Shown: piece after piece, positions 1-64,000 of the stretch
Layout of the letters: each line of letters begins with the position of its first letter
Position numbering within the stretch: position 1 is the first letter of the stretch
Assembly (NCBI GenBank): GCA_963666755.2
Contig: CAXXGW010000002.1
Location: 41,606-105,605, forward strand
DNA from: Candidatus Limiplasma sp.
Lineage (GTDB): Bacteria > Bacillota > Clostridia > Christensenellales > Aristaeellaceae
Length of the DNA stretch: 64,000 nt
Direction of reading: 5' to 3'
The notes under the pieces: generated by a model
Database searches by the model: none
Seen by the model: only the letters and a program-made list of their open reading frames with translations
Told to the model about the DNA's origin: nothing
Program-made: the position numbers and the translations under genes

Positions 1-1
1 C

Positions 2-91
2 ATCGCCCCCGGCACCCTGTGGGATCAGCTCCCCGAGGATTGGGTCTGCCCCCTGTGCGGCGCGGCCAAATCGGAATTCGAAGCGCAGTAA
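2..91 (+). CDS. rubredoxin, C-terminal fragment (5' end outside window)
   Basis: Frame 2 reads IAPGTLWDQLPEDWVCPLCGAAKSEFEAQ*. This is the conserved rubredoxin C-terminal DWxCPxCG iron-binding knuckle. Stop TAA at 89-91. Confidence 0.75.
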   Translation: MAPGTLWDQLPEDWVCPLCGAAKSEFEAQ

Positions 92-121
92 CCCCGCGGC
101 GGCACAGCCCGCCCGCTGGCA

Positions 122-333
122 AAGCCCGCGGCCTACGCCGCGGGCTTCAGCCTGCTGAAAAAGGCCATCTGCTTTGTCGCCTGCACCGGATCAGGGCGGT
201 CACGTACGTTCGTGTACGCTCCCGCCAAGATCCGGTTTGGCTTCGCGCATCTGAACCTTATTGAGCAGGCTGTATACCAGCTTCTTTATAGGTTTGTCAA
301 CGGCCTGAAGCCCGCGACCTACGCCGCGGGCTT
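122..333 (-). mobile_element. family-1 element copy 1 (148-307, reverse orientation), bracketed by a duplicated 26-nt hairpin (122-147 and 308-333)
   Basis: AAGCCCGCG[G/A]CCTACGCCGCGGGCTT occurs at 122-147 and 308-333 (25/26 identical). The 160 bp between them align along their whole length with 10713-10876 and 1487-1640. Confidence 0.6.
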
Positions 334-382
334 TGCCGTGCCCAGGCAAACCTCCGCCCCAAGCCCGGTCGTCAGCCCACCC

Positions 383-411
383 TTGCACAAACAGCCTGCG
401 CACGGTATAAT
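383..411 (+). promoter_or_regulatory. sigma-A type promoter for azlCD
   Basis: TTGCAC (383-388), 17-nt spacer, TATAAT (406-411), about 25-35 nt upstream of the azlC start. Confidence 0.65.
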
Positions 412-434
412 ACCAACCAATATCCGTAGCGGAG

Positions 435-1166
435 GTGAGCCCGGCTTTGAAAACCCTGCGTTTCGCGGCCAAGCAGATCGCGCCGGTGGTGTTTGCCTAC
501 CTGTTTGTGGGGCTGGCCAGCGGCCTGCTTTTACATAAGGCGGGCTACGGCACGGTGTGGGCGTTCCTGTCGGCGCTGTTCATCTACGCCGGCTCCATGC
601 AGATTGTGATGGTCACGCTGATGACCTCCGGCGCGCCGCTGTACCTGGTGGCTGCCATGACGCTGCTGATTAACGCCCGGCACATTTTTTACGGCATCAG
701 CTTTGTAGACGAGTTTCGCGCCATCGGGCGGCGCAAGGGCTGCGCGTGGATGTACCCCTACATGGCCCTGACCCTGACGGACGAAACCTACTCCCTGTTG
801 TGCGCCCTGAAAACCCCCGACACGCTGGATCGCGGCCGGGTGGAGTTTGCCATGCTCGCCATGTGCCACCTTCTGTGGATTGCCAGTTGCACCGCCGGTG
901 CGCTGATCGGCGGGATGCTCCCGGTGGATTTTGCCGGCATCGAGTTTTCCGCCACGGCGCTGTTTGTGGCGGTGGTCGTCAACCAGTGGCGGGAGGCCGC
1001 CTCCCACGTGCCCGCGCTCGTGGGGCTTGCCAGCGCGCTGCTGTTCTACCTGCTGCTGGGGCCGGATCAGATGATCCTCCCGGCGCTCAGCGCAAGCGTG
1101 GTCGCCCTCGCGCTGCTCAAAGACCGCATTGCCATGCGCAAGCCGGAGGCCAACGATGAATGTTGA
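435..1166 (+). CDS. azlC: branched-chain amino acid transporter subunit AzlC
   Basis: The 243-aa polytopic protein (…FIYAGSMQIVMVTLM…LINARHIFYGISF…) matches the AzlC family pattern and is followed by an overlapping azlD. The GTG at 435 abuts GGAGG, so TTG at 447 may be the true start. Confidence 0.85.
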   Translation: MSPALKTLRFAAKQIAPVVFAYLFVGLASGLLLHKAGYGTVWAFLSALFIYAGSMQIVMVTLMTSGAPLYLVAAMTLLINARHIFYGISFVDEFRAIGRRKGCAWMYPYMALTLTDETYSLLCALKTPDTLDRGRVEFAMLAMCHLLWIASCTAGALIGGMLPVDFAGIEFSATALFVAVVVNQWREAASHVPALVGLASALLFYLLLGPDQMILPALSASVVALALLKDRIAMRKPEANDEC

Positions 1167-1488
1167 ACTGCGTACCGCGGCGATCGTGGGCGTGATCGCG
1201 CTGATGACCTGGATCACCCGCGCCCTGCCTTACCTGCTGTTTTCCCGCAAGGGGCCGCCTCGGCTGGTCGCCTATCTTGGCGGGGCGCTGCCCGCCGCCA
1301 TCATGGTCATTTTGGTAGTGTACTGTCTGCGCAACACCGCCTGGACGCTGCCGCCGCACGGCGCGCCGGAGCTGATAGCCGTATTGGTGGTGGCAGGGTT
1401 GCAGGCATGGCGGCGCAACACCATCCTGAGCATCTTCGCGGGCACAGCGGTGTACATGCTGCTGATCCGCACGGTGTTTCCCCTGTAA
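1156..1488 (+). CDS. azlD: branched-chain amino acid transporter subunit AzlD
   Basis: A ~110-aa hydrophobic protein starting MNVELRTAAIVGVIALMTWITRALPYLLF. It overlaps the azlC stop, which is the typical azlCD arrangement. Confidence 0.8.
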   Translation: MNVELRTAAIVGVIALMTWITRALPYLLFSRKGPPRLVAYLGGALPAAIMVILVVYCLRNTAWTLPPHGAPELIAVLVVAGLQAWRRNTILSIFAGTAVYMLLIRTVFPL

Positions 1489-1640
1489 AGATAAACCTCT
1501 TACAGGCTTCCAACCAAGCCTGCTCAAAAAGGTCTGGATGCGCGAAGTCTAGCCGCATAAGGGCGGGAGCGTACACGGACGGACGCGACCGCCCTTTGCG
1601 GCATGGGCGACAAAGCAGACGGGCCTTTTTCAGCAGGCTG
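1487..1640 (+). mobile_element. family-1 element copy 2 (left end degenerate, overlaps azlD stop)
   Basis: Aligns with 10713-10876. It shares CTGCTCAAAAAGG…GGGAGCGTACACGGACG…GGCCTTTTTCAGCAGGCTG. The -35-like TTGACA is replaced by AAGATA. Confidence 0.55.
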
Positions 1641-1644
1641 CACG

Positions 1645-1684
1645 GCCCCCGAACCGCCTCCCGCGACGGTTCGGGGCTTTTTTT
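1645..1684 (+). terminator. rho-independent terminator
   Basis: GCCCCCGAACCG…CGGTTCGGGGC stem followed by T7 (1678-1684). Confidence 0.8.
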
Positions 1685-1837
1685 GCGCACTCTGGCCGTG
1701 CGCAGGCGCAACTTACCCGTGCAGCCCTTGCCTCCACGCCTTGTTTGCCGTATGCTGGGGATGTCGTACGGCGGTCGAACCGCCCTTGCACCCCCGGGCA
1801 CTCGCGTGCCGGGCAGACCAACCGCAGAGGTGAGCAT

Positions 1838-2686
1838 ATGATTACCGTGGAGAACCTTTCCTTCAGCTACACCCGCAACCCCTTCCTGCACAACGTGAAC
1901 TTTACCGTGCCGGACGGGCAGATTCTGGGCTTCCTTGGGCCTTCCGGTGCGGGCAAGAGCACGCTGCAAAAAATCCTGATCGGCATGCTGCAGGGCTACG
2001 GCGGCAGCGTAACCGTGGACGGGCGGGAGGTCAAGGCGCAGGGCAAGTCGCTGTACGAGCGCATCGGCGTGGTGTTCGAGTTTCCCACCCTGTATGAAAA
2101 GCTGACCGCGCGGCAAAACCTGGCCTTCTTCGGCTCGCTGTACGCGCAAACCCCGCGCGACTCGCAGGCACTGCTGGCCGCCGTGGGGCTGGGCCCGAGT
2201 GCCGACCAGCGCGTAAGCGAGTTCTCCAAGGGCATGAAAACGCGGCTCAACTTCATCAAATCGCTTTTGCAGGACCCGCAGTACCTGTTCCTGGACGAAC
2301 CGACCAGCGGGCTGGACCCCACCAACGCACAGGTGATTAAAGAAATGATCCTTGCGGAGAAGGCGATGGGCAAGACCGTGCTGCTGACCACCCATAACAT
2401 GCAGGACGCGGCGGAGCTGTGCGACCGCGTGGCCTTCCTGGTGGACGGCGAGCTGCGCGCGCTGGACACGCCCCGCAACTTTACCCTGCGCAACGGCGGG
2501 CGCACCGTCAGCTATACCTACCGCGAAGGCGAGGCGGAGCAAACGGGCGAAAGCGACCTGCTTCACACCGGGGCCGACGCGCTGCTGGCCCGGCTGGTTG
2601 CCGAAAACCGCCTGACCACCATCCACAGCCATGAGCAGACGCTCGGGGATGTGTTTATGGACGTAACGGGGAGGGTGCTGGCATGA
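1838..2686 (+). CDS. ABC transporter ATP-binding protein (ABC-2 exporter type)
   Basis: Walker A GPSGAGKST, signature FSKGMKTRL, Walker B LFLDEPTSGLD. AGAGG lies 8 nt upstream of ATG 1838. The longer ORF from 1745 has no RBS. Confidence 0.9.
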   Translation: MITVENLSFSYTRNPFLHNVNFTVPDGQILGFLGPSGAGKSTLQKILIGMLQGYGGSVTVDGREVKAQGKSLYERIGVVFEFPTLYEKLTARQNLAFFGSLYAQTPRDSQALLAAVGLGPSADQRVSEFSKGMKTRLNFIKSLLQDPQYLFLDEPTSGLDPTNAQVIKEMILAEKAMGKTVLLTTHNMQDAAELCDRVAFLVDGELRALDTPRNFTLRNGGRTVSYTYREGEAEQTGESDLLHTGADALLARLVAENRLTTIHSHEQTLGDVFMDVTGRVLA

Positions 2687-3402
2687 GCGCGTCGCTGCAA
2701 CGCAACCCGGGCGGCAACCTGCGCCGTTTCGGCCGCCTCGCCAGGGCGGAGCTGGGCTTCGCCGCGCGTTATGGAATCCTGCCGCTGTACGGCGTGATCG
2801 CCGTGATCTATCTGGCGCTGCTGTCGGCTATCGCACCCGCGGCGCGCCCCTCCGCGGGCGGGGTCATCGCCCTGACCGACCCGGCGGCGATGGGCCTGTT
2901 CTTCATGGGCGCGATCATCCTGCTGGAAAAAAGCCAGCGTGTGCACTGGGCGCTGGCCGCCTCGCCCGTACGGGTGGGGGAATACGTCGCTGCCAAGGTG
3001 CTGGCGCTGTTCTGCGCCGGGCTGCCCGTGGGGCTGCTTGTGGCGGTGTACGCGGGGCTGCCGCTGGGCAGCTCGGCCCTCTCGCTTGCACTCAGCTCAG
3101 CGCTGTTCACGCTGCTGGGGCTGTGGCTCGCCGCCGAAAGCGGCAGCCTGAACCAGTTCCTGCTGCTGACCATCCCGGTGGAGCTGGTGGCGTTTGTGCC
3201 CGCGATGTTCTACTGGTACGGCGCGCTCACTTCGCCGCTGTGGCTGCTGAACCCGGGGGTGGCAACGCTGGCGCTGTTTACGCAGCCCGCGGCACGCTGG
3301 CCCGCGGCGGCCCTGTCGCTGCTGTGCTGGAACGCCGTGGCCTACGGCTTCTGCCGCCGCGCGGTGGGGAAGTTCCTCAACCGGTTGGGAGGGAGCAAAT
3401 GA
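2683..3402 (+). CDS. ABC-2 type exporter permease subunit 1
   Basis: A 239-aa protein with multiple hydrophobic spans. Its ATG overlaps the ATPase stop (ATGA). Confidence 0.7.
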   Translation: MSASLQRNPGGNLRRFGRLARAELGFAARYGILPLYGVIAVIYLALLSAIAPAARPSAGGVIALTDPAAMGLFFMGAIILLEKSQRVHWALAASPVRVGEYVAAKVLALFCAGLPVGLLVAVYAGLPLGSSALSLALSSALFTLLGLWLAAESGSLNQFLLLTIPVELVAFVPAMFYWYGALTSPLWLLNPGVATLALFTQPAARWPAAALSLLCWNAVAYGFCRRAVGKFLNRLGGSK

Positions 3403-4118
3403 TGAAAACCGTGATGGCGGCTTTCCGGCAATTCCTGAGCGCCATCGGGCGGGACGCGATGCTGGCCGCCTGCCTTGCGATGCCCCTGCCCATGGCCGCG
3501 CTGCTGCGCTGGGGCGTGCCCGCGCTGGAAGGCGCGCTGCTGCCCACGCTGGGCACGGCACACGTACTGGCCCCGTACTACGGGCTGATCGACCTGTTCC
3601 TGTCCATGATGGTCCCGCTGATGTTCTGCTTTGCGGGCGTGATGGTGATACTGGAGGAGCTGGACGACGGCACCGCCCGTTACCTGATGGTGACACCGCT
3701 GGGCCGCAGGGGCTATCTGGTTTCCCGGCTAGTGATCCTGACGGCCCTCTCCGCCGTGTACGATGTGGCGCTGCTGGCCGGGTTCTCGCTTTCGGGCATG
3801 GCGCTGTGGCTGAACGTGCTGTGCGCGCTGGTGAACGCGCTGGTGAGCGTAAGCGTGGCGATGCTGGTGGTAGGACTGGCCAGAAACAAGGTGGAAGGCA
3901 TGGCCCTGATTAAGCTGAGCGGGTTTTTCCTGCTGGGGTATCTGGGCGCGTATTTCCTGCAAACGCCGCTGGCGTATGTGGCAGGGGTACTGCCGGGCTA
4001 CTGGCTGGGGCGCATGGTGTTGGAACAGAACGGGGTCTGGGCATTGCCCGCGGCGGTTGTCGCCTGCGTATGGATCGGGCTGTTCTACCGGCGGTTTGAC
4101 CGGAAAATTTCCTCTTAA
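3399..4118 (+). CDS. ABC-2 type exporter permease subunit 2
   Basis: MMKTVMAAFRQFLSAIG… is a polytopic protein. Its start overlaps the upstream stop and is preceded by GGGAG. The long ORF from 3123 is an out-of-context extension. Confidence 0.7.
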   Translation: MMKTVMAAFRQFLSAIGRDAMLAACLAMPLPMAALLRWGVPALEGALLPTLGTAHVLAPYYGLIDLFLSMMVPLMFCFAGVMVILEELDDGTARYLMVTPLGRRGYLVSRLVILTALSAVYDVALLAGFSLSGMALWLNVLCALVNALVSVSVAMLVVGLARNKVEGMALIKLSGFFLLGYLGAYFLQTPLAYVAGVLPGYWLGRMVLEQNGVWALPAAVVACVWIGLFYRRFDRKISS

Positions 4119-4144
4119 AGCAATAGGGGGAAGCAAACCCCCGT

Positions 4145-4646
4145 CCCCCGCCACAGCGGAAAAAGGGTCAAGGGCAAAAGCCCTTTCGGGGTCTGGCGCC
4201 GGAGGGAAGCGTACGGCCGGCGGCCGCTTCGCCGAAGGCGAAAGCGACCCGCAGGCGGGGCGCGAAACGAGCATGCAAACGGCAGTGCTGCCTGCGAAGC
4301 TAGAACGCCCGGAGTAGGCCCCTAAAATTCCCATACCGCAGCATGCAGCCGCAAGCAAGCGCACAGCCCGAAGGGCTATGAGGCGAACGGTACAGGTGCA
4401 TCACAGAATGAAGCAATCCATCCCGCGCGGCGCTTCCGTCCCTTTGGACGGAAGCGCCGCGTTCGCCTGCCGTTATCCCCCGCCACAGCGGAAAAAGGGT
4501 CAAGGGCGAAAGCCCTTGCGGGGTCTGGCGCCGGAGGGAAGCGTGCGGCCGGTGGCCGCTTCGCAGAAGGCGAAAGCGACCCGCAGGCGGGGCGCGAAAC
4601 GAGCAGGCAAACGGCAGTGCAGCCTGCGAAGCTTGAGCGCCCGGAG
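4145..4646. repeat. B-type mosaic hairpin-module repeats (two ~170-bp units, 332-bp period)
   Basis: 4145-4313 and 4477-4646 are near-identical (CCCCCGCCACAGCGGAAAAAGGGTCAAGGGC…GGCGCCGGAGGGAAGCG…GCGAAAGCGACCCGCAGGCGGGGCGCGAAACGAGC…). A 15-bp perfect hairpin lies between them at ~4426-4461. Related modules occur at 35040-35170 and 58254-58395. Confidence 0.85.
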
Positions 4647-4805
4647 TGGAGCCCCAAACCTCACCCGGGTTGCACCTTCGGAACCGAACAAGGGATTTCA
4701 TCCCCTGACCCATAAGATTGGCAAACTGCCGCAAACGCACCTCTCCCCCGCCCCAATCCCCGCGCTTCACGATTGCAAAACCTTTGGCGCAGGCGTTTCC
4801 ACCGT

Positions 4806-4834
4806 TTGACAGCCCGCCTGCGCAATGGTAAGAT
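4806..4834 (+). promoter_or_regulatory. sigma-A type promoter (extended -10)
   Basis: TTGACA (4806-4811), 17-nt spacer, TGgTAAGAT (TAAGAT at 4829-4834). Confidence 0.65.
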
Positions 4835-4896
4835 AAACCGTAAACAATCACCTCTCCCATCACGGAGCCGCCCATGCGGTTAAAGGGGATGAACGC

Positions 4897-5691
4897 ATGA
4901 ATGTAAACGTTGCCAACCTTTATACGGCGCAGGCCGTCGGCCCGATCATCGCGGTGGTGGTCGCGCTGGTGGGCGCGGTCGCCGCGGCGCTGCTGTTCTT
5001 CAATGCCAAGCGCCGTACCCAGTACCGGGGTCTGCTCAAGCGCATCGGCGCGCATGTCAATTTCGACCGGTTCCTGCTGTCCTCCATCCTTAAGTTTCTG
5101 TATGTGTTTGTGGCGCTGTACTGCATGGCGTACGGGCTGGTGGGGCTGTTTACGGGCGCCCCGCTGGCGGGCCTGCTGTGGCTTGTGCTCGGCCCCGTAA
5201 CCGCGCGGGTGGTGTTTGAGCAGCTGCTGTTGCTTTTGTCCCTGCACGAGCAGCAGGGCGAAACCAACGATCTGCTGCGCCGTATGCAGGGTCTGCCGCC
5301 CAAGGCCGCCATGCAGCCACAACCCCAGCCGCAGCCGCAACCCCAGCCGGTACCCAAGCAGCCGAATCGCAGCCAGCCCGTCGACCCACGCTATCCGCCG
5401 CGGCCCGTCGCCTACCCGCAGCAGAACACCGGGTTTAACGGCTACACTGCGCGCCCCAACCCCGCGCCCGCCTACCCCGCCGAGTACGGCATGACCCAGC
5501 GCTACGCCCCCATCCGGCGCGAAAGCTACGGCGGCTACGAGCCGACCGGCTACGGCGCGGCCGCGGGAGCCGCCCCAGGCGCCAACCCACCCCCGGTGGT
5601 GCGCCCCACCCCCGCCGACGGCACAGGCCGCTTTTCGGCACTGCCCATGCAGGCCGAGCGGGACGAGCGCCCCAGCCCGAAAAAGAAGTAA
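4897..5691 (+). CDS. DUF4282-like membrane protein with Pro/Gln/Tyr-rich C-terminal tail
   Basis: The N-terminal part (…HVNFDRFLLSSILKFLYVFVALYCMAYGLVGLF…VVFEQLLLLLSLHEQ) resembles the DUF4282 pattern. The tail contains (PQ)5 and P/Y-rich low-complexity sequence. Confidence 0.6.
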   Translation: MNVNVANLYTAQAVGPIIAVVVALVGAVAAALLFFNAKRRTQYRGLLKRIGAHVNFDRFLLSSILKFLYVFVALYCMAYGLVGLFTGAPLAGLLWLVLGPVTARVVFEQLLLLLSLHEQQGETNDLLRRMQGLPPKAAMQPQPQPQPQPQPVPKQPNRSQPVDPRYPPRPVAYPQQNTGFNGYTARPNPAPAYPAEYGMTQRYAPIRRESYGGYEPTGYGAAAGAAPGANPPPVVRPTPADGTGRFSALPMQAERDERPSPKKK

Positions 5692-5703
5692 TTCCAACCC
5701 AAC

Positions 5704-5760
5704 CGGCGCACGGCGCACGCGGGGCGCACGCCCGCGCGCGATCCGTGCGCCGTCTTTTTA
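5704..5760 (+). terminator. probable rho-independent terminator
   Basis: CGGCGCACGG (5704-5713) pairs with CCGTGCGCCG (5743-5752), followed by TCTTTTTA. Confidence 0.55.
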
Positions 5761-5863
5761 TTCCCGGATGCAACAAAAACCGCCCGCGCAACGTCTCTTG
5801 TTGGGAGCCGCCTGCTGTGCGGCCGCAAAAATCAGCTCACCGTTGAAGGAGGAATCTTTCTTG

Positions 5864-8161
5864 ATGTTAAAACGCGCGTTCGCCCTGCTGATGACGCTTT
5901 GCCTGGCACTGGCCGCCGTGGGGCCCGCCGCCGCCGAGGCGCAAAACGCATCCTTCTACCTGCAATCCTACAGCGCCAGCGCCCCCGCGGAGGATAAGCG
6001 CGTAACCGGCGGCACCGCCCTGGGCGATACCCTGTATATCATGACCGGCAGCACTCTGGAAAGCTGGAAACCCGGCGAGGCGGAGCCGACCGTCCTTGCG
6101 GATGCGGTCGTTAACGCCGATTATATTAGCCCAGATGAATCCGACAAGGCGGAAAGCACCGGGGACGCCGTCTACAACCGGCTGCTGGCATACGGCAACG
6201 CCTTGTACGGCCTTAACCTGAACGACGGCAAGCTCTGGAAGCTGGTTGACGAAACCGGCTACCTCGCCAAGCCCGTGGCGCAAACCCCGCTTGCGTGGGA
6301 TAAGGTCTCCCGGACAAGCACAGACGGGGATTATACCTATGTTCCGCAGTTCAACGATTTTGCCGTGGTCGGGCAGACCCTCTACGCGTGCGCCGTCGAT
6401 TGGAACAACTCCGACCCGGCGTATGAGGTGTTCGGCTGGGCGCTGGATACCGGCGCAATGACCCTGCACCGCACCGATCTGGCCCTGCGCACGATGGACG
6501 CGTACCGCGACGGGCTGCTGATCGGCAAACAGTACGACGATACCAAAAGCTGGGACGAGGCCACCCAGACCCAGCTGATGCCCAACCTGATTACGCTGGA
6601 CCCCGCCACCGGCGAAACCAAAACCCTGTTTGCCTTTGAAGGCGCAGACATCTACGGCGTGCGCTACAACGCCGCCAACGATACGCTCTATTATGTAAAC
6701 GGCTCCAGCGTTTACAGCATGGCCGGGCTGCAACAGCCAGCCAAGCTGAGCGCCTACCTGCCCAACCGCGTCTGGGAGGATGCGCGCATCTGCCTGCTGG
6801 ACGGCAACATGTACGCTGTGATGGACAGCAACGGCGTGGTGGTGCGCGGGCTGGATATGCCCGGCATCGAAAACGGCGCGCTGACCATCTACGGCGAATA
6901 CGGCAGCGCCGGGCATCAGGCCTACCTGAAAGCCTACCCGCAGGCGCTGGTCACCTGCTCGGAGGATTATTACAACGATCTGGAGGAGTTTACCAACGCC
7001 ATGGTGGCCGGCACCAACGCGGTGGACGTGCTGCGCCTGAGCACCGACTACTCCCCCTTTACCCGGCTGGTGGAAAAAGGTTACGCGCTGGACCTGAGCC
7101 CCTACCCGGAGCTGACGGCCGCCGTACAGGCCATGGACCCGAACCTGACCCGTTTGTGCTACCAGGACGGCAAGCTCTACGGCGTGCCGGTGGAGATGTA
7201 CGCTAACTGCTTCGGCTACAACACCGAAGCCTGGAAGTCCCTCGGGCTCACGGAGGACGATCTGCCCAAGACCATGCTGGATGTGCTTGATTTCCTGCAA
7301 AACTGGCAGGCCGATTACGGTGAGGAGCATACCGACCTGATGCCGCTGGACGTGGGCGACCTGCGCACCACGGTAATGGATTGGATTCTTACCGCCTATG
7401 TGGCCCAGTCCGACGCCAAGGGGGAAGCCCTCTCCTTTGACACGGAGCTGTTCCGCAAGCTCCTGACCGCGATGGAGGCCATCGACTTTACCGAGCTGCA
7501 GCCCGAAGACTCCAATGCCGACAGCGATTACTGGAACCGTACGCCGGTCATGTCCGTTTACATGACGGCTACCTACCCCGGCCAATACCGCTACAACACG
7601 ATGCAGCTGCTGCCTCTGCCGATCGACGAGGGCATGGACCCCGTGCTGCCCGTGAGCCTGCAGCTGTTCATCATCAACCCGCGCACCACCCATCTGGATC
7701 AGGCGGTGCAGTACCTGACCACCTACGTGCAGAACCTCGCGCCCGAAAGCGAAGGGATTACCCTCTACCCAGACCACAACGACCCGGTTGTGAACCAGAG
7801 CTTTGAAAGCGACCTCAAAGGCTGGAAAGACAGCGTCGAAACGGTTACCAAACAGCTGGAAACCGCCAAGCCGGAGGAGAAAGCCTCCCTGCAAAACGAT
7901 CTGGATTACCTGAACAAGCTGATTGCCAATGCGGATGACGACCGGTATCTGGTTTCCGCCAAGGCGATTGAGCAGTACCGTACGCAGATTGCGCCCTGGC
8001 TGGTGGTTGGCGACCAATCCCCGCTCAAGGTATGGGGCAAGGACGGCTCCAACGAGTTCAGCACTCTGGAAAACCAGTATATGGACGGCGCCATCACGCT
8101 GGATACGTTCGTCAAGGAGATGGACAAGCGCATCCGCATGATGCAGCTGGAAGATCAGTAA
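5864..8161 (+). CDS. double-size extracellular solute-binding lipoprotein (N-terminal repeat/propeller-like domain + family-1 SBP domain)
   Basis: Signal peptide MLKRAFALLMTLCLALAAVGPAAA. The C-terminal ~430 aa look like an ABC sugar SBP (ALTIYGEYGSAGHQAYLKAYP…VDVLRLSTDY…KLYGVPVEMY). GAAGGAGG lies upstream. Paralog of 8301-10628. Confidence 0.75.
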   Translation: MLKRAFALLMTLCLALAAVGPAAAEAQNASFYLQSYSASAPAEDKRVTGGTALGDTLYIMTGSTLESWKPGEAEPTVLADAVVNADYISPDESDKAESTGDAVYNRLLAYGNALYGLNLNDGKLWKLVDETGYLAKPVAQTPLAWDKVSRTSTDGDYTYVPQFNDFAVVGQTLYACAVDWNNSDPAYEVFGWALDTGAMTLHRTDLALRTMDAYRDGLLIGKQYDDTKSWDEATQTQLMPNLITLDPATGETKTLFAFEGADIYGVRYNAANDTLYYVNGSSVYSMAGLQQPAKLSAYLPNRVWEDARICLLDGNMYAVMDSNGVVVRGLDMPGIENGALTIYGEYGSAGHQAYLKAYPQALVTCSEDYYNDLEEFTNAMVAGTNAVDVLRLSTDYSPFTRLVEKGYALDLSPYPELTAAVQAMDPNLTRLCYQDGKLYGVPVEMYANCFGYNTEAWKSLGLTEDDLPKTMLDVLDFLQNWQADYGEEHTDLMPLDVGDLRTTVMDWILTAYVAQSDAKGEALSFDTELFRKLLTAMEAIDFTELQPEDSNADSDYWNRTPVMSVYMTATYPGQYRYNTMQLLPLPIDEGMDPVLPVSLQLFIINPRTTHLDQAVQYLTTYVQNLAPESEGITLYPDHNDPVVNQSFESDLKGWKDSVETVTKQLETAKPEEKASLQNDLDYLNKLIANADDDRYLVSAKAIEQYRTQIAPWLVVGDQSPLKVWGKDGSNEFSTLENQYMDGAITLDTFVKEMDKRIRMMQLEDQ

Positions 8162-8300
8162 CTCCCCCCCTTTGCGCAAACTGCCACATCCGCGCGGACA
8201 TTTCGTCCGCGCGGAACCTGTTTATGGACAGTCGGGCAACCCCCGGCGGCCGTCTGTGCTATAATCAGCGTATCTTCGAATCAGGAAAGGATGAGCACCC

Positions 8301-17163: not shown

Positions 17164-18159
17164 ATGGAGCCGTTGGTCAGCATTTGCTGCGTTACCTACA
17201 ACCACGCCGCGACCCTTGCCCAGGCGCTGGACGGGTTTTTGATGCAGCGCGGCGTGCGCGTGGAGGTTCTGGTACATGACGACGCCTCCACCGACGGCAC
17301 GCAGGCGCTGCTGCAAAGGTATGCCGATCGCTATCCCGATACCGTCAAGCCGCTGTACGAAACCGAGAACCAGTACCGCAAGGGCGTAGCGATGGATGCC
17401 ACCTTCAACTTCCCCCGCGCCACGGGGGAGTATATCGCCCTGTGCGAAGGCGACGATGCCTGGACCGATCCCGATAAGCTCGCCCGGCAGATCGAATGCC
17501 TGCGTGCGCACCCGGGCGCGACCTTCTGCTTTACCAACGCGACTGTGCGCGACGTTTCCGGCCGCGCGCCGGATCGCCCCTTCCTGCCCTATTACCCGGA
17601 GGAGGCCGCCTGGCTTGCCGCCGATACCGCCGTGTACCATCTAGGGCGGCTCACGCACCTCACGTTTATCCCCACGGCATCGTTCGTGTTCCCGCGTGCG
17701 GCGCTGGAGGCCATCCCGCCCGCGATGCTTACCGCGCCCTGCCCCTACGGCGATCTGCGCCTCAAGCTGATGCTGACCGCCGTGGGTTTTGCCGTGTACC
17801 TGCCCGCCGATACCTGCCTGTACCGCCTGAACACCGCCAGCAGCGCCATGGCCCGCTGGGGCGCGGAGCCGGCCGCGCGCACGCGCGAACGCTGCGCGCA
17901 AACCCTGCGGATGCTTGCAGATGTGCAGACGCTGTGCGGCGAGCGCTGTCAGGCCGAGCTGCAACGCCTGCGCGATGCGCAGCTGCGGGTGCTTTTGTAT
18001 GCCACCCCGACCCGCGCACTGCTGCGGCAGCCGGAGGCGCGGCGCGTGTACCGCGCGCTGCCCCTGCCCCGGCGGCTTGTGTGCCGCCTGAAGGCCTGCC
18101 TGCCGGACGACGCGCTGCGCACCCTGCGCGCGCGCCTGCGCCGCGCTCCGCACGCCTGA
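17164..18159 (+). CDS. family-2 glycosyltransferase
   Basis: N-terminus MEPLVSICCVTYNHAATLAQALDGFLMQ…VLVHDDASTDGT is the classic GT2 pattern. A later segment reads CEGDDAW. GGGAGGG lies upstream. Confidence 0.85.
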   Translation: MEPLVSICCVTYNHAATLAQALDGFLMQRGVRVEVLVHDDASTDGTQALLQRYADRYPDTVKPLYETENQYRKGVAMDATFNFPRATGEYIALCEGDDAWTDPDKLARQIECLRAHPGATFCFTNATVRDVSGRAPDRPFLPYYPEEAAWLAADTAVYHLGRLTHLTFIPTASFVFPRAALEAIPPAMLTAPCPYGDLRLKLMLTAVGFAVYLPADTCLYRLNTASSAMARWGAEPAARTRERCAQTLRMLADVQTLCGERCQAELQRLRDAQLRVLLYATPTRALLRQPEARRVYRALPLPRRLVCRLKACLPDDALRTLRARLRRAPHA

Positions 18160-18201
18160 AATCCCCGCCCCGCTTTTACCGGAAAGAAGGGAAGGTTGCC
18201 T

Positions 18202-19284
18202 GTGTCCATTCAAGTTGCGCGCAGCTCCATGCCTCCGTTTGAGGAGTTCTGCGCCGAGATTCGCGGCCTGTGGGACAGCCATTGGCTGACCAACAACGGC
18301 GAAAAGGCGCTTGCGCTGGAAGCCGCCCTGCGCGCGTATCTGGACGCGCCCCATGTGGTGCTGTTTTCCAACGGCCATCTGGCGCTGGAAGCCGCCGTGC
18401 GCGCGCTGGGCCTCAGCGGCGAAGTGATCACCACGCCGTTTACGTTTGCCTCCACCACGCACGCGCTGGTGCGCTGCGGGGTTACGCCGGTGTTTGCCGA
18501 CGTGCGCCCCGACACCCTGACGCTAGACCCCGCCTGTGTGGAACCGCTGATTACCGAACGCACCACCGCGCTTTTACCGGTGCACGTGTACGGCAACTAC
18601 TGCGATGTGGACGCGCTGGCCGCGCTGGCCGACCGCTATCACCTGCGCCTGCTCTACGACGCGGCGCACGCCTTCGGGGCCACGCACGGGGGCCGCAGCG
18701 CGGCCGCCTTTGGCGACGCGGCCATGTTCAGCTTTCACGCCACCAAGGTATTCCACACCATTGAGGGCGGCGCGGTCGCCTGCCGTGACGCGGCGCTGGC
18801 CGACGCGCTGCGGCTGGAACGCAACTTCGGCATTACCGGGCCGGAAACCGCTATATCGGTGGGCGGCAACGCCAAGATGAACGAGGTGCAGGCCGCGATG
18901 GGCCTATGCAACCTGCGCCACCTGGCCGGGGAGATCGACAAGCGCCGCGCCGTGTGCGCCCGTTATCATACCCGGCTGGACGGGGTGCCCGGCCTGCGCC
19001 TGTGCCCCGAGCACACCGATGATAACTGCGCCTACCTGCCCGTGTTTTTTGAAGATTTCCACCTGACGCGGGACGAGGCTTTTGCCCGGCTGGCCGCGCA
19101 GGATATTTTCGCCCGCAAGTATTTTTACCCCCTGACCACCGCGCTGCAATGCTACGCCGGGCGCTTCGACCCTGAGGCCACGCCCGTCGCCCTGCGCGCC
19201 AGCGAACAGGTGCTCACCCTGCCGCTGTACGCCGATCTGGACCTTGCCACGGTAGACCGCATCTGCGATATCCTGCTGGCCTGA
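18202..19284 (+). CDS. DegT/DnrJ/EryC1/StrS-family sugar aminotransferase
   Basis: Typical family motifs are present (…SNGHLALEAAVRALGL…ITTPFTFASTTHAL…FSFHATKVFHTIEGG). GTG 18202 follows a GAAGGGAAGG RBS. TTG 18196 is an alternative start. Confidence 0.9.
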   Translation: MSIQVARSSMPPFEEFCAEIRGLWDSHWLTNNGEKALALEAALRAYLDAPHVVLFSNGHLALEAAVRALGLSGEVITTPFTFASTTHALVRCGVTPVFADVRPDTLTLDPACVEPLITERTTALLPVHVYGNYCDVDALAALADRYHLRLLYDAAHAFGATHGGRSAAAFGDAAMFSFHATKVFHTIEGGAVACRDAALADALRLERNFGITGPETAISVGGNAKMNEVQAAMGLCNLRHLAGEIDKRRAVCARYHTRLDGVPGLRLCPEHTDDNCAYLPVFFEDFHLTRDEAFARLAAQDIFARKYFYPLTTALQCYAGRFDPEATPVALRASEQVLTLPLYADLDLATVDRICDILLA

Positions 19285-19306
19285 AAGCCGGAAAGGAGCC
19301 ACAGCC

Positions 19307-20782
19307 TTGAGCGAAACCACCAAACGCACGGCGGGCCGTTCCTTCCTCTTCAAGCTGGCGGAAAGCACAGGCACGCAGGGCATCAGCTTTCTGGTGGGCA
19401 TCGTGCTGGCCCGCCTGCTGGACCCCACGGACTATGCCGTGCTCACGCTGCTGACGGTGTTCATCAGCCTTTCGCGCGTGTTTGTGCAAAGCGGGCTGAA
19501 CACCGCGCTGGTGCAGCGCCTGCAGGTGGACGAAACCGACCTGTCCAGCGTGTTTTACCTGAGCCTGGGCATCGCCGCGGGCTGCTACGCGCTTTTGTAC
19601 GTAACCGCGCCGCTGATCGCCGCATTTTACCGCCAGCCGGAGCTGACGTCGCTAATGCGCGTGCTCGCGCTGGTGCTGCTGCCCGGGGCGCTCAACTCCG
19701 TACAGCAGGCCGTGATCGCGCGGCAGATGTCGTTTCACAAGCTCATGTGGGCCAGCATCGCGGCCAACGTGCTCTCCGGCGCGGCCGGCATCGCGATGGC
19801 GGCGGCGGGCGCGGGCGCGTGGGCGCTGATCGTGCAGCAGCTGGTCAATCAGGTGGCGGTGTGCGTGATCCTGCTGTTTACGGTGCCGTGGCGGCCCCGG
19901 CTGCTGTTTTCCTGGAACAAGGTACGCGGGCTGTTCTCCTTCGGGTGGAAGCTGCTGGTGTCCAGCCTGATTGAAACCCTCTACAACAACCTGCGCACGC
20001 TGGTGATCGGCCGCGTGTTCGACAAGCCGCAGCTGGGCTACTATAACCGCGGGCGGCAGTTTCCGGAACTGGTGATGAACAACGTCAACGGTTCCATCCA
20101 GAGCGTGATGCTGCCGGTACTCTCCGGCGAGCAGGAACGCCGCGACCGCATGAAGGCCATGACGCGGCGGGCGATCATGGCCAGCTCCTACCTGGTGTTT
20201 CCGATGATGGCGGGGCTGGCGCTGGTGGCCGACCCGCTCATCCGGCTGCTGCTGACGGATAAGTGGCTTCCCTGCGTGCCGTTTCTGTGGATCTGCTGCG
20301 CCGATTTTGCCTTTTACCCCGTGCACACCAGCAATTTGCAGGCCATCAATGCCATGGGGCGCAGCGATGTGTTCCTGCGGCTGGAAGTGATTAAGAAGGC
20401 TTACGGGCTGGCGATTCTGGCCATATCGCTGTTCTGCTTTCACGATGTGCTGGTGGTGGCGGGCGGCAGCGTTGTCAGTACGCTGATCGCCACCTTTGTA
20501 AACGCCGCCCCCAACAAACGGCTGCTGGGGTATCGCTATCTGGAGCAGGTGCGCGACCTGCTGCCTTCGCTGGGCCTCACCGCGCTGATGGGCGCAGCCG
20601 TCTGGGCCGCCGGGCTGATTCCGCTTGCGCCGCTGTGGCGGCTGCTGGTACAAACAGCCGTAGGGGTGGCGGTGTACGGGGGGCTGTCTGTGTTGTTCAA
20701 GCCCGAAGCCTACCGGGGGGTGCTGGACATGGCGCGCGCCCTGCGCAGCCGCCCCGCGCCCGACGCCGACCCCGCCGCCTGA
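19307..20782 (+). CDS. Wzx-type oligosaccharide flippase (MOP superfamily)
   Basis: A 491-aa protein with ~12-14 TMs and a polysaccharide-biosynthesis-protein pattern (…LARLLDPTDYAVLTLLTVFISL…). TTG start 8 nt after AAGGAG. Confidence 0.85.
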   Translation: MSETTKRTAGRSFLFKLAESTGTQGISFLVGIVLARLLDPTDYAVLTLLTVFISLSRVFVQSGLNTALVQRLQVDETDLSSVFYLSLGIAAGCYALLYVTAPLIAAFYRQPELTSLMRVLALVLLPGALNSVQQAVIARQMSFHKLMWASIAANVLSGAAGIAMAAAGAGAWALIVQQLVNQVAVCVILLFTVPWRPRLLFSWNKVRGLFSFGWKLLVSSLIETLYNNLRTLVIGRVFDKPQLGYYNRGRQFPELVMNNVNGSIQSVMLPVLSGEQERRDRMKAMTRRAIMASSYLVFPMMAGLALVADPLIRLLLTDKWLPCVPFLWICCADFAFYPVHTSNLQAINAMGRSDVFLRLEVIKKAYGLAILAISLFCFHDVLVVAGGSVVSTLIATFVNAAPNKRLLGYRYLEQVRDLLPSLGLTALMGAAVWAAGLIPLAPLWRLLVQTAVGVAVYGGLSVLFKPEAYRGVLDMARALRSRPAPDADPAA

Positions 20783-20821
20783 CCGCCGCCGCGCCCCACT
20801 CACGCAAGGGAGGGTTTTCCG

Positions 20822-21784
20822 ATGCCGACCGTACTGCTGACCGCCATAGGCTCCGCCGCGGCGCATGCTGCCCATACGGCCCTGACCGCCGCGGGCTGCC
20901 GGGTGCTCGGCTGCGATATTTATCCCCGCGCCTGGAACGTGAACGCCATGGAGATGGAACCGTTCCTGAACGTGCCTCCGGCCACCGATGCGGAGGCCTA
21001 CACCGCAGCGCTGCTGGACGCCGTGCGCGCCTACGGCATCCAGGCTATCCTGCCCCTGACCGACGTGGAGGTGGACGTGCTTTGCACCCGTAAGCCTGCC
21101 TTTGCAGCGCTGGGCGCGACCGTCTGCTGCCCCGAACCCGCCGTGGCCGACCTTTGCCGCGATAAGCTGCGCATGGCGCAATCGCTGGATGCGGCGGGGC
21201 TGTGCGACGTGATCCCCACATGGACGCGCGAAACCCTCCCGGCGGAGCCGCCCTACCCGCTGCTGCTCAAACCCCTGCGGGGCCGCAGCAGTCAGGCCCA
21301 ACAGGTGGCGGACGATGCGCAGGCGCTTACCCTGGCGCTCAGCCAGCGGGCGGATTACATCCTCCAGCCCTATTGGCCCGGCGACGTATACACCGTCGAT
21401 TGCGCCCGCGATGCGCAAGGCAACACGGTTACCCTGACCCGCCGGGAGCGCCTGCGCACTGTGAACGGGCTTGGCACCGCGGTGGAAATCTGCCCCGCCC
21501 ATCCGCTGGACGCGGTGTGCCGCGGCATACTGGCCCATGTAGGGCTGGTGGGCGTGGTCAATATGGAGTTTATCCGCCGTGGGGATACCTACCGCTTTTT
21601 AGAGGTCAACCCCCGCTTTTCAGGCGGGGTTGGGTTCAGCCTGCTGGCGGGGTATGATTTTGTGAATGCCATGCTGCGCTGCCACGCGGGGTTACCGCTG
21701 GTACCGGCTCCGGTTTTCGCGCCGATGACGCTGGCACAGCGCTATGAGATGTGTATCACGCGCCGGGGCGGAGAAGATCAGTAA
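20822..21784 (+). CDS. ATP-grasp domain enzyme
   Basis: ATP-grasp layout (…PLLLKPLRGRSSQ…, …VVNMEFIRRGDTYRFLEVNPRFSGG…). GGGAGGG lies 7 nt upstream. Confidence 0.8.
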   Translation: MPTVLLTAIGSAAAHAAHTALTAAGCRVLGCDIYPRAWNVNAMEMEPFLNVPPATDAEAYTAALLDAVRAYGIQAILPLTDVEVDVLCTRKPAFAALGATVCCPEPAVADLCRDKLRMAQSLDAAGLCDVIPTWTRETLPAEPPYPLLLKPLRGRSSQAQQVADDAQALTLALSQRADYILQPYWPGDVYTVDCARDAQGNTVTLTRRERLRTVNGLGTAVEICPAHPLDAVCRGILAHVGLVGVVNMEFIRRGDTYRFLEVNPRFSGGVGFSLLAGYDFVNAMLRCHAGLPLVPAPVFAPMTLAQRYEMCITRRGGEDQ

Positions 21785-21788
21785 AAAT

Positions 21789-22385
21789 GGGTCAAGGGCC
21801 AAGGGCCCTTGTCAGGTTTCCAAAGGGTGAAACCCTTTGGTAGGTTTGGGCGAAGCCCATGCCCTCAGCCGCAGCGAGAGTGCGCAGCGCGCGAACAGCG
21901 CCAAAGGCGCTATGAGGCGCGCGGGGATAGAAATAAGCCGCATGAAAGCAAAAAGGGGGTCAAGGGCCAAGGGCCCTTGTCAGGTTTCCAAAGGGTGAAA
22001 CCCTTTGGTAGGTTTGGGCGAAGCCCATGCCCTCAGCCGCAGCGAGAGTGCGCAGCGCGCGAACAGCGCCGCAGGCGCTATGAGGCGCGCGGGGATAGAA
22101 GCCTGCCTCATGCAAGCGGTAGAAGCTGGTTAGGTGCCATCTCCTTCCCCGTATAGGGCAAAACAAGGCTCTTGAATACAACCAGAAAGGCCGGGGCGAT
22201 CGCCCCGGCCTGTGCTGTTTCACTTTGGAAGGGTTCAGGCCATGAGCCGTACCCGCGCGCCTCATAGCGCCTTCGGCGCTGTTCGCGCGCTACTTTTTTG
22301 GGGTAGATCCGGGGGACGCAGGGGTTTCACCCCTGCACCATGACAAGGGCTTCGCCCTTGACCCCTCTCCGCTGCGGCGGGGGGC
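21789..22385. repeat. A-type mosaic hairpin-module array: 2 tandem 168-bp units, central hairpin, 1 inverted variant unit
   Basis: Units start at 21789 and 21957 (GGGTCAAGGGCC…TTTCCAAAGGGTGAAACCCTTTGG…GCGCGAACAGCGCCnnnnGGCGCTATGAGGCGCGCGGGG). The central GGCCGGGGCGATCGCCCCGGCC is at 22189-22210 and the inverted variant at ~22252-22385. Confidence 0.9.
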
Positions 22386-22420
22386 TTGTGATTCTACCCT
22401 TACACCTATTTTCCACTTGC

Positions 22421-23707
22421 TCAGGTTTCGCCCATGGCCTGCAAATATTCCTCCAGGCACCAGCCCTTATCCCGCATCACCACGGAGTGCTGCACCCCCA
22501 CATACCGGATATGCCACACCTCGGCGGTAAAGCCGGTAATGGCTTCCTTGCCCTCCTGATACCGCACAATAAACCCATAATCCCAGCAGTTTTTGTGCAG
22601 CCAGATTTGCTGCTTGGTGCCCTTGAAAATCGTATCGGCCACCGTAATATCAAACGCGAGGCCCGTATGGTGCTCGCTGGTGCCGGGGTCGGCCACGGTC
22701 TGCTGCGTGGCGCTCACGGCCGAGGCTTTGGTGCGCCCATCCTTGAGGTACTCCTGCACCTTGTCGTCAAACAGTTTCTTCTGGTACGCATAGCTGCGGT
22801 ACCCGGCGCTGATCTGCCAGCCGGTGATACCGTCGGCCTTGGCGGCCTCAAACATCTCCTTGAGCGCGTCCACCGCCTCGCGGTTGCCCTGAATTTCGCT
22901 GCCCTTAACGTATACCAGGCTGGACGGCAGGGTGTTGCGCAACCCCACCAGATCGCTGGGCTGATAATCCTGCGGCACCGGATGGTCGCGGTTTACCAGC
23001 AGCGGCATCGTCGCGGGGTCCGGCGTAGGGGTAACCTGCACGGCGGGCGCATCGGAGGCGAACACCGCGGCCATGGTGGCGCTGCCGCATACGCCGTCCA
23101 CATCCAGCCCGTTCTGGCTCTGGAACAGGCGGATGGCCTCCTGCGTGCCGCCGCCGTAATCGCCATCCACGCCGCCGGCGTAATAGCCCAAATCCTTCAG
23201 GCGCTGCTGCAGGCTCTTGACGGCGTCGCCCTGATCCCCCTTGCTCAGCTTGGAGGGCGTGGGCGAAGGCGTGGGCGTGGGGATGTAATAATCCGCCTTG
23301 CCGCCGTACAGCGATGCAAGCGTGTCCGCACCGGCCAGCCCGTCGGCAATCAGCCCCTGCTGGTTCTGGAAAAGCTTGACCGCCAGCGCCGTGGCCTGCC
23401 CGTACTGCCCGTCCACCTCGCCGGTATAGTAACCCAGCGTCTTGAGCTGGGTCTGCAGGCGGGTTACCTCGTCGCCAGCGGTGCCCAGCTTGAGCACCAG
23501 CGCCGTCGCGGCAGGGGTGTTGGCCGGGTCGGCCGTTACCATCAGCATGCTGGCGGTATTGGCGGTGGGGGTGGGCGTGGCGTTGCGCTCGCGGTCAAGC
23601 GAGGTATATGCGTCCATCGTGCCCGGCGCAAGCAGGTAAATGCCCACGCAGCAGGCTGCGAGGGCCACCCAGAGCAGGAGGGTTGTAATGCTCGGCTTCT
23701 GACGCAT
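22421..23707 (-). CDS. VanY-type (M15B) D,D-carboxypeptidase with three PG_binding_1 repeats
   Basis: N-terminal TM, three repeats of the type GDEVTRLQTQLKTLGYYTGEVDGQYG, and a C-terminal SAGYRSYAYQ…SEHHTGLAFDI…WHIRYVG catalytic pattern. ATG 23707 follows AAGGAG. Confidence 0.85.
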   Translation of the reverse strand: MRQKPSITTLLLWVALAACCVGIYLLAPGTMDAYTSLDRERNATPTPTANTASMLMVTADPANTPAATALVLKLGTAGDEVTRLQTQLKTLGYYTGEVDGQYGQATALAVKLFQNQQGLIADGLAGADTLASLYGGKADYYIPTPTPSPTPSKLSKGDQGDAVKSLQQRLKDLGYYAGGVDGDYGGGTQEAIRLFQSQNGLDVDGVCGSATMAAVFASDAPAVQVTPTPDPATMPLLVNRDHPVPQDYQPSDLVGLRNTLPSSLVYVKGSEIQGNREAVDALKEMFEAAKADGITGWQISAGYRSYAYQKKLFDDKVQEYLKDGRTKASAVSATQQTVADPGTSEHHTGLAFDITVADTIFKGTKQQIWLHKNCWDYGFIVRYQEGKEAITGFTAEVWHIRYVGVQHSVVMRDKGWCLEEYLQAMGET

Positions 23708-23812
23708 GGCGGCTCCTTTCGGCTGGGGGCGGCTTAGCGCGCAAACCCCGGTTATACAACGGCGCACCCCTGCCGGTTATGCCCGCGCGGGCGGGTTTTT
23801 ACAGGCGCGGCG

Positions 23813-24724
23813 TTACGCGCGCCACAGCGGCCGGGGGTAAAGCCCCGCGTCGGTCATGCTCTGCAATGCCTCGATTACGCCGGGGCGGTCCTCCCGGTAG
23901 GTAACGCCGTACCAGCGATCCGGCGTGGCGGCCACGGTCACGCGGGCACGCCCCGCGCGCAGCAGCGCGTCCACCGCAAAGGGCAGAAAGAACTCCGCCT
24001 TGGCCGGGTTTTCCTTGAGCGCCGTGTCCAGAAACGCGGGGAAGGCCTCGGCCAGCCGATCCATCATCGCGCGGGGGAAGCCCCACAGGTTCATGCTCAC
24101 GATGGTCTGCGGGTCCAGCCGGGTATAGGTTTGCAGGTCCTCGCTCATCAGCGGGCCGTCGACGGTGGAGATGATATGCGTGCGCTCGTTGATATCTTGC
24201 AGCATCCCGTCGGCATCCACCTCGCACACGCCGCGCGCAACGCTGCCGCTCGCGCTCAGGGTGTTGGTCAGGTGGTAGCCCACCATGGAAAAATCGCAGT
24301 CGCCCTGCACGCGGGCCAGCGCATCGTACGCCAGCTGGAACGCTTTGGCGCCGTAATAATCGTCCGCGTTAATCACGCAAAAGGGCGCGTCGATCTGCGC
24401 GCGGGCGGCCAGCACCGCATGCCCCGTACCCCACGGCTTGCTGCGCCCCTCCGGCACGGCGTACCCGGCGGGCAGGTCGGTCAGCTCCTGATAGGCGAAG
24501 CTGAACGGCATACGCACGCGGCTGCCCAGCAGGCGGCGGAAGTCCTCTTCGTTTTCCCGTTTGATGACCAGCACCGCGCGGCCAAAACCGGCGCGGCGCG
24601 CGTCGAAAAGCGAATAGTCCAGGATAAACTCCCCATCCGGCCCGACGGGGTCCATCTGTTTGAGCCCGCCGTAGCGGCTGCCCATCCCCGCGGCCATAAT
24701 CAGCAGGATCGGTTTGACGGCCAT
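23813..24724 (-). CDS. sugar-phosphate nucleotidyltransferase family protein
   Basis: N-terminal LIMAAGMGSRYGGLKQMDPVG is the GxGxR nucleotidyltransferase signature. ~300 aa with a GT-A-like fold pattern. Confidence 0.8.
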   Translation of the reverse strand: MAVKPILLIMAAGMGSRYGGLKQMDPVGPDGEFILDYSLFDARRAGFGRAVLVIKRENEEDFRRLLGSRVRMPFSFAYQELTDLPAGYAVPEGRSKPWGTGHAVLAARAQIDAPFCVINADDYYGAKAFQLAYDALARVQGDCDFSMVGYHLTNTLSASGSVARGVCEVDADGMLQDINERTHIISTVDGPLMSEDLQTYTRLDPQTIVSMNLWGFPRAMMDRLAEAFPAFLDTALKENPAKAEFFLPFAVDALLRAGRARVTVAATPDRWYGVTYREDRPGVIEALQSMTDAGLYPRPLWRA

Positions 24725-24976
24725 GCAAGGGTCACTCCGTTTCCTTGGTTGTGCCAGCCGCGTGCAGCCGGGGGCGGCGTGCGGCAGTCCTGTATTGTAT
24801 TATACCATGGGGCAGGCCCGTGCGGCAACCGCCGCAGGTTGCCGGGGCGGGCGCCTGGTGGCACGCGGCGCATCAGGAAGGGCTGCCACGCCCCTCCACG
24901 GTGGAGCGCACCCCCGGCATAGCTCGGTAAATATGACGAAATTGTGGAGGGAACATGACGGGCTATGACCAGATTG

Positions 24977-25094
24977 TTGACATTGCGTTGTGAATATGCT
25001 ATACTTCGTTGAACGTTGCGGGCCGCCTCGCTTTTTAAGGGCCGGTCGGGCGCAACGGCAAGCCGCTTGACTCATGAGCAATCATTTGTAATAT
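24977..25094 (+). promoter_or_regulatory. two tandem sigma-A type promoters upstream of the MBL hydrolase gene
   Basis: P1 is TTGACA (24977-24982), 17-nt spacer, TGcTATACT (25000-25005). P2 is TTGACT (25067-25072), 16-nt spacer, TAATAT (25089-25094). Confidence 0.6.
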
Positions 25095-25161
25095 TTTGTA
25101 AACCCGAAAGCAGAAGGGTGCAGAATGTTACGACGTTTTCATGATGATGGAGGTTTTTTTT

Positions 25162-26037
25162 GTGCAAAAACAGCTCAAGGTTACATATCATTACAACAGC
25201 GGGTTCTCCATCCGGGTGGGAAGCAGCCTGCTGGTGTTCGACTACTGGGAGGGTGAAAACAGGCGGCTATCCGAGGTTGGCAGGTTAAACCGGAGCATCC
25301 TCAAGGCGTTTGAACAGGTCTACGTTTTCATCAGCCACGCGCATCCCGACCATCTGGACCCCGTGGTGTACGATTGGCGCAACGACGTGCCCAACATCCA
25401 ATACATTGTCAGTGCCGACCTGCCCATTGGCAAGCGCGGCCGCCGCGTCGCCCCGCTGGATACCCTGACGCTCAGCCAGGACATCAGCGTTCAGGCGTTT
25501 GACAGCACCGACCTGGGCGTGAGCTTTTTAGTGACCGCCTACGGCATGCGCATCTTCCACGCGGGCGACCTGAACCTGTGGCACTGGCGGCAGGAAAGCT
25601 CCCTGCGGGAAATCGAAGCCGCCGAGGAAGCCTTCTACACCGCCTGCGAGCCAATCCCCTCTGGGCAGATCGATCTGGCCATGTTTCCCGTCGACCCACG
25701 GCAGGGTCTTTTGTACGACGCGGGCGCCAATCACTTTATCCTGACGAAGAAGCCGCGCCTGTTCATCCCCATGCACTGGCAGGATCGCCCCGAGGTGGCC
25801 ATCGACTTTGCGCGGCGGGCGCGCACCCCGCAAACCGAGGTGCTGGCCATGACCCGCCCGGGCGAATCCGCCACCATCACCTATGACGACCGTATTCTGG
25901 ACATCCACATTGTGGAGCCGCCCAAGGATTTGAACGACCTTCCCCCCACCCCGGCGCGCCGCCCCGATTACCGCGGGCTGGGCGAAACGGGCGAGGATCC
26001 CTTTGCCGATACCGACCTGCCCGTGGATTTCAGCTGA
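25162..26037 (+). CDS. MBL-fold metallo-hydrolase
   Basis: Contains the HxHxDH motif (ISHAHPDHLD). GTG 25162 lies 8 nt after GGAGG. ATG 25141 is an alternative start. Confidence 0.75.
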   Translation: MQKQLKVTYHYNSGFSIRVGSSLLVFDYWEGENRRLSEVGRLNRSILKAFEQVYVFISHAHPDHLDPVVYDWRNDVPNIQYIVSADLPIGKRGRRVAPLDTLTLSQDISVQAFDSTDLGVSFLVTAYGMRIFHAGDLNLWHWRQESSLREIEAAEEAFYTACEPIPSGQIDLAMFPVDPRQGLLYDAGANHFILTKKPRLFIPMHWQDRPEVAIDFARRARTPQTEVLAMTRPGESATITYDDRILDIHIVEPPKDLNDLPPTPARRPDYRGLGETGEDPFADTDLPVDFS

Positions 26038-26059
26038 GGGCGGAATGGGGACAGCGGGA

Positions 26060-26805
26060 AACCGGGTCAAGGGCCGCTGGCCCTTGTCAGGTTTCCAAAG
26101 GGTGAAACCCTTTGGCCCAGCCGCAGCGAGAGTGCGCAGCGCGCGAACAGCGCCGCAGGCGCTATGAGGCGCGCGGGGAAAGCGCTTTGCTTGCATTATG
26201 GAATGTACCTTGCACCCGCCGCAACGGAACCGGGTCAAGGGCCGCTGGCCCTTGTCAGGTTTCCAAAGGGTGAAACCCTTTGGCCCAGCCGCAGCGAGCG
26301 CGCGCAGCGCGCGAACAGCGCCGCAGGCGCTATGAGGCGCGCGGGGAAAGCGCTTTGCTTGCATTATGGAATGTACCTTGCGCCCGCCGCAGCGGAACCG
26401 GGTCAAGGGCCGCTGGCCCTTGACAGGTTTCCAAAGGGTGAAACCCTTTGGCCCAGCCGCAGCGAGCGCGCGCAGCGCGCGAACAGCGCCGCAGGCGCTA
26501 TGAGGCGCGCGGGGGCGGACACCAGCCCTATGCTAGCGGTAGAAGTCGGTTAGCTACCGTATCCTTCCCCGTATAGGGCGGAACAAGGCTCTTGAATGCA
26601 ACCAACAAGGCCGGGGCGATCGCCCCGGCCTGTGCTATTTGACTTTGGAAGGGTTCAGGCCGTGAGCCGCACCCGCGCGCCTCATAGCGCCTTTGGCGCT
26701 GTTCGCGCGCTACGTTTTTAGGGTGAATCCGGGGGACGCAGGGGTTTCACCCCTGCACCCTGACAAGGGCTTTCGCCCTTGACCCTTTTCCGCTGCGGCG
26801 GGGGC
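26060..26805. repeat. A-type mosaic hairpin-module array: 3 tandem 168-bp units, central hairpin, 1 inverted variant unit
   Basis: Unit starts at 26060, 26228 and 26396 (exact 168-bp period). The central GGCCGGGGCGATCGCCCCGGCC is at 26609-26630 and the inverted variant at ~26672-26805. Confidence 0.9.
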
Positions 26806-26840
26806 TATGCAATGAACAGCTCTCTGTCCTTCTCTCCCCT

Positions 26841-27542
26841 TCAGCGGCTATACAGGCCGGTCTGCACCTCGCGGATATACGTATCAATCCGCGGTACCTG
26901 CGGGGTCGCCTGCGCATCCGACACCGCACGGGCCCGGTCATAGGGCAGCGTCAGCAGCCGTACCTCCAGCGCTGCCCCGGCATCCTGCACATCCCCCTCC
27001 AGCAGGGCATAACAGCACAGCGGCTCCCCCAGTGCGTTGCCCACGCTGCCGCAGTTAAAAAACAGCCCCGGCGTAAGCATCCGCAGCGCCTGCCGGTGCG
27101 CGTCGGCACAGCCCACGCAATCACAGCGGAAGCCGTTGCAATCGGTAAAGAAGGGGTCGATCGTCTGCGCATCATGCTGGGCGGTTACCAGCGTGCGCAT
27201 CACCGGTCGGCCGTGGAACAGCCGGATACGGCGGCCGCTCAGCGTGAGCGTCTTTTCCAGCGGCAGGTTACGCAGCGTTTCCATCCGCTTTTCGCCCAGC
27301 TGCCGCCAGTAAAAATCATCGGGCGCGTACTGGCGGTACCCCACGCCAAAATCCCAGTTGCCGCCCAGGATCAGGTCACAGTTAGCCACCGCCCAATCGA
27401 ACGTGCGGTCGCTTGAAGGGCCTTTGCCCACCAGATCCCCCAGGCAGTAGAGGCGATCCGCGCCCCGGCGGGCAAGGTCGCGCTCCAGCGCCTGGGTGGC
27501 GGGCCAGTTGCCGTGCAGGTCGGCGATCAGCGCAATGCGCAT
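26841..27542 (-). CDS. metallophosphoesterase (calcineurin-like, YfcE/MJ0936-type)
   Basis: MRIALIADLHGN…YCLGDLVGKG…GNWD… are the canonical D-x-H / GD / GN motifs. Confidence 0.8.
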   Translation of the reverse strand: MRIALIADLHGNWPATQALERDLARRGADRLYCLGDLVGKGPSSDRTFDWAVANCDLILGGNWDFGVGYRQYAPDDFYWRQLGEKRMETLRNLPLEKTLTLSGRRIRLFHGRPVMRTLVTAQHDAQTIDPFFTDCNGFRCDCVGCADAHRQALRMLTPGLFFNCGSVGNALGEPLCCYALLEGDVQDAGAALEVRLLTLPYDRARAVSDAQATPQVPRIDTYIREVQTGLYSR

Positions 27543-27568
27543 TGGGGCATCCCCTTCCGTTTGGTGTT

Positions 27569-28612
27569 TCAGCCCTTGGCGGCGTACACGGCGTTATGCA
27601 CCAGCCGCCGCACGCGGTAGATGGCGGTGGAATCCCGCGTAGGGCACACGCGGTTGGCCAGCAGAACCACATAGAGCTTCTCCTCCGGTTCCAGCGTGAC
27701 GCTGGTGCCGGTAAAGCCCGTGTGCCCAACCGTTGTGCGGGGGAACAGATCGCCGGTGTACCCATCGTCATACCACGGCAGGTAGAACCCCAGCCCCCGG
27801 GCCTGCAAAAGCCCCTCGGTGTGGTTTCGCAGCGCGAGGCGCACCGTGGGCGCCGATAAATAGCGTGTACCGTCCGGCAGCTGGCCTTCGGCGGCCAGCA
27901 TTTGCAGCCAAAGCGCCAGATCGTCCGCAGTGGAAAATACCCCGGCATTGCCCGCCGCGCCGCCCAGAAAACGGGCGTTCTCGTCATGCACCACGCCGCG
28001 CAGCAGGGTGCCGTCCGGTTGCCGCTCGGTGGGGGCGATGTTCTCGCCCGTGGGGCGGTAGCCGGTGCGCGACATGCGCAGCGGCCAGAACACTTCCTGC
28101 ACCGCCAGCTCCGAAAGCGGCTGTCCGTACAGGCATTCCAGCAGCTGCCCCAGCAGCAGGTACCCCGCGCAGCAGTATTGCACGCGTGCGCCCGGCGGCG
28201 CGGTCAGCCGCGCGTTCAGGATCAGCTCCGTCGCGCGGGCAGGGTCGTCGGTCATGCGCCACAGGTGCAGCCCGCCGGGGAAGCCCGCCGTGTGCGTCAG
28301 CAGCTGGCGGATGGTCAGCTCCCGCTTATCGGCAGGCGCCTCAATAAAGGTGCCCAGCTTATCCCACAGGCACAGTTTGCCGCTTTCCAGCGCGCGCAGG
28401 GCAAGCATGGCGGTCACCAGCGGCTTGGTGACGGACGCCAGGTCAAAGCGCGTCTGTTCGTTTGTGAGGGGCTCGTTTTCCTCGGGCCCCAGCCGTCCGT
28501 AAGCGCGGCGGAAGAGCACCTTCTCCCCCCGGCCCACCAGCAGCACCGCCGATGGAAACACCCGGTCGGTAACCGCCTGACGCATCAGCTCGTCGGCACG
28601 CGCAAAGTTCAT
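27569..28612 (-). CDS. serine hydrolase, beta-lactamase/transpeptidase-like (class C-related)
   Basis: Has the S-x-x-K motif (LASVTKPLV) and beta-lactamase family length and pattern. ATG 28612 lies 7 nt after GGAGG. The ORF track starts at GTG 28621. Confidence 0.85.
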   Translation of the reverse strand: MNFARADELMRQAVTDRVFPSAVLLVGRGEKVLFRRAYGRLGPEENEPLTNEQTRFDLASVTKPLVTAMLALRALESGKLCLWDKLGTFIEAPADKRELTIRQLLTHTAGFPGGLHLWRMTDDPARATELILNARLTAPPGARVQYCCAGYLLLGQLLECLYGQPLSELAVQEVFWPLRMSRTGYRPTGENIAPTERQPDGTLLRGVVHDENARFLGGAAGNAGVFSTADDLALWLQMLAAEGQLPDGTRYLSAPTVRLALRNHTEGLLQARGLGFYLPWYDDGYTGDLFPRTTVGHTGFTGTSVTLEPEEKLYVVLLANRVCPTRDSTAIYRVRRLVHNAVYAAKG

Positions 28613-28655
28613 CCCGCTCACCTCCGCAGGGGGTCGCCGCCAGAGCCTTCCGGCC

Positions 28656-29342
28656 TCAGGCGTTGGGTTCGGGTTCGCTCCAATGGACGCGCTCCACCCC
28701 GGGCAGGCCGCGCAAGGCGCGCCACAGGCGGCGCTTGGGGTTTACGGCCACCGGATGGGCGCACAGGCGCAGCATGGGCAGATCGCCGTAGCTGTCGCCG
28801 TAGGCGTAGGAGTTATCCACATCCAGCCGATCGCCCTTGGCAGCCAGATACTCGGCCAGCCGCAGGGCTTTCTGCACCCCGCGGCAGTTATCGCCGCACA
28901 CCTGCCCGCGAAACACGCCGTCCGCGTCAGGGTCAAAGCGGGTGGCAATCAGATCGTCCACGCCCAGCGCGGGCACCATGAACGTCAGGTAAAAGGTAGA
29001 GCTGGCCGAAACCAGCAGCGTCACGCGCCCCTCGGCCTTATGGCGGGCAATGGTTGCAAGCCCCTCGGGGCGGAGGCGCGGGCGCAGCACCGTATCGCAA
29101 AAGTCGCGGGCAATCGCCTCCACCCGCGCCGCGGGCAGCCCGGCCAGAAAGCGCAGCGCGCGCTCCTTGGCGCGCACGGCGGGGCAGAGCTTGAGGCCGT
29201 ACAGCACGGCCGTCCACAGCCCGGCCGCCAGCTGGCGGCGGCTCATCAGCCCCTTCTGAAAAGCGTAGCGGCATAAAAGCAGGATGGAATCGCCGCGGAT
29301 CAGCGTTCCGTCAAAGTCAAACAGAGCATAAGTTTTACACAT
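28656..29342 (-). CDS. HAD-IB family hydrolase (phosphoserine phosphatase-like)
   Basis: MCKTYALFDFDGTLIRGDS is HAD motif I. A later YGDSYGDLPML contains motif IV. The upstream extension to 29444 is unsupported. Confidence 0.85.
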   Translation of the reverse strand: MCKTYALFDFDGTLIRGDSILLLCRYAFQKGLMSRRQLAAGLWTAVLYGLKLCPAVRAKERALRFLAGLPAARVEAIARDFCDTVLRPRLRPEGLATIARHKAEGRVTLLVSASSTFYLTFMVPALGVDDLIATRFDPDADGVFRGQVCGDNCRGVQKALRLAEYLAAKGDRLDVDNSYAYGDSYGDLPMLRLCAHPVAVNPKRRLWRALRGLPGVERVHWSEPEPNA

Positions 29343-29550
29343 GGGGTAGCCATCCCTTCGAACCCTTTGCGCGTACGCGGGGGCACCGCGCACCTGCACC
29401 CCAGTATAGCACGCAAGGCCCCGCGTTGCCAAGCCCGCGCACAACCTGCTGTGCTTGACACTCCTGCCGGTTTGTGTTACCTTCGTGTACGGAATGGCGT
29501 TCTATTCGGCCGTATCATCCGAAGCATACCGCACGCAGGGAGGCGTTTGT

Positions 29551-31080
29551 TTGCATACTCAAGTCCGGGCCGACGGCACGCGGAGGTACGCCGTACTCTC
29601 CGTAACGGCTGGGGTCCTGCTGGTGTTGGTGTTGGGGCTATTGGTGCTCTGGCAGGAAAAGTTCCTGTTTGCCTATTCGCAGCCGTGGCTGCTTGCAAAC
29701 CGCGTGCTGTTGCCTCTGGCATTGTCGTGCATCACGCTTTTGGTTGCGCTGCGGCATTTCTGCGCGCGGCGCGCGCCCCGCTGGGGCGCCGGGCGCTGGC
29801 TGGTTGCCGTGTACTTTCTTTTCCTATTGGGGGTACAACTGGTGGTGGCCCATGCCGTGTGGTTTTATGCGGGCTGGGATGTGAGCAACGTCTACGGCGG
29901 CGCGGAGCAGCTGGCGAAGGGGCTGACCGTGGACGGCGCCTACTACCGCCTGTGCCCCAACAACGCGCCGCTGACCCTGCTGCTGGCGTTGCCCCTCTGG
30001 ATGGCAGAGTCGCTTAAACTGGCGGTGCCCTACGCGGTGTTGCCGTATCTGGGGGCCGTCCTTGCCAACCTGGCGTGTCAGCTCACGCTGGCCTGCGTAC
30101 GGCGGCTTACGCGCAGCCGCTTTGCCCGCCTTGGGGCGCTTGGGCTGTGCACGGTCTGGCTAGCGCTGAGCATGACCATGACGGTGCCCTACACCGATGT
30201 GTTCGCCCTGCTGTTCCCGGTGCTGGCCTTCTATGTCTGGCTGTCGGTCAAAGGGCCCTTTGCCAAATGGGGGCTGATCTCGCTGATCTGCTTCTTTGGC
30301 GCGTCGATTAAGCCGACCGTGCTGATTGTGGAAATCGCGCTGGTGGCTGTGAGCGCGCTGGGCACGTTCCCGCTGCGCCGTCTGGGGGCGGCGGGCGCGC
30401 GGCGCGTGGCGATCGGGCTGATTGCCCTGTTGCTGGGCGCGGTGCCCGGGCGCGTTTGGCAGGACGGCGCCACCGCCTACCTTGCGGGCAGCGCCACCCC
30501 CCAGGAGCAGCTCAGCGAAACGCATTACCTGATGATGGGCATGAACGGCACCACCTATGGCGGGCATCTGCCGGAGGATGTGGCGTACTCCACCTCGTTT
30601 GCGACGCTGGCGGAACGGCGGCAGGCGAACCTCCAGCGCGCGTGGGAGCGCGTAACCGGGCGTAATCTGGCAGAGAATCTGTATTTCTTTGCAGTCAAAA
30701 CCTATAAGGCCTTTGGGGACGGCATGCTCGCCTCCAACAACAGCTACCTGATGGAGCAAAAAACCCGCCGCGACGATCCGCTGAGCCGGTTCCTGCGGAG
30801 CGTATACTATCCAACTGGCGATCTGCATTCGCTGGCCGTGACCGTAGAGCAGACGGTATGGCTGGGCCTGCTTGCCCTGTGCGCCGTCGCCCTGCTGAGC
30901 CGCACGCGCCGCCGCCCCGCCGTGGCTGCGCTGGGGCTGACGCTGTTTGGCGCGGGCCTTTATCTGCTGCTGTTTGAGGACTGGCCGCGCTACCTGTATC
31001 TGTATGCGCCGCTTTTTATAGTGCTCGCGGCCCTGGGGCTGGAACGGCTGCGCCTGCCCCGGCGCGCCCCGCACGCCTGA
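29551..31080 (+). CDS. polytopic membrane protein, GT-C fold glycosyltransferase-like (ArnT/PMT-type)
   Basis: About 12 TMs with a large C-terminal extracytoplasmic part. The overall pattern resembles GT39/ArnT-like enzymes. TTG 29551 lies 8 nt after GGGAGG. The ORF is open from 29455. Confidence 0.5.
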   Translation: MHTQVRADGTRRYAVLSVTAGVLLVLVLGLLVLWQEKFLFAYSQPWLLANRVLLPLALSCITLLVALRHFCARRAPRWGAGRWLVAVYFLFLLGVQLVVAHAVWFYAGWDVSNVYGGAEQLAKGLTVDGAYYRLCPNNAPLTLLLALPLWMAESLKLAVPYAVLPYLGAVLANLACQLTLACVRRLTRSRFARLGALGLCTVWLALSMTMTVPYTDVFALLFPVLAFYVWLSVKGPFAKWGLISLICFFGASIKPTVLIVEIALVAVSALGTFPLRRLGAAGARRVAIGLIALLLGAVPGRVWQDGATAYLAGSATPQEQLSETHYLMMGMNGTTYGGHLPEDVAYSTSFATLAERRQANLQRAWERVTGRNLAENLYFFAVKTYKAFGDGMLASNNSYLMEQKTRRDDPLSRFLRSVYYPTGDLHSLAVTVEQTVWLGLLALCAVALLSRTRRRPAVAALGLTLFGAGLYLLLFEDWPRYLYLYAPLFIVLAALGLERLRLPRRAPHA

Positions 31081-31128
31081 GCCCCGCATTCGATGCGCGC
31101 CCCCGCGCGCCGAGAGGAGAAGACCCCC

Positions 31129-32823
31129 ATGCAAAGGCGACGCTCATGGCTAATCTGGCTGGCGGGCGCGGTGATGACCGCCGTAACGCTGGCGCTGCTG
31201 ATGCGCGCCAGCAACCTGCGCTTTGAAAACTCCGACGATGCGCTGATCCTGAAAGCCTTTATGGGGTTTGAAGGCGGCGTACCGGCCGATTTTTCCATGA
31301 ATATGCACCCGCTGCTGGCCGGTGCGCTGCACGCGCTGGCGCTGTGCAACCCTGCGGTGCCGTGGTTTTCGCTGTTTCAGGTGGGGCTGCTGCTGCTGAG
31401 CGCCACGGTGCTGGTCAAGGCCGGGTTTCAGCTGGCGCGCGGCCAGCAGTTTCCGTGGCTGGCGGGGCTGGCGGCGGGCTGCGTTACGCTTTCGGTTTGC
31501 GTCGCCTTTGTGCTGTGCCGCGTCAACCACACCACCACGGCAGCGCTGGCAGGCGCAGCGGCGGTGGCGCAAGCGCTGAGCGTGACCACGGCGCATACGC
31601 GCGGGCAGGCGGTGCGGGGCATGCTGTTATGCCTGCTGCTGGCCGCGGCGGCCTATCTGCTGCGGCTGGAAAGCGTGTGGCCCGCGCTTGCGCTGATCCT
31701 GCTGGTGTTCGGCTGGCAAGTGCTTTACCAGCCCGGCGATAAAACGCCTCACGCGCGCGGCACCGCGCTTGTAGGGACGCTTACGCTGGTATGCGTCGTC
31801 GCCGCGCTGGTGGGAACGCGCCTGTGGGTGGTGCAGGCGCGCGGGTTGCAGGCCGATCAGGATTGGCACGCGGCCCGGATCGCGCTGATGGATTACACCG
31901 ATTTTGAAACCGACCCCGCCCCGGCGCTGGCCGCCTCCGGCCCGCTGGACGCGACCGAGATAGAGCTGGCGCGGCGCTGGTTTTTCATGGACGCCGCCAT
32001 GACCACCGAGGCGCTGCAAACGCTGGCCGACGCCTATGCCGACGAGCCTGCGCCCGCGCCTGTTACGCGGCTTGCAGATTTTTTGCGCGATAACCCCCGG
32101 CAGCTGTATACGCTGGCGATTACGGCGCTGCTGTGCGCGCTGTGCTGGCTAGGCGAGCGGCGCACCCACCCCGGCGCGGCGCTCGCGGCCACGCTGGCCC
32201 TCGCGGCCGCGCTGGTGTTTCTGTTCTATCTGGCACTGCGGGGGCGGCTGCTGGCGCGCGCGGCCGACGCGGTGCTGTTGCCCGCCTTTGCGCTCACGCT
32301 GGGCCTGGCGCTGCTCAAGCCGCCAAAGCGCGGCCTCCTGCGGCGCGGGCTGGCGGCGCTGCTCCTGCTGGGCGTGCTGCTGGGCACGGGCCTGCAGGCG
32401 CGCCAGACGCGCTACGAAATCACCCGCGCGCCGGATACCGTGTCCCTCCAGCGGGAGGCCGCGCTGGAGCAGTTCGCGCTGCAAAACCCCGATCTGCTGA
32501 TTGCGCGCAGCCCCAACCTGCTGCGCGATACCCGGCTTTTGCCGGATGTGAGCGCGGGCGTGCCCGGCAACCTGATCCTCTGGGGGGATTGGGCGTGCCA
32601 CACCCCCGGCTGGTACGCCCAGCTGGCCCGCTATGGGCTGGACGGCCATGCCCTGCGCGCGCAGGATTGGCTCGGTACGCCGCTGGTGCTCGCCTCGGCC
32701 GACCCTGCCGAAACCGACGCGCTGTGCGCATGGCTCAGCCAGGCGCTGGGCATGCCCGTCGCGGCCGAACCGTTGGCGCAAGCGGACGAGTTTACCGTCT
32801 ACCGGATGGCCGCCGCACACTAA
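31129..32823 (+). CDS. large polytopic membrane protein of unknown function (possibly GT-C-like)
   Basis: MQRRRSWLIWLAGAVM… has many TMs and an Ala/Leu-rich composition. GAGGAG lies upstream of ATG 31129. No diagnostic motif recognised. Confidence 0.45.
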   Translation: MQRRRSWLIWLAGAVMTAVTLALLMRASNLRFENSDDALILKAFMGFEGGVPADFSMNMHPLLAGALHALALCNPAVPWFSLFQVGLLLLSATVLVKAGFQLARGQQFPWLAGLAAGCVTLSVCVAFVLCRVNHTTTAALAGAAAVAQALSVTTAHTRGQAVRGMLLCLLLAAAAYLLRLESVWPALALILLVFGWQVLYQPGDKTPHARGTALVGTLTLVCVVAALVGTRLWVVQARGLQADQDWHAARIALMDYTDFETDPAPALAASGPLDATEIELARRWFFMDAAMTTEALQTLADAYADEPAPAPVTRLADFLRDNPRQLYTLAITALLCALCWLGERRTHPGAALAATLALAAALVFLFYLALRGRLLARAADAVLLPAFALTLGLALLKPPKRGLLRRGLAALLLLGVLLGTGLQARQTRYEITRAPDTVSLQREAALEQFALQNPDLLIARSPNLLRDTRLLPDVSAGVPGNLILWGDWACHTPGWYAQLARYGLDGHALRAQDWLGTPLVLASADPAETDALCAWLSQALGMPVAAEPLAQADEFTVYRMAAAH

Positions 32824-32860
32824 ACCTAAGCCGACATTCCACACAGGGAGGGGACCGCGC

Positions 32861-33451
32861 ATGGAACCGGAAGCGAAGCTCGCCGTACTGGCCAGGGCCG
32901 GCCGCGCCCTGAACGCATCGCGCGCCGTATGGGCGCTGGGCGCGTCGGCGCTGCTGTACCTGCACGGCGTAACCGAGGATTTTCATGATCTGGATCTGCT
33001 GATCGACCCCGATACCGTGGGGGTCGGCACCGCGGCGCTGCTGGCCGAGGGGGCCGAACGGCGCGGCGCGCCCGCGCCCAGCGCTGTCTTCTGCACCGAG
33101 CGCTTCGAGCCGCTGCGGCTGGCCGGGGTGGATATCGACCTGCTGTGCAATTTTACCATTCGCCGCAAGGAGGCCGTGTACCGTTACGATTTTCACAGCG
33201 GGCGCATCGAGGGCGCGACCCTTGTGCAGCGCGTGCGCATCCCTCTTTGCCCGCTGGCGGACTGGTTTGTGCTCTATCAGCTGATGCCCGCCCGCGCCAA
33301 AAACGCACGGCTGATTGCCCGCCACCTGGCAAACGCGCCGGAGGGCGACAGCCGCCTGTGGCTGACGCAGTGGCTCAACAGCCGCCTGCCGGGCGAGGTG
33401 CGTGAGCGCACGCTGGCCCTGTACCAGCAGCTGCCCCATACCGTGCGCTGA
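32861..33451 (+). CDS. nucleotidyltransferase-fold protein
   Basis: GASALLYLHGVTEDFHDLDLLI fits the hG[GS]-x(9-13)-Dh[DE]h minimal NTase motif. AGGGAGGGG lies upstream of ATG 32861. Confidence 0.6.
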   Translation: MEPEAKLAVLARAGRALNASRAVWALGASALLYLHGVTEDFHDLDLLIDPDTVGVGTAALLAEGAERRGAPAPSAVFCTERFEPLRLAGVDIDLLCNFTIRRKEAVYRYDFHSGRIEGATLVQRVRIPLCPLADWFVLYQLMPARAKNARLIARHLANAPEGDSRLWLTQWLNSRLPGEVRERTLALYQQLPHTVR

Positions 33452-33492
33452 CGGCGCCCGACCCCGCCGCCCCACGCGGCGCAGGAGGCTGC

Positions 33493-34980
33493 ATGCCCAA
33501 GCTGACTATCCAACGCGGTACGCAAACCGCCGCGCTTCCCTTTACCGGCACGCCCACCCTTGCGCAGGCGCTCGCGCAGGGGCCTTTTGCGTTGCCCCAG
33601 CCCTGCGGCGGGCGCGGCACGTGCGGCAAGTGCGCGGTGCAGGCGCTCACGGGCGCGGTTTCACCCCCGACCGCGGCGGAGCGCAGGCTGGGCACACGCC
33701 TCGCCTGTCAGGCCGTGCTGCTGGGGGATTGCGCCGTAACCCTGCCCCCCGCGCAAACCTGGGCCGATGCCGAAACCGAGGCCGCCGTGCCGTCGCTGGG
33801 CACGCCCATGCCCGGCCGCTACGGCGCGGCGGTGGATCTGGGCACCACCACCGTGGCGGCGCGCGTGTTCGACCTGCAAACCGGCGCGCCGCTGGCCGCG
33901 CATACGCTGCTTAACCCGCAGACCACCGTCGCGGCGGATGTGATGGGCCGCATCACGACGGCGCTGCAAGGCGAACTTCCAACCCTGCAACGGCAGGCGC
34001 GGGAGGCGGTCATGGCCGCGATCGCGGGCGCGTGCGCACAGGCGGGCGTTGATGCCGTGCAGGCCGTGACGCTTGCGGGCAACACCACCATGCTCTACCT
34101 GCTCACGGGCCGCTCGCCGCAATCGCTCGCTACCGCCCCGTTCGCCGCGGATACCCTGTTTGGCGAGGAAACCATGCTGGCAGGCACCCCGGTCTACCTG
34201 CCGCCCTGCGCCGCTGCCTTTATCGGCGCGGATATCACCTGCGCGGCGCTGGCCGCGGGGCTGGACGAAGCGCCCGATACGGTGCTGCTGATGGATATCG
34301 GCACCAACGGCGAGCTGCTCCTGCGGCATGGGGGCCAGCTTTATGGCGCCTCTACCGCCGCTGGGCCAGCCTTTGAAGGCGGGCAGATTTCGCAGGGCTG
34401 CGGCGGTGTGCGGGGCGCGATCGACCGGGTCTGGCTGGAGGGCGGCACACTGGGCACGCATGTGATCGGCGGGGGTAAAGCCATAGGCGTATGCGGCTCC
34501 GGGCTTCTGGATGCCGTCGCGGCGCTGCTGGAAGCGGGCCGCATCGACGCAAGCGGCCAGACCGACGCGCCCGTGATCCCCCTGCGGGATAGCGTGGCGC
34601 TGACCGCCGCCGATGTGCGCGCGGTACAGCTGGCCAAGGCCGCGATTGCCGCCGGGGTGGAAAGCCTGCTGGCCGCGGCAGGGATTGGGGCCGCGCAGGT
34701 GAGCCGCGTCCTGCTGGCGGGTGGTTTCGGCAGCCGTTTGCGGGTGCAGAGCGCCGCGGCGATCGGGCTGATCCCCGCGCCGCTGGGCTCCAGGTCAAGC
34801 CCCATCGGGAATGCGGCGTTGGCGGGCGCGGCCATGCTGCTGTTGGATACCCGGCTGCGTAAGCGGGCAGAAGCGCTTGCCCGCGCGGTGCGTATTGTGC
34901 AGCTGGGCGGCGACGCGCAGTTTGAGCAGCGGTTCCTTGCGGCAATGTGCTTTCCCTGCGCCTATGATGAGGATGAGTAA
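33493..34980 (+). CDS. 2Fe-2S ferredoxin + ASKHA (DUF4445) protein, RACo-like corrinoid activation family
   Basis: N-terminal CGGRGTCGKCAV cluster motif followed by the DUF4445 pattern (AVDLGTTTVAARV…LMDIGTNGELLL…GPAFEGG…GVCGSGLLD). Confidence 0.85.
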   Translation: MPKLTIQRGTQTAALPFTGTPTLAQALAQGPFALPQPCGGRGTCGKCAVQALTGAVSPPTAAERRLGTRLACQAVLLGDCAVTLPPAQTWADAETEAAVPSLGTPMPGRYGAAVDLGTTTVAARVFDLQTGAPLAAHTLLNPQTTVAADVMGRITTALQGELPTLQRQAREAVMAAIAGACAQAGVDAVQAVTLAGNTTMLYLLTGRSPQSLATAPFAADTLFGEETMLAGTPVYLPPCAAAFIGADITCAALAAGLDEAPDTVLLMDIGTNGELLLRHGGQLYGASTAAGPAFEGGQISQGCGGVRGAIDRVWLEGGTLGTHVIGGGKAIGVCGSGLLDAVAALLEAGRIDASGQTDAPVIPLRDSVALTAADVRAVQLAKAAIAAGVESLLAAAGIGAAQVSRVLLAGGFGSRLRVQSAAAIGLIPAPLGSRSSPIGNAALAGAAMLLLDTRLRKRAEALARAVRIVQLGGDAQFEQRFLAAMCFPCAYDEDE

Positions 34981-35019
34981 ACTCTGAAGCCATCTTCACA
35001 AGGCGATCAAAATGGAGGT

Positions 35020-35660
35020 GCAGGAGGCACTGCCTCCTGCCGGGGCTTGGGCGCCGGAGGGAAGCGTGCGGCCAGTGGCCGCTTCGCCGCAGGCGAAAGC
35101 GACCCGCAGGCGGGGCGTGAAACAAGCAGGCAAACGATAGTGCAGCCTGCGACGTTTGAACGCCCGGGTCAGAACCCCAAACCCCAACGCCGCAGCGTTA
35201 CTCCCAAAGCGAGCGAACAGCGCCGCAGGCGCTATGAGGCGAGCGGCAAACACACATTGCTGTATATTTGTTTACAGTAGCATAGCAGTGCAGGAGGCAG
35301 CGCCTCCTGCCGTTTCTTGTGTGCCCAAGAGCACGCATCCCGCAGGCTAAGCGTAAAGCAAGCATGCAAATGGCAACACAGCCAAAAAGCATGAACGCCC
35401 GGGTCAGAACCCCAAACCCCAACGCCGCAGCGTTACCCCCAAAGCGAGCGAACAGCGCCGCAGGCGCTATGAGGCGAGCGGCAAAACACATTGCTGTGTA
35501 TTGTTAACAGAAGCATAGAAGTGCAGGAGGCAGCGCCTCCTGCCGTACCTTGTGTGTCCAAGAGCACACGTCCCGCAGGCGGGGCGTGAAACGAGCAGGC
35601 AAACGGCAGTGCAGCCTGCGAAGGTTGAACGCCCGCATCAGAACCCCAAACCCCAACGCC
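35020..35660. repeat. mosaic repeat array with GCAGGAGGCAG(C/T)GCCTCCTGC hairpins (three units)
   Basis: The hairpin occurs at 35020-35040, 35290-35310 and 35523-35543, and again at 45770-45790. Units combine a B-type module, CAGAACCCCAAACCCCAACGCC and GCGAGCGAACAGCGCCGCAGGCGCTATGAGGCGAGCGG. Confidence 0.85.
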
Positions 35661-35823
35661 ACAGCATAGCCCTCAAATCGCACAAGTAACGCAAAGGGAC
35701 ATGCAGTGCACTACGACCAACCCTGCCGGTTATAGTAACAAAATCGCCCGCACTGACTGGAGTGCGAGCGGTTTTTATGAATGAGGAGCCTCGTGCCATT
35801 GTGAACCCTGAATCGCGCCCTTT

Positions 35824-36786
35824 TCACTTCGGGCTTTGCTCCAAGGAACCCCCTGCCAAAGGTTGCGCGTCCTGTTGCTGCGCAATCGGCCTATCCGCCA
35901 GAAACGCATCCACCAGACGGCAGGCCTCGGCCACGGGGTCGCCGGTCATGTCCAGCCAATGGATGGCCGGATCGCGGCGGAACCATGTCATCTGCCGTTT
36001 GGCAAAGCGTTTGATGGCTTGCGCAAGCTCGGCGGTCATCGTAGGCAGGTCGGCATACTCCCCCTGCAGATAGGCGCAAAGGTAGCGGTACTCCAGCCCC
36101 AGGCGACGCAGAAAATCTGCGGGCACGCCCTGTTGCAGCAGCCCTTCCACCTCGGCCACCATACCCTGCGCAAGCCGCGCGGTCAGCCGCTCGTCAATAC
36201 GGGCGCACAGCGTCTGGCGCGGCCAGGTGACGCCCAGCTTGAGCACCCGGTAGCGGGGGCTGCGCGGGCCGGGGCCGGGATCGCCGTCGTGCAACTTTTC
36301 CAGCGCACGCATCACACGGTTGCGGTTGGCGGGGTCGAGGTCCGTTTCCGGGCAGGCGGCAAGCAACTGCCGGTACAGTGCGGGCGTATCGAAGGTTTCC
36401 AGCACGGCGCGGTAAGCCAGATCCGGCGCGGTTTGCGAAAGGGTGTAGCCCTCCGTGACGGCGGCCACATACAGGCCCGTGCCGCCCACCAAAAAAGGCA
36501 GCCGGTCGCGGGCGAGGATGCCGTCCGCGGCAGCATAGGCCAACTCCTGAAAATCCGCCACTGAAAAAAGGGTCGGCGGCACGCACACATCCAGCAGATG
36601 GTGAGGGACGCCCCGCATCTCCGCGGGCGTCAGCTTGCCGCTGCCCAAATCCAGCCCCCGGTATACCTGCCGGGAGTCGGCTGAGATCACCTCGCCGCCG
36701 TAGCGCAGCGCCAGCTCCACACCCAGCCCGCTCTTGCCGGAGGCATTGGTTCCCACCACAGCGACCATGCGGGGTAAATCCGACAT
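35824..36786 (-). CDS. miaA: tRNA dimethylallyltransferase
   Basis: P-loop VVGTNASGKSGLGVELA, ISADSRQVYRGLDLGSGK, and MiaA length and pattern. Confidence 0.9.
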   Translation of the reverse strand: MSDLPRMVAVVGTNASGKSGLGVELALRYGGEVISADSRQVYRGLDLGSGKLTPAEMRGVPHHLLDVCVPPTLFSVADFQELAYAAADGILARDRLPFLVGGTGLYVAAVTEGYTLSQTAPDLAYRAVLETFDTPALYRQLLAACPETDLDPANRNRVMRALEKLHDGDPGPGPRSPRYRVLKLGVTWPRQTLCARIDERLTARLAQGMVAEVEGLLQQGVPADFLRRLGLEYRYLCAYLQGEYADLPTMTAELAQAIKRFAKRQMTWFRRDPAIHWLDMTGDPVAEACRLVDAFLADRPIAQQQDAQPLAGGSLEQSPK

Positions 36787-36856
36787 CCAAATCGCTCCTG
36801 TGGGCGGCCTGTCGGCCGCTTGCTGGCCCCCGTGGCCGCGGTTTATGCTGCGCCCT

Positions 36857-37714
36857 TCAGGCTCCGCGGCCCTGCATGCGGCAGCGCAGCGCCGCCAGCC
36901 GCGCCCGGAGGCTGATATGCCCGGGGCCGAAAACCTGAATGCAAAGCGCGGTCACATTGTCGTGGCCGCCATTGTCCAGCGCCTGCTGCACCAGCGCGTC
37001 CACCGCCTGCGCGGCGGTTCTGGCACGCAGCAGCGTGCAGCGGATGGCGGCATCCTCCACCATATCCACCAGCCCGTCGCTGCACAGCAGGTAAAGATCG
37101 CCGGTGTGCACCGCCATGCGCGGCGAAAGGTAGGGCGCAAACGCTGTATCGGTGGACGGCAGCCCCAAAAACTGATAGATCAGATGCCGCCGGGGGCTCA
37201 GCCGCGCCTGATAGGGCGTAAGCTGCCCCTTGTCCACCAGCCGCTGCACCTCGCTGTGGTCGCGGGTCAGGCGGGTCAGGCTGCCGTCCCGCAGGCGGTA
37301 TACGCGGCTATCCCCCAGGTTCAGCACGCGCATGCCGCCGTTTTGCCACAGGCAGGCCGCAAGCGTGGTGCCCGGGTGCCTGCCGCTGTCGCCCAGCGCG
37401 TAGATACGGTCGCTCAGCCTGCACAGCGCGCCCATCAGCTGCGCTTCCTTGAGGCCCTCCAGTGAGCTGATCTGCAGCGCGCCCAGGCCGCGCACCGCCT
37501 CGTAGCTGGCCAGCGCACCGCCTGCCTCGCCGCCCAGCCCATCGCACACGGCGTATAGCTGAAAGGCCGCCTCACTGTCGCCAAGCATCCGGCCTCCGTG
37601 GGCCATCGCCTCCTGGGACATCCAGCGGCCGTTCAGGTAATAATTATCCTCATTGGTGGCACGCAGGATGCCCCGATGGTTGCGCGCAGCCGCTTCCAAC
37701 CGCCATCCGGACAT
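36857..37714 (-). CDS. PP2C-family Ser/Thr protein phosphatase
   Basis: RATNEDNYY…AVCDGLGGEAGG…LLCSDGL…NGGHDNVTAL are PP2C motifs. The start is uncertain (ATG 37714, 37744 or 37768). Confidence 0.85.
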   Translation of the reverse strand: MSGWRLEAAARNHRGILRATNEDNYYLNGRWMSQEAMAHGGRMLGDSEAAFQLYAVCDGLGGEAGGALASYEAVRGLGALQISSLEGLKEAQLMGALCRLSDRIYALGDSGRHPGTTLAACLWQNGGMRVLNLGDSRVYRLRDGSLTRLTRDHSEVQRLVDKGQLTPYQARLSPRRHLIYQFLGLPSTDTAFAPYLSPRMAVHTGDLYLLCSDGLVDMVEDAAIRCTLLRARTAAQAVDALVQQALDNGGHDNVTALCIQVFGPGHISLRARLAALRCRMQGRGA

Positions 37715-37883
37715 TCCCGCCGCCCCCTTCCCCCGCGTCGGCATGGGATGGGAATCAGCGGGTCCCACCCGTGCACAGCGTCCTTTTTATCCGACAGTAG
37801 GGAAGATTTGGTAACCATTAGAGGCAGTATAGCAGTTCGCCGTCCTTTTGTAAAGACGATCGGCGGTTCCCCTATTGCCGCGT

Positions 37884-39020
37884 TTATGCCCGCCAGACCT
37901 CCGTGCCGCCCACGAAAGTGCGCGCGGGCTGCATCATCGCATCGAAAACCGCAATATCCGCCTCCAACCCCGGCGCCAGCGCGCCGCGCGTGGCATCGCC
38001 AATGGCGGCTGCGGCGTTATGGGATGCGGCGCTCAGCGCATCCGCCAGCGGCAGGCCGCCCAGATCACGGGCGTTGCGCACCGCGCGGTCCAGCGTGAGG
38101 GTGCTGCCCGCGATGGTGCCATCCGGCAGGCGGCATTCCACGCCCTGCACCGTCACGGTTTGCCCGCCCATGGTGTAACGCCCTTCCGGCAGGCCGGAAA
38201 AGCGGATGGAATCGGTAATCAGCACCAGATGATCGCCCTTGAGGTGCGCGGCAAGGCTGATGAGCGACGGGTGTACGTGGAAGCCGTCGGCAATCAGCTC
38301 GCAGTACACACGCGGGTCGTTCAGCAGCGCGCTGAGCGCGCCGGGTTTGCGGTGCAGGAGGCTCGGCATGGCGTTAAAAGTGTGGGTGGCGTGCGTGGCC
38401 CCCGCCTCGATGCCCGCGACGGTCTGCGCGTAATCCGCGTTGGTGTGGCCGATGGAGACCGTCACCCCCGCGCCCGCCAGATGGCGGATCAGCGGCAGCG
38501 CGCCTTCCGCCTCGGGCGCGACGGTGATCAGGCGCACCGCGTACAAAAGCGGCTCCAGCCGCGCCCAATCCGGCGCGACGATATAGTCCGGGTTCTGCGC
38601 CCCGCACTTTTCAGCATTCAGGAAGGGGCCTTCCGCGTGCGCGCCCAGGATGCGGGCGCCCGCAAACCCTTCCGCTCCGGTCAGGCGCATGGCTTGCGCA
38701 ATGTCGGCAAAGCAGGCGGCATACCGATCCCACGCAAGGCAGCTGACGGTCGGCAGCCACGCGGTTACACCGTGGCGCACCAGCTCCCGGCTCATGACGG
38801 CCAGCTCATCGGCCCCCACATCGCCCGCCTCGCGGCCGCCAAAGCCGTGGCAATGCACGTCGATCAGCCCCGGCGCCACCACGCCGCCCTGCGCGTCGAA
38901 CACCTCCGCGCCTTCCGGCACCTCGTCCGCCCAGCCGCGGATGGTGCGGTCAAACAGCAGCGCCTGCCCTTCCGTCAGTTTGCCGTCGCGCAAAGCAAGC
39001 CCGTTCACAATCGCCTTCAC
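37884..39020 (-). CDS. nagA: N-acetylglucosamine-6-phosphate deacetylase
   Basis: PGLIDVHCHGFGG metal motif and an amidohydrolase pattern (…ISIGHTNADY…ATHTFNAM…). GTG 39020 follows AAAGGAGG. The ORF extension to 39257 overlaps nrdD. Confidence 0.85.
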   Translation of the reverse strand: MKAIVNGLALRDGKLTEGQALLFDRTIRGWADEVPEGAEVFDAQGGVVAPGLIDVHCHGFGGREAGDVGADELAVMSRELVRHGVTAWLPTVSCLAWDRYAACFADIAQAMRLTGAEGFAGARILGAHAEGPFLNAEKCGAQNPDYIVAPDWARLEPLLYAVRLITVAPEAEGALPLIRHLAGAGVTVSIGHTNADYAQTVAGIEAGATHATHTFNAMPSLLHRKPGALSALLNDPRVYCELIADGFHVHPSLISLAAHLKGDHLVLITDSIRFSGLPEGRYTMGGQTVTVQGVECRLPDGTIAGSTLTLDRAVRNARDLGGLPLADALSAASHNAAAAIGDATRGALAPGLEADIAVFDAMMQPARTFVGGTEVWRA

Positions 39021-39069
39021 GGTGTGGTTCCTCCTTTGGTTGGGGCGCGCTGCGCCCGCCTCTCTCTGC

Positions 39070-39097
39070 ATTGTAACAGCTTTTGAAAAACATGCAA
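39070..39097 (-). promoter_or_regulatory. sigma-A type promoter for nagA
   Basis: On the minus strand: TTGCAT (39092-39097), 16-nt spacer, TACAAT (39070-39075). Confidence 0.6.
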
Positions 39098-39109
39098 CCC
39101 CGGCAGGCG

Positions 39110-39140
39110 AAAACCCCCGCTCGCCTTCCGGCTGCGGGGG
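39110..39140 (-). terminator. rho-independent terminator of nrdD
   Basis: On the minus strand: CCCCCGCAGCCGGAAGGCGAGCGGGGG followed by TTTT. Confidence 0.75.
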
Positions 39141-39153
39141 TTTCATTGCCACG

Positions 39154-41478
39154 TTACAGGCTGTGCTTGACGCGGTCGTGCTCCTCGGCCCGCTTGGCGT
39201 TGTTGAAGCGATCCAGCGTACCCACCAGGTAACCCGTGATGCGCCGGATGCGCTCAAAGGCCTGATCCCCTTCGGCGCGGCCGCACTTGGGGCAGCAATC
39301 GCCGATGATGCCGTTGTAGCCGCACACGGGGTCGCGGTCTACCGGGTGGTTGATGCTGCCGTAGCCGATGCCCATATCGTGCATGTAGCGCACAACCTTC
39401 TCAAACGCGTCCAGATTCTTGGTGGGGTCGCCGTCCATCTCGATGTAGCTGATGTGCCCGGCGTTGGTCAGCGCGTGGTAGGGGGCCTCGATGGCAATTT
39501 TCTCAAACGCGTTGATGGGGTAATACACCGGCACATGGAAGCTGTTGGTGTAATATTCCCGATCCGTAACGCCCTTGATGGCGCCGTAACGCTCGCGGTC
39601 CAGCCGCACAAAGCGCCCGCTGAGCCCCTCGGCCGGGGTGGCCAGACAGGTGTAGTTCATGCCGGTTTTAGCGCTCATCTCATCGCAGAACTTACGCATA
39701 AAGCCCACGATTTCCAACCCCAGGTTCTGGCTGTTGGGATCCTCGCCGTGGTGGGTGCCGCGCAGGGCCACCAGCGCCTCCGCCAGCCCGATAAAGCCGA
39801 TGGAGAGTGTGCCGTGCATGAGCACCTCACGGATGGTGTCGTTCCAGCCAAGCTTTTCGCTGTCGATCCACACGCCTTCGCCCATCAGGAAGGGGAAGTT
39901 TTTAACCTTCTTGCTGGCGACAATCTCAAAGCGCTCCTGCAGCTGGCCCACCACGAGGTTCATCATCCGCTCCAGCTCTTCAAAGAACCACGCCACATCC
40001 CCTTTGGCCTTGATGGCGATGCGGGGCAGGTTCACGGTGGTAAAACTCAGGTTGCCGCGCCGGGGGCTGACTTCGCGCTCCGGGTCGTACACGTTACCCA
40101 TCACGCGCGTGCGGCAGCCCATGTAGGCGATTTCCGTTTCCGGGTGCCCTTCCTTGTAATACTTGAGGTTAAAGGGCGCGTCCAGAAAGCTGAAATTAGG
40201 GAACAGCCGCTTGGCGCTGGTGCGGATGGCCAGGCGGTACAGATCGTAGTTCGGATCGCCGGGGTTAAAGCTGACCCCTTCCTTGACGCGGAAAATCTGG
40301 ATGGGGAAAATCGGCGTTTCGCCGTTGCCAAGCCCTGCCTCGGTGGCCAGCAGGATGTTGCGCACCACCATGCGCCCCTCGGGCGAAGTATCCATGCCGT
40401 AGTTGATGGAGGAGAACGGCACCTGCGCGCCCGCGCGGCTGTTCATGGTGTTCAGGTTGTGGATGAGCGCCTCCATGGCCTGATAGGTGGCCTTGTCGGT
40501 CTCCTTCTCGGCATGCTCGCGCGTAAAATCGAGGATGCGCGTCAGTTGCTCGTCGTTCGCTTGCACGGCGGCGGCCAGCTTCTCCCGCAGGGCCTTGTCA
40601 AAGGCGGGGTCATGCGCCAGCGTAGGGCTTTTGCCGGTATCGGCCTTTACGGCAGCCAGCAGGGCCACGGCGGTGTCGGTCGCCTCCTCGGTGCCCAAAA
40701 GCAGCTCCAGCGCGCGCGCCAGATTGTCGCGGTAGCGCTTGTAGTAGGTCTTTTGCACGCCGGGGGCCATGCCGTAATCAAAATTGACAATGCTTTGCCC
40801 GCCGTGCTGATCGTTCTGGTTCGCCTGAATGGCGATGCAGCACAGCGCCGAGTAACTGTAAATATCGTTGGGCTCGCGCAGTACCCCATGCCCCGTGGAA
40901 AAACCGCCGTGGAACAGGCTTAACAGGTCGATCTGCGTGCAGGTGGTGGTCAGCGTATAAAAGTCCAGATCATGAATATGGATATCGCCCTCGCGGTGCG
41001 CCTTGGCGTGCACGGGGTTGAGCACGTACATATCGTAAAACTGCTTGCTGCCCTCGGAGCCGAACTTGAGCATCGCGCCCATGGCCGTATCGCCGTTAAT
41101 GTTGGCGTTTTCGCGCTTGATGTCCGAGTCCTTGGCATCCTTGTAGCAGATATCCTCAAAGGTCTTCATCAGGCGGGTGTTCATTTCCCGCACGCGGCTG
41201 CGCTCCGCGCGGTACAGGATGTAGGCCTTGGCCGAACGCACGAAGCCGTGCTCGATCAGCACCTTTTCCACCGTATCCTGCACCTGTTCGACGCTGGGGA
41301 CGCTGGGGATGCCCTCGTCGTTTTCCACCGTCGCCACAACAATAGCGGTCAGCTCCTGCGCGGTTTCCGCGCTTTTCTGGCTGCCGCTGGCCATAAAGCT
41401 CTTCTCGATCGCCTGCTCAATTTTATCGGGATCAAAGGGCACCACGCGACCGTCGCGCTTTTTAATGGATGTGATCAT
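39154..41478 (-). CDS. nrdD: anaerobic ribonucleoside-triphosphate reductase (class III)
   Basis: N-terminal ATP-cone (IKKRDGRVVPFDPDKIEQAI), C-terminal Zn-ribbon CPKCG and glycyl-radical motif RRITGYL. 774 aa. Confidence 0.95.
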   Translation of the reverse strand: MITSIKKRDGRVVPFDPDKIEQAIEKSFMASGSQKSAETAQELTAIVVATVENDEGIPSVPSVEQVQDTVEKVLIEHGFVRSAKAYILYRAERSRVREMNTRLMKTFEDICYKDAKDSDIKRENANINGDTAMGAMLKFGSEGSKQFYDMYVLNPVHAKAHREGDIHIHDLDFYTLTTTCTQIDLLSLFHGGFSTGHGVLREPNDIYSYSALCCIAIQANQNDQHGGQSIVNFDYGMAPGVQKTYYKRYRDNLARALELLLGTEEATDTAVALLAAVKADTGKSPTLAHDPAFDKALREKLAAAVQANDEQLTRILDFTREHAEKETDKATYQAMEALIHNLNTMNSRAGAQVPFSSINYGMDTSPEGRMVVRNILLATEAGLGNGETPIFPIQIFRVKEGVSFNPGDPNYDLYRLAIRTSAKRLFPNFSFLDAPFNLKYYKEGHPETEIAYMGCRTRVMGNVYDPEREVSPRRGNLSFTTVNLPRIAIKAKGDVAWFFEELERMMNLVVGQLQERFEIVASKKVKNFPFLMGEGVWIDSEKLGWNDTIREVLMHGTLSIGFIGLAEALVALRGTHHGEDPNSQNLGLEIVGFMRKFCDEMSAKTGMNYTCLATPAEGLSGRFVRLDRERYGAIKGVTDREYYTNSFHVPVYYPINAFEKIAIEAPYHALTNAGHISYIEMDGDPTKNLDAFEKVVRYMHDMGIGYGSINHPVDRDPVCGYNGIIGDCCPKCGRAEGDQAFERIRRITGYLVGTLDRFNNAKRAEEHDRVKHSL

Positions 41479-41647
41479 GGCGGTTCTCCTTTACTCTGCG
41501 CCCCCAAACCGCTTGCCGAGGGGGTGCAAAAGCACCGCGCACGGGAAGGCGCGTTCAGGAACGGTGAATCTTTTATGCGGCTGCGGCGGGCTGCCCTGCT
41601 GTTTGTTACAGTCGCGGCAGCACGTCGGTACGCTCCCATCGGATCGT

Positions 41648-41695
41648 TGCCATTATATTGTGTTGCAAACGGGATGTCAATACCATATCTAGAGT
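41648..41695 (-). promoter_or_regulatory. two candidate NrdR boxes overlapping the nrdD promoter
   Basis: On the minus strand: ACACAATATAATGGCA (41648-41663) and ACTCTAGATATGGTAT (41680-41695). Each is ~12/16 to the NrdR-box consensus acaCwAtATaTwGtgt. Their starts are 32 bp apart. Confidence 0.5.
41652..41680 (-). promoter_or_regulatory. consensus sigma-A promoter of nrdD
   Basis: On the minus strand: TTGACA (41675-41680), 17-nt spacer, TATAAT (41652-41657). This implies a ~165-nt leader. Confidence 0.8.
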
Positions 41696-41812
41696 TTTAT
41701 GTAACCTCCGCGCTGCAAATATGAAGAATAAATGAAGAATATAATGGCTTTTTATGGTTTTCCGCAGTTTTTCCTTGCGAAAATATTTTTAATCCATGGC
41801 GTTTTCCTTACG

Positions 41813-42882
41813 TTCTCCACAAAAACAGGGCCTTTTCGGCAGGTTCTCCACAGGCGCGCCGCAACCGGCAGCGGAAAAGTTACGAATAAAGGCACGGCGG
41901 TAAAACACCTGCACAACGCTTATCAGGCAGGCTTTTGGAGTCGCATTCCCAACCCACAGAGAAGCGCTCCCCTTGAAACAGAAATACAAGGGAAGAACAG
42001 TGTAAAGCCAGCCGGGTTGGCTGGGTAACCCATGCACATCGCAAAGACGCCCACGGCTGCAGCATTGAAAACAAATCATGGACGGAGAGATTTGCTTTTT
42101 GTTGTTGCAAGCGCGCCGCACTGGGCACAGAGGCCTTCACTCAGGGTTAGAACGTCGCGTTGCAAACACTGTTAGCAGTCAGTATCATGAGCGCTTTCCA
42201 CAGCATATGCACTGAACATGGCACAAAGCCCCTTCACACCGGTACAGAGCATAATGCAAACCATTGTGAGCAATGGCATAAACCACTTTCCATAGCAACC
42301 TTTTCGCAATCCAGATGCATGCCTCCGTTGGGAAACCCTGCATTCGCCATGGATTGCCCTGCTTGAAATGTTCATTCAATAGCACCTTACTATGCCCGGT
42401 CGAGCGTTTGATAATAGAAGCCCACACACCTTTTTACAGCCCATAAGCATGTGGTTTTACATAGCAGGAACATCCCCCACAAGAATCCTTCCTATTTTCT
42501 GTAACCTTGGACGCCGGCAACCGCGCTTTCCACCCCCTGTCCATACCTTTTCCACAGATTTCCCCTTGCGGTGCAGGCTTACCGTCCGCATGTTTTCCAC
42601 AGGTATGCAAGCCCTTATACAGGAGGCGAAACACGCCCGAAACGGGCTGCTTTTCCACAGGTTGCGCCATCGAACATCATCGCGGCGCAGGCTCGCAAAG
42701 TCTTACCTGTAAGGGCTTTGCATGTTTACACTTTGTTTGTGGGGCATCGCGGGAAACGTATGGCGCGATCCGTTTGTTTTCCCCATTTGCAAGGCATGTG
42801 CCGGGTGTTCCATGCGATTCCCTTGTCTTTTCCACAAAAGCGCAGCGCTCTGTCCACAGGGTTTCCCATGGGGTTTTCCACG
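41813..42882 (+). promoter_or_regulatory. cluster of ~9 same-orientation DnaA-box-like 9-mers in an ORF-poor, lower-GC region
   Basis: TTTTCCACA at 42548, 42593, 42651 and 42828. TTCTCCACA at 41813 and 41844. CTTTCCACA at 42194, CTGTCCACA at 42850 and TTTTCCACG at 42874. An AT-rich tract at 41717-41795 carries tandem ATGAAGAATA. Confidence 0.6.
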
Positions 42883-42926
42883 GGTCGCCCATACTTCCCC
42901 GCCCGCACTCACGTCCGCAAATCCCG

Positions 42927-42955
42927 TTGCCGAAACCCCGCGCATCTGCTATGAT
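42927..42955 (+). promoter_or_regulatory. sigma-A type promoter for the flavoprotein gene
   Basis: TTGCCG (42927-42932), 17-nt spacer, TATGAT (42950-42955). Confidence 0.55.
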
Positions 42956-42977
42956 ACGCAAGGAAGGGGGGGTGCAC

Positions 42978-44282
42978 ATGGAGATTGCCATCCTCGGCGG
43001 CGGCGCGGCAGGTCTGGCTGCGGCCCTCGCGGCGGCGGAACAGGGCACGCACGTAACCGTGCTGGAGCGCAACCGCAAGCCGCTTAAAAAGCTGGGCGTA
43101 ACCGGCAACGGCCGCGCCAATGTGCTCAACAGCGGCGCGCCCGCCTATTACGGCGATGCCGCCTTTGCCTGCGCGGTGCTGGGCCGCGTAGGGTACCCCG
43201 CGCTTTGCGCCTTTTTTGCAACGCTGGGCGTCCCCCTGCGGGAGGAAACCGAGGGCCGCGTGTACCCCGCCGCGCTGCAGGCCGCCGTGGTTGTGGAGGC
43301 GCTGCTGCTGCGCGCGGCGCAGCTGCGCATCACGTTTTTACCCCTGACGCGCGCCACGCAAATCGAGCGCACGCCGCAGGGCTTTGTACTGCACGCCGTA
43401 CAGACCGAGCCGACCGACGATGCCCCCCGCCGCGGCAAGCCCGCTGAACTGCCGCGCCAAACCCCGTATACCCTGCGGGCGGATCGCGTGATTGTGGCGG
43501 CAGGCGGCGCGGCCGCGCCGGTGCATGGCACCGACGGTTCCGCCTACACACTGCTGACCGGTCTGGGCCATCACCTGACCCCCACGTGCCCCGCGCTGTG
43601 CGCCCTGCGGGTGGAGCCGCGCCGCCTGACCGGGCTGACCGGCCAGCGGGTGCGCGCACGGCTGACCCTGCTGGCCCCGGACGGCCACCCACTGCACGCA
43701 GCCGCGGGTGAGGCACTGTTTGCTGAGGACGCAGTCAGCGGGATTGCCGCCATGCAGCTGGCGCGGTTCTATGTGCCGGGCGCTGCGCTGCTGCTGGACC
43801 TCCGCCCCGGGCTTGGGCTGACCGACCCGGCCGACGGAGCCGACGACACCGCCAAGGCGCTGCGCCGGTTAGCGCAGCAGCGCGCCGACTGCACGCTGGG
43901 CGATCTGCTGACCGGTGTTTGCACCGCGCCTGTCGCCCGCCTGCTCTGCCGGGAGGCCGGGCTACGCGACCTCGCCCTGCCCCTTGCGCACCTGCCGGAG
44001 GCTGCCATCCGGCGGCTGGCGGCTATGATCGCCGGGCTTAGCCTGCCTGTGGAGGGCACGCGCGGCTTTGACCAGGCGCAGGTGACCGCCGGGGGTATCG
44101 CGCCTGCCGATTTTGACCCTGCCACCCTGCAAAGCCGCCTCTGCCCCGGCCTGTACGCCGCCGGCGAGGTGCTGGACGTGGATGGCGATTGCGGAGGTTA
44201 CAACCTGATGTTTGCCTTTGCCAGCGGGCTTTTGGCCGGGCGCTCCGCCGCCGGGGATGCAAGCGCGCACCAACGAGAATGA
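42978..44282 (+). CDS. HI0933/BaiN-family NAD(P)/FAD-dependent oxidoreductase
   Basis: MEIAILGGGAAGLAAALAAAEQGTHVTVLERN is a dinucleotide-binding motif, followed by KKLGVTGNGRANVLN and the C-terminal GEVLDVDGDCGGYNL typical of this family. Confidence 0.85.
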   Translation: MEIAILGGGAAGLAAALAAAEQGTHVTVLERNRKPLKKLGVTGNGRANVLNSGAPAYYGDAAFACAVLGRVGYPALCAFFATLGVPLREETEGRVYPAALQAAVVVEALLLRAAQLRITFLPLTRATQIERTPQGFVLHAVQTEPTDDAPRRGKPAELPRQTPYTLRADRVIVAAGGAAAPVHGTDGSAYTLLTGLGHHLTPTCPALCALRVEPRRLTGLTGQRVRARLTLLAPDGHPLHAAAGEALFAEDAVSGIAAMQLARFYVPGAALLLDLRPGLGLTDPADGADDTAKALRRLAQQRADCTLGDLLTGVCTAPVARLLCREAGLRDLALPLAHLPEAAIRRLAAMIAGLSLPVEGTRGFDQAQVTAGGIAPADFDPATLQSRLCPGLYAAGEVLDVDGDCGGYNLMFAFASGLLAGRSAAGDASAHQRE

Positions 44283-44394
44283 TCTGACATTAAGACTTTG
44301 ATTCCGCAGGTCGAAGGGCAGGAAACTGCGTTACGGTTCCCCGGGATTGACTGCGGAACGCGACCCTGTTTTACTTCTGTTGCACGCTCGTTTC

Positions 44395-44612
44395 TGCGGT
44401 TTGTATTTTGGAATGAAAGCACCTTTGCAGCTCTCTGCGCGTTGCCATCCAAAGGTCAAGTAAAAATCCGCGCCGTTTCGGCAACCAGCGTTATCCGCCC
44501 ATCAGGGAGAATCAGTTCTACTGTTTGCGTTTCGGAATGAAAGCACCTTTGCAACGCTCCTGCACGTTCAAATTCAAGAGTCGGGCGAAAACCAGCGCCC
44601 CTTCAGTTACTA
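44395..44612 (+). repeat. tandem ~85-nt direct repeat in the leader of the ferredoxin/flavodoxin gene
   Basis: GGAATGAAAGCACCTTTGCA occurs at 44410-44429 and 44534-44553 (124-bp period). Similarity extends ~60 nt downstream (…CTGC(G/A)CGTT…CAA(A/G)(G/A)GTC…AAAA…GCGCC…TTC). Confidence 0.7.
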
Positions 44613-44650
44613 CTGTTGTTGTTCCATCTGATTCCAAAGGACGTGATCGG

Positions 44651-45535
44651 ATGTTTCAAACCCTGCAGATCGTATTTTTCAGCGGTACGGGCGGCACGGC
44701 ACGCGTGGCGGCGCGGCTGGCGGAGGCTTTTACGCGCCGGGGTATAGCGGTGCAGCGCTGCGCGCTGCGCGCAAAGCCCTGCGCGCCCTTTACCGCCGAG
44801 GCGCTGGCGCTGCTGTACCCCGTGTACGCGGCCAACGCGCCCCAGCCCATTGGGGAATGGATTGCCGCCGCGCCTCCGGGCGAAAACCGCCCGGCCATCG
44901 TGATTTCCGTTTCCGGCGGGGGCGAGGTTTCGCCCAACACAGCCTGCCGGGTTGCCACCGTGCGTGCCTTGCGCGCCAAAGGCTACCGCGTTGTGTACGA
45001 GGCCATGGCCGTGATGCCCGCCAACTTTCTTGTGCCCTACAGCGACACACTTTCCGCGCTGCTGCTGCGCAAAGCCGCGCCTGTGGCCGAGCGCATCGCC
45101 GCAGAGGTGCTGGCCGGGGTAGAACGCCATCCACGGCCGTTGCCCATCGACCGCGTTGTGTCGGTGGCATGTCTGGTGGAGCATCTGGGCAGCCGGTTAT
45201 TCGGCCGCAGTCTGCATGCCTCGCCCGATTGTTCCGGCTGCGGGCTGTGCGAGGCGAACTGCCCACGCGGCAACATCGTGCTGCAAAACGGCAGGCCGGT
45301 CTTCGGCAACCGTTGTGTGTTCTGCCTGCGCTGCGTATACGGGTGCCCGCGCCGGGGTATTGAGCCCGGTTTTGCCCGTTTCACCATTCTCAAGGATGGG
45401 TTTAACCTTGCCGCAGTCGAAGCCCGCACGTGGGATCAGACTTCGTTCCCCCCAGTTGAGGAACTCACCCCCGGCAAAGCGCTGGCCGGAGTACGCGCCT
45501 ATCTGCTGGCGGACGAAACTACGCCGCAAGCGTAA
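44651..45535 (+). CDS. flavodoxin-like + 2x[4Fe-4S] ferredoxin-domain protein (EFR1-type)
   Basis: N-terminal IVFFSGTGGTARVA flavodoxin-like loop and two CxxCxxCxxxCP motifs (CSGCGLCEANCP, CVFCLRCVYGCP). Confidence 0.75.
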   Translation: MFQTLQIVFFSGTGGTARVAARLAEAFTRRGIAVQRCALRAKPCAPFTAEALALLYPVYAANAPQPIGEWIAAAPPGENRPAIVISVSGGGEVSPNTACRVATVRALRAKGYRVVYEAMAVMPANFLVPYSDTLSALLLRKAAPVAERIAAEVLAGVERHPRPLPIDRVVSVACLVEHLGSRLFGRSLHASPDCSGCGLCEANCPRGNIVLQNGRPVFGNRCVFCLRCVYGCPRRGIEPGFARFTILKDGFNLAAVEARTWDQTSFPPVEELTPGKALAGVRAYLLADETTPQA

Positions 45536-45674
45536 GCTGCGCGCATGCGGGCGGCTTCACCATGCGGTGCGTCGGGATGCTGTCCGGCACAGCTGGTTAT
45601 AAAGTGAGGCTATGTGCCAGACTAGTCTAAAGGAACGGCGCGGAACTACAACCGTTGTGAGAAACGGCAAAGCA

Positions 45675-45790
45675 CTACCGCCGCTCGCCTCATAGCGCCT
45701 GCGGCGCTGTTCGCTCGCTTTCTGGTTTACGCTGCGGCGTTAAACTTTGAGGCTCCGCCTCAAACTCCGGCAGGAGGCAGTGCCTCCTGC
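45675..45790. repeat. solo mosaic repeat modules
   Basis: CCGCTCGCCTCATAGCGCCTGCGGCGCTGTTCGCTCGC plus the GCAGGAGGCAGTGCCTCCTGC hairpin (45770-45790). Both are shared with the 35-kb array. Confidence 0.8.
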
Positions 45791-45811
45791 ACCTCCGCTT
45801 TGCATTATCAA

Positions 45812-45850
45812 AGGCCCCGCGCCACCCTTCCTTGGGGTGTCGCGGGGCCT
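45812..45850. terminator. bidirectional terminator hairpin (gyrA 3' end / convergent + strand gene)
   Basis: AGGCCCCGCG…CGCGGGGCCT stem with T-rich tracts on both strands. Confidence 0.7.
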
Positions 45851-45871
45851 TTCGTGTTTCACGATGGTTTT

Positions 45872-48448
45872 TTACAGTTCGTCATCCTGCGGGGCGGGCG
45901 GTTCCGGCGTGCTGTCCTCCGCGTCAAAGGCGGTGGCGGTGCTTTCGCCAATCACGTCGGGGTCCTCACTGGTGATGGCCTCCACCGCTTCCTCCAGCGC
46001 ATCCTCGGTGGCGTCGTCCTCCTGCTCCTGCTCCGCTCGCGCCACGGCGACGATCTTGGTGCCCTCGCCAATGCGCATCAACCGCACGCCCTGCGCGTTG
46101 CGCCCGGTTTCGCGGATGGCCGCCGCCGCCATGCGGATGATGGTGCCGTCGTCGGTTACCAGCAGCACATCCTCGTCCTCACGCACGGCCATCTGGGCCA
46201 CCATCAGGCCGGTCTTGTCGTTCAGCTGCATGGCCTTTACGCCCATGCCGTTACGCCCCTGTTCGCGGTAAGCGTCGGGGTCGGTCAGCTTGCCGTAGCC
46301 GTTTTCGGTAATGCTGAGCACCTTCATGCCCTCGTCCAGCACGCTCATGTCGATCAGCACATCATTCTCACGCAGCTTCATGGCGTGCACGCCGCGTGCC
46401 ATGCGGCCCATGGGGCGCAGGGTGTCCGCTTCGTTAAAGCGGATAGCCTTGCCGTGCCGGCTGCCCAGCAGCAGCGTCTGCGCGCCGTCGGTCAGCTCCA
46501 CGCCGGCCAGCTCGTCCCCTTCGTTCAGGGTCAGGGCGATCAGCCCGGACTTACGCAGGTTGGCAAACTCGGCATACGGGGTCTTTTTAATATAGCCGCC
46601 GCGGGTCATCATCACCACGTTATGGTTATCCAGCTCCCGCGGTACGGGGATCATCGCGGTTACGCGTTCGTCGCCGCCCAGTGCCAGCAGGTTCACAATC
46701 GCGATGCCGCGCGCCGCGCGCCCCGCCTCGGGAATCTGGTAGCACTTAAGCGCGTACACGCGGCCCCGGTTGGTAAAGAAGAGAATCTCCTCATGGGTGT
46801 TGACAATGATCAGCTGCTTGACAAAATCCTCCTCGCGGGTCGCCATGCCGGCCACGCCGCGCCCGCCGCGGTGCTGCGCCCGGTAGGTGGATTTAGGCAG
46901 GCGCTTGATGTAGCCGAAGCTGGTCATGGTCACGACCATGTCGTCCGCCTGGATCAGGTCCTCAATGTCGATTTCACCTTCCAGATGCGTCAGCTCCGTG
47001 CGGCGCTCGTCGGCAAACTGATCGCGGATGGCGCTCATCTCGGTCTTAATCACGCCCAGCAGCAGCTGCTCGTCGTTCAGCAGGCTTTGCAGGTAGGCGA
47101 TCTGCTTTTCCAGCTCGCGGTATTCGTCCATCAGCTTATCGCGCTCCAGCCCCGTCAGGCGGGCCAGGCGCATATCGAGGATCGCCTGCGCCTGCTTATC
47201 GCTGAACTGGAAGCGCTCGATCAGCGCCGCGCGCGCCCCGGCCACATCCGGCGCGGTTTTAATGATCTGCACAATCTCGTCGATATGGTCCAGCGCCTTG
47301 AGCAGACCCTCCAAAATATGGGCGCGGGCCTCGGCCTTATCCAGCTCGTAACGGGTGCGGCGGGTAACGACTTCCTTCTGGTGGCGGATGTAGTGGTAGA
47401 GCATCTCCCGCAGGGTGAGCACCTTGGGTTCGCCATCCACCAGCGCCAGCATGTTCACGCCGAAGGTTTCCTGCAGCTGCGTGTGCTTGTACAGGGTATT
47501 GAGCATCACCTGCGGGTTCACGTCGCGCTTGAGCTCAATGACCACGCGCATGCCGTTGCGGTCGCTCTCATCGCGGATGTCGCTGATGCCGTCCACGCGC
47601 TTTTCGTGCACCAGCTCGGCGATTTTTTCCACCAGCTTGGCCTTGTTGACCATGTAGGGGATTTCGGTTACCACAATGCGCTGGCGGTTTTGCGGCATGG
47701 CCTCAATCTCGGTGCGGGCGCGCATCAGGATGCGACCGCGCCCCGTGTGGTACGCGGCGCGGATGCCGCTGTACCCGAGGATCAGCCCGCCCGTGGGGAA
47801 GTCCGGCCCTTTGATAAAGGTCATCAGATCGTCCACGCTGCAATCGGGGTGGTCGATCATGTACACGCAGCCGTCCACCACCTCGCGCAGGTTATGCGGG
47901 GGGATGTTGGTGGCCATGCCCACGGCAATGCCGCTGGAGCCGTTCACCAGCAGGTTGGGGAAGCGGCTGGGCAGCACCGTGGGCTGCATGAGGGTTTCGT
48001 CGAAGTTGGGGTAGAAATCGACGGTGTCCTTATCGATCTCACCCAGCAGGTGCATGGTCAGCTTGGACATGCGGGCTTCGGTGTAACGCATGGCGGCCGC
48101 GCCGTCGCCGTCCACCGAGCCGAAGTTGCCCTGCCCCTCCACCAGCATATAGCGGATGTTAAAATTCTGCGCCAGGCGCACCATCGCCTCGTAGACGCTG
48201 CTATCGCCGTGGGGGTGGTATTTACCCAGCACATCGCCCACGATGCGGGCGCTCTTGCGGTAAGGCTTGTCGGGGGTCATGCCCAGCTCGTTCATCGCGT
48301 AAAGAATGCGCCGGTGCACGGGCTTGAGGCCGTCGCGCACATCGGGCAGCGCGCGGTTAATAATAACCGCCATCGCATAGCTGATGAAGGAGGTCTTCAT
48401 TTCCCGTTCCAGGTCCGTCGGAATCAGTTTATCGATAATGTCAGACAT
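45872..48448 (-). CDS. gyrA: DNA gyrase subunit A
   Basis: [30 protein letters not shown], the active-site region [10 protein letters not shown] and a C-terminal beta-pinwheel with an acidic tail. Confidence 0.97.
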
Positions 48449-48520
48449 TCGTATGCTCCTTTGCGCACGCGGGGCGGGGTACGGCCGGGGGGCGAACCCC
48501 CGCGGCGGCCCGCGTCGCGC

Positions 48521-50635
<2,115 letters not shown>

Positions 50636-50755
50636 TCACTACACTCCTTTGGGGGCCGGCAGCGGCGGATTTGCGGAAACGGTTCCCGTACCGGTTTGCG
50701 GCGCGGGGTTCCATCGTCGGCTGCCGTGCGATAAAACCTTATTTTGTAACGCTTT

Positions 50756-50784
50756 ATTATAGCATTTTTTCACGAATTTGGGAA
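50756..50784 (-). promoter_or_regulatory. candidate extended -10 promoter for gyrBA
   Basis: On the minus strand: TTCCCA (50779-50784), 17-nt spacer, TGcTATAAT (TATAAT at 50756-50761). It sits inside the only AT-rich patch upstream of gyrB. Confidence 0.55.
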
Positions 50785-50919
50785 GCGTTTCTTCCTTAAT
50801 ATATGCGAACAGTTTTGATTCTCTATACTTTATAACGGCAAACCGCTTGCCGTATGCAAAGCCATGCCGCGCGAGAGCCGCCGGCGCTGCGGTTACGGTT
50901 GAGGGTAAGCTTTTCAGCT

Positions 50920-51110
50920 GCGGCGATGTGCCGCTCTCTTTTTCATCCGAGGGTACAAGCAACCCGACTGTCCAACTGGAGCATACCGGGTGTTACGGAT
51001 CGTGCCTGCATTATGGCGAGGCCTGTTACCGCCGCGTAGGAGAGCCATCGGCGCGGTGATTTCCGGCACAAGCAGCTGATTCCCATGCGGCGGTGTGCCG
51101 CCCTCTTTTT
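50920..51110 (+). repeat. two terminator-like hairpin+T-tract motifs, 167 bp apart
   Basis: GCGGCGATGTGCCGCTCTCTTTTTCATCCGAGG starts at 50920 and GCGGCGGTGTGCCGCCCTCTTTTTCATCCGAGG at 51087. Weaker similarity follows (GTGCCTGCATTATGGCGAGGC vs GTGCCTGTACGATGGCAAGGC). Confidence 0.6.
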
Positions 51111-51481
51111 CATCCGAGGTTGCTTCTCACCCCGTCTGTATACTCTGGGCGTACCCCGATGTTCGGGTTAGTGCCTGTACGATGGCAAGGCGCGTGGCTG
51201 CGGCACGCCCCCGTGCAGGGAACTGCTTTGCCCCGCGCCGTGGGCGCAGGGACGCAACGACAGGCAAGCGCCCGGCAGTCCGGCGCGTGTTCGCCAACCC
51301 TGCCGGGCGCCATATTTCCATACGGTAGGTAAGCCAACCTCCGCAGGCAACCGGATTGCCCGCCAGCGTAAGCGTTGCCCCCATGGTGGCTGCCGTAACG
51401 GCAAGCCGTCTGATGCGGAGAACGCCGCATGGCTGCGTATGCGTTTCTTGCTTGCAGCAAGGCTTGCCGCCCTGCGGCGCG

Positions 51482-52309
51482 CTATTCCGCCTGCGGGCTC
51501 AGCCCCAGCTGCGTCGCCAGCTCGTCGGCGCGGGCGGCCGCGTCCCGGTAGGTGCCCAGGCCTGAAAACAGATTGTATGCCTGCTGCGCCTGCCCCTGTG
51601 CGGCCAGCGCGTCCGCCTGATCGTAGAGCTGGTCGCGGTAATAATCCTTGCACTGCTTGGCCTGCGCCTGCGCGTCAAAATAATCGCCCAGCAAGCCGAA
51701 CCAGTCCAGCGCCTGGTCGTAACTGCCCGCCGCCTTCAGTTCGCGGGCATGGTCGTACACCTGGGATTGGAGGTTGCTCAGCCGGTCGGCTGCATCGGCG
51801 TAAGCGCCCGCATCGTCATAGGCGAACAGCGCGGTTTCGTAATCCTTGGCATCCTCGGCGTTGCGGCCCTTGCAGTAGGCGGCGCGGACAGGCGCATCCT
51901 CAAACTCCCCCAGCGAGGCGAAGGTTTCGGCCGCCTGATCGAACGCTGCGCTCGCCTGCAGCCCATCGGCATGGCAATAGGTATAGCGCTGTTTGCCGTA
52001 CATAAAATCCTGCGTTTTTTCGAAATACGGCTCGGCGGCGGCATAATCGCCCTGCTCGTAATGTACCAGTCCGTGCGAATACGCGGCATAGGTGGCCGAT
52101 TGCTGGTAGTTGCCCAGCTGATCGAACGCGTCGGCGGCTGCGGCGTAATCCGCGGAGGCGAACTTGGCAATCGCCTTGTTATACGTGGCGGATAAATCCC
52201 CGGCGCAGCCGCTCAAAAGCAGCGCAGCGCCCAGCACGAGCATAAGCGCTGCCGCGCGCCTGCCGCGCCGTGCGCGGGGGTTAGCCTCCCGCCGTCTGAG
52301 CCGAAGCAT
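51482..52309 (-). CDS. lipoprotein with TPR-like Ala/Tyr/Asp-rich repeats
   Basis: Lipobox LLLSGC after a basic N-terminus. Repeated ~34-aa units of the type …DYAAAADAFDQLGNYQQS…. GGGAGGG lies 7 nt upstream. Confidence 0.6.
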   Translation of the reverse strand: MLRLRRREANPRARRGRRAAALMLVLGAALLLSGCAGDLSATYNKAIAKFASADYAAAADAFDQLGNYQQSATYAAYSHGLVHYEQGDYAAAEPYFEKTQDFMYGKQRYTYCHADGLQASAAFDQAAETFASLGEFEDAPVRAAYCKGRNAEDAKDYETALFAYDDAGAYADAADRLSNLQSQVYDHARELKAAGSYDQALDWFGLLGDYFDAQAQAKQCKDYYRDQLYDQADALAAQGQAQQAYNLFSGLGTYRDAAARADELATQLGLSPQAE

Positions 52310-52312
52310 CGT

Positions 52313-52900
52313 CTATCCCTCCCTGATCTGTGGGCGCGCCTGATACTCCGATCGGAGGATCGCGTACAGCTCCACATCGGCAAAGCGCCCCTTGTTGTAA
52401 ATACGCTGGCGCAGCAGCCCCTCGCGGCACATGCCGACGTGGCGCATCACCGCGCCGCTGGCGGGGTTGTCGGTTTCGTGCTGCGCCTCCACCCGGTTCA
52501 GGTGCAGGTTGTCAAAACAGTAGCCCAGCATCGCGCCCAGCGCCTCGGACATCAGCCCGCGGTTCCAGTAGGCGCGGCTCAGGCTGTAGCCCACCTCGGC
52601 GGCGTTGTTCTCCTTCTGGATCCACATGATGCCGATGGTGCCGATCACGCGCCGCTCGGCGTTCAGCTCAATCACGAAGGTTCCCGGCTCGCCGTTACGG
52701 TACTGGCGTTGCAGGTAGCGGATATAGCCGCGCGTCTGGTGGATGGAGGTATGCGCCTCCCACAGCACGTGGCGCGCCACTTCGGGGTCGCGGGAATAGG
52801 CGTACAGATCGCGCGCGTCGGTCATGCGCACGGCACGCAGGGTCAGGCGCGGCGTTTGCAGGGTGGGCAGCATGGAAAACGCTTCACGGTCGATCAGCAT
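52313..52900 (-). CDS. GNAT N-acetyltransferase (RimJ/RimL-like)
   Basis: LQTPRLTLRAVRMTDARDLY…EVGYSLSRAYWNRGLMSEAL…NPASGAVMRHVGM is the typical Acetyltransf_3 pattern. The start is ambiguous (52900 or 52873). Confidence 0.85.
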   Translation of the reverse strand: MLIDREAFSMLPTLQTPRLTLRAVRMTDARDLYAYSRDPEVARHVLWEAHTSIHQTRGYIRYLQRQYRNGEPGTFVIELNAERRVIGTIGIMWIQKENNAAEVGYSLSRAYWNRGLMSEALGAMLGYCFDNLHLNRVEAQHETDNPASGAVMRHVGMCREGLLRQRIYNKGRFADVELYAILRSEYQARPQIREG

Positions 52901-52936
52901 GCGCAGGCGGCAACCTCCCAATCGTACAGAGTGGGG

Positions 52937-53083
52937 CTACGCGGGCAAGCCCGGCGGCGGAAAGGCCGGCGGCGCGCCCGTGACAACGCCCACCGCCCAC
53001 AGGAGTGCGCCCAGCGCCAGCAGCACGTACAGGCAGACCATCAGCCAGAAATAGGCACCCTTTGGGGTATGTGCGGATCGCAT
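52937..53083 (-). CDS. 48-aa single-TM small protein (not in the ORF track)
   Basis: Reads MRSAHTPKGAYFWLMVCLYVLLALGALLWAVGVVTGAPPAFPPPGLPA*. GGGAGGAGGG lies 8 nt upstream. It fills the gap between the NUDIX and GNAT genes on the same strand. Confidence 0.4.
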   Translation of the reverse strand: MRSAHTPKGAYFWLMVCLYVLLALGALLWAVGVVTGAPPAFPPPGLPA

Positions 53084-53173
53084 CGGGCTGTCCCTCCTCC
53101 CTGCGGCAGGCATTTGGTTTTAGGGTGCGGGATGGCGCGGGCCTGCCGCGCCGTTGGATACGCGGAGGCTTGC

Positions 53174-53758
53174 TTACGTTTCCGGCGCCAGCCCGTGGAT
53201 GGCGGCCCACGCAAGCATCAGCCCCAGCGCGGTTTTGCCGTCGTACAGCTCGCCGCTGCGCACGCGCGCCACCGCCTCGGCCAGCGGCATGCGCACCACG
53301 TGCAGGAACTCGTCTTCATCTAAATGAGCGTCGTGCGGGCTTAGCCCTCGCGCCAGGTAGATGCTCACCCGCTCGGTGCAGAAGCCCGGCGTGGTAATCA
53401 TCGGGCACAGGAGCGTCCACTCGGCGGCGTTCAGGCCGGTTTCCTCCTCCAGCTCGCGGCGGGCGCAGGCCAGCGGATCCTCCCCGGCACTGTCCAGCTT
53501 GCCGGCGGGGATTTCCAGCAGCACGGCATCCACCGCCACGCGGTGCTGCCGCACAAGGGTGACCATGCCATGCTCGTCCACCGGCACCACGGCGGCGGCG
53601 CCCTTGTGGCGCACGATCTCCCGCAGGGCCTCTCGGCCATCGGGCAGGCGCACGGTCATGTGGTATACATCAATGATTTTACCCGGGAACACCATTTCTT
53701 CGTGCAGGGGCACCTCGCGCAGTTCCGCGTCCGCGATCGGAGGGGTTTGTGGGGTCAT
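53174..53758 (-). CDS. NUDIX hydrolase (ADP-ribose pyrophosphatase-like)
   Basis: Nudix box GKLDSAGEDPLACARRELEEETG. ATG 53758 lies 9 nt after GGAGG. The upstream extension to 53923 is unsupported. Confidence 0.85.
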   Translation of the reverse strand: MTPQTPPIADAELREVPLHEEMVFPGKIIDVYHMTVRLPDGREALREIVRHKGAAAVVPVDEHGMVTLVRQHRVAVDAVLLEIPAGKLDSAGEDPLACARRELEEETGLNAAEWTLLCPMITTPGFCTERVSIYLARGLSPHDAHLDEDEFLHVVRMPLAEAVARVRSGELYDGKTALGLMLAWAAIHGLAPET

Positions 53759-54008
53759 GCTCGTTCGCCTCCAGACAGAATGGGGCCGTATGGCTCGTAT
53801 CTTTCGACGCCCAAGCCCCAAAACCCTTGCTGTGAATGAAAAACATTCGTAACATTTAGCCGTCTGCCGATCCGGCGCGAATCGCGCAAACCCTTTCAAG
53901 GCAAAGTTTTTTCGCCTTGACAATACGTTACCAAGCCGTTACAATAAAGCCATCAAAGGCCGTTTTTATATCCTCGACGCGCGCCTTTTGGATAAGGAGG
54001 GACCCGCT

Positions 54009-57000
54009 ATGAAGTCTCATGCCGTTTCCCCGCTGCGCCGCCTGACGGCTGGATTGGTTACGCTGGCCCTGCTGCTTTGGCAGCTGGCTTTGCCCGTTTA
54101 CGCTTTCGCCCTCACCCAGGACGAAATAGCCGCCATGCCCACCGTGACGGTCAACTTTCAAACCGCGGAAGGCGGCCCTGTAAACCAGTTGGCCGCCACC
54201 CCCACCACGGACGCGACGGGCAAGGCCTACTGGATTACCCTGCCCGCCGAGGCGTTCAGCTACCCCGTAACGCTGAGCATCGTACCCAGCGCCGCCGCCC
54301 CCACCTACACCTTTACGCCGGACGCCAGCACCCCCGTGCAGCTGCCGCCCTCGCCTTCCGATTACACCGGGGAATCGGTGCTGCTGACCGCCTATCAGGA
54401 CGGCGTTGTGATGGAGGAGTACCACCTGTACCTTTCCACCGCGACGATGCCCGCTGAGGTGCCGCCCGCGACCGTGCCCGTTACGTACGTGGACGCAGCC
54501 GACCCCAACATTGTGCTGTATTCGGAAATGTTCACCGCCTATTATAACACCGATAACGTGGTCATGGCCGATTCCAGCCACGTGCCGGACGGCTATACCC
54601 TGCAGGGGGATAACGGCGCGTACGTGACTGTGGATGAGACCGGCACACCCTCGCCCGCCAGCGTGACTTTTTACTTCGCCAAGGCGGCCGTCAAGGGTAC
54701 GGTAACCGTCTACTATACCGATCTGGGCGGCAACGAGCTGGCCAGCCCCCAGACGCTTACGCTGGACCCCGGCACCTACCCGATTTCGCCGGACCTCAAT
54801 CTGGTGCCCGCGGGTTATACCCTGAGCGACACCACCCCCGCCCCGGTGGAAGTGACCATCGGCAGCGACGGCGTGGCCAGCCGCGAAGCCATTACCTTCG
54901 AGTTTGCCGAAACCGTGGTGGAAACCACCACCCCCGTAACGGATACGCCCACTACCGAAGCCCCGCAGACCGAAACCCCGACCACCGACACGCCCACAAC
55001 CGATACCCCCACCACCGATACGCCTACCACCGATACCCCGCCGGAAACCACCACCCCGGTGGAAACGACCGCCCCTGTGCTGACCCCGGTAAACCTGTAT
55101 GCGCAGGTGAGCAGCTCCACCGCCAACTTCCGTACCGAAACGAGCACCTCCAGCGCCAAGGCGTTTGCCGATGTAAGCAACGGCGCCTACCTGTGGGTGT
55201 ATGGCACGCTGGTTGTGCCCGACGATAAGGGCGTCGACGTGACGTGGGCCAAGATCGCCTACAACGGCACCGATTGCTATGTGTGGTACAGCCTGATTTC
55301 CGTGCTCAGCCAGGAGGACAGCGACGCCTACAACTACGCGCAGCCCTCCCCTGTGCCCGGCACCGAAACCCAGGCCCCTGTCGAAACCACCGCCAGCCCG
55401 AGCCCCAGCCCTAGCCCCTCGCCCCTGCCCGCGCAGGTTACGGGGTATTTCTACACGCTGGCCGAAGCCCCGATGGTGGCCGGCGCAGGCAGCGATACGA
55501 TTCTGGCGACCCTGCCCGCCAATACCGGCGTGTATGTGGAAGGGCAGAACTATCTGGACAGCGTCGCCTGGCATAAGGTGACCTATCAGGGCACCGCGGG
55601 CTACATCCGCGAGGATTATCTGCGCATGATGACCGCCGACGAGGTGACCGCCTTCCTGACCACGCCCTCGCCGTCGCCCTCCCCCTCCCTGTCGCCTTCG
55701 CCTTCGCCGACCGATTCTCCGTCCCCGTCGCCTTCGCCTTCCGTATCTCCGTCCGTGTCTCCGTCCGAATCGCCCAGCGCATCCCCGTCCCCCTCCGTGT
55801 CGCCCTCGCCTTCGCCCCTGCCGCAGTATGTGGGCTATGCCGTCACCACGGCGCAGACCGCCCTGCGGGATAACGCCAGTCTGGACGACAGCTCCATCAT
55901 CGTAACCCTGCCGGTGAACACGCTGCTGGTTCTGAACGGCCAGACCACGCTGAACGGCGTGGTGTGGACGGGCGCGCAGACGCGCCTTGGCACCAACTAC
56001 ATCGGCATTTTGCAGGACGCCTCGGTGCAGCGCATTACCGACGCGCAGGCGCAGGCCCTGATCGACGCCTACAATGCCGCGCACGCGACCCCGACGCCGA
56101 CCGTCACCCCCACGCCCACGCCGGTGCCCGCCCAGCTTTCGGGCTACTACATCACGCTGGGCACCGTGCCGCTGCGCACCGTGAACAGCAACTATGCCGA
56201 CGTGACCCTCTGGCTGGCCGCCAACACCGTGGTAAACGTGAGCGGGCAGGTGTATAACGAGGGCTACGGCTGGCACGTGAGCACCTACGGTCAGTATGTC
56301 GGCTACATCCGCGCCGACCAGATGCGCAAGCTGAGCGATGCCGAGGTGGAAGCCTATAAAAAGACGCTCTCCACCCCGACCCCGACCCCCGCATCCACCG
56401 CGCAGCCTTATAACCCCTATGCCGATTCCAGCTACGGGTACGTGTCGTCCAGCACGGTCAACTTCCGTGCCGAGCCCAGCAGCAGCGCCGCCAAGCTCAA
56501 GACGCTCAAGCAGTACGCTTTCGCGCTGATTCTGGGCTCCAAGACGGTTAACGGCACGCTGTGGTACAACATCAATCAGGCGGGCACCACCGGCTGGGTG
56601 GACGGCCGCTATTTCCAGGTGCTGAACCTTTCGGAGCTGAGCACCTTCCTCAACAGCAGCAACTACCTGGCGGGGCTGACCAACAACTCCACCTCGGGCA
56701 GCAGTTCCAGCTCCAGCTCCGGTTCCACCAGCAGTACCAGCGGCGGCAGCAGCGCGTCCGCTTCGCAGGGGCAGGTCAGCAGCGTGGAGGATTGGAACGT
56801 AGGCGTGTGGAAGAACCCCAGCGCAGGGCTGAGCGCCTCCTACGAGCCGTTCAACCCCTACGCGACGCCCACCGCGCCGCTCGTTTCCGCCAGCCCCACG
56901 CCCTCGCCGACCCCCACCTTTGTTGTCGGCACAATGATCCCCATCCCGTATGAAGAAGCCAGCACCGAAACGCAAACCGGCGGCAGCGGCTGGGTCGGCC

Positions 57001-57662
57001 TGGCCATCGGCGGTGTGGTGCTGCTGGGCGGCGCGGGCGGCGTATACGCCTACGCCCTGAACCAGAACAAGAAGCGCCGTCTGGCTGCCCGCGCGGCCAG
57101 CACCCGCCGTAACGTACCGCCCGCAGGTGTCGCAGGCGCAACAGGCGCAACGGCGGCCGGCAGCACCAGCCCCTATGCGCGGCGTGCCGTTGCGGCACCC
57201 CCGGCGGCGGGCTCCACCCAGCGGCAGGATCAAAGCGGCACGGGCGCAGCGCCGCGCGCCAACCCGTATGCGCAGCCCGCGCAACCCGCCAACCCTTACG
57301 CACGGCCCGCGAACCCGGCGGAAGGCGGCGCGGAGAACCCTTATGTAAGGCCCGTACAGCCTGCAAACCCCTATGCGCAGCCCATCGCAGGCGAAACCCA
57401 GCCCGCCAACCCCTACGCGCGGCCCACAGGCGCGCCGCGCACGCCTGGTGCCGCCCCACAGGCCGCGCCCACTGAGCCCACGCGGGCTGCCAACCCTTAC
57501 GCACAGCCCCGCACGCCTGTGGACCCGTACGCGCAGCGCTCGCCTTCCAACCCCTACGCAAGCACTCCGCAGGGCGAAACCACCGAGCCGGTGAACCCCA
57601 CGCCGCGGCGCACCACCCGCATGAGCCGCCACCAGAACCCGGATGATTCCGGCGAGGCCTGA
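54009..57662 (+). CDS. 1217-aa cell-surface protein: signal peptide, MucBP-like modules, (PTTDT)n and (SP)n linkers, several SH3b domains, C-terminal TM and Pro-rich tail
   Basis: AAGGAGGG lies upstream of ATG 54009. At least four SH3_3-like units are present (e.g. ANFRTETSTSSAKAFADVSNGAYLWVYG…, TVNFRAEPSSSAAKLKTLKQYAF…). The TM is GWVGLAIGGVVLLGGAGGVYAYAL, followed by NPYA(Q/R)P repeats. Confidence 0.8.
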   Translation: MKSHAVSPLRRLTAGLVTLALLLWQLALPVYAFALTQDEIAAMPTVTVNFQTAEGGPVNQLAATPTTDATGKAYWITLPAEAFSYPVTLSIVPSAAAPTYTFTPDASTPVQLPPSPSDYTGESVLLTAYQDGVVMEEYHLYLSTATMPAEVPPATVPVTYVDAADPNIVLYSEMFTAYYNTDNVVMADSSHVPDGYTLQGDNGAYVTVDETGTPSPASVTFYFAKAAVKGTVTVYYTDLGGNELASPQTLTLDPGTYPISPDLNLVPAGYTLSDTTPAPVEVTIGSDGVASREAITFEFAETVVETTTPVTDTPTTEAPQTETPTTDTPTTDTPTTDTPTTDTPPETTTPVETTAPVLTPVNLYAQVSSSTANFRTETSTSSAKAFADVSNGAYLWVYGTLVVPDDKGVDVTWAKIAYNGTDCYVWYSLISVLSQEDSDAYNYAQPSPVPGTETQAPVETTASPSPSPSPSPLPAQVTGYFYTLAEAPMVAGAGSDTILATLPANTGVYVEGQNYLDSVAWHKVTYQGTAGYIREDYLRMMTADEVTAFLTTPSPSPSPSLSPSPSPTDSPSPSPSPSVSPSVSPSESPSASPSPSVSPSPSPLPQYVGYAVTTAQTALRDNASLDDSSIIVTLPVNTLLVLNGQTTLNGVVWTGAQTRLGTNYIGILQDASVQRITDAQAQALIDAYNAAHATPTPTVTPTPTPVPAQLSGYYITLGTVPLRTVNSNYADVTLWLAANTVVNVSGQVYNEGYGWHVSTYGQYVGYIRADQMRKLSDAEVEAYKKTLSTPTPTPASTAQPYNPYADSSYGYVSSSTVNFRAEPSSSAAKLKTLKQYAFALILGSKTVNGTLWYNINQAGTTGWVDGRYFQVLNLSELSTFLNSSNYLAGLTNNSTSGSSSSSSSGSTSSTSGGSSASASQGQVSSVEDWNVGVWKNPSAGLSASYEPFNPYATPTAPLVSASPTPSPTPTFVVGTMIPIPYEEASTETQTGGSGWVGLAIGGVVLLGGAGGVYAYALNQNKKRRLAARAASTRRNVPPAGVAGATGATAAGSTSPYARRAVAAPPAAGSTQRQDQSGTGAAPRANPYAQPAQPANPYARPANPAEGGAENPYVRPVQPANPYAQPIAGETQPANPYARPTGAPRTPGAAPQAAPTEPTRAANPYAQPRTPVDPYAQRSPSNPYASTPQGETTEPVNPTPRRTTRMSRHQNPDDSGEA

Positions 57663-57709
57663 GCCACACGCGCGCCCCGGAGCGCACGCATCCATTGAAC
57701 CCAAACCCC

Positions 57710-57747
57710 AGCGCGCCCTCCCGGATGTTCCGGGGGGCGCGCTTTTA
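57710..57747 (+). terminator. rho-independent terminator
   Basis: AGCGCGCCC…GGGCGCGCT stem followed by TTTT. Confidence 0.7.
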
Positions 57748-58185
57748 CTGTGGCTTGAACGTTTTGCATCCACCATTTGCGCCGGTGTGCAACAGGAGCA
57801 TTCGCTGTCAGGCAAGGGCAAAGCGAATAACAACTCATACGTTTTTCGCAGAATAAGGGCATGGCTTCTGGCTCGTTTACGCGCGGTTGGGCAGGCATTG
57901 CACTTGAAATATCGTTCCGTGCGTCCTGAGACGCAGCCCGGCTGATCGCCTTGGAGGCGCGGCGCATGCCATCGGCTGTGCCGGTGGTTTTCATTTGCGG
58001 AAATCGCTTCGGCGCCGTAAACCCGCACGCTCCACAGGGGGAGCGCTGTCTACGGCAGGTTCGGCGGCGCGGCGGTGGCCGCCGTAACCCCGTACGCCCC
58101 ACAGGGGGAACGCCGCCCAGACACACGGGGCCGAATCGCGGTTGCCGTGTGCGTTCAGACTGTCAAAAAACTCAGCAAATCGCTA

Positions 58186-58395
58186 CTGCCGCTCGCCTCA
58201 CAGTGCTTGCGCTGCTGTTCGCCCGATTGCGCCATATGTTGCGATAAAAAACTTTGGGGCTTTGCTCCGGGCGTTCAAGCTTCGCAGGCTGCACGGACGT
58301 TGGTCTGCTCGTTTCACGCCCCGTCTGCGGGTCGCTTTCGCCTGCTGCGAGGCGACCCCTGCCGCACACTTCCCTTTGGCGGCAAAACCTCACCA
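58186..58395. repeat. solo mosaic repeat modules (degenerate A-type piece + inverted B-type module)
   Basis: CCGCTCGCCTCACAGTGCTTGCGCTGCTGTTCGCCCG, then the reverse complement of the B-type module (…GCTCGTTTCACGCCCCGTCTGCGGGTCGCTTTCGCC…). Confidence 0.75.
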
Positions 58396-58750
58396 AGAGT
58401 TACGATCTTAGCACCTGTCAAGGGTCTTTATCCCTTGAATCCTCTTATTCACAGCTTGAGCGCCCAACCATCTTTAGACGGCCGGGCGCTTTGTATTTTC
58501 CCTGTCGCGTCGGGGCGCGCAAGGCAGGCGGCGCTGCCTTTTTGCGGGGCGCGCGCAGGCTCTTTGGCAAATATGGCTTACAGTCTGTACATCACAACCA
58601 ACGGTCGTGGTATCCTACGAGCGGTAAACCGCCTCTTGCAGCAGTGCGGATCGTTTCGGGGCAATGAAAAGCGAAGGGCAGAGGCATTCCGGCCGTCCGG
58701 CGGCCGGAGGGTGTGAAACTCATATTTCAGGCGATGCGGAGGGATAGCGG

Positions 58751-58861
58751 GTGTTTGAAAAGATCGTGGCCCTGCTGGAACGGATTGACGATGAACAGCT
58801 TCTGGAAGCCATCTACTGGTATGTGGAACGCAACCTTGTACGCAAACCACCCAAGCGCTGA
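58751..58861 (+). CDS. 36-aa small ORF (not in the ORF track)
   Basis: GTG start 7 nt after GGAGGG. Reads VFEKIVALLERIDDEQLLEAIYWYVERNLVRKPPKR*. No homology is recognisable by eye. Confidence 0.3.
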   Translation: MFEKIVALLERIDDEQLLEAIYWYVERNLVRKPPKR

Positions 58862-58991
58862 GCCGACCCCGCGCGGCGTATTTGGCCGCGCGAGGGCACG
58901 GCAGACCGGTCGCGGGCCGCCACGGACGGCTACGGCTGACCCCGGCCCATCCGGGCGCGCAAAGGCTCGTTTGCGCCGCGTGCCCGTGTTT

Positions 58992-59369
58992 TCAGCGCCG
59001 GGGATGCGAGGCGTCGTACAGCCGATCCACCATGGCGCCGATGCGCTCCCACGCTTCGGCGGGCAGGTCCGCCAGTTCCCGAAAGACCGTTTTCACAAAC
59101 GCGTTATCCCCGGTCATAATCCGCTCCAGCTTATCCAGCACCATCATGTTTTCCGGCACGTCCCGCGGCTCCTGCCCATAGCGAAGCCAATCGTAGCTGA
59201 TGGCCAGATCGCGGCACAGCAGGCGCACCACCGCCTCCGGCGGTTCCACGCGGCCACTCTCCCAGGAGGCGACCACATCCCGCGTAACCCCAATGCGCGC
59301 CGCGAACGCGGTTTGCGTCAGCTTCATGTCGTGGCGGATTTGCCGTATCCGTTCCTTCACACCCAACAC
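58992..59369 (-). CDS. XRE-family HTH transcriptional regulator (cI-like)
   Basis: IRQIRHDMKLTQTAFAARIGVTRDVVASWESGRVEP is a canonical HTH_3 domain. 125 aa. Confidence 0.9.
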   Translation of the reverse strand: MLGVKERIRQIRHDMKLTQTAFAARIGVTRDVVASWESGRVEPPEAVVRLLCRDLAISYDWLRYGQEPRDVPENMMVLDKLERIMTGDNAFVKTVFRELADLPAEAWERIGAMVDRLYDASHPRR

Positions 59370-59382
59370 CCCCGTTGTCCGT

Positions 59383-59610
59383 ATTGTAGCATCGAAAAAT
59401 GTGTTTGTCTACACATTTTCGAATTGGATTGTGTTGACAGCTCCCTACTTATCGTCTATAATGTGTACAATTCCACATTCGATGATGGCATGAAACGCCG
59501 ATGTACGCTTGTTGCAAGGCCGTTTTTATCTCTGTTGCCGTCCTGTCCTTCTCCCAGCCTTGCAGCCTTCGATTCCATGACGGTATTATCAATGTGTATT
59601 GGTACACATT
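59383..59610. promoter_or_regulatory. divergent promoter pair with three AATGTGT-N(4-6)-ACACATT operators
   Basis: Plus-strand promoter: TTGACA (59434-59439), 17 nt, TATAAT (59457-59462). Minus-strand promoter: TAGACA (59406-59411), 17 nt, TACAAT (59383-59388). Operators: O1 59392-59422, O2 59460-59479 (overlaps the -10), O3 59591-59610 (just before the RBS). Confidence 0.75.
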
Positions 59611-59640
59611 CTATAGATGCTCCGGAAAGGAGGCGGCCCG

Positions 59641-59838
59641 ATGCCCAACCCACCGCGCCCCGAAATCCCGCTTGCACAACGGCTGCAAGCCATAGACAGC
59701 CGTCTGCCCGCCTTGCCGCGCGAGCAGCAGAATCTGGTCGCCGCCTACGCGCGCGGCCTTGCGGACGGGCTGGCGCTGCGGCGCAGCGGCGTACGCGCCC
59801 AACCGCCCGCCCAGCGCCGCACACGCGGCGGCGGGTAG
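59641..59838 (+). CDS. 65-aa hypothetical protein, first gene of the XRE-controlled transcript
   Basis: GGAAAGGAGG lies 7 nt upstream of ATG 59641. Reads MPNPPRPEIPLAQRLQAIDSRLPALPREQQNLVAAYARGLADGL…. No recognisable domain. Confidence 0.45.
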   Translation: MPNPPRPEIPLAQRLQAIDSRLPALPREQQNLVAAYARGLADGLALRRSGVRAQPPAQRRTRGGG

Positions 59839-59961
59839 TCCGTCTAACCCCGCCCATACAAAACCCGCCGGAACGGGATTCCGGCAGGCAGATTGACAGG
59901 GGACACGCCCCTTACTCAATTAAATATACCATAATTACCATCATTTGGCAAGGAGAAATCA

Positions 59962-60498
59962 ATGTTTTTTCCCTGTATGCCGCATAAAACGGCAATTTTC
60001 TCCATTTCGGGCGTTCGGCTATGCAGTGCCTCCCTATTGGTATTCTGGTTTGCCGTATTTTGCATGCCGGACGCTACCTACGCGAATGCTGAACCCGCCG
60101 AGAGCACTTACTATGCGCTGGTCGCCGAGGAGAGTTGCCTGAACGTGCGCGAGCGCCCCACTCCAGGCGCCGCCATCGTATTGCGCCTGACTCGCGGGGA
60201 TACGGTCACCCTCTGCGCGCTGCAATCCGATGGCTGGGCGTGCATCGACCGCGCCGGAGACCCCGGGTATTGCCGGATCGAGTACCTGACCGATACGCCG
60301 CCCGCCGAGCCGGTGCCCGCGCTAACCGTTTTACCACAGGTTCGGGTGCGTGCCCTACCGGGCGGCAAATCTCTTGCCAGGCTCCGCAAAGGCACGTCGG
60401 TGTCCGTCTGCGGTTGGGTATCGGACGCGCAGGGCGTGCGCTGGGCTAACACCGGCAGCGGCTTCATCCGCGCCGACTGTCTGGCCGCAGTGCCCTGA
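59962..60498 (+). CDS. secreted protein with two SH3b-like domains
   Basis: AAGGAGA lies 6 nt upstream. Has a hydrophobic signal-like N-terminus and two units of the type CLNVRERPTPGAAIVLRLTRGDTV… / VRVRALPGGKSLARLRKGTSV…. Confidence 0.6.
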   Translation: MFFPCMPHKTAIFSISGVRLCSASLLVFWFAVFCMPDATYANAEPAESTYYALVAEESCLNVRERPTPGAAIVLRLTRGDTVTLCALQSDGWACIDRAGDPGYCRIEYLTDTPPAEPVPALTVLPQVRVRALPGGKSLARLRKGTSVSVCGWVSDAQGVRWANTGSGFIRADCLAAVP

Positions 60499-60545
60499 GC
60501 CGCCGCATAACCCTGTAAAACCCTCATCAGAAAGGTGGCCTCGCT

Positions 60546-61019
60546 ATGCAACCCCGACTCTGGCGCACGGAAGACTCCCTGCCTGTAAAGCGATATCTGA
60601 TGGAATATCTGGCCATGTGCCAGCGGCGCGACGCGCTTACCGCCGAGCTGGAGCGTTTACGTGCCGCAACCCTGCGCGCCACCGCCCGTTTGGATCCTGC
60701 CTGCGTGCAGACTTCGCGCAATCCGTCCTCCGGCGAGGATGCCCTGATCCGGGTGGTCGACGGCGAAGCGCGGCTGCAGGAGATCATCACCCACATTGGC
60801 GACGCGCTGGCCGCGCGCCTGTGTTTGCTGGAAGCCTTGCCCGACGAGCGGCAAAAGACAATCTTAACACTGCGCTACATTCGCGGCATTGCCTGGGAGA
60901 AGATCGGGTATGCCATGCATTACGAGCGCACACAGGTTTTTGAAATCCACAATCAGGCGCTTCGCGCAGCGCAAGTGGTTCTGGATGGGCTGGAGGAGCC
61001 GCACGAGGGGACATATTAA
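60546..61019 (+). CDS. sigma-70 region-4-like HTH protein (DUF1492 / phage late-regulator-like)
   Basis: C-terminal ERQKTILTLRYIRGIAWEKIGYAMHYERTQVFEIHNQALR resembles a sigma region 4 HTH. Length is ~157 aa. AAAGGTGG lies upstream. Confidence 0.55.
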   Translation: MQPRLWRTEDSLPVKRYLMEYLAMCQRRDALTAELERLRAATLRATARLDPACVQTSRNPSSGEDALIRVVDGEARLQEIITHIGDALAARLCLLEALPDERQKTILTLRYIRGIAWEKIGYAMHYERTQVFEIHNQALRAAQVVLDGLEEPHEGTY

Positions 61020-61039
61020 TCATTATAGGCGGAAAAAAA

Positions 61040-61950
61040 CGGGTCAAGGGCCGCTGGCCCTTGCGGGGTCTGGGGCAGCGCCCCAGCGTACCCCGGGCTT
61101 TCTCAAAAAGCGTAGCGAGCGAACAGCGCCGCAGGCGCTATGAGGCGAGCGGGTGCGGCCCACAGCCTGAGCCCTTCCAAAGTTAAATAGCACAGGCCGG
61201 GGCGATCGCCCCGGCCTTGTCTGTTGCATAAAATAGCTATTCTCTCAGTGCGGATAAGGATGCGCCCTTGCCCCGATGCAGCCTGAGCAATCCATGCAGC
61301 CCGCCCCCGCGCGCCTCATAGCGCCTTCGGCGCTGTTCGCGCGCTACGCACTCTCGCTGCGGCTTGGGCCAAAGGGTTTCACCCTTTGGAAACCTGACAA
61401 GGGCCAGCTGCCCTTGACCCATTTCCGCCGCGGCGGGTGCAATGTACCTTCCATAATGCATGCAAAGTGTATTCCCCGCGCGCCTCATAGCGTTTTCGGC
61501 GCTGTTCGCGCGCTACGCACTCTCGCTGCGGCTGGGGCCAAAGGGTTTCACCCTTTGGAAACCTGACAAGGGCCAGCGGCCCTTGACCCGTTTCCGTTGC
61601 GGCGGGTGCAAAGCATCTTCCATAATGCACGCAAAGTGTATTCCCCGCGCGCCTCATAGCGCCTGCGGCGCTGTTCGCGCGCTACGCACTCCCGCTGCAG
61701 CTTGGGCCAAAGGGTTTCACCCTTTGGAAACCTGACGAGGGCCAACGGCCCTTGACCCGTTTCCGCTGCGGCGGGCGCAAAGCACCTTCCATAATGCACG
61801 CAAAGTGCTTTCCCCGCGCGCCTCATAGCGCCTCCGGCGCTGTTCGCGCGCTACGCGCTTCGCTGCGGCTGAAGGCCTTGGGCTTCGCCCAAACCCACCA
61901 AAGGGTTTCACCCTTTGGAAACCGGACAAGGGCCAGCGGCCCTTGACCCA
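61040..61950. repeat. A-type mosaic hairpin-module array, mirror arrangement: 1 variant unit, central hairpin, 4 tandem 169-bp units in reverse orientation
   Basis: The central GGCCGGGGCGATCGCCCCGGCC is at 61195-61216. CCTCATAGCG landmarks fall at 61314, 61483, 61652 and 61821 (exact 169-bp period). Confidence 0.9.
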
Positions 61951-61971
61951 TTTCTTCTCTATCTCCCCTGT

Positions 61972-63003
61972 TCAGGTACTGTCTTTTTCCACAAAGCCCC
62001 ACGGCATCACCACCGGTTCCTGCGGCTGGCCGTCAATCATCCGCATCAGCATATGCACCGCCTCCGCGCCAAGCCGCTGCTTGGGGTGATCCAGCGAGGT
62101 GATCCGCACCGCCGCCAAATCCGCCATGGTGCTATTGTCAAAGCTAATGATGGCCAGATTCCCCGGCACCAATTTCCCGGCCCGCAAGAGCAGGTTTAAC
62201 AGCGGCACCGCCACCTCGTCGTTATAGCAGACCACGGCTGTGCAGCCCGCCGTTACGCTCAGGCCGTACTGATCCACCATGTCCGCGCGCGTCGCGGTGG
62301 AAAACCACAGCACGCGGTCGTCCATCAGCTCCAGCCCATGTTCCTGCAGCGCGTCGGCATAGCCCAGGTAGCGCTCGTGCCCCTGCCGATCGTCATACTT
62401 AAAAATACCGGCAATGCGCGTATGCCCTTTCCGGATCAGGAAATTGGTCGCATCGTACCCGCCGCGCCGATCCTCCGTGACAATGTAAGGGATGCCTGCC
62501 AAATCCCGGTAGAAGCCGTTCAGGAACACAATCGGCACCCCGTGCTCCTTCAGCTTGCGGTACATGTCCAAATTCGGGTTGGGCAGGGCGCTTTTGGTGC
62601 CCTCCACCAGCAGCCCGTCGATCGGCTTATCAAACAGGGCATGCAGCACGCGGCTTTCGCTGTCCACCCGGTTATTGGTGGCAAACAGCATCGGCGTATA
62701 GCCGCGCAGGCTCAACGCCTCCTGTATGCCCGCCAGGATACTGGGCAGGATGTATTCGCTGATGTAGGTGCTGACCACCGCCACGTTATGCCCGCGTTCG
62801 GCGCGCTTCTGCACGCCGCGCACATACGTGCCGCTGCCGCGGATACGCTCGGTCAGCCCTTCGGTGGCCAGTATGCCCAACGCCTGCCGCACCGTCTGGC
62901 GGCTACAGCTATACTGCACCGTCAGCTCGTTTTCCGAGGGCAGCTTCTCCCCCCGCACGTATTGGCCGTTGCGGATGGCGGCGCGCAATGCGTCGGTCAG
63001 CAC
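61972..63003 (-). CDS. GntR-family HTH regulator with LacI/PBP1-type sugar-binding domain (AraR-like)
   Basis: LPSENELTVQYSCSRQTVRQALGILATEGLTERIRGSGTYV is a GntR wHTH. It is followed by a periplasmic-binding-protein-like domain. The true start is probably a few codons upstream (see finding). Confidence 0.85.
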   Translation of the reverse strand: MLTDALRAAIRNGQYVRGEKLPSENELTVQYSCSRQTVRQALGILATEGLTERIRGSGTYVRGVQKRAERGHNVAVVSTYISEYILPSILAGIQEALSLRGYTPMLFATNNRVDSESRVLHALFDKPIDGLLVEGTKSALPNPNLDMYRKLKEHGVPIVFLNGFYRDLAGIPYIVTEDRRGGYDATNFLIRKGHTRIAGIFKYDDRQGHERYLGYADALQEHGLELMDDRVLWFSTATRADMVDQYGLSVTAGCTAVVCYNDEVAVPLLNLLLRAGKLVPGNLAIISFDNSTMADLAAVRITSLDHPKQRLGAEAVHMLMRMIDGQPQEPVVMPWGFVEKDST

Positions 63004-63146
63004 CAGATACTTATAACGATCGATACGCGTCGCCTCCTTTCCGCCGTGCCCGAGGGCGTTTTCCCGTTTGGCAAAGCGCCGTCAACCCGCTGTATCCGGT
63101 TGGCGGCGCCATGCCTTCCGTCCCACCGAACGGGGCCGGGCGCGGG

Positions 63147-64000
63147 TTATTTCTTATTTTTACTCAGCACGTCGAAGGCGACCGCCATCAGCAGCACGAA
63201 GCCCTTGATGGCCTGCTGCCAGTCGATGGAGATGCCCATGATGGACATACCGTTGTTCAGCACGCCCATGATCAGGCCGCCGACGATACAGCCGAACACC
63301 GTGCCGATACCGCCGCTGGCGGACGCGCCGCCGATGTAGCAGCTGGCGATGGCGTCCAGCTCAAAGTTGACGCCCGCTTTCGGCGTGGCGGCGTTTAACC
63401 GGCCCGCGAACACGATGCCCGCAATGGCCGAAAGCACGCCCATGTTCACGTACACCCAGAAGAACACCCGCTTGGTCTTAATGCCCGACAGCCGCGCGGC
63501 CTTCTCGTTTCCGCCGAAGGCGTAAATATGGCGGCCGATGGTGGTCTTGCTGGTTACAAAGGTGTAAATCAGGATCAGTACGCCCAGCAGCACCAGCACC
63601 GTGGGGATGCCTTTATAATCGTTCAGCCAGAAGCTGAACAGGTTGATGGCGGACACCATCAGCACGATTTTGACCGTCAGCAGCGCGGGCGTGAGCACCG
63701 CAAACCCGTAGCGGCGCATTTCCTTGCGCTTGCGCAGTTCGCTGATCACAAACAGGACGCTGGCCAGCAGGCCGATGGCAAGGGTCAGCAGGTTCAGCTG
63801 CTTGCCGAACAGCATCATGGGGCCTGTGACGTCGGTGACCACATCCGGCAGGAACCCGGCGGACAGCGACGTATACACATCCGGGAACGGCGCTTTGGTC
63901 TGCCCTTTCAGGATAACCATCGTAAGCCCGCGGAAAATCAGCTGCCCAGCCAGCGTCACAATAAACGCCGGGATGTTTACATAGGAAATCCAGAAGCCCT
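63147..64000 (-). CDS. monosaccharide ABC transporter permease (RbsC/XylH-type), 5' end outside window
   Basis: BPD_transp_2-type polytopic protein (…GGNEKAARLSGIKTKRVFFWVYV…ASCYIGGASASGGIGTV…). The reading frame stays open through 64000. Confidence 0.85.
   Translation of the reverse strand, partial: GFWISYVNIPAFIVTLAGQLIFRGLTMVILKGQTKAPFPDVYTSLSAGFLPDVVTDVTGPMMLFGKQLNLLTLAIGLLASVLFVISELRKRKEMRRYGFAVLTPALLTVKIVLMVSAINLFSFWLNDYKGIPTVLVLLGVLILIYTFVTSKTTIGRHIYAFGGNEKAARLSGIKTKRVFFWVYVNMGVLSAIAGIVFAGRLNAATPKAGVNFELDAIASCYIGGASASGGIGTVFGCIVGGLIMGVLNNGMSIMGISIDWQQAIKGFVLLMAVAFDVLSKNKK

Follow-up and report, generated by a model that had tools for sequence, protein, structure and literature searches.

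Introduction

IS1272 and TnSha1, which belong to the IS1182 family of staphylococci, target hairpins of unrelated sequence, mostly terminators, and do so in both orientations (PMC4923244, PMC5678879). The targeting of unrelated terminator hairpins by these two elements was shown independently by Furi et al. (PMC4923244). IS1272 deletes its hairpin target through attack at the 3′ feet, without duplicating it, and a cruciform-foot model has been proposed for the reaction (PMC5678879). Duplication of a whole stem-loop was drawn by Wan et al. (2017) as a hypothetical "pathway b" for IS1272, and no detailed data on duplications were published (PMC5678879). IS1272L and TnSha1 also carry a third, tandem repeat of the left end (PMC4923244, PMC5678879). 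A preference for extragenic palindromes is found among REP-targeting insertion sequences as well, namely IS1397, ISKpn1, ISPpu9/ISPpu10, and IS621 (PMC1525189; PMC12288879).

Here we describe a non-coding element of about 160 bp found in 64,000 nt of DNA from Candidatus Limiplasma sp. (the window). It resembles IS1272 and TnSha1 in its use of hairpins as targets and in a 35-nt left arm comparable to their tandem left-end repeat. However, IS1272 deletes the stem-loop, whereas here the stem-loop is duplicated whole by a 160-bp MITE that has no transposase of its own. The REP-targeting insertion sequences each recognize one specific REP (the IS110 family by means of a bridge/seeker RNA), insert inside the palindrome and produce duplications of 0-4 bp; the present element, in contrast, uses unrelated palindromes and each is duplicated in full. 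The Correia, ERIC, RUP, and BOX MITEs are likewise small, multicopy and non-coding, form long RNA hairpins and reside in 3′ UTRs or operon spacers, but their duplications are the 2-bp TA or short and fixed. MITEs, CTAG targeting of the IS5 type and hairpin targeting by IS1272 are already known. Our search of the literature found no description of a family of MITEs whose insertions duplicate entire palindromes of unrelated sequence, nor of homologous elements that are flanked by CTAG in some phyla and by long palindromes in others. A search with the sequences of the termini likewise yielded no publication.

Insertion at Two Hairpins in the Window

At site 1, downstream of the rubredoxin stop codon (89-91), the palindrome AAGCCCGCGGCCTACGCCGCGGGCTT (122-147) recurs as AAGCCCGCGACCTACGCCGCGGGCTT (308-333). 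The two copies are 25/26 identical as read from the sequence, and each has a 10-bp stem and a 6-nt loop (AAGCCCGCGG-CCTACG-CCGCGGGCTT in the left copy), exactly as an earlier, sequence-only reading of this DNA had reported. They enclose the 160-bp element (148-307), which lies in the minus orientation with its right terminus (...CAGCAGGCTG) at 148 and its left terminus (CAGGCCGTTGACAAACC) at 307. The junctions are symmetric and fall 1 nt inside a 28-bp perfect palindrome.

A second full-length copy was found in the plus orientation at 10714-10874 (site 2), and the site 1 element is its reverse complement, with 90.7% identity over 161 nt. The sequence-only reading was right about this relation but had set the limits of the partner at 10713-10876; 10714-10874 is the better delimitation, and the 2 nt that follow it (AT) are possibly a mutated part of the duplication. 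Its further claims, that the boundaries of the element (CAGGCCGTTGACAAACC ... CAGCAGGCTG) match between the two sites and that the target sequence and orientation differ, held on alignment. The site 2 palindrome, CGCCCGCCGCACCCGCG[T/C]GCGGGCGGT, is distinct from that of site 1 and occurs at 10687-10713 and again at 10877-10903 (26/27 identical). Its left copy lies downstream of a solute-binding-protein gene (8301-10628) and is now parted from its T-run, and the right copy is followed by the original TTTTTTT, giving an intrinsic-terminator-like end (10877-10910). Since this insertion is situated between the solute-binding-protein gene and its permease genes, expression of those genes may be rewired. 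The site 2 insertion is shared by a 97%-identical strain, Ca. Limiplasma sp. GCA_034927625.1 (L096).

The third of the three copies in the window occurs at 1516-1640 in the plus orientation and consists of the core only; it is 84% identical to the other cores and has no 35-nt left arm. It is followed by its own terminator-like hairpin and T-run (about 1648-1686) and is missing after azlD in the orthologous locus L099. The copies at 148 and 1640 bracket the azlC-azlD operon (148-1640) with their right termini pointing outward, forming perfect 19-bp inverted repeats at those two positions. A composite transposon carrying azlCD was considered and rejected, as azlCD is syntenic and native in both L098 and L099.

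Loci L096 and L098 were reached via homologues of the solute-binding protein and AzlC of the window, for which no exact-protein records were found. In L098, whose AzlC is 95% identical, the region reads rubredoxin-stop ... gcAAAGCCCGCGGccccgtgCCGCGGGCTTTgcc ... azlC, with one hairpin (162-190) and no element. Its rubredoxin-azlC spacer (...gcAAAGCCCGCGGccccgtgCCGCGGGCTTTgcctgtgccc...) aligns both to the left flank plus hairpin of the window and to the hairpin plus right flank. We conclude from the one hairpin and the missing element of L098 that the element was inserted and the palindrome duplicated whole; the insertion is shown by the empty and filled alleles, whose boundaries are exact, and these support the reading of the hairpin-element-hairpin at 122-333 as an insertion. 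L098 is the sole empty allele and a low-coverage metagenome contig of 1.1 kb, and a precise deletion between the 26-bp repeats is formally possible as its origin. More distant orthologues (L099-L101, 82%) have no element in the rubredoxin-azlC spacer nor after azlD. A 66%-identity orthologue, L097, was discarded for site comparison, its spacer being different and uninformative.

The same structure could in principle arise with no insertion at all, from dispersed REP-like hairpins, from local duplication or recombination, or from a site-specific recombinase of the Xer or integron type. The 10-6-10 geometry of site 1 is superficially like dif/attC-type sites, and the intergenic regions of a related genome with many copies (EPI_MAG_00242, below) are crowded with small palindromes. 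Within the window, however, each palindrome is confined to its own insertion site: neither occurs again in the 64 kb, where the next best matches span 16-22 nt at 85-94% identity (E ≥ 0.03) and exact matches elsewhere reach merely 10-13 nt. The absence of the window palindromes elsewhere in these 64 kb therefore speaks against a genome-wide REP family, an explanation that the sequence-only reading had named among those that would undo its own. Flanks of the same site match far better than flanks of other sites (flank-to-flank local alignment scores of 23.5 and 24.5 for the two window sites), the palindromes have variable loop lengths and no conserved core, and the empty allele has one hairpin. 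A recombinase, moreover, would leave hybrid sites rather than two copies of the target. An origin without insertion is, on these grounds, barely credible.

Architecture of the Element

Full-length copies measure 160-163 bp and are crossed by chance ORFs alone, in keeping with the non-coding nature and small size (<300 bp) of MITEs. From 5′ to 3′, in the orientation of site 2, the element consists of an outer left terminus (CAGGCCGTTGACAAACC; consensus CAG[G/A]CCG[T/C][T/C]GACAAAC), an 18-nt linker, and a core of ~126 nt (CAGGCTGCTCAAAAAGG ... CCTTTTTCAGCAGGCTG). At site 1 the core covers 148-272 and the 35-nt left arm 273-307, both on the minus strand, with the outer terminal repeat at 291-307. 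The terminal inverted repeats, CAGGCCGTTGACAAACC and CAGCCTGCTGAAAAAGG, are directly visible and imperfect, the outer termini matching at 11/17 positions in the window and Clostridia and at 13/17 in copies from soil. The feet of the core are themselves near-perfect inverted repeats (CAGCCTGCTCAAAAAGG...CCTTTTTCAGCAGGCTG, 15/17). In addition, the left terminus is a diverged direct repeat of the 5′ foot of the core, and the left arm matches the first 35 nt of the core at 15-19/35 positions. As the outer left terminus repeats both the right terminus (inverted) and the 5′ foot of the core, the element has three terminal-repeat units.

Within the core, the outer arms (~25 nt each) are sequence-conserved inverted repeats, and the apical motif is GAGCGTAC-loop-GTACGTGA. 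The 35-nt left arm is conserved in EPI_MAG_00242, in L084, and in the soil copies. With its terminal inverted repeats, target-site duplication, presence/absence polymorphism and multiple dispersed copies, the element is a MITE, that is, a non-autonomous DNA transposon of about 160 bp.

Duplicated Palindromes in Other Clostridia

Further copies were sought by a pattern scan of species-representative genomes followed by profile searches. Two more Clostridia assemblies were found to carry the element. One is the Eubacteriales MAG EPI_MAG_00242, in which at least 8 copies are spread over 7 contigs; the other is an Oscillospiraceae MAG (L084). Among the 11 full-length Clostridial copies in the three genomes, 9 have on either side a copy of one palindrome, 18-27 bp long and 0-2 nt from the element ends (two in the window, six in EPI_MAG_00242, and one in L084). 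The flanking repeats measure 26 bp at site 1 and 27 bp at site 2 of the window, 24 bp in L053, 20 bp in L079, 27 bp in each of L058a and L058b, 22 bp in L073, 18 bp in L042, and 20 bp in L084. Pairs of duplicated flanks scored 17.5-27, as against a mean of 5.8 and a maximum of 12 for 106 mismatched flank pairs. The palindromes are unlike each other, sharing no common sequence and having stems of 7-11 bp and loops of variable length, so that palindromes are targeted irrespective of sequence at all nine sites, a behavior like that of the IS1182 family. Comparison of each repeat with the full palindrome placed the junctions ~2 nt or less from the feet of the stem; the duplicated segment is therefore the whole palindrome, and not a piece much shorter than the hairpin. 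Together with the empty allele, this recurrence argues for the proposal of the sequence-only reading that the insertions were independent and hairpin-targeting rather than chance local duplications.

The two exceptions, which have no duplicated hairpin, are tandem Clostridial-type copies on a metagenome contig (L127, 707-1052), where the elements are parted by single hairpins with a period of 182 bp. An array of the form hairpin-element-hairpin-element-hairpin with a period of 189 bp was found at L058 6527-6931; all three of its hairpins are one palindrome, and the array is what repeated insertion into the regenerated target, or else unequal recombination, would produce. At L042, the palindrome copies (3809-3828 and 3991-4010) have the same stem and a reverse-complemented loop (GTA vs. 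TAC), and the flanks align better inverted (18.5) than direct (11). This loop inversion is unexplained by a simple gap-fill duplication and may reflect template switching within the hairpin.

Core-only copies (1516-1640 in the window, and L071) also have no duplicated hairpin. Their lack of a 5′ arm, along with a right end that is invariant and a left end whose first 4-6 nt vary, raised the question of whether an RNA copy is reverse-transcribed at terminator hairpins, by retro-transposition or in the manner of a group IIC intron, which would account for a precise 3′ end and for 5′-truncated copies. Group IIC introns insert after terminator stem-loops, and thus resemble the present element in homing to terminator hairpins. 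They are, however, ribozymes and leave the hairpin unduplicated, whereas the element has no intron domains, no Rfam match, and no reverse transcriptase gene nearby. The variation at the left end consists of A/G transitions in a terminus of fixed length rather than truncation, and copies point either way with respect to the hairpin and T-run. We consider insertion through an RNA copy extremely improbable.

Relatives in Soil and Groundwater Bacteria

Homologues of the core were detected in genomes of NC10, Methylomirabilia, Rokubacteria, and Deltaproteobacteria, and a scan of metagenomes found the core in 45 contigs from soil, sediment, and groundwater. The homologous left arm of the soil copies, CAGGATGCTGAAAAACC, matches the right terminus at 13/17 positions. 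Of 17 soil copies with a recognizable arm, nine have CTAG, CTAA, or a one-mismatch version on both sides. These CTAG-type flanks often overlap a stop codon, which explains why the soil copies adjoin gene ends.

A 4-bp YTAR duplication is a hallmark of IS5-family transposition. The soil homologues, whose termini are the same as those of the present element, resemble IS5-family elements and MITEs in this respect (CTAG, CTAA or TTAG flanks; 9/17 copies), but the Clostridial copies duplicate palindromes of 18-29 bp, and those of the window copies (26-29 bp) lack YTAR. With a target of 4 bp in the soil copies, one has to suppose that the rule of target choice changed within a single family of elements. 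No IS5-type transposase linked to the element was found in the loci examined.

Several variants were observed among these relatives. Many soil copies (L102, L107, L108, L110, L119, L126, L129, L134, and L144) are 165-210 nt long, ~40-85 nt over the 125-nt core, and the extra length is made up of one to three small hairpins (GGGTACCCACCnnAGGTGGGTC or CACCCATCCnnnnGGATGGGTACCC) nested in the core, which resemble a further mobile palindrome of still smaller size. In a non-coding variant (L141 4277-4470, L124, L004, L091, and L025) the termini alone are common (CAGCCTGC ... GGCAGATGGGCCTTTTTCAGCAGGCTG); the interior of ~190 bp is unrelated, with no ORF inside or beside it. On an NC10 chromosome (L023 412-439), a 28-nt half-element consisting of the right terminus only directly follows a stop codon and nearly fills the 39-bp spacer between two co-oriented genes.

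Fold and Covariation of the Core

The cores of the window copies were predicted to fold into rod-like hairpins, with free energies between -72 and -79.5 kcal/mol and z-scores between -9 and -11. For site 1 the minimum free energy was -72.1 kcal/mol (z = -8.9), vs. -62.7 on the other strand. In an alignment of 17 sequences, 92.8% of cells in the consensus rod were paired, and compensatory double changes occurred in 20 of the 41 core pairs, a number reached by 0/500 shuffles; control structures slid by 1-3 columns gave at most 11 such pairs. Conservation of the hairpin is, accordingly, directly observed. In 44 of 50 distinct copies the sense strand had a more stable fold than the antisense strand; the mean advantage was 9.5 kcal/mol, and in the window copies it was 10-19 kcal/mol. 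Much of this difference comes from G-U pairs at sequence-conserved positions, and therefore the 44/50 copies do not count as independent evidence.

These properties would also be expected of a small-RNA gene cassette, in which the left arm holds a sigma-70 promoter (TTGACA-N18-TATACA), the core is the sRNA, the downstream hairpin is its terminator, and the duplicated terminators are functional. The fold of the sense strand and the covariation agree with such a cassette, the window copies do contain TTGACA, and the downstream hairpin at site 2 retains its T-run. A promoter scan, however, did not call TTGACA-N18-TATACA a promoter in either full-length window copy, and the -35/-10-like bases are unconserved in EPI_MAG_00242, L084, and the soil copies, where the terminal repeat is conserved instead; we therefore rejected a promoter in the left arm. 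Some copies run with the flanking genes and others against them. Searches of Rfam 15 gave no match to the element at the gathering threshold and, at E ≤ 10, noise alone, which fell on the flanking hairpins. A cassette would also leave the duplication of the hairpin unexplained, and it is compatible with transposition rather than an alternative to it. Such a gene is, in our judgment, unlikely. Still, a model of a DNA transposon and nothing more has no need of covariation or strand-asymmetric folding; both are hints that the element may also act in single-stranded form, and a function of the element hairpin as RNA or single-stranded DNA is possible.

Search for a Transposase

A transposase was not found by Pfam analysis of 30 ORFs from the window, nor was an autonomous element with matching ends present in ~146 fetched loci (8-kb pieces of other genomes). 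No element was found in plasmids searched with the Clostridial and soil copies or in a scan of viral contigs, and a pairwise search of all loci for inverted termini 0.4-5 kb apart yielded nothing credible. Duplicated palindromes 60-3500 bp apart were limited to the known sites and to part of L064 with a phage terminase, a candidate that we dismissed. L094 and L059, considered as autonomous copies, proved to be solo-end fragments without a transposase, and around the copies in L023, L141, L025, and L130 there were just ordinary genes. No IS1182 copy was found in pUSA300HOUMR.

Movement of single-stranded DNA by a hairpin-recognizing HUH/Y1 transposase of the IS200/IS605 or RAYT/REPIN type would suit an element that forms a long hairpin, folds differently on its two strands, and has hairpins as targets; like REPs, the soil copies also occupy short intergenic spacers. 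Such systems make no target duplication, insert beside a fixed motif of 4-5 nt, and recognize hairpins of the element itself, not those of a target. The present element, by contrast, has terminal inverted repeats and leaves clear duplications, either of a whole palindrome or of CTAG. Its termini are shared by different phyla, which sets it apart from REPIN-RAYT pairs, and no Y1 gene was present in any locus examined. We regard mobilization by an HUH/Y1 enzyme as very improbable.

A Model for Whole-Palindrome Duplication

We propose, with a probability of roughly 75%, that the MITE is mobilized in trans by a DDE transposase that attaches both ends of the element to the 5′ feet of a palindrome in extruded form, whereby the whole palindrome is duplicated. 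The transposase would be encoded elsewhere and would probably be a DDE enzyme of the IS5/IS1182 kind. Judging from nine sites in three related genomes, its target in the Clostridial lineage would be any GC-rich palindrome, often an intrinsic-terminator hairpin, and the element may pick targets by DNA shape rather than sequence. Extrusion of a cruciform would bring both feet side by side, whatever the length of the stem; the 3′ ends of the element would then join opposite target strands at the 5′ feet or within ~2 nt of them, after which gap repair would copy the whole palindrome to give hairpin-element-hairpin. Because the feet are adjacent in an extruded cruciform, the length of the duplication would vary (18-29 bp) and equal that of the palindrome. 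The type of enzyme, the cruciform intermediate, and the polarity of strand transfer are what we infer in this scheme.

The geometry is the same as in spacer integration by Cas1-Cas2 or in casposon integration, where two staggered strand transfers at the borders of a repeat that is often palindromic, and gap repair, give repeat-insert-repeat. The likeness is in outcome only, since those systems depend on a fixed repeat with a ruler, a leader, and Cas1, and neither cas genes nor a CRISPR array are present at the window locus.

It is unusual for a transposon to choose its target by structure and for the palindrome, not the enzyme, to determine how long the duplication is; in IS1272, which deletes the stem-loop, the element finds its natural counterpart. 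Together with the empty site and the many independent junctions, it provides a set of substrates for asking whether transposases attack extruded cruciforms. Each insertion doubles a terminator and places a hairpin of ~126 nt in a 3′ UTR or operon spacer. The hairpin-insert-hairpin signature can also be used to find similar elements and to avert mis-calls as sRNA genes or assembly duplications. In ISfinder, duplications given for the IS1182 family reach about 60 bp, so its curators may have noticed the phenomenon.

More tentatively, and with considerable doubt, a single transposase lineage and its MITEs might recognize a target by its twofold symmetry or its extruded form instead of its sequence, at the borders of the 4-bp palindrome CTAG in soil bacteria and at the feet of long palindromes in gut Clostridia, multiplying terminator hairpins as they go and perhaps using the rod hairpin as an RNA or single-stranded DNA cofactor. 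If true, the pathway of whole stem-loop duplication, no more than a hypothesis in the case of IS1272, would here be documented in nature for the first time, and duplication would regenerate and multiply terminator hairpins and could build hairpin-element arrays.

Other Features of the Window

The window contains gyrB and gyrA side by side (45872-50632, Pfam), and is therefore taken to be ordinary chromosome. Its sole Rfam match is a tRNA with a long variable arm (15719-15797). Further intergenic repeats occur at 21789-22100, 26060-26514, and 61305-61871, as well as at 4144-4620 and 35157-35550. These families form tandem arrays with units of 168/169 bp made up of clusters of small GC-rich hairpins (e.g., GGGTCAAGGGCCGCTGGCCCTTG and CCAAAGGGTGAAACCCTTTGG), and they also include direct repeats of 332 bp and about 234 bp.

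Follow-up and report, generated by a model that had tools for sequence, protein, structure and literature searches.

A mobile repeat of Candidatus Limiplasma whose hairpin core is a distant relative of the enterobacterial ERIC sequence

ERIC repeats have been a strain-typing tool for decades. Other small, intergenic, multi-copy and hairpin-forming repeats are Correia/NEMIS, RUP and YPAL, which are MITEs co-transcribed as RNA hairpins, and REP/BIME. IHF sites and a duplication of TA characterise the Correia elements; REPs have a length of about 35 nt and a 5' GTAG, are linked to RAYT transposases and cause no target duplication. The element described here resembles all of these in general form and in position, at gene 3' ends or between cistrons (e.g., after binding-protein genes), but has no sequence similarity to them. 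Membership in REP/BIME-RAYT was rejected, the hairpin of 125 nt having the wrong size and no GTAG head, and target duplications being present.

ERIC (IRU, RU-1) is a 127-bp imperfect palindrome, for which reviews give Enterobacteriaceae and Vibrionaceae as the only hosts (PMC10969869, PMC2267715). It counts as a MITE and is co-transcribed, and its effect on mRNA stability depends on orientation (PMC2229807, PMC10969869); classical ERICs duplicate TA (PMC2229807). With regard to insertion behaviour, to which the comparison is limited, a further precedent is IS1630 of Mycoplasma fermentans, an IS30-type element that takes inverted repeats as its targets and makes duplicates of them, as stated in a passage of PMC3317919 citing Calcutt et al. 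1999. According to the same passage its duplications are 16-26 bp long and variable in length and sequence. It differs from the present element in being an autonomous insertion sequence of 1.2-1.4 kb with its own transposase gene and 27-bp terminal repeats.

Copies in the window and their kinship with ERIC

The window, i.e. the whole stretch of 64,000 nucleotides analysed here, contains genes whose nearest relatives are found in Eubacteriales, Oscillospiraceae and Ca. Limiplasma MAGs. A 26-nt apex pattern matches it three times, at 198-223 (minus strand), 1565-1590 (plus) and 10798-10823 (plus), and does not match shuffled sequences. The three copies are alignable with one another over ~125-160 nt, which bears out the three “family-1” copies described in a sequence-only reading of this DNA. 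All three lie within 11 kb, and the element is non-coding and about 160 nt long. The copies and their adjoining features are as follows:

122..147, no strand: left target duplication of copy 1, 26 bp, AAGCCCGCGGCCTACGCCGCGGGCTT, the terminator hairpin downstream of the rubredoxin gene
148..307, minus strand: copy 1, complete 160-nt element (R1 131 bits, E 1e-30; R2 E 6e-5)
308..333, no strand: right target duplication of copy 1, 26 bp, AAGCCCGCGACCTACGCCGCGGGCTT
1490..1640, plus strand: copy 2, the subject of the sequence-only reading (R1 146 bits, E 2e-34; R2 14.2 bits, E 0.12)
1646..1684, plus strand: hairpin and T-run 3' of copy 2, from the terminator scan
10687..10713, no strand: left target duplication of copy 3, 27 bp, CGCCCGCCGCACCCGCGTGCGGGCGGT
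10714..10874, plus strand: copy 3, complete 161-nt element (R1 140 bits; R2 20.2 bits, E 1.3e-3)
10877..10909, no strand: right target duplication of copy 3 (10877-10903), then T-run, the original terminator tail

Copy 1 consists of a left terminal repeat with 5' extension (307-273) and a hairpin core (272-148) with its apex at 223-198; both of its borders are fixed by an empty site in the related locus L116. Copy 3 has the same parts (left terminal repeat and extension 10714-10748, hairpin core 10749-10874, apex 10798-10823) and lies in an ABC operon, between the solute-binding-protein gene and the ABC permease genes. Copy 2 has a 5'-truncated extension (GATAAACCTCT...) that begins 2 nt past the azlD stop codon, followed by the core (1517-1640) with the apex at 1565-1590, and its flanks hold no duplication. 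An exact-protein look-up of AzlD gave no record. A putative fourth copy at 29241-29356 (R1, E 0.024) was rejected, as it lies inside a long opposite-strand ORF (28656-29444) and the motifs are absent. The tRNA/tmRNA scan of the window yielded one tRNA-Leu, located elsewhere than the copies.

Kinship was assessed with two covariance models, R1 built from 45 non-enterobacterial copies and R2 built from 11 ERICs only. On 50 kb, R1 ranked the E. coli ybhJ-ybhI ERIC first (21.3 bits, E 0.0025), the next match having an E of 0.33. It also recovered, at the exact place and on the exact strand, 9 of 10 independent ERIC loci from Salmonella, Citrobacter, Pantoea, Klebsiella, Lelliottia, E. coli and Rahnella (best match 39.2 bits, E 5e-8), and no other sequence in that test scored below E 0.8. 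In the reverse direction, R2 on both strands of the 64 kb returned exactly the three window copies (E 6e-5, 1.3e-3 and 0.12); it also matches other classes, namely L066 (E 3e-12), L007, L052 and L090. Sequence modules common to ERIC and the window-type element are displayed in alignment A4, and the ERIC consensus core and arm motifs are recognised in the reciprocal matches. Because the covariance-model matches are reciprocal, the core of the element is a distant relative of the enterobacterial ERIC and a member of the ERIC repeat superfamily, despite the divergence in sequence (GAGCGUAC...GUACGUGA against GAGCUUAC...GUAAGUGA).

The two share their core length (~125-127 nt) and a single long hairpin. 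The architecture of the apex is the same, with tandem G.A followed by a 6-bp G.U-closed stem (GAGCnUAn...nUAnGUGA), as is the purine-rich internal loop (GCAGGAAGGCG opposite CAACGCAG), and the G.U excess falls on the same strand. Both are intergenic and multi-copy, and often adjoin stop codons. In contrast, the apex sequence is a different one, and it is invariant in the window-type element. Class A, the class of the window copies, adds a 35-nt 5' extension carrying the terminal repeat, and duplicates a whole terminator hairpin (19-40 bp) where ERIC duplicates TA. The termini are CAGGCCG...CAGGCTG in the window element and TATAC...GTATA in ERIC. The window-type element also differs in occurring in tandem arrays, in being strongly orientation-biased relative to the neighbouring gene, and in its hosts, which are Clostridia together with Terriglobales MAGs and soil and sediment metagenomes.

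Rfam, which had been suggested as a check, gave only tRNAs at gathering thresholds in the window and 20 related loci, and nothing relevant at relaxed thresholds in window positions 1-2000 and 10 related loci. That the element had not been recognised as a known riboswitch or sRNA family is borne out with respect to Rfam, where no family reaches threshold, but not with respect to the ERIC superfamily. Two Rfam families, RF02818 (V_AS5, a Vibrio antisense RNA) and RF02766 (Ysr49, a Yersinia sRNA), give sub-threshold full-length matches on the GGAGC strand of enterobacterial ERICs, and appear to be ERIC-derived transcripts. Both models are narrow, with no match to the window copies or other non-enterobacterial classes at E up to 1-10. 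A similarity to the nrdD leader, also proposed earlier, amounts to just GGGAGCGTAC (a 10-mer) and CGACGTG (a 7-mer); since these are short motifs only and neither R1 nor R2 matches there, the resemblance is treated as chance.

Fold, covariation and placement of the hairpin

The strand reading GGAGCGTACACGGACGTACGTGA folds into one long hairpin of about -79 kcal/mol (z about -10), compared with -60.6 for the opposite strand; the individual values are -79.5 kcal/mol (z -9.4) for copy 2 and -79.1 kcal/mol (z -10.9) for copy 3. From base to tip, the core of 125-126 nt in the window copies comprises a basal helix (CTGCTCAAAAAGG / CCTTTTTCAGCAG), a purine-rich internal loop (GAUGCGNGRA opposite RACAAMGCAGA), a variable covarying helix, tandem G.A, and an apical stem of 6 bp closed by G.U. 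The sequence-only reading had proposed three of these features, a helix formed by the 5' and 3' ends, a central stem with compensatory changes and a nearly invariant apical sequence, and all three recur in 45 copies from other genomes and metagenomes. Here pairing is kept in 95.8% of cells, and compensatory double changes are found at 24 of the 42 base pairs, a result equalled by none of 500 shuffles. DNA-level processes in palindromic DNA can produce such covariation too. The apex strand is the more stable one in 85 of 91 copies and carries 175 G.U against 32 A.C in its helices, and at one and the same position of the apical stem U-A, A-U and G-C pairs occur across the superfamily. The view of the element as strand-specific, covarying and highly structured, with an invariant apex, is thereby supported.

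Some other hairpin or motif types were considered and rejected. The pairing does not fit domain V of a group II intron, and a retron msr/msd would be accompanied by a reverse transcriptase, for which no sufficiently long ORF lies directly downstream of the copies. In integron attC sites the base is conserved; here it is the apex, and the arrays are devoid of ORFs. A coding role of the apex was rejected as well, its variable positions being 4 nt apart rather than 3.

More than 45 copies are present in related genomes and metagenomes, including dozens in related Eubacteriales and Oscillospiraceae genomes, where they are found singly or in head-to-tail arrays with a period of 129-130 nt. Related hairpins that share this apex are present in other Clostridia, in MAGs of Terriglobales, and in metagenomes from soil and sediment, and as a rule they adjoin the stop codon of a convergent gene. 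At most loci the strand that folds better is antisense to the gene whose stop codon adjoins. Neighbouring genes are functionally unrelated to one another, and no recurrent associated gene was found for the single-copy classes, which have queA, tgt and ORFs of very different lengths among their neighbours. The queA-tgt copy has been kept at one position in L001, L006 and L014, three diverged MAGs, and in L006 and L014 the hairpin is followed by a T-run on the gene strand. One copy, in L010, has its apex inverted relative to the body. The apex is absent from viral contigs, and there is therefore no sign of a link to phage.

Insertion and duplication of terminator hairpins

The site of copy 1 is empty in the 95%-identical relative L116, where only one terminator hairpin stands; the window has this 26-bp hairpin on both sides of the copy, and copy 3 is flanked by a 27-bp duplication of the same kind. 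The empty site demonstrates that the element is mobile. The terminators beside copies 1 and 3 thus represent a duplicated target, namely the hairpin that terminates the upstream gene and now stands on both sides of the insertion. Neither copy 1 nor copy 2 is present in the syntenic loci L109-L115, and copy 3 is missing from the same spacer in L127-L131, relatives whose permeases are 92-93% identical. Hairpin duplications of 19-40 nt, anchored at the junctions, were detected in 13 of 30 full copies elsewhere as compared with 0.45% of mismatched controls; about half of the full copies have no recognisable duplication. Insertion takes place at the base of an intrinsic-terminator hairpin, which is duplicated in its entirety (19-40 bp). 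The element thus displays the presence/absence polymorphism, precise borders and target duplication of a MITE.

Strong terminators directly after copies 2 and 3 had been read as parts of the element. The hairpins and T-runs are indeed there (1646-1684 and 10877-10909), but that of copy 3 is a target duplication, and that of copy 2 is most likely the azlCD terminator, outside the element, because the spacer between azlD and the ABC gene also holds a hairpin with T-run in element-free relatives.

The terminal inverted repeat is weak, with 11 matches in 15 positions between CAGGCCGTTGACAAA and the 3' end in reverse complement (CAGCCTGCTGAAAAA), and is conserved across copies. Neither end occurs a second time in the window outside the copies, and neither the window nor any fetched locus yielded an autonomous element or transposase with matching ends (CAGRCCGTTGACAAACC on the left; the 3' end in reverse complement). 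Where the fetched loci contain a left-end match that lacks a body, it looks like a chance match or a truncated copy. A transposase might be supplied in trans and might make staggered cuts on either side of the target palindrome, by analogy with IS1630. Classical ERICs duplicate TA and not a hairpin, and the mode of mobility is therefore unlike that of ERIC. We suggest that family-1 is probably a non-autonomous MITE of ~160 bp, with a core of ~125 nt that is the Clostridial version of the ERIC/IRU imperfect palindrome.

The location of the copies downstream of genes and beside terminators, with copy 3 between binding-protein and permease genes, and the T-run after the hairpin in L006/L014, would also suit an immobile cis-regulatory sequence of the host, such as a terminator or attenuator hairpin or a DNA site for a regulator, duplicated by ordinary recombination. 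This is very improbable given that the neighbour genes are unrelated in function and that empty and filled sites with precise borders and target duplication exist. Furthermore, pairing is kept by compensatory changes (U-A, A-U, G-C) even in the apical stem, which argues against recognition of a double-stranded DNA sequence.

With mobility and target duplication demonstrated, the element might instead be purely selfish palindromic DNA, in which hairpin and apex serve transposition only, for example through recognition of a cruciform or folded single strand by the transposase, and have no function at the RNA level. Multi-copy and tandem organisation agree with this, the inverted apex in L010 is what DNA-level recombination between the arms would give, and G.T wobble pairs stabilise single-stranded DNA as well. 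We nevertheless regard it as unlikely. The ends differ between ERIC (TA duplication, TATAC) and class A (hairpin duplication, CAG...CTG), yet the core between them is conserved, the reverse of what one would expect if it served one particular transposase. In addition, the queA-tgt copy has been retained at one site in diverged genomes, and both transcription of ERICs and an effect on mRNA stability have been reported (PMC2229807).

Transcription and possible role of the folded strand

In the sequence-only reading the element was a small structured-RNA gene. Taken as one of a family of stand-alone sRNA genes, each copy would be fixed and have its own sigma-70 promoter (TTGACA-N18-TATACA), a primary 5' end near CAGCCUGCUCAA / CAGCCUGCUC, a discrete transcript of ~125 nt, its own terminator, and action in trans. 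Copies 1 and 3 do read TTGACA-N18-(T/G)ATACA, with the extended -10-like TGG(T/G)ATACA, and the TTGACA lies on the better-folding strand. RF02818 and RF02766, which ERICs match sub-threshold on the same strand, are both typed as RNA genes, and an independently transcribed antisense RNA would explain why most copies are convergent with the right-hand gene. However, TTGACA is part of the left terminal repeat and occurs in only 16 of 28 distinct copies, a sigma-70 -10 with A2/T6 at 16-19 nt is missing from all 28 distinct 5' extensions, and the promoter scan made no call; the promoter is therefore not a feature of the family. Copy 2 is devoid of a -35, and tandem arrays lack a promoter-like spacer. 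Moreover, the terminators at copies 1 and 3 come from the target, whose hairpin has been duplicated and stands on both sides, and copies are insertion-polymorphic between close relatives. The stand-alone gene is thus quite unlikely, and the reciprocal model matches together with the empty site identify a mobile member of the ERIC superfamily instead. A sigma-54 promoter in AGGCACAGCTTGC was also rejected, its spacing being 3 nt too short.

For the mobile ERIC-type element, a role at the RNA level is inferred. The position of the copies in 3' UTRs or between cistrons is compatible with co-transcription with the flanking genes. An inserted element might be carried in its neighbours' 3' UTR or intercistronic RNA, or be transcribed from the other strand into an antisense RNA, and the conserved hairpin might act as a determinant of processing or stability at gene 3' ends, as reported for Yersinia ERICs. 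RNase E is generally absent from Firmicutes, and the Yersinia mechanism is therefore not transferable as it stands. A simple 3'-UTR role on the sense strand fits poorly with the better-folding strand being antisense to the stop-codon gene. The fact that apex and internal loop are conserved across phyla implies a partner, itself conserved, that would read them.

Architecture and loop motifs are shared by Clostridia, Terriglobales MAGs and metagenomes, the helices covary, the apex is invariant, and placement at stop codons of convergent genes is strongly biased; these features speak for selection on a function of the folded strand and against a transposon relic in decay. A broader proposal, which we put forward tentatively and hold to be possible rather than probable, is that ERIC-type hairpins, rather than being peculiar to Gammaproteobacteria, form an ancient family of structured, single-stranded nucleic-acid modules that extends over Clostridia, Acidobacteriota, Gammaproteobacteria and unassigned bacteria of soil and sediment, and whose apex and internal loop are read by a conserved cellular partner. 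Different transposition shells would have acquired the module repeatedly, the Clostridial shell being one that hops into terminator hairpins and duplicates them.

An ERIC-type hairpin in Clostridia lies outside the host range stated in reviews, and class A represents a MITE with an unusual mode of insertion, in which an entire intrinsic terminator is duplicated. Each insertion adds a terminator-like hairpin and could alter read-through and operon polarity, for example at the 10.7-kb copy between the binding-protein and permease genes. For annotation, such elements can mimic sRNA genes with promoter and terminator. Many independent lineages are now open to a search for the partner, and if the broader proposal is true, the module would be a functional RNA that places itself, in antisense orientation, at the 3' ends of genes.

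The hairpin and its conservation

The family-1 element occurs repeatedly, is structured on one specific strand and is related to ERIC; it has inserted recently at terminator hairpins, duplicating them. Its 26-nt apex pattern, GGGAGCGTACACGRACGKACGYGACC, matches the window at 198-223 (minus), 1565-1590 (plus) and 10798-10823 (plus), and is not found in shuffled sequence. The three copies and their flanks are as follows.

Copies of the family-1 element in the window
122-147: left duplication of copy 1, AAGCCCGCGGCCTACGCCGCGGGCTT
148-307, minus: copy 1 element, 160 nt
308-333: right duplication of copy 1, AAGCCCGCGACCTACGCCGCGGGCTT
1487-1684, plus: copy 2, then a hairpin with a T-run
10687-10713 and 10877-10903: flanks of copy 3, two copies of a 27-bp hairpin, with a T-run on the right-hand one only

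The copies align over 125-160 nt and contain every structural part described in the sequence-only reading: basal helix, invariant apex and a central helix whose differences are compensatory. Copy 3 forms one long hairpin of -79.1 kcal/mol (z = -10.9) when its element strand is folded as RNA, and its opposite strand reaches -60.6 kcal/mol; copy 2 folds at -79.5 kcal/mol. The element ends form a weak inverted repeat, CAGGCCGTTGACAAA agreeing at 11 of 15 positions with the reverse complement of the 3' end CAGCCTGCTGAAAAA. Copy 2 is 5'-truncated and lacks a duplication; its first bases (GATAAACCTCT) lie 2 nt past the stop codon of azlD. Copy 3 lies 3' of the second of two large, neighbouring solute-binding-protein genes (5768-8161 and 8301-10628); these are probably paralogues, and their 3' ends contain a 125-nt stretch of 80% identity (8051-8175 and 10518-10642).

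An exact-pattern scan located the apex at 20 loci in GTDB species genomes and 86 in metagenomes, and at none in viral contigs. About half of these loci have the body of the window copies (class A); their sources are MAGs of Oscillospiraceae and Eubacteriales and samples of anaerobic digesters and the gut. When 45 distinct class A copies are aligned, the consensus hairpin has 42 pairs, with 95.8% of cells paired and changes on both sides in 24 pairs; all five measures exceed those of each of 500 shuffles, bearing out the covarying stems proposed earlier. Shifting the 3' partners by 1-3 columns, as a control, lowers pairing to 33-44%. The helices contain 175 G.U pairs versus 32 A.C appositions (95 versus 31 without two fixed G.U pairs), and over all classes 85 of 91 copies have their better fold on the apex strand. 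The compensatory changes, the G.U excess and the strand bias in folding thus show that the structure is real, conserved and a property of one strand. In one class A copy (L010:4417-4556; L numbers denote loci from genomes, metagenomes or plasmid records) the 26-nt apex is inverted relative to the remainder, the body scoring 113 bits on the minus strand and the exact apex pattern lying on the plus; this looks like a loop flip by recombination between the two hairpin arms.

A promoter is not a family property. The string TTGACA-N18-(T/G)ATACA, which had been taken for one, is indeed present in copies 1 and 3, its TTGACA lying within the left terminal repeat. Among 28 distinct 5' extensions, TTGACA occurs in 16 and a -10 hexamer with A2 and T6 at 16-19 nt spacing in none; most copies have AGGCAC or AAGCAC in place of (T/G)ATACA. 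A promoter scan made no call at copies 1 or 3, and copy 2 lacks a -35. This lineage may have a weak promoter of its own.

Insertion at terminator hairpins

Copy 1 has a rubredoxin gene on one side and azlC on the other. At the same site a metagenomic relative with 95% identical AzlC (L116) has a single hairpin, CAAAGCCCGCGGCCCCGTGCCGCGGGCTTTG; the two are the empty and filled states of one site, and the 26-bp duplication is the whole terminator hairpin. Copies 1 and 2 are absent from more distant syntenic loci, and copy 3 from relatives whose permeases are 92-93% identical. Junction-anchored duplications of 19-40 nt flank 13 of 30 full-length class A copies, as against 0.45% of 2000 mismatched flank pairs, and in nearly all copies the 5' end adjoins the 3' foot of a hairpin. 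The hairpins with T-runs noticed after copies 2 and 3 exist, but those at copies 1 and 3 are target duplications, and that after copy 2 (1646-1684) is most likely the terminator of azlCD, since a relative without the element has a hairpin there too.

A precedent for duplicating whole palindromes of variable length is IS1630, an IS30-type element, which "targets and duplicates inverted repeats", leaving duplications of 16-26 bp (PMC3317919). Neither a transposase nor a longer element with family-1 ends was found in the window or in the related loci retrieved. Mobilisation would occur in trans, by a putative transposase cutting both sides of the target palindrome. Selfish palindromes acting as DNA only are an unlikely reading of these copies.

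Relation to ERIC/IRU

No Rfam family matches the window or the related loci at threshold, and to that extent the element is, as first described, of no known family. Its apex, however, consists of two G-C pairs, tandem G.A pairs and a 6-bp stem closed by G.U, and with the 3'-arm motif CAACGCAG resembles ERIC/IRU, the repetitive intergenic consensus of enterobacteria. The relation was therefore tested in both directions, with covariance models trained on the 45 class A copies alone (R1) and on 11 ERICs alone (R2), namely that of the E. coli ybhJ-ybhI spacer and ten independent ones from plasmid records of Salmonella, Citrobacter, Pantoea, Klebsiella, Lelliottia, E. coli and Rahnella.

In 50 kb searched on both strands, the top match of R1 is the ybhJ-ybhI ERIC (21.3 bits, E 0.0025; next E 0.33), at full length, on the correct strand and with the exact ERIC borders. 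R1 also recovers nine of the ten other ERICs in exact place and strand (best 39.2 bits, E 5e-8; seven with E < 0.01), and on these ten records nothing else at E < 0.8. Conversely, R2 with filters off has exactly three matches at E <=5 in the whole 64-kb window: the family-1 copies on their own strands (E 6e-5, 1.3e-3 and 0.12). R2 matches other classes as well (L066 at E 3e-12, four L007 tandem units, L052, L090, L057 and L044). In a model-guided alignment ERIC and family-1 have in common a 5' loop GYUGCRRGG-CG-NC, the apex GGAGCnUAnA...nUAnGUGA and a 3' loop CAAC(G/A)(C/A)AGC, and the apical stem covaries across the superfamily, one position being U-A or A-U in ERICs and G-C in family-1. A second long hairpin on the contig of a family member (L066:1302-1418, minus; R1 18.3 bits, E 0.028) has the same internal-loop motifs (ACAAGG-CA... 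/ UAACACAGUAG) and a different, short apex, so that the internal loop may be more widespread than the apex.

Rfam RF02818 (V_AS5, "Vibrio antisense RNA") and RF02766 (Ysr49, "Yersinia sRNA") match ERIC copies on the GGAGC strand at full length and below threshold (33-47 bits against gathering values of 95-96, at the ERIC positions of L107, L118, L119 and L121), and appear to be transcripts of ERIC copies. These models are narrow, and neither matches the clostridial copies. The reviews and surveys consulted class ERIC as a MITE and assign it to Enterobacteriaceae and Vibrionaceae, naming E. coli, Yersinia pestis and Vibrio cholerae (PMC10969869, PMC2267715, PMC3184786); family-1 has an ERIC-type core but a new host range, a different shell and a different mode of insertion. 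The proposal of a true stand-alone small-RNA gene is right in that the element is structured, covarying and one-stranded, but the empty site and the reciprocal model matches mark a mobile ERIC-related repeat, and such a gene is quite improbable.

The resemblance noted in the nrdD leader is due to chance, with no match there from R1 or R2. That region (41560-41700, minus) has a near-consensus promoter, TTGACA-N17-TATAAT, overlapping the AT-rich palindrome-like ACACAATATAATGG; the leader of about 100 nt that follows has no Rfam match and contains the string GGGAGCGTAC. Other intergenic repeat families of the window (4144-4690, 21780-22400, 26057-26811, 34999-35720, 45667-45755, 58175-58360 and 61034-61960) include tandem 168/169-nt units that have modules in common, in either orientation, for example GCCTCATAGCGCCTKCGGCGCTGTTCGC and GGGTCAAGGGCCnnnGGCCCTTG, and have no significant match from the class A or ERIC models.

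Placement at gene ends

Quite different bodies carry the same apex in other MAGs of Clostridia (between queA and tgt in L001, L006 and L014, among others), in two Terriglobales MAGs (L011, L017, L018), and in gut, soil, rhizosphere and sediment metagenomes. Head-to-tail arrays with a period of 129-130 nt (L007:145-672, with four units; L021, L009, L029, L003, L098) have a short linker, CAGGCCGCCAACCG, between units, which looks like an abbreviated left terminal repeat.

With the apex strand set as plus and genes called crudely from ORFs, the right-hand neighbour is on the opposite strand at 43 of 45 non-A loci (p 6e-11) and 32 of 38 class A loci (p 2e-5), both values being indicative only, since independence does not hold for all loci. 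Of the three window copies, only copy 1 conforms to the rule. The neighbour's stop codon is at the 3' foot of the hairpin, 60-91 nt past the apex start, at 31 non-A loci, and the last codons of queA form part of the basal helix. The 11 enterobacterial ERICs often adjoin stop codons too, but on either side. Non-A members cover the last codons and stop of queA, at the same place, at L001:~5100-5237 (minus), L006:440-577 and L014:7456-7593, in MAGs of quite different G+C (50-61%), with tgt the next downstream gene in L006 and L014; this suggests long retention or repeated insertion at one site. Several of the non-A classes are multi-copy within one assembly, some as tandem pairs. A host regulatory hairpin is a very improbable reading of the element.

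In the experimental model from Yersinia, ERICs are co-transcribed and, depending on orientation, destabilise the upstream mRNA once an RNase E site is exposed by ribosomes (PMC2229807, PMC10969869). The ribosome part of this model fits the many family members at stop codons. The model fits poorly in that the better-folding family strand is usually antisense to the abutting gene, and RNase E is generally absent from Firmicutes; for these two reasons any specific RNA mechanism is far less probable than the overall reading. That reading, a mobile ERIC-related element whose hairpin acts at RNA 3' ends, we consider rather probable. Once inserted, the element would be transcribed with its neighbours or antisense to them, and its conserved hairpin may then act on RNA 3' ends.

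Follow-up and report, generated by a model that had tools for sequence, protein, structure and literature searches.

A mosaic hairpin repeat in a gut Clostridia genus with changing Watson-Crick stems and a conserved GAA apex, tentatively a REP/BIME-like element

Two repeat loci of the same build

The window analysed here is a stretch of 64,000 nucleotides from Candidatus Limiplasma sp. (assembly GCA_963666755.2, contig CAXXGW010000002.1, positions 41,606 to 105,605), and the assembly that contains it comprises 3.72 Mb in 9 contigs. Direct reading of positions 21600-22560 and 25980-26900 revealed two loci with an identical layout. Each begins downstream of a plus-strand gene (ending at 21784 and 26037, respectively) and continues with forward, head-to-tail units of 168 nt, namely two at 21789-22124 and three at 26060-26563. 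The first array starts 5 nt past the stop codon of the ORF 20822-21784. A spacer of ~130 nt follows the forward units and holds the perfect palindrome AGGCCGGGGCGATCGCCCCGGCCT (22188-22211), and a single inverted unit of a variant type closes each locus (22236-22385 and about 26660-26805, respectively). The minus-strand genes beyond the arrays end at 22421 and 26841. The unit at 21789-21956 is 94% identical to its tandem copy at 21957-22124, and 87% identity was found between 26436-26735 and 22016-22315. The following features were annotated:

21789..21956, plus strand: forward unit 1 (168 nt), consisting of an A-rich lead-in, hairpin 1, hairpin 2 (A form), hairpin 2b, hairpin 3 and a tail
21793..21811, plus strand: hairpin 1, CAAGGGCC-AAG-GGCCCTTG (direct reading, folding, terminator scan)
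21820..21840, plus strand: hairpin 2, A form, CCAAAGGG-T-GAA-A-CCCTTTGG, a 9-bp stem with a GAA triloop, folded as RNA and DNA
21847..21859, plus strand: hairpin 2b, TGGGC-GAA-GCCCA (direct reading, folding)
21887..21922, plus strand: hairpin 3, outer stem GCGCGC, inner AGCGCC-AAA-GGCGCT (direct reading, folding)
21988..22008, plus strand: hairpin 2, A form, of forward unit 2 (21957-22124; direct reading)
22188..22211, both strands alike: central perfect palindrome AGGCCGGGGCGATCGCCCCGGCCT between both arms, terminator-like in both directions (simple scan)
22236..22385, minus strand: inverted B-type unit with the CCGCAGCGG lead hairpin, hairpin 1 (22344-22360), hairpin 2 in its B form and hairpin 3 (about 22252-22291)
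22318..22336, minus strand: hairpin 2, B form, GCAGGGG-T-GAA-A-CCCCTGC (direct reading)
26095..26115, 26263-26283 and 26431-26451, plus strand: hairpin 2, A form, of the three forward units of 26060-26563
26738..26756, minus strand: hairpin 2, B form, of the inverted unit that closes the adjacent array (26060-26805)

In the forward units, the linker from hairpin 1 to hairpin 2 is TCAGGTTT, hairpin 2b contains GCGAAGC, and hairpin 3 has the general form of an outer GCGCGC stem around an inner AGCGCC-NNA-GGCGCT. When the inverted unit is followed along the minus strand, a hairpin 1 whose loop is GAA comes first, then a TCATGGT or TCAGGGT linker, GCAGGGG-TGAAA-CCCCTGC and the same hairpin 3. A scan for intrinsic terminators (GC-rich hairpin plus T-run) flagged only the central palindrome and, on the reverse strand, hairpin 1, where a T run starts 5 nt after the stem; hairpin 2 was not flagged on either strand. 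The core of the central palindrome has 6 copies in the genome, each of them between opposed arms.

Both forms of hairpin 2 are present where the first-pass annotation of this DNA had placed them, and its comparison of the two was reproduced. Aligned by their loops, A and B differ in three pairs that are changed on both sides (C-G to G-C, A-T to C-G, and A-T to G-C), and the five apical letters TGAAA are the same. The variant hairpin that had been reported for the inverted unit at ~26720-26765 is the B form at 26738-26756 (minus strand).

A lineage-specific family with one slot for hairpin 2

A search of the 3.72-Mb genome for perfect 7-bp stems flanking TGAAA gave 129 instances, of which 128 have one of five stems of the repeat family: CAAAGGG (74), CAAGGGA (20), GCAGGGG (16), CCAAGGG (12), and CAAGGGC (6). 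Two of these stems, CAAGGGA and CAAGGGC, are hairpin-1 variants, and the genome contains about 110 hairpin-2 hairpins. The hairpin-1 pattern matched the genome 127 times, compared to 0 matches for a reversed control. The units fold better than 200 of 200 shuffles, with z-values of -2.8 to -5.5. The hairpin pattern exceeds chance. REPs are recognised as short GC-rich palindromes at high copy number in extragenic space, and this is what was found, with repeats in 64 intergenic regions and 0 anchors in called genes.

The A and B forms occupy one slot, located after hairpin 1 and a TCAGG linker (TCAGG(T/G)T in front of hairpin 2), in mosaic units of about 150 nt (about 110-170 nt) that are spread genome-wide. 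The A-form core CAAAGGG has 74 exact copies, and the B form has 16, all after hairpin 1 and TCAGGGT. We further identified a third form of hairpin 2, termed D, with the sequence CCAAGGG-TGAAA-CCCTTGG. All 16 GCAGGGG and all 12 CCAAGGG copies lie 3' of hairpin 1 and a TCAGG-type linker and 5' of hairpin 2b/3, as the A form does. A structure-blind MAFFT alignment of 79 distinct units places the A, B, and D forms in shared columns with the loop aligned. The reservation attached to the earlier reading, i.e., that the two variants might be unrelated modules, was checked against the shared slot and the shared MAFFT columns, and it does not apply. Judged by position and alignment, the A and B forms are homologous variants of one slot. 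The same alignment puts hairpin 1 of units without hairpin 2 into the hairpin-2 columns, and hairpin 2 of the congener G010 has the form GGTCAAGGGG-TGAAA-CCCCTTG; because of this column sharing and the G010 form, hairpin 2 looks like an old duplicate of hairpin 1.

Regarding genomic placement, genes were called by a simple codon-usage caller, and gaps of at least 50 nt served as background. The 78 oriented runs are distributed over the 64 intergenic regions, of which 43 are convergent, 19 co-directional, and 2 divergent. Repeats are thus 67% convergent and 3% divergent, compared to a background of 22% convergent, 58% co-directional, and 20% divergent gaps. Arrays begin about 5-50 nt past stop codons, without a terminator between. 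Of 16 large single-orientation arrays, 14 lie in sense to the upstream gene (14 vs 2, manual count); such arrays start 20-50 nt after the stop and have locus-specific hairpins resembling terminators downstream of them. In composite loci, the arms are inverted and hairpin 1 faces outward (10 vs 0). Lone runs showed no significant preference (29 sense vs 21 antisense to the relevant gene). An apparent transcription-orientation bias of 36 vs 7 was discarded because it is largely built into the inverted-arm composites; lone runs stand at 29 vs 21, and only the large single arrays are biased (14 vs 2). An orientation signal relative to replication, mapped on C9 with the origin near 0 and the terminus near 1.28 Mb, was discarded as well, since 28 co-oriented vs 16 runs is not significant and is confounded with gene strand. 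Folding energy gave no strand preference, both strands folding equally as RNA or DNA.

The arrays are direct repeats with periods of 147, 160, 168, 169-171, 185, and 215 nt. A coding origin of the 168-nt period (56 codons) was rejected, as the other periods (147, 160, 169-171, 185, and 215 nt) are generally not multiples of three. Arrays grow by local tandem duplication that includes locus-specific tails, and copies within an array are 94-100% identical. A 1.7-kb segment between opposed arrays on C4 was considered as a transposase carrier and dropped, having no Pfam match.

Among 40 relatives, the hairpin-1 pattern is confined to one genus (reversed control 0), within which 25 congeners carry between 0 and 168 copies. 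G010, listed as 'Clostridiales bacterium Firm_11', is one of the repeat-rich congeners (67 copies). The hairpin-1 head was found in many MAGs of Oscillospiraceae, Ruminococcus, Eubacteriales, and Candidatus Limiplasma (one genome per species). The repeats are lineage-specific and belong to an uncultured high-GC gut Clostridia genus. Downstream of the orthologue of the gene in front of the first array, no family repeat was found in 11 congeners (63-72% protein identity), where gene order differs too. Because it is absent at the orthologous locus in these 11 congeners, the 21789 array does not represent an old regulatory element of the gene in front of it. From the distribution alone, we infer that the repeats would be mobile.

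Paired stems under a conserved apex

The stability of the apex was assessed in a loop-blind census, which was anchored on hairpin 1 plus linker and recorded whatever followed, the loop not being presupposed. In the genome containing the window, a hairpin fills 111 of 112 slots, and TGAAA is present in 103 (92%); the corresponding count in the congener G010 is 26 of 27. The other apices in the own genome are GGAAC (2), GGAAA, CGAAA, TAAAA, GGTAA, and GAAA. Genome-wide invariance of TGAAA, which had been proposed as a check, was therefore not observed: the letters are kept in 92% of slots, and a TTTCA inversion occurs in one congener. This inversion, 1 in about 160 hairpins, lies in place in a unit (L152) whose remaining parts point forward, and a single hairpin (L144) is an A/B chimera.

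The variants also change how the loop itself has to be described. The T and the A of TGAAA are replaced jointly, as in GGGG-GAA-CCCC (the GGAAC apex), and the B stem in other genomes is closed as C-GAA-G or C-GGAA-G. Similarly, the closing pair of hairpin 2b alternates between GGGT-GAA-ACCC and GGGC-GAA-GCCC. This joint replacement identifies T-A as a base pair and GAA as the loop proper, and the folding program closes the T-A pair both as RNA and as DNA. What had been called a TGAAA loop is thus a GAA triloop closed by a T-A pair. In the same 38 complete units, loop entropy is 0.35 bits for hairpin 2 (3 variants), compared to 3.0 for hairpin 1 (12 variants) and 1.7 for hairpin 3 (6 variants); the loop of hairpin 2 is far more constant than those of hairpins 1 and 3. 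Across 33 distinct sequences, the apex columns G6, G7, G10, A11, A12, A13, C15, and C16 are at least 90% conserved, and the two or three G-C pairs beside the T-A-closed GAA loop are as conserved as the loop itself.

Below this apex, the stem changes freely. We found T-GAA-A on about a dozen Watson-Crick stems across species and in several families: CCAAAGGG, CCAAGGG, GCAGGGG, GCAGGG, CAAGGGG, TTGGGG, TTGGGGG, TTGGGGA, CCAGGGA, ATGGGG, CAAAGGA, and TCAAAGGG. They were collected from loci of relatives and from 40 stretches of G010 and G012. Pairing statistics were computed on a loop-anchored alignment (A1) of 33 distinct 21-mers. Paired cells amount to 94.7%, a value that none of 500 shuffles attained (76.6% paired); with the partners slid, pairing was 22-65%. 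Two-sided changes were counted in 6 of 8 pairs (49 cells), a number inflated by register shifts between stems of different length in the loop-anchored alignment. One-sided cells of the G-U type were 0, and so were G-U pairs among 250 paired hairpin 2 cells, with a hairpin finder that scored Watson-Crick pairs only and left one G-T copy (L143) below its cut-off. Many copies are recent duplicates related by descent, and independent events are far fewer than cells or copies. The retention of structure by two-sided changes, first noticed in the single A/B case, extends well beyond it, with 33 sequences and about a dozen stems. Sporadic mismatches comprise 25 G-T and 23 A-C in the raw count and about 4 vs 5 in true modules once alternative folds are removed, which is too few for an asymmetry between them to discriminate RNA from DNA. 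What is kept is a strict Watson-Crick stem of any basal sequence, together with a GG(G)-T-GAA-A-(C)CC apex on a constant strand of the unit.

Hairpin 3 had been set against hairpin 2 as a constant stem with a freely varying tetraloop. Within the window, the three loops are as described, i.e., AAA(G) at 21903, GCA(G) at 22071, and GAA(G) in reverse complement at 22272-22274, and the stem is constant; the loop, however, is a triloop. Nor does it vary freely, as all 69 copies have a purine-N-A triloop (GCA 48, AAA 12, GAA 4, GTA 2, ACA 2, and GGA 1). The stem of hairpin 3 is constant only within the window and covaries in relatives, with AGCCC-GCA-GGGCT, CGCCC-GAA-GGGCG, AGCCGC-GAA-GCGGCT, and CGCGCC-ATC-GGCGCG. 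A paired stem with a specific apex is a general trait of every hairpin of the family and of its Clostridia relatives, and is not peculiar to hairpin 2.

A proposed DNA-level element and competing explanations

The repeat was compared with known families. The best Rfam match, Clostridiales-2, scored 21.2 bits (E = 0.22; gathering score 58.6); an Rfam scan of 18 related loci found nothing, and one at E up to 10 returned noise only. Literature searches on these sequence strings and on Clostridia repeats found nothing relevant. Searches for PF01797 (Y1/RAYT) detected only broken fragments in the genome containing the window (G000) and none in G010. Intact Y1/RAYT copies exist in only 3 of 25 congeners, unrelated to repeat copy number, and the loci around these intact genes hold no family hairpins. 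A RAYT/IS200-type partner was consequently rejected, as neither correlation with copy number nor adjacency was seen in the genome and 25 congeners. The GTAG/CGTC tag is not conserved, the 4-mers before hairpin 3 being GCAG (23), GTAG (20), CAAG (12), GAAG (10), and others (n=92). Identity as a RAYT-linked REP was likewise rejected: this genome and G010 lack an intact Y1 gene, adjacency to the repeats was not seen, and the GTAG tag is missing.

BOX of Streptococcus pneumoniae is a modular boxA-boxB(n)-boxC intergenic repeat of Firmicutes, with variable tandem internal modules and strong predicted secondary structure. We know of no dedicated transposase for BOX and of no description of a conserved triloop apex in it. 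As BOX is generally described, the present repeat resembles it as an intergenic, modular Firmicutes repeat and differs from it in sequence, size, and host lineage. MITEs are recognised by terminal inverted repeats, a target-site duplication, and empty sites in relatives. Here, the composite loci have inverted arms (10 vs 0), and the locus is repeat-free in 11 congeners, but their gene order differs as well, and neither a clear-cut empty site nor a target duplication was read there. Similar to the BIMEs of enterobacteria, the repeat is a mosaic of palindromic units and other motifs that is extragenic, often found behind the final gene of an operon, and present in differing copy numbers. In contrast to BIMEs, its units run head-to-tail with at most one inverted closing unit, and the sequences are unrelated. 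REPs within BIMEs alternate in orientation, according to PMC2817692; the direct repeats found here, with one orientation switch per composite locus and no alternation, exclude a strict BIME. The closest parallels are group 2 REPs with their TnpA-REP/RAYT in Stenotrophomonas maltophilia (PMC8266576, PMC2817692, PMC3116915), which are likewise high-copy, GC-rich, extragenic hairpins with 3-nt loops. Hairpin 2 shares with REPs the constant apex on a free but paired stem, and both are sited behind genes. However, the present units measure 110-170 nt and have four hairpins, whereas a REP is a single palindrome of 20-40 nt. The kind of element is known; what is new is the family, its apex motif, and the lack of a RAYT partner.

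The explanation that we favour, with some reserve, is that hairpin 2 is a module of a lineage-specific, amplifying, REP/BIME-like mosaic repeat whose forward strand folds when single-stranded, most likely as ssDNA. Its units of ~110-170 nt contain hairpins 1, 2, 2b, and 3 and form head-to-tail arrays, some of which end in a single inverted B-type unit beyond a palindrome that resembles a terminator. The constraint on hairpin 2 would be the fold of the single-stranded forward strand. As a DNA structure, hairpin 2 would most likely serve as a handle for candidate copying machinery, as perfect-palindrome REPs do for HUH enzymes (PMC8266576). In that system, the cognate enzyme binds the folded single strand; binding in vitro needs an unbroken stem and the first G of the loop, is abolished by loop inversion, and is only modestly affected by block-wise complementary stem swaps (PMC8266576). 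The two arms would stay complementary partly by template switching during replication, with one arm copied from the other and double changes made in one step. Since the arrays lie between stop codons and terminators, the hairpins would also be present in 3' UTR RNA, which we regard as secondary.

Several observations bear on this proposal. The loops keep a fixed polarity, with GAA in hairpin 2 and purine-N-A in all 69 hairpin 3 copies, which argues for a single-stranded fold, either ssDNA or RNA. Purine-N-A triloops are the class that gives unusually stable DNA mini-hairpins, e.g., d(GCGAAGC). A process at the DNA level is indicated by the Watson-Crick-only pairs, the TTTCA inversion (L152), the chimeric A/B hairpin (L144), the symmetric mismatches, and the unoriented lone units. 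The copy number of 0-168, the empty orthologous locus in 11 congeners, and the convergent placement point to a role at the level of the element rather than of the host. Against the DNA-level reading we weighed the fragmentary Y1/RAYT, the replication orientation of 28 vs 16, and the equal folding of both strands. The sense orientation of the large arrays (14 vs 2), upstream of terminator-like hairpins, fits a role as RNA at least as well.

We rank an explanation at the RNA level second and consider it possible but on balance unlikely. The arrays would be transcribed as 3' UTRs, the UGAAA loop would be a putative protein or RNA contact, the mRNA would be stabilised or processed or convergent genes insulated, and the covariation would reflect selection on RNA. 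Lying 5-50 nt past stop codons without an intervening terminator and with terminator-like hairpins behind them, the arrays must be transcribed; the large ones are sense to the upstream gene (14 vs 2), 67% lie between convergent genes, and loop polarity is strand-specific. A forward-strand T-G wobble also recurs in the extended stem of hairpin 2b (GGGTTTGGGC...GCCCAAGCCC). Yet RNA covariation normally passes via G-U, and G-U pairs are 0 among the 250 paired hairpin 2 cells. Moreover, lone units are 29 sense vs 21 antisense, composite loci are 'sense' by construction because their arms face hairpin 1 outward (10 vs 0), the array is absent at the orthologous locus in 11 congeners, and no Rfam family matches. 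To our knowledge, RNA does not favour triloops with a U-A closing pair, which we counted against this explanation. Matched double substitutions in DNA palindromes are in themselves no proof of selection on RNA structure, and this caution applies here. A bound double-stranded operator, i.e., an inverted repeat whose arms match as the equal half-sites of a dimeric protein, appears highly improbable. It would account for the strictly complementary arms and for the GGGT-N3-ACCC core as a conserved palindrome, but no single protein would accept the half-site variation, which amounts to 3 of 7 positions from A to B and is larger among the other stems. In addition, the non-palindromic GAA centre keeps one polarity within the unit, and divergent regions, which contain promoters, are avoided (2 of 64).

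Third in rank, and improbable in our view, is that the repeats are self-perpetuating junk, young descendants of a few master copies whose palindromes are perfect through template switching or hairpin-templated repair only. Inheritance of this kind would fit the 94-100% identity of copies within arrays, the local tandem duplication that carries locus-specific tails along, the very uneven copy number among congeners, and the single cases of loop inversion (L152) and of a chimeric A/B hairpin (L144). Template switching in replication is a known source of matched changes, producing several complementary stem changes in one step as well as loop inversion (PMC8794818). The one-step double changes and homogenised arms resemble such quasipalindrome mutagenesis (PMC8794818, PMC8604942), and the TTTCA apex of L152 matches its loop-inversion footprint. 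Unlike the element families, however, template-switch mutagenesis is a mutational process and alone leaves the retained GAA polarity unexplained: it would invert loops as readily as it fixes stems, while TTTCA is seen in 1 of about 160 hairpins. About a dozen diverged stems, from several species and families, furthermore retain T-GAA-A, although the loops of hairpins 1 and 3 vary widely, and hairpin 3 loops are purine-N-A in 69 of 69 copies.

The conclusions of the first-pass annotation have to be adjusted accordingly. Its statement that selection acts on secondary structure plus one specific loop holds in that stems are paired and the apex is kept; template switching, however, also makes matched double changes (PMC8794818), and mutation rather than selection may account for part of the compensation. 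Recognition by a protein or function as RNA/ssDNA, rather than neutral junk, had been proposed as well. The kept structure and apex do point to a single-stranded fold that something recognises, and loop polarity supports such a fold, but the constraint may serve the spread of the element, and it may be the element, not the host, that benefits.

The constant 11-nt apex on a freely covarying stem represents a compact candidate recognition element, which could serve as bait for the protein handling the repeats. We also considered, as a rather doubtful extension, that the GGG-T-GAA-A-CCC apex could be the site of a candidate non-RAYT structure-specific protein on folded ssDNA or RNA, likewise the CGCA-loop hairpin of sister repeats in Ruminococcus/Oscillospiraceae, and that this protein could drive or exploit a hairpin-repeat superfamily across gut Oscillospirales. 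If the partner is not a RAYT, the REP paradigm would be extended to a new enzyme and a new phylum-level setting. Independently of the partner, the arrays are likely hot spots of assembly breaks and of strain-level length variation in gut metagenomes.

Loop and stem changes in hairpins 2, 2b and 3

Repeat units run from hairpin 1 through a linker to hairpins 2, 2b and 3, and hairpin 2 usually ends in a TGAAA apex, i.e., a T-A pair closing a GAA triloop. At locus L152 in a congener (G012:C28:42700-45500), the hairpin-2 loop on the minus strand near 2355 and 2144 is TTTCA, the reverse complement of TGAAA, while the stem is unchanged. Because the enclosing unit is otherwise forward-oriented, this loop has been inverted in place, the footprint of template switching, a replication process that can make matched stem changes in one step and also inverts loops.

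The outer arms of hairpin 3 (window 21887-21922 and genome-wide copies) change jointly in the direct, not the complementary, sense, reading CGCGCG...CGCGCG in some units versus CGAGCG...CGAGCG in others; if paired, the latter give tandem A-G/G-A mismatches. This shows that linked changes by descent are also present in the repeat units. Extended hairpin-2b stems, GGGTTTGGGC-GAA-GCCCAAGCCC and GGGGTTTGGGGT-GGA-ACCCCAAGCCCC, retain a T-G wobble at an identical position across different subfamilies and species (e.g., copies on contigs C3 and C9 of the window's own genome, G000, and locus L125), which would become a C-A mismatch if the opposite strand folded.

Lead-in sequences, central palindrome and opposed arrays

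Directly 5' of hairpin 1 lies an A-rich run, AAAAA(T/G)G (window 21783-21792), found genome-wide in 41 of 77 A units (hairpin-2 stem CAAAGGG) and 10 of 13 D units (CCAAGGG); B units (GCAGGGG) have the lead hairpin CCGCCGCAGCGG in its place. On the reverse strand, hairpin 1 and the resulting T run were flagged as terminator-like by a terminator scan, so the arrays might halt antisense transcription that reads through from the convergent gene.

Six copies of the core palindrome CCGGGGCGATCGCCCCGG occur in G000, each in the middle of a composite locus and flanked by repeat arms of opposite orientation:

Window 22188-22211, palindrome core
Window 26608-26631, palindrome core
Window 61195-61216 (G000:C2:102800-102821), palindrome core
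G000 C2:182278, palindrome core
G000 C4:20925, palindrome core
G000 C9:54281, palindrome core

A variant, GGCCGGGGCAGTCGCCCCGGCC, lies 3' of an array at G000 C5:67600. At G000:C4:29245-31683 (L162), an opposed array pair with hairpin 1 outward, matching the composite loci, flanks 1.7 kb as opposed to the usual 130 nt; its internal ORFs (221 and 181 aa) had no Pfam match.

Genomic distribution and related repeats

Cumulative GC skew of G000 contig C9 places the replication origin near the contig start, at about 0-20 kb, and puts the terminus near 1.28 Mb. Repeats on this contig cluster within its first 0.9 Mb and its last 0.3 Mb; they are also concentrated on the higher-GC contigs C2-C6, and C8 (324 kb, 57.6% GC) carries none.

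Paired hairpins resembling the window family, GGTCCAGGG...CCCTGG-CGGGG-GGTCAAGGGG...CCCCTTG, occur in MAGs from unrelated phyla, assigned to Myxococcota (L007), Polyangium (L013) and Acetobacteraceae (L035), and L013 also contains TTGGGG-TGAAA-CCCCAA. These occurrences could reflect chance, bin contamination or a wider family.

A sister repeat was observed in Ruminococcus/Oscillospiraceae MAGs (L057, L016, L017, L024, L028, L079 and about 40 more loci), and an Rfam scan of 18 related loci returned no family match. Its hairpin-1 head, GGTCAAGGG...CCCTTG, is common to the window family and is followed directly by TCGC-NNNN-CGCA-NNNN-GCGAAA. The CGCA loop and the stem base are constant, and 21 versions of the mid-stem occur, of which 20 pair perfectly by Watson-Crick rules, a design principle identical to that of hairpin 2 in the window family.

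Follow-up and report, generated by a model that had tools for sequence, protein, structure and literature searches.

A lineage-specific family of modular hairpin repeats in the 3' regions of genes of Clostridia related to 'Candidatus Limiplasma'

Most of what is known about interspersed hairpin repeats comes from Proteobacteria and streptococci. RAYTs, considered below as possible partners of such repeats, are usually single-copy and flanked by REPs, which have a conserved GTAG (or CGTC) tag at one end of the palindrome. The tetranucleotide GTAG is the REP tag cleaved by RAYT, and the Firmicutes and Clostridia go unmentioned in the survey of REP sequences (PMC3733652). The BOX elements of Streptococcus pneumoniae have the layout boxA-boxB(n)-boxC and are over-represented between convergent genes, and the SPRITE repeat resembles a Rho-independent terminator (PMC3049150; compare the palindromic centre described below).

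Here, we describe repeat arrays from the window, a 64,000-nucleotide stretch of DNA from 'Candidatus Limiplasma' sp. that has a G+C content of 58-71%. The arrays belong to a lineage-specific family of modular hairpin repeats that are scattered through the 3' regions of ordinary genes of uncultured high-GC Clostridia related to 'Candidatus Limiplasma'. No account of repeats of this kind in the lineage came up in a search of the literature.

Composition and authenticity of the arrays

Three loci in the window, termed E1, E2 and E3, each carry an array of units joined to a conserved centre with a 22-bp palindrome, which is followed by one opposed variant unit. Within any array all of the units have one orientation. 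At E2 the preliminary description of this DNA had proposed 168-bp head-to-tail units starting at position 26060, and Tandem Repeats Finder confirms them (26060-26514, period 168, 2.7 copies, 98% matches and zero indels). The first unit (26060-26227, plus strand; also identified by the covariance model at 128.2 bits and by hairpin patterns) contains three hairpins where the preliminary description had placed them (hairpin 1 at 26065-26088, hairpin 2 at 26095-26115 and hairpin 3 at 26141-26174), followed by a 55-nt tail. The second unit (26228-26395, plus strand) again consists of core and tail and is 98% identical to the first, and the third (26396-26514, plus strand) is a core without a tail; both were found by Tandem Repeats Finder and the covariance model. 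The tail of about 50 nt that had been ascribed to every unit as its more variable part is therefore present in units 1 and 2 and missing from unit 3, and the tails are near-identical inside one array and variable only between arrays. The inverted variant unit that had been placed at about 26672-26805 is also there, as a unit of subtype B on the minus strand (covariance-model extent 26672-26784, 117.6 bits). Its hairpins 1 and 3 are the same as those of the array units, and its hairpin 2 is GCAGGGGT-GAA-ACCCCTGC.

The recurrence of this arrangement at 21789-22385 and, mirrored, at 61040-61950 was likewise recovered, with E3 reversed. The E1 array (21789-22100 in Tandem Repeats Finder, period 168, 1.9 copies) comprises two long-subtype units that have an additional hairpin 2b and a short tail of 32 nt (21789-22093, plus strand; also found by the covariance model), and the covariance model places its opposed unit of subtype B at 22252-22383 on the minus strand. 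The E3 array (61305-61871, period 169, 3.4 copies, 92% matches) lies on the opposite strand to those of E1 and E2. Tandem Repeats Finder and the covariance model together resolve it into four minus-strand units (61306-61419, 61475-61588, 61644-61757 and 61813-61948, within 61306-61954), the gene-proximal one of which (61813-61948) is of the long subtype. The single unit on the other side of E3 (61031-61153, plus strand, 101.5 bits) is of a variant subtype and has a linker and the palindrome next to it. The same 168 bp is reached differently at two of the loci, as 136 + 32 nt in E1 and as 113 + 55 nt in E2, a coincidence for which we have no explanation. The preliminary description had also suggested that 168-169 bp represents 16 helical turns. 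Helical phasing of the 168-bp period is rejected because related arrays have other spacings, namely 191 bp (61813-61948), 235 bp (35211/35446) and about 119 bp (in the related locus L059).

The core of a unit measures about 113-136 nt and forms a module of three hairpins in which the order is leader, hairpin 1, hairpin 2 (with or without the extra hairpin 2b), a GCCGCAGCG box and hairpin 3. The three hairpins named in the preliminary description occur in all units. Hairpin 2 occurs in nine exact copies in the window, compared with none in shuffled sequence, and hairpin 3 in 15 copies within two mismatches, all of them intergenic, again compared with none in shuffled sequence.

The centres lie at 26515-26671 in E2, 22094-22251 in E1 and 61154-61305 in E3, as delimited by alignment. 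The perfect 22-bp palindrome reported at 26609-26630, GGCCGGGGCGATCGCCCCGGCC, was found by pattern search and terminator scan, and it has exactly three occurrences in the window, one per locus (starting at 26609, 22189 and 61195, and thus at 22189-22210 in E1 and 61195-61216 in E3). The segment of about 150 bp around it had been called unique. It is itself repeated: the right ~70 nt of the E2 centre, contiguous with the opposed unit, is 94-100% conserved across all three loci, and the left half is conserved between E2 and E1 only. The palindrome matches the pattern of an intrinsic terminator on both strands (26608-26631 and 61194-61217), with a 10-bp stem containing nine G-C pairs and at least five T residues among the next eight bases, and thus looks like a bidirectional intrinsic terminator, as predicted from its sequence. 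When a genome collection was scanned with the 22-bp palindrome, the 53 matches were all singletons and lay in high-GC genomes with no relation to this one; by itself the palindrome is a generic GC hairpin.

The symmetry around the centre is patchy. The giant inverted repeat of the preliminary description comes down to two pairs of arms: an inner pair of 48 nt each, formed by the hairpin-3 module with 92% complementarity across a distance of 148 nt, and an outer pair of 31-nt arms (87-90% complementary). In the hairpin-2 region the opposed unit is of a different subtype from the array units. On the opposed side the order is unit, linker and then terminator-like palindrome. The structure is better read as two convergent gene tails with same-sense units and a shared bidirectional terminator-like palindrome.

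The arrays are real sequence and not an assembly artefact, an outcome that the preliminary description had named as one that would undo its account. Substitutions distinguish the units from one another, an independent ENA contig contains the left junction of the E2 array as well, and identical solo units occur in at least six independent metagenome assemblies.

Covarying helices and mosaic modules

A covariance model built from 14 unit cores recovers all 12 units of E1, E2 and E3 at 101-131 bits, and metagenomic copies at 42-112 bits. Across 24 distinct copies, in an alignment that was fitted to the model and in which many rows are close relatives, 97.1% of the cells pair and 16 of the 25 pairs change on both sides; none of 500 shuffles reaches the observed level, and slid controls pair at 27-49%. 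Hairpin 2 shows compensatory changes from AAAGGGT/ACCCTTT to AAAGGGC/GCCCTTT and to GCAGGGGT/ACCCCTGC. In hairpin 3 the inner helix covaries from AGCGCC/GGCGCT to AGCCGC/GCGGCT and to AGCCC/GGGCT, and the outer helix changes from GCGCGC/GCGCGC to GCGAGC/GCGAGC, a form that can, judging by its sequence, accommodate tandem G-A pairs. Hairpins 1 and 2 covary too and are part of the conserved unit. The asymmetric internal loop of hairpin 3, GAAC/AUGAG, is invariant in all copies; a K-turn, a sarcin-ricin motif and a tetraloop-receptor were each compared with it by eye, using consensus sequences, and none fits. The asymmetry between G-U and A-C, which would mark the transcribed strand, gives a signal from a single pair.

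The family extends beyond the three loci. A solo unit at 45680-45793 (minus strand, 83.5 bits in the covariance model) has the same architecture, with hairpin 1 and hairpin 2 sequences unrelated to those of the other units. A related array with a 235-bp period (35006-35700, plus strand) combines a 5' domain, R4a/R35, with hairpin-3 modules at 35211-35244 and 35446-35479; it sits in the 3' region of the gene at 33493-34980 and ends in a classical terminator-like hairpin with a T-run (35745-35778). Two composite elements (4144-4315 and 4476-4660, within 4144-4660, plus strand) each consist of a leader and hairpin-1 module followed by an R4a domain. Their hairpin-1 modules, at 4145 and 4477, are family members that the preliminary description did not list, as are 45680-45793, 35211 and 35446. 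The R4a/R35 domain is about 125 nt long and has compensatory changes in 14 of 34 pairs (eight sequences). It is closed by the same hairpin-3 module and can come after hairpin 1 or sit within it. Structured modules with a common 3' piece are thus combined here as a mosaic.

Genomic context, orientation and spread

The three composites each lie between convergent, unrelated housekeeping genes, as assigned with Pfam. At E2 the first unit begins 28 nt past the stop codon of an MBL-fold gene (25141-26037, plus strand) and the opposed unit lies 57 nt past that of a metallophosphoesterase gene (26841-27542, minus strand). At E1 the array starts 6 nt past the stop codon of an ATP-grasp gene (20822-21784, plus strand), and the opposed unit is 58 nt past that of a VanY-type gene (22421-23767, minus strand). 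At E3 the single unit follows a small sigma-like gene (60546-61019, plus strand) at 23 nt, and the array follows a GntR/LacI-type gene (61972-63003, minus strand) at 24 nt. The distance from the stop codon to the first unit is 5-58 nt, and units precede terminator-like hairpins.

Of 14 independent sides (window and metagenome loci), 13 have units in the direction of the preceding gene (binomial p = 0.002). Opposite unit orientations coexist at one locus, each matching its own gene, and the bias therefore tracks transcription and not replication direction; plus-strand and minus-strand sites are about equal in number across the window. The exception to the clean gene-tail pattern, and a finding contrary to a reading of the units as 3'-UTR elements, is the solo unit at 45680-45793, which is cut off from the minus-strand gene that it points with by another bidirectional terminator (45813-45850), and is antisense inside the 3' region of the other gene. 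The association with convergent gene ends, which the preliminary description had proposed to check, is seen in the window: on the window ORF map, family members occupy six of ten convergent junctions, one of 24 co-directional junctions and none of nine divergent junctions (Fisher p = 2e-4). In the convergent junctions without family members the spacer does not exceed 121 bp, one of these junctions being of ill-defined extent, and all of the convergent junctions in the window with a spacer above ~150 bp are filled by family members.

The host lineage is indicated by the MBL-fold protein flanking E2, the best named relatives of which are in 'Candidatus Limiplasma', Eubacteriales and Clostridia MAGs; exact-sequence look-ups of three flanking-gene proteins returned no record. 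A metagenome scan with the 27-mer of hairpin 3 found seven JGI contigs with a G+C content of 53-63%, which carry solo units of about 135 nt and an EcfT closest to those of Limiplasma and Eubacteriales MAGs. In one species, identical in six assemblies, the ecfT-truA spacer contains a unit and measures 315 bp. The spacer without a unit is 150-195 bp in a species with an EcfT 89% identical, and only 20 bp, with the unit absent, in two complete genomes (EcfT 85-86% identical). By this comparison of sequences, the unit at ecfT-truA is a lineage-specific gain. The density of hairpin-3 modules is 15 in the 64-kb window, two in 20.8 kb of the species that bears the unit at ecfT-truA and zero in ~87 kb of other relatives. 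In relatives with an MBL-fold protein 83-85% identical, the family is absent beside the orthologous gene, around which the gene order differs. One related contig stops 95 bp past the orthologous gene, possibly but not necessarily on account of the repeats. Plasmid and phage collections and viral contigs gave no match.

Unit subtypes cut across the loci: identities are 91% for the long subtype (E1 and the gene-proximal E3 unit), 92-96% for the short subtype (E2 and E3) and 94% for subtype B (two opposed units). The E2 units are 97-99% identical to one another, a near-identity that points to recent local duplication. The whole 600-930-bp composite occurs at three loci in both orientations with 79-85% identity, and this recurrence, which counts against a reading of the units as 3'-UTR elements, suggests that it moved as one piece at the DNA level. 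In a near-identical strain (L054), an IS30-family element (HTH_38 and rve) abuts the hairpin-1 loop of the first E2 unit.

Interpretation and comparison with described repeats

The best explanation, to which we assign a probability of about one half, is that the units are co-transcribed 3'-UTR structural repeats that spread between loci and expand locally by unequal recombination. It starts from what the sequences show, namely how the units are built, where they sit and which way they point, their gain in one lineage and their amplification in place, and on this basis we infer a stabiliser or insulator role, a trans-acting factor and a route of spread. The position of the units suggests that a module would be transcribed along with the upstream gene, in the sense of that gene, and its GC-rich stems would then form a structured 3' tail before the intrinsic terminator. 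Such a tail could hold back 3' exonucleases or insulate convergent transcription units from each other, and the invariant hairpin-3 loop could be a docking site for a putative trans-acting factor. Modules would arrive at new loci by some copying route and would multiply in place, head to tail, by unequal recombination or replication slippage, giving rise to the 168/169-bp arrays. Where both of two convergent genes have units, these would meet at one shared palindromic terminator, producing an apparent giant inverted repeat. Of the candidate roles offered by the preliminary description, that of an mRNA 3'-end element or RNA array is the best fit to the covariation, the position relative to stop codons and the gene-sense orientation.

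The main rival is a REP/REPIN-like element, that is, selfish DNA in which hairpin 3 is recognised as ssDNA by a single-copy HUH/Y1 (RAYT-like) transposase encoded elsewhere, opposed hairpin-3 pairs are the mobile doublet and effects at the RNA level are by-products. Hairpin 3 has properties that would suit this role, being an imperfect hairpin of ~37 nt with an invariant mismatched loop, and the inner inverted arms of the composite form a REPIN-like pair. Hairpins 2 and 3 have GNA triloops closed by C-G, which are unusually stable in DNA and suit an ssDNA reading just as well as an RNA one, and the dense copies and patchy occurrence among related species are in keeping with a selfish element. 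The tetranucleotide directly 5' of hairpin 3 is GTAG in seven of the 15 window copies, but it is GCAG in five and AAAG in three, and GTAG is found in none of the copies from other species. Where selected ORFs were scanned with Pfam, no transposase was detected in the 64-kb window, which is ~2% of the genome, and neither a RAYT nor any other Y1 transposase in the window or in a further 240 kb of related loci; a tblastn search with an IS608 TnpA query, a weak test, gave no match. The earlier suggestion of a RAYT-like transposase substrate is thus not borne out by these searches or by the tag. Most copies, moreover, are head-to-tail or solo and few are inverted doublets, their orientation follows the upstream gene, and covariation extends to hairpins 1 and 2 within the conserved unit. 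We regard a REP/REPIN-like origin as a tentative possibility. A further reading takes the RNA view to its limit: the three-hairpin unit, together with the R4a/R35 domain that can take the place of its 5' part or nest in it, may represent a structured RNA module of a new class, with the constant hairpin 3 and its invariant GAAC/AUGAG loop between covarying helices as the handle for a dedicated RNA-binding or copying protein, so that variable heads with one 3' recognition module would spread sense-wise in gene tails in a SINE-like manner and not as a DNA-level REP or MITE. We consider this doubtful; if true, bacteria would have their own version of the arrangement seen in eukaryotic SINEs, in which different heads share a tail.

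The composite as a whole could instead be a MITE-like transposon, a non-autonomous 600-930-bp block of units, centre and opposed unit with terminal inverted repeats that is mobilized by a DDE transposase, its internal units being a variable tandem module like boxB. The inverted repeats at its termini and its recurrence at three loci in both orientations agree with this, as does the plan shared with BOX elements, in which terminal modules flank a tandem internal module and convergent genes are favoured (PMC3049150). It looks rather improbable given that no direct repeats of a target-site duplication are visible at the three composite junction pairs, the exact ends of which are provisional, that some units stand alone and some modules occur in other combinations with no partner end, and that the sequence examined contains no matching autonomous IS, the ends of the IS30-family element being unrelated. 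Independent small-RNA genes, an assembly artefact and a protein-coding repeat are all unlikely. An array of small-RNA genes, each unit having its own promoter in the tail, would account for a structured and covarying module, and the E2 and E3 tails share TGGAA(T/G)-N5-TTGC(A/G), which has sigma-54-like spacing; yet this pattern is at chance level (38 matches against 48 expected) and missing from the E1 tail, a sigma-70 promoter scan found nothing inside the units, there is no terminator between units and the first units abut stop codons, so that very little probability attaches to such genes. Next to none attaches to an artefact, given the substitutions between units and the agreement of independent assemblies, or to a coding repeat. 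The latter could invoke 168 bp being 56 codons and the two frames that are open through the E2 array, but the E3 period is 169 bp, four of the six frames have stops and a six-frame translation of two units, searched against 5.8 billion proteins, gave no homologue among the best 8000 candidates, which is a weak test. A CRISPR array was rejected as well: whole 168-bp units repeat at 92-98% identity and there are no unique spacers.

What has been found is an undescribed, heavily amplified repeat family in an uncultured, gut-type Clostridia lineage, whose arrays yield structured gene tails of 600-900 nt. With covarying helices, one invariant loop and co-orientation with genes, it is therefore a tractable case for separating an RNA-level job from tolerated selfish DNA, and its importance would rise if the invariant hairpin 3 were the handle of a dedicated RNA-level system. 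In practical terms, short-read assemblies of these genomes are interrupted by such arrays, which also give spurious ORFs of up to 292 residues.

Among catalogued RNA families, the possibility that these repeats are already known finds no counterpart: an Rfam scan of the window at the gathering threshold found only a tRNA. The only family with any signal is RF02937 (Clostridiales-2), at 30 bits for 35006-35064 and 21 bits for 26081-26163 with a threshold of 58.6. These sub-threshold matches lie in adjacent modules that belong to this repeat system, but they have no equivalent of the model's middle hairpin and the match stops short of the whole three-hairpin unit.

With REP, BIME and REPIN sequences the family shares extragenic, GC-rich imperfect palindromes in high copy number at 3' ends and convergent junctions, composite clusters, opposed pairs around a spacer and, in some copies, GTAG 5' of the hairpin. 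The roles proposed for those repeats, mRNA 3'-end protection and termination, are also similar, and hairpin 3 fits the 20-40-nt size of a REP imperfect palindrome. Whereas REPs are single hairpins of 20-40 nt, the units here are three-hairpin modules of 113-168 nt. The likeness to REP/BIME clusters claimed in the preliminary description therefore stands for extragenic hairpin repeats at convergent gene ends but not for the layout: BIMEs have regularly alternating REPs with short defined motifs, whereas the present units run head-to-tail in the same orientation. Similarly, inverted doublets predominate among REPINs and there is one opposed pair per composite here, and in contrast to REP-RAYT systems GTAG is unconserved across the family and the host is a Clostridia lineage.

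The BOX elements of S. pneumoniae come from a host of the same phylum, Bacillota (Firmicutes), and are likewise modular, with stable folds predicted if they are transcribed. The design is also alike, with two, three or four tandem units lying between terminal modules that pair. They differ in that the repeated module is 168 bp here and 45 bp in boxB, and in the solo units, the co-orientation with the upstream gene, the helices that covary across species and the one invariant loop of the present family. A relationship to BOX in sequence is not expected because the G+C contents of the hosts, ~40% and 64%, are ~25 points apart. The resemblance to MITEs lies in terminal inverted repeats, here the 31-nt outer arms (87-90%). 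Membership of REP/BIME, BOX or MITE is not demonstrated by these likenesses; the family is newly described and takes its place among the interspersed intergenic repeats already known from bacteria.

Composition and reading frames of the 168-bp arrays

The arrays at 21789-22100 (E1) and 26060-26514 (E2) share a period of 168 bp, although their composition is different. In E1 each period is made up of a 136-nt core, which includes the extra hairpin 2b, and a 32-nt tail, while in E2 it is made up of a 113-nt core and a 55-nt tail. That the two periods are equal despite this difference is probably a coincidence. As its 168-bp period is divisible by 3, E2 has two frames that remain open throughout, and the resulting spurious open reading frames [25528-26406(-), 292 aa, and 26164-26553(+), 129 aa] could be mistaken for proteins by gene callers.

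An IS30-family element (HTH_38 and rve domains) is present at 2194-3237 of L054, a related locus outside the window, where it starts within the hairpin-1 loop of the first E2 unit. This locus comes from a near-identical strain, whose MBL protein differs at five of 291 residues, all of which are near the N-terminus. The junction results either from a genuine insertion into the repeat or from a chimeric short-read join.

Other repeats and probable paralogues

A third interspersed family of ∼165 bp, which has no relation to the three-hairpin unit, is represented in the window by copies at 147-308(-), 1520-1640(+) and 10713-10875(+) that are 81-91% identical. The repeat contains a TTGACA-like box, and two copies, those around 147-308 and 10713-10875, lie between short GC-rich hairpins. 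Separately, the segments at 8075-8175 and 10542-10642, the 3' ends of the adjacent large genes 5768-8161 and 8301-10628, have 84% DNA identity; these genes are probably tandem paralogues.

Downstream of the orthologous MBL gene in the relative L057 (protein 85% identical), an unrelated 37-bp tandem repeat of about 4-5 copies is found at 11090-11260. Long gene tails full of repeats may be a general habit of the lineage.

The second structured domain and the 235-bp-period array

The second structured domain, R4a, spans ∼125 nt, starts at its 5' end with GGCNCCGGAGGGAAGCG... and adopts a multi-stem fold with compensatory changes in 14 of 34 pairs (eight copies). Copies are located in the window at 4193-4312, 4525-4644, 35048-35168 and 58255-58378(-), and in related loci at L057 1806-1932, L064 4176-4300 and L065 4084-4208 and 10424-10546. 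The hairpin-3 module of the three-hairpin unit stands 3' of the domain, which in one case is nested within hairpin 1. The domain is also present in L057, which itself lacks the 168-bp family. A comparison with Rfam gave no family match for R4a.

The RACo-like gene 33493-34980 has a 235-bp-period array in its 3' region, at 35006-35700, and the array is closed by a terminator-like hairpin at 35745-35778. Its repeats each combine a GCAGGAGGC...GCCTCCTGC hairpin with the R4a domain and hairpin 3. A sub-threshold match of 30 bits to Clostridiales-2 (RF02937; E = 2.4e-5 for the 321-base stretch searched) falls in the first hairpin region.

Follow-up and report, generated by a model that had tools for sequence, protein, structure and literature searches.

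The E. coli nrdAB promoter is an established case of a promoter regulated by DnaA. The E. coli datA locus acts through IHF-dependent hydrolysis of DnaA-ATP on 4-5 boxes, and the regulators of Firmicutes differ from this datA system. The gyrBA and tilS-hpt genes are origin-proximal in B. subtilis. Six non-origin DnaA-box clusters (DBCs) of B. subtilis, in the sda, ywlC, yydA, vpr, gcp and thdF regions, bind DnaA stably; several of them regulate adjacent genes, and jointly they restrain initiation (PMC2533591, PMC3245932). Stable binding at these clusters is marked by a density score A > 0.3 (PMC2533591), and clusters of this kind are expected to be common in Firmicutes, tending to sit near oriC (PMC3245932). 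The 'oriCII' of P. aeruginosa is an origin-like DnaA-box cluster that regulates gidA (PMC13438810). In most bacteria, B. subtilis and C. difficile among them, the replication origin has its DnaA-trios and DUE within 16 nt, on the 3' side of a box that reads TTATCCACA (PMC8287927, PMC7561715).

The intergenic region described here carries a dense cluster of DnaA boxes. It is probably a non-origin DnaA-binding region composed of two operator-like groups, which would couple the transcription of nrdD and of a flavoprotein gene to the replication-initiation potential.

The intergenic gap and its flanking genes

The window, i.e. the whole 64-kb stretch of DNA analysed, contains an intergenic gap at 41479-42977, between nrdD on the minus strand and an HI0933-like flavoprotein gene on the plus strand. 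The genes of interest around the gap are:

39154-41478, minus strand: nrdD, anaerobic ribonucleoside-triphosphate reductase (Pfam NRDD, E=1.7e-201; ATP-cone, E=2.4e-22)
42978-44282, plus strand: HI0933-like / aminoacetone-oxidase-family FAD enzyme gene (Pfam HI0933_like, E=3.7e-54)
45872-50632, minus strand: gyrA and gyrB (Pfam)

The Pfam assignments agree with the names given to all four genes in the first-pass annotation. The left-hand candidate target gene, nrdD, encodes ATP-cone, NRDD and glycyl-radical domains. The right-hand candidate target encodes a flavoprotein of 434 aa, for which the aminoacetone-oxidase-family label is the source name of a 93% homologue (P0121). As had been remarked from the sequence, the GC content of the gap is lower than that of its flanks (0.52 versus 0.64-0.66) and a convincing ORF is absent: no ORF with coding-type GC3 was found between 41479 and 42977, and the gap is read as non-coding. 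No tRNA matches were obtained in the gap. The Rfam search for a known RNA there was empty both at the gathering threshold and at E<=5.

The locus was compared with about 100 related loci from MAGs of Christensenellales / 'Ca. Limiplasma' and from metagenome contigs. Judged by flavoprotein identity, the closest relatives are L085 (93%; GCA_034927625) and L086 (83%). One locus, L002, lies on a complete chromosome (OY776489.1), with the cluster at ~1.297 Mb.

Number, polarity and phasing of the boxes

Exact TTTTCCACA boxes are present at 42548, 42593, 42651 and 42828, all on the plus strand. Together with two copies of TTCTCCACA and with CTTTCCACA, CTGTCCACA and TTTTCCACG, they account for the boxes listed in the first-pass annotation, each of which was recovered at its position. 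The motif TTWTNCACA occurs 10 times in the 64-kb window against 1.95 expected, and none of 100 shuffles reached 10. Under a null model with the composition of the gap, the 4 exact boxes compare with 0.039 expected, and the 10 plus-strand boxes with at most one mismatch (4 exact and 6 with one mismatch) with 0.79 expected. Neither count was reached in 1000 composition-matched simulations, which bears out the earlier judgement that the cluster is improbable by chance. The minus strand of the gap contains no box with at most one mismatch.

The same polarity is observed in relatives. An unbiased k-mer enrichment over seven homologous gaps returned only fragments of GGTTTTCCACAG, and TTTCCAC occurs in these gaps 36 times on one strand and 0 times on the opposite strand. 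Among eight independent lineages, 62 boxes with at most one mismatch have one orientation and 11 the other. Start-to-start distances between successive boxes across lineages (n=87) fall at 11-12 bp in 26 cases, at 21-24 bp in 14 and at 32-36 bp in 6. Since the spacing is quantised near multiples of 11 bp, the sites would be presented on the same side of the helix, in keeping with DnaA oligomers that assemble co-operatively. Degenerate boxes at 42527, 42537, 42559 and 42861 are in helical phase with the strong boxes. Strong and weak boxes alternate every 11 bp on one helix face, which makes it probable that DnaA would be bound as co-operatively assembled oligomers.

At least four closely spaced intergenic boxes with at most one mismatch, the arrangement of the B. 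subtilis DBC type, are found in the gap. The Ishikawa density score A of the window cluster is 0.20, five times that of any other site in the 64 kb; scores range over 0.07-0.73 in relatives and over 0.25-0.88 at dnaA promoters. The value of 0.20 is below 0.3, which marks stable binding in B. subtilis, and counts against a regulatory reading of the cluster, with the proviso that this cut-off comes from calibration in a different species and takes no account of weak phased sites. A tandem unit of ~250 bp was considered for the gaps and rejected, as only partial modules of 42-59 nt recur. By comparison with the related loci, the gap divides into two conserved box groups, the nrdD-proximal group A (41758-41852) and the flavoprotein-proximal group B (42527-42882).

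The nrdD promoter and the group A boxes

The features on the nrdD side of the gap are:

41479-41645, minus strand: 5' leader of nrdD, ~165 nt, nearly invariant with respect to L085 and L086
41652-41680, minus strand: sigma-70-type nrdD promoter TTGACA-17-TATAAT, 12/12 consensus match (promoter scan)
41717-41795, no strand assigned: AT-rich tract (AT 0.80)
41758-41852, plus strand: group A boxes, nrdD-proximal, with homologous boxes at matching positions in relatives
41758, plus strand: group A box TTTTCCGCA
41768, plus strand: weak group A box TTTTTCCTT
41804, plus strand: weak group A box TTTTCCTTA
41813 and 41844, plus strand: group A boxes TTCTCCACA

The leader gave no Rfam match, and its predicted folding is no better than that of shuffled sequences (z=-0.53). 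Two palindromes at 41648-41663 and 41680-41695, 32 bp apart, overlap the promoter; from inspection by eye against the consensus, we take them to be NrdR-box-like. This promoter core (NrdR-box/-35/-10) is kept across nrdD loci, including relatives that have no boxes. The AT-rich tract contains a tandem 11-mer, ATGAAGAATAW, at 41721-41746. The tandem ATGAAGAATA seen at first reading corresponds to this repeat, for which TRF gives a period of 11 and 2.2 copies at 41721-41746. A AAATATTTTTAATCCATGG motif of the tract is conserved in L090, L091, L092 and L104. The suggestion that the tract could act as an unwinding element is not supported, as the tract sits 5' of boxes that point away from it and within the conserved region upstream of nrdD; from its position and conservation, it is best described as upstream promoter DNA of nrdD and not as a correctly placed DUE.

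Upstream of the nrdD -35 element, the group A boxes begin at distances of 86, 141 and 172 bp. Eighty loci were obtained by scanning metagenomes with NrdD, and box positions were counted in the 28 loci with NrdD >=82% identical and a locatable promoter. At least two same-orientation boxes lie within 400 bp upstream of -35 in 27 of these 28 loci, and in 1 of 12 loci with NrdD <80% identical. Boxes at nrdD loci peak at -86 to -130 and at -236 to -260 from -35, and are often exact. An alignment in the sense of nrdD shows a tandem pair, GTGGAAAnnnTGTGGAAAAC, upstream of the NrdR-box/-35/-10 core. Group A is retained in front of at least six types of upstream neighbour, i.e. genes for DUF4342, an FkbM methyltransferase, a TRIC-type channel, an RpiR regulator, an unknown gene and the flavoprotein. 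Many relatives have 2-6 boxes left, at fixed distances from the nrdD -35, and in some of them the region upstream of nrdD is of operator size, just 0.23-0.5 kb with 2-4 boxes between ordinary genes.

The group B boxes and the flavoprotein promoter

The remaining part of the gap contains:

41880-42520, no strand assigned: variable spacer, whose sequence has diverged; large deletions are present in L086 (83% identity)
42194, plus strand: semi-conserved box CTTTCCACA within the spacer
42520-42662, plus strand: group B island 1, sharply conserved with respect to L085 and L086, with a phased array of 10-11 bp spacing
42527, 42537, 42548 and 42559, plus strand: island 1 array, CTTTCCACC, CTGTCCATA, TTTTCCACA and ATTTCCCCT, respectively
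42593 and 42651, plus strand: exact boxes TTTTCCACA of island 1, following the array
42702-42713, no strand assigned: palindrome CTTACCTGTAAG, between island 1 and island 2
42777-42886, plus strand: group B island 2, promoter-proximal phased array, invariant with respect to L085 and L086
42777, 42828, 42850, 42861 and 42874, plus strand: island 2 boxes TTTTCCCCA, TTTTCCACA, CTGTCCACA, GTTTCCCAT and TTTTCCACG, respectively
42927-42955, plus strand: flavoprotein promoter TTGCCG-17-(TG)TATGAT (promoter scan)

Comparison with L085 and L086 reveals conserved islands at 41479-41860, 42520-42662, 42777-42886 and 42925-42960. The boxes fall inside these islands, while the gap is otherwise diverging and its middle (~41880-42520) is partly deleted. 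Alignment of the whole gap with distant relatives shows little beyond the boxes. The invariant promoter core, ATCTGCTATGATA, is located 21-22 nt before the flavoprotein start codon in the window, L085, L086, L001-L005 and L014. The distance from the phased array to the flavoprotein -35 downstream of it is 40-75 bp in 9 of 10 cluster-bearing loci. Relative to the flavoprotein start site, the box centres are at about -85 to -130 and further upstream, and not over the promoter. The group B arrangement is also present in L001, L014 and L004, where nrdD does not adjoin and the left neighbour is a fructose-bisphosphate aldolase or a MarR-family gene. For both nrdD and the flavoprotein gene, box positions are conserved and are kept with the gene across contexts, as is characteristic of DnaA-regulated promoters.

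The palindrome CTTACCTGTAAG may be a site for an accessory factor. Palindromes of its class occur at 0.50 per kb in the gaps versus 0.022 per kb outside, with one per gap and in some lineages only. A derivation of the flavoprotein promoter from the dnaA promoter was considered and rejected, as the likeness is confined to the extended -10.

Distribution of the cluster among relatives

The cluster is limited to a sublineage and does not occur in sister lineages. In relatives without boxes, the flavoprotein gene abuts the upstream gene or is separated from it by a gap of just 150 bp; where it abuts, it is therefore operon-internal and does not have a separate promoter. L006 shares its flanks with the cluster-less loci L087 and L088, but contains nrdD and the cluster between the DUF362 and flavoprotein genes. 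In the history that we propose, an ancestral short nrdD operator would have grown into a kilobase-scale cluster within the sublineage.

DnaA as the putative binding protein

The dnaA gene of the clade is solitary: it has no dnaN-recF-gyrBA next to it, and 3-5 boxes upstream. Among the loci, tblastn found dnaA in L022 only. The DnaA of OY776489.1 (L002) was not among the DnaA matches listed, and amino-acid composition did not discriminate between candidates. In three lineages the dnaA promoters carry tandem copies of an extended site, G-TT(T>A)TCCACA including the 5' G, which also occurs in the gaps. Because a tandem arrangement at dnaA promoters is the classical autoregulatory one, DnaA is the likely binder of the boxes in the cluster.

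The DNA-reading surface of the clade protein is nevertheless altered. Bases are contacted by DnaA residues R399, P423, D433, H434, T435 and H439 (E. coli numbering) (PMC2533591). Aligned to B. subtilis DnaA (PDB 8BTG), the clade protein reads LTKIG...GGRHYTTVMSS where the canonical sequence is LPKIG...GGRDHTTVIHA, such that 4 of the 6 canonical base-contacting residues are changed, with T, H, Y and S at 423, 433, 434 and 439. The canonical signature is present in only 1 of 118 full-length DnaA matches. Although the signature of the clade DnaA is a variant one, the sites in the gap still fit TTWTNCACA. Recognition of the classical box is inferred from the distribution of sites and not from conserved chemistry, because 4 of 6 contact residues differ, and this alteration counts against the regulatory reading. 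The variant signature may be of more interest to specialists than the cluster itself.

It is very unlikely that the boxes are a repeated GTTTTCCACAGG element that merely resembles DnaA boxes and is bound by another protein or acts at the RNA level. The altered DnaA signature and the extended consensus, with its G at position 0, would suit a different DNA-binding protein, but tandem copies of this extended site, 5' G included, occupy the dnaA promoter in three lineages. The absolute polarity could reflect a transcribed element. However, with both mapped promoters downstream of them, the boxes are probably untranscribed, no Rfam family and no conserved hairpin context were found for them, and the 11-bp phasing is a property of a DNA face.

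Absence of origin characteristics

The first-pass annotation had offered an origin-like nature as one of two readings of the cluster, along with reasons to doubt a true oriC. The gap would in that case be the chromosomal replication origin of the lineage, detached from dnaA, where DnaA assembles on the polar arrays and opens nearby DNA; we consider this most improbable. A DnaA-box cluster as in an oriC is present (10 boxes with at most one mismatch versus 0.79 expected), and other characteristics could be accommodated as well. The dnaA gene of the clade is solitary, lacking dnaN-recF-gyrBA and preceded by 3-5 boxes, and the gap, which is long, non-coding and conserved, exceeds the dnaA promoter regions in its number of boxes. 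In several loci, genes diverge from the gap. Its 11-bp phased, same-orientation arrays are reminiscent of the regions in which DnaA oligomerises at origins, and one of its edges has the AT-rich tract.

The compositional asymmetry of the flanking DNA argues against an origin at this position. GC3 skew was split gene by gene into a coding and a replication term over flanks of 10-40 kb. A skew step at the gap is absent, with a pooled half-step of -0.003 +/- 0.015 (94 genes, 6 independent loci). The replication term is large in L002 and L005, and is positive on both sides of the gap in L002 (+0.139 +/- 0.066 and +0.186 +/- 0.072) and in L005 (+0.125 and +0.119); gene orientation does not allow the two terms to be told apart in L004 and L006. 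The cumulative GC skew of the window falls on either side of the gap.

The local architecture and the neighbourhood likewise differ from those of an origin. In the window and in 12 homologous gaps, some of them 1.7-2.4 kb long, no box is followed on its 3' side by a trio-DUE module, and candidates for BUS, trio or DUE from the scans are weak, chance-like matches only. The sole AT-rich tract, at 41717-41795, is wrongly positioned for such a module, since it is 5' of the boxes and they read in the direction leading away from it. By tblastn there is no dnaA or dnaN nearby, in line with the first reading of the window, and Pfam searches of the window and its relatives revealed no rpmH, rnpA, yidC, jag, mnmEG, rsmG or parAB. 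Transcription of gyrBA is directed toward the site, as had been pointed out, and would be head-on with replication from it. Sister lineages do not have the cluster and carry the flavoprotein gene within an operon, and relatives possess the 0.23-0.5-kb version with 2-4 boxes and ordinary genes on either side. The origin-like description is therefore not supported by a skew switch, a DUE/trio module or origin-type neighbours, nor by the sister lineages without cluster. A working origin of the Limiplasma sublineage, composed of one-directional phased arrays that are read by a DnaA with an altered surface, with a solitary dnaA and in the absence of a box-trio-DUE module, is highly improbable on these sequence comparisons.

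The regions upstream of dnaA do not stand out as a clear origin either: their skew does not switch, and in L082 the genes point toward dnaA. No similarity to a plasmid origin or iteron was found.

Proposed regulation of nrdD and the flavoprotein gene

In the proposed mechanism, DnaA would bind to group A upstream of the nrdD promoter and to group B upstream of the divergent flavoprotein promoter. Occupancy of the boxes would rise and fall with the cellular level of DnaA (DnaA-ATP), and in this way could tie the transcription of the anaerobic ribonucleotide reductase and the flavoprotein to the initiation potential. If E. coli nrdAB is a guide, the regulation may be a repression at high DnaA-ATP. 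The putative DnaA control of nrdD is the best-documented part of the regulatory or titration reading. The regulatory alternative put forward in the first-pass annotation gains support from the boxes upstream of nrdD in 27 of 28 loci and from the second set, which is locked to the flavoprotein promoter. Two characteristics of the boxes argue in the opposite direction: they are positioned upstream of both promoters and do not overlap them, and more than 10 boxes over 1.2 kb exceed the need of a simple operator.

The excess of boxes, spread over 1.2-2 kb, would be explained if the primary function were titration or inactivation of DnaA, of the datA or B. subtilis DBC type, which delays re-initiation and has incidental effects on the promoters. 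The cluster persists though either neighbour changes, and duplications of internal modules suggest selection for extra sites. Neighbouring genes are gyrBA in the window and tilS-hpt in relatives, and DBCs tend to be near oriC and are expected to be common in Firmicutes (PMC3245932). We nevertheless consider titration unlikely as the primary function, in view of the 2-6 boxes at a fixed distance from the nrdD -35 in many relatives, which is operator behaviour, and of the locking of each box group to a promoter. In addition, the density score of the window is under the B. subtilis threshold, and the cluster is wholly missing from sister lineages. Within the regulatory mechanism preferred here, DBC/datA-like buffering of DnaA would be a likely by-product, as a cluster of this size would have to hold a sizeable share of the cellular DnaA.

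If the regulatory mechanism is right, the locus would provide a clear case, based on comparative genomics, in which uncultivated gut Clostridia use DnaA as a transcription factor of the cell cycle, and would extend the link between DnaA and RNR in E. coli to a class III ribonucleotide reductase. It would also show that a short operator can become a kilobase-scale cluster that origin-prediction programs may mistake for oriC, a caution for Ori-Finder-type annotation of MAGs with a solitary dnaA.

Comparison with known systems

The gap resembles the B. subtilis DBCs in being an intergenic, promoter-adjacent box cluster outside oriC in a Firmicute, conserved among relatives. The core DBCs of B. 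subtilis measure ~50-100 bp and contain 4-8 boxes, whereas the gap extends over 1.2-2 kb and includes several phased arrays and a variable spacer. Unlike the DBCs, it has an almost absolute single polarity and a score below the cut-off (A=0.20), and it shows no sequence homology to them and has other targets, i.e. nrdD and the HI0933-like flavoprotein. Near-absolute polarity, kilobase length and two promoter-anchored groups are unusual for non-origin DnaA-box clusters.

The locus resembles E. coli nrdAB in that an RNR promoter is preceded by DnaA boxes and accompanied by putative NrdR-type control, such that the supply of dNTPs would be linked to initiation. The enzyme concerned is different, a class III anaerobic RNR (nrdD) of Clostridia, and the boxes are further upstream (86-260 bp from -35), more numerous and in a single orientation. 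The E. coli datA locus is similar as a non-origin locus with several DnaA boxes, and lowers the initiation potential, but no IHF site or homology can be shown for the gap.

Origins with a basal unwinding system have in common with the gap the multiple boxes and the 11-bp same-orientation arrays (PMC8287927, PMC6669920, PMC7561715). They differ by the presence of DnaA-trios/DUE 3' of the boxes, a skew switch, adjacency to dnaA/dnaN and clade-wide conservation. The P. aeruginosa 'oriCII' is likewise an origin-looking cluster in front of the promoter of an FAD-enzyme gene with DnaA-dependent transcription (PMC13438810). However, 'oriCII' adjoins gidAB-parAB in the true origin region, a neighbourhood that the gap does not have, and the flavoprotein encoded next to the gap is not GidA/MnmG but an HI0933-like protein of 434 aa.

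Promoter regions at the two ends of the gap

The nrdD side of the non-coding gap carries two palindromes and a leader.

41648-41663, minus strand: 16-bp palindrome, NrdR-box-like (by eye)
41680-41695, minus strand: 16-bp palindrome, NrdR-box-like (by eye)
41479-41645, minus strand: nrdD leader, 165 nt, nearly invariant in the closest relatives, L085 and L086

The palindromes, which we take to be candidate NrdR boxes on comparison by eye with the consensus, lie 32 bp apart, overlap the -10 and -35 elements of the nrdD promoter, and are both kept in the relatives, even where DnaA boxes are missing. The leader matches no Rfam family, and it is predicted to fold no better than shuffled sequences (z = -0.53).

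On the opposite side lies the flavoprotein promoter.

42927-42955: promoter core ATCTGCTATGATA

This core is invariant in genomes spanning 52-64% GC. The dnaA promoter of the related locus L082 (L082:9840-9860, CCATCTGCTATGATT) is similar to it, with no similarity between the two past the extended -10 element.

Organization of the box-containing gap

A further palindrome, of the type CTTAY-N(0-7)-RTAAG, is located between the box arrays.

42702-42713: palindrome in the window
L002:9518, L005:9519 and L014:9666: palindromes in related loci

Such palindromes are about 20-fold denser inside the gaps than outside, with one per gap in some lineages only, and may be sites for an accessory factor.

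The related locus L006 (3713-12159) shares its flanks, methyltransferase-DUF624-DUF362 on one side and flavoprotein-LMWPc on the other, with the cluster-less loci L087 (6918-12273) and L088. Since nrdD and the box cluster are inserted in L006 between these common flanks, the arrangement suggests that nrdD and its operator moved together as one unit.

Other features of the window

In a stretch where the GC skew is exceptionally negative (-0.13 to -0.17) there is an ORF of 1224 aa (53988-57662, plus strand) with a single SH3_3 domain; it is overlapped on the opposite strand by an ORF of 1366 aa that has no Pfam match. The EamA-family ORF 15705-16760 overlaps tRNA-Leu(TAA) (15719-15800) at its mechanical start, so that the true start of this gene must lie further downstream than 15705.

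DnaA in related genomes

The dnaA gene was located in five related loci.

L081:10001-11330: dnaA
L082:10001-11326: dnaA (protein P0053), outside the window
L083, L084: dnaA
L022:20224-21204: dnaA

In all five dnaA is solitary, with dnaN-recF-gyrBA absent downstream and a conserved gene of 151-163 aa divergent from it; no skew switch was found in the dnaA flanks. The L081 gene is broken into 374 and 79 aa, probably by a frameshift from long-read sequencing; 7 kb away, an ISL3 transposase adjoins the rpoA-rplQ operon.

Across P0053 and 118 related DnaA proteins, this clade shows a non-canonical domain IV signature, with LTKIG...GGRHYTTVMSS in place of the canonical LPKIG...GGRDHTTVIHA, which in E. 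coli numbering corresponds to P423T, D433H, H434Y and H439S. A single one of the 118 full-length matches has the canonical signature. Despite the altered signature, TTWTNCACA still fits the putative boxes of the clade, which favour T at position 3 and G at the 5' side.
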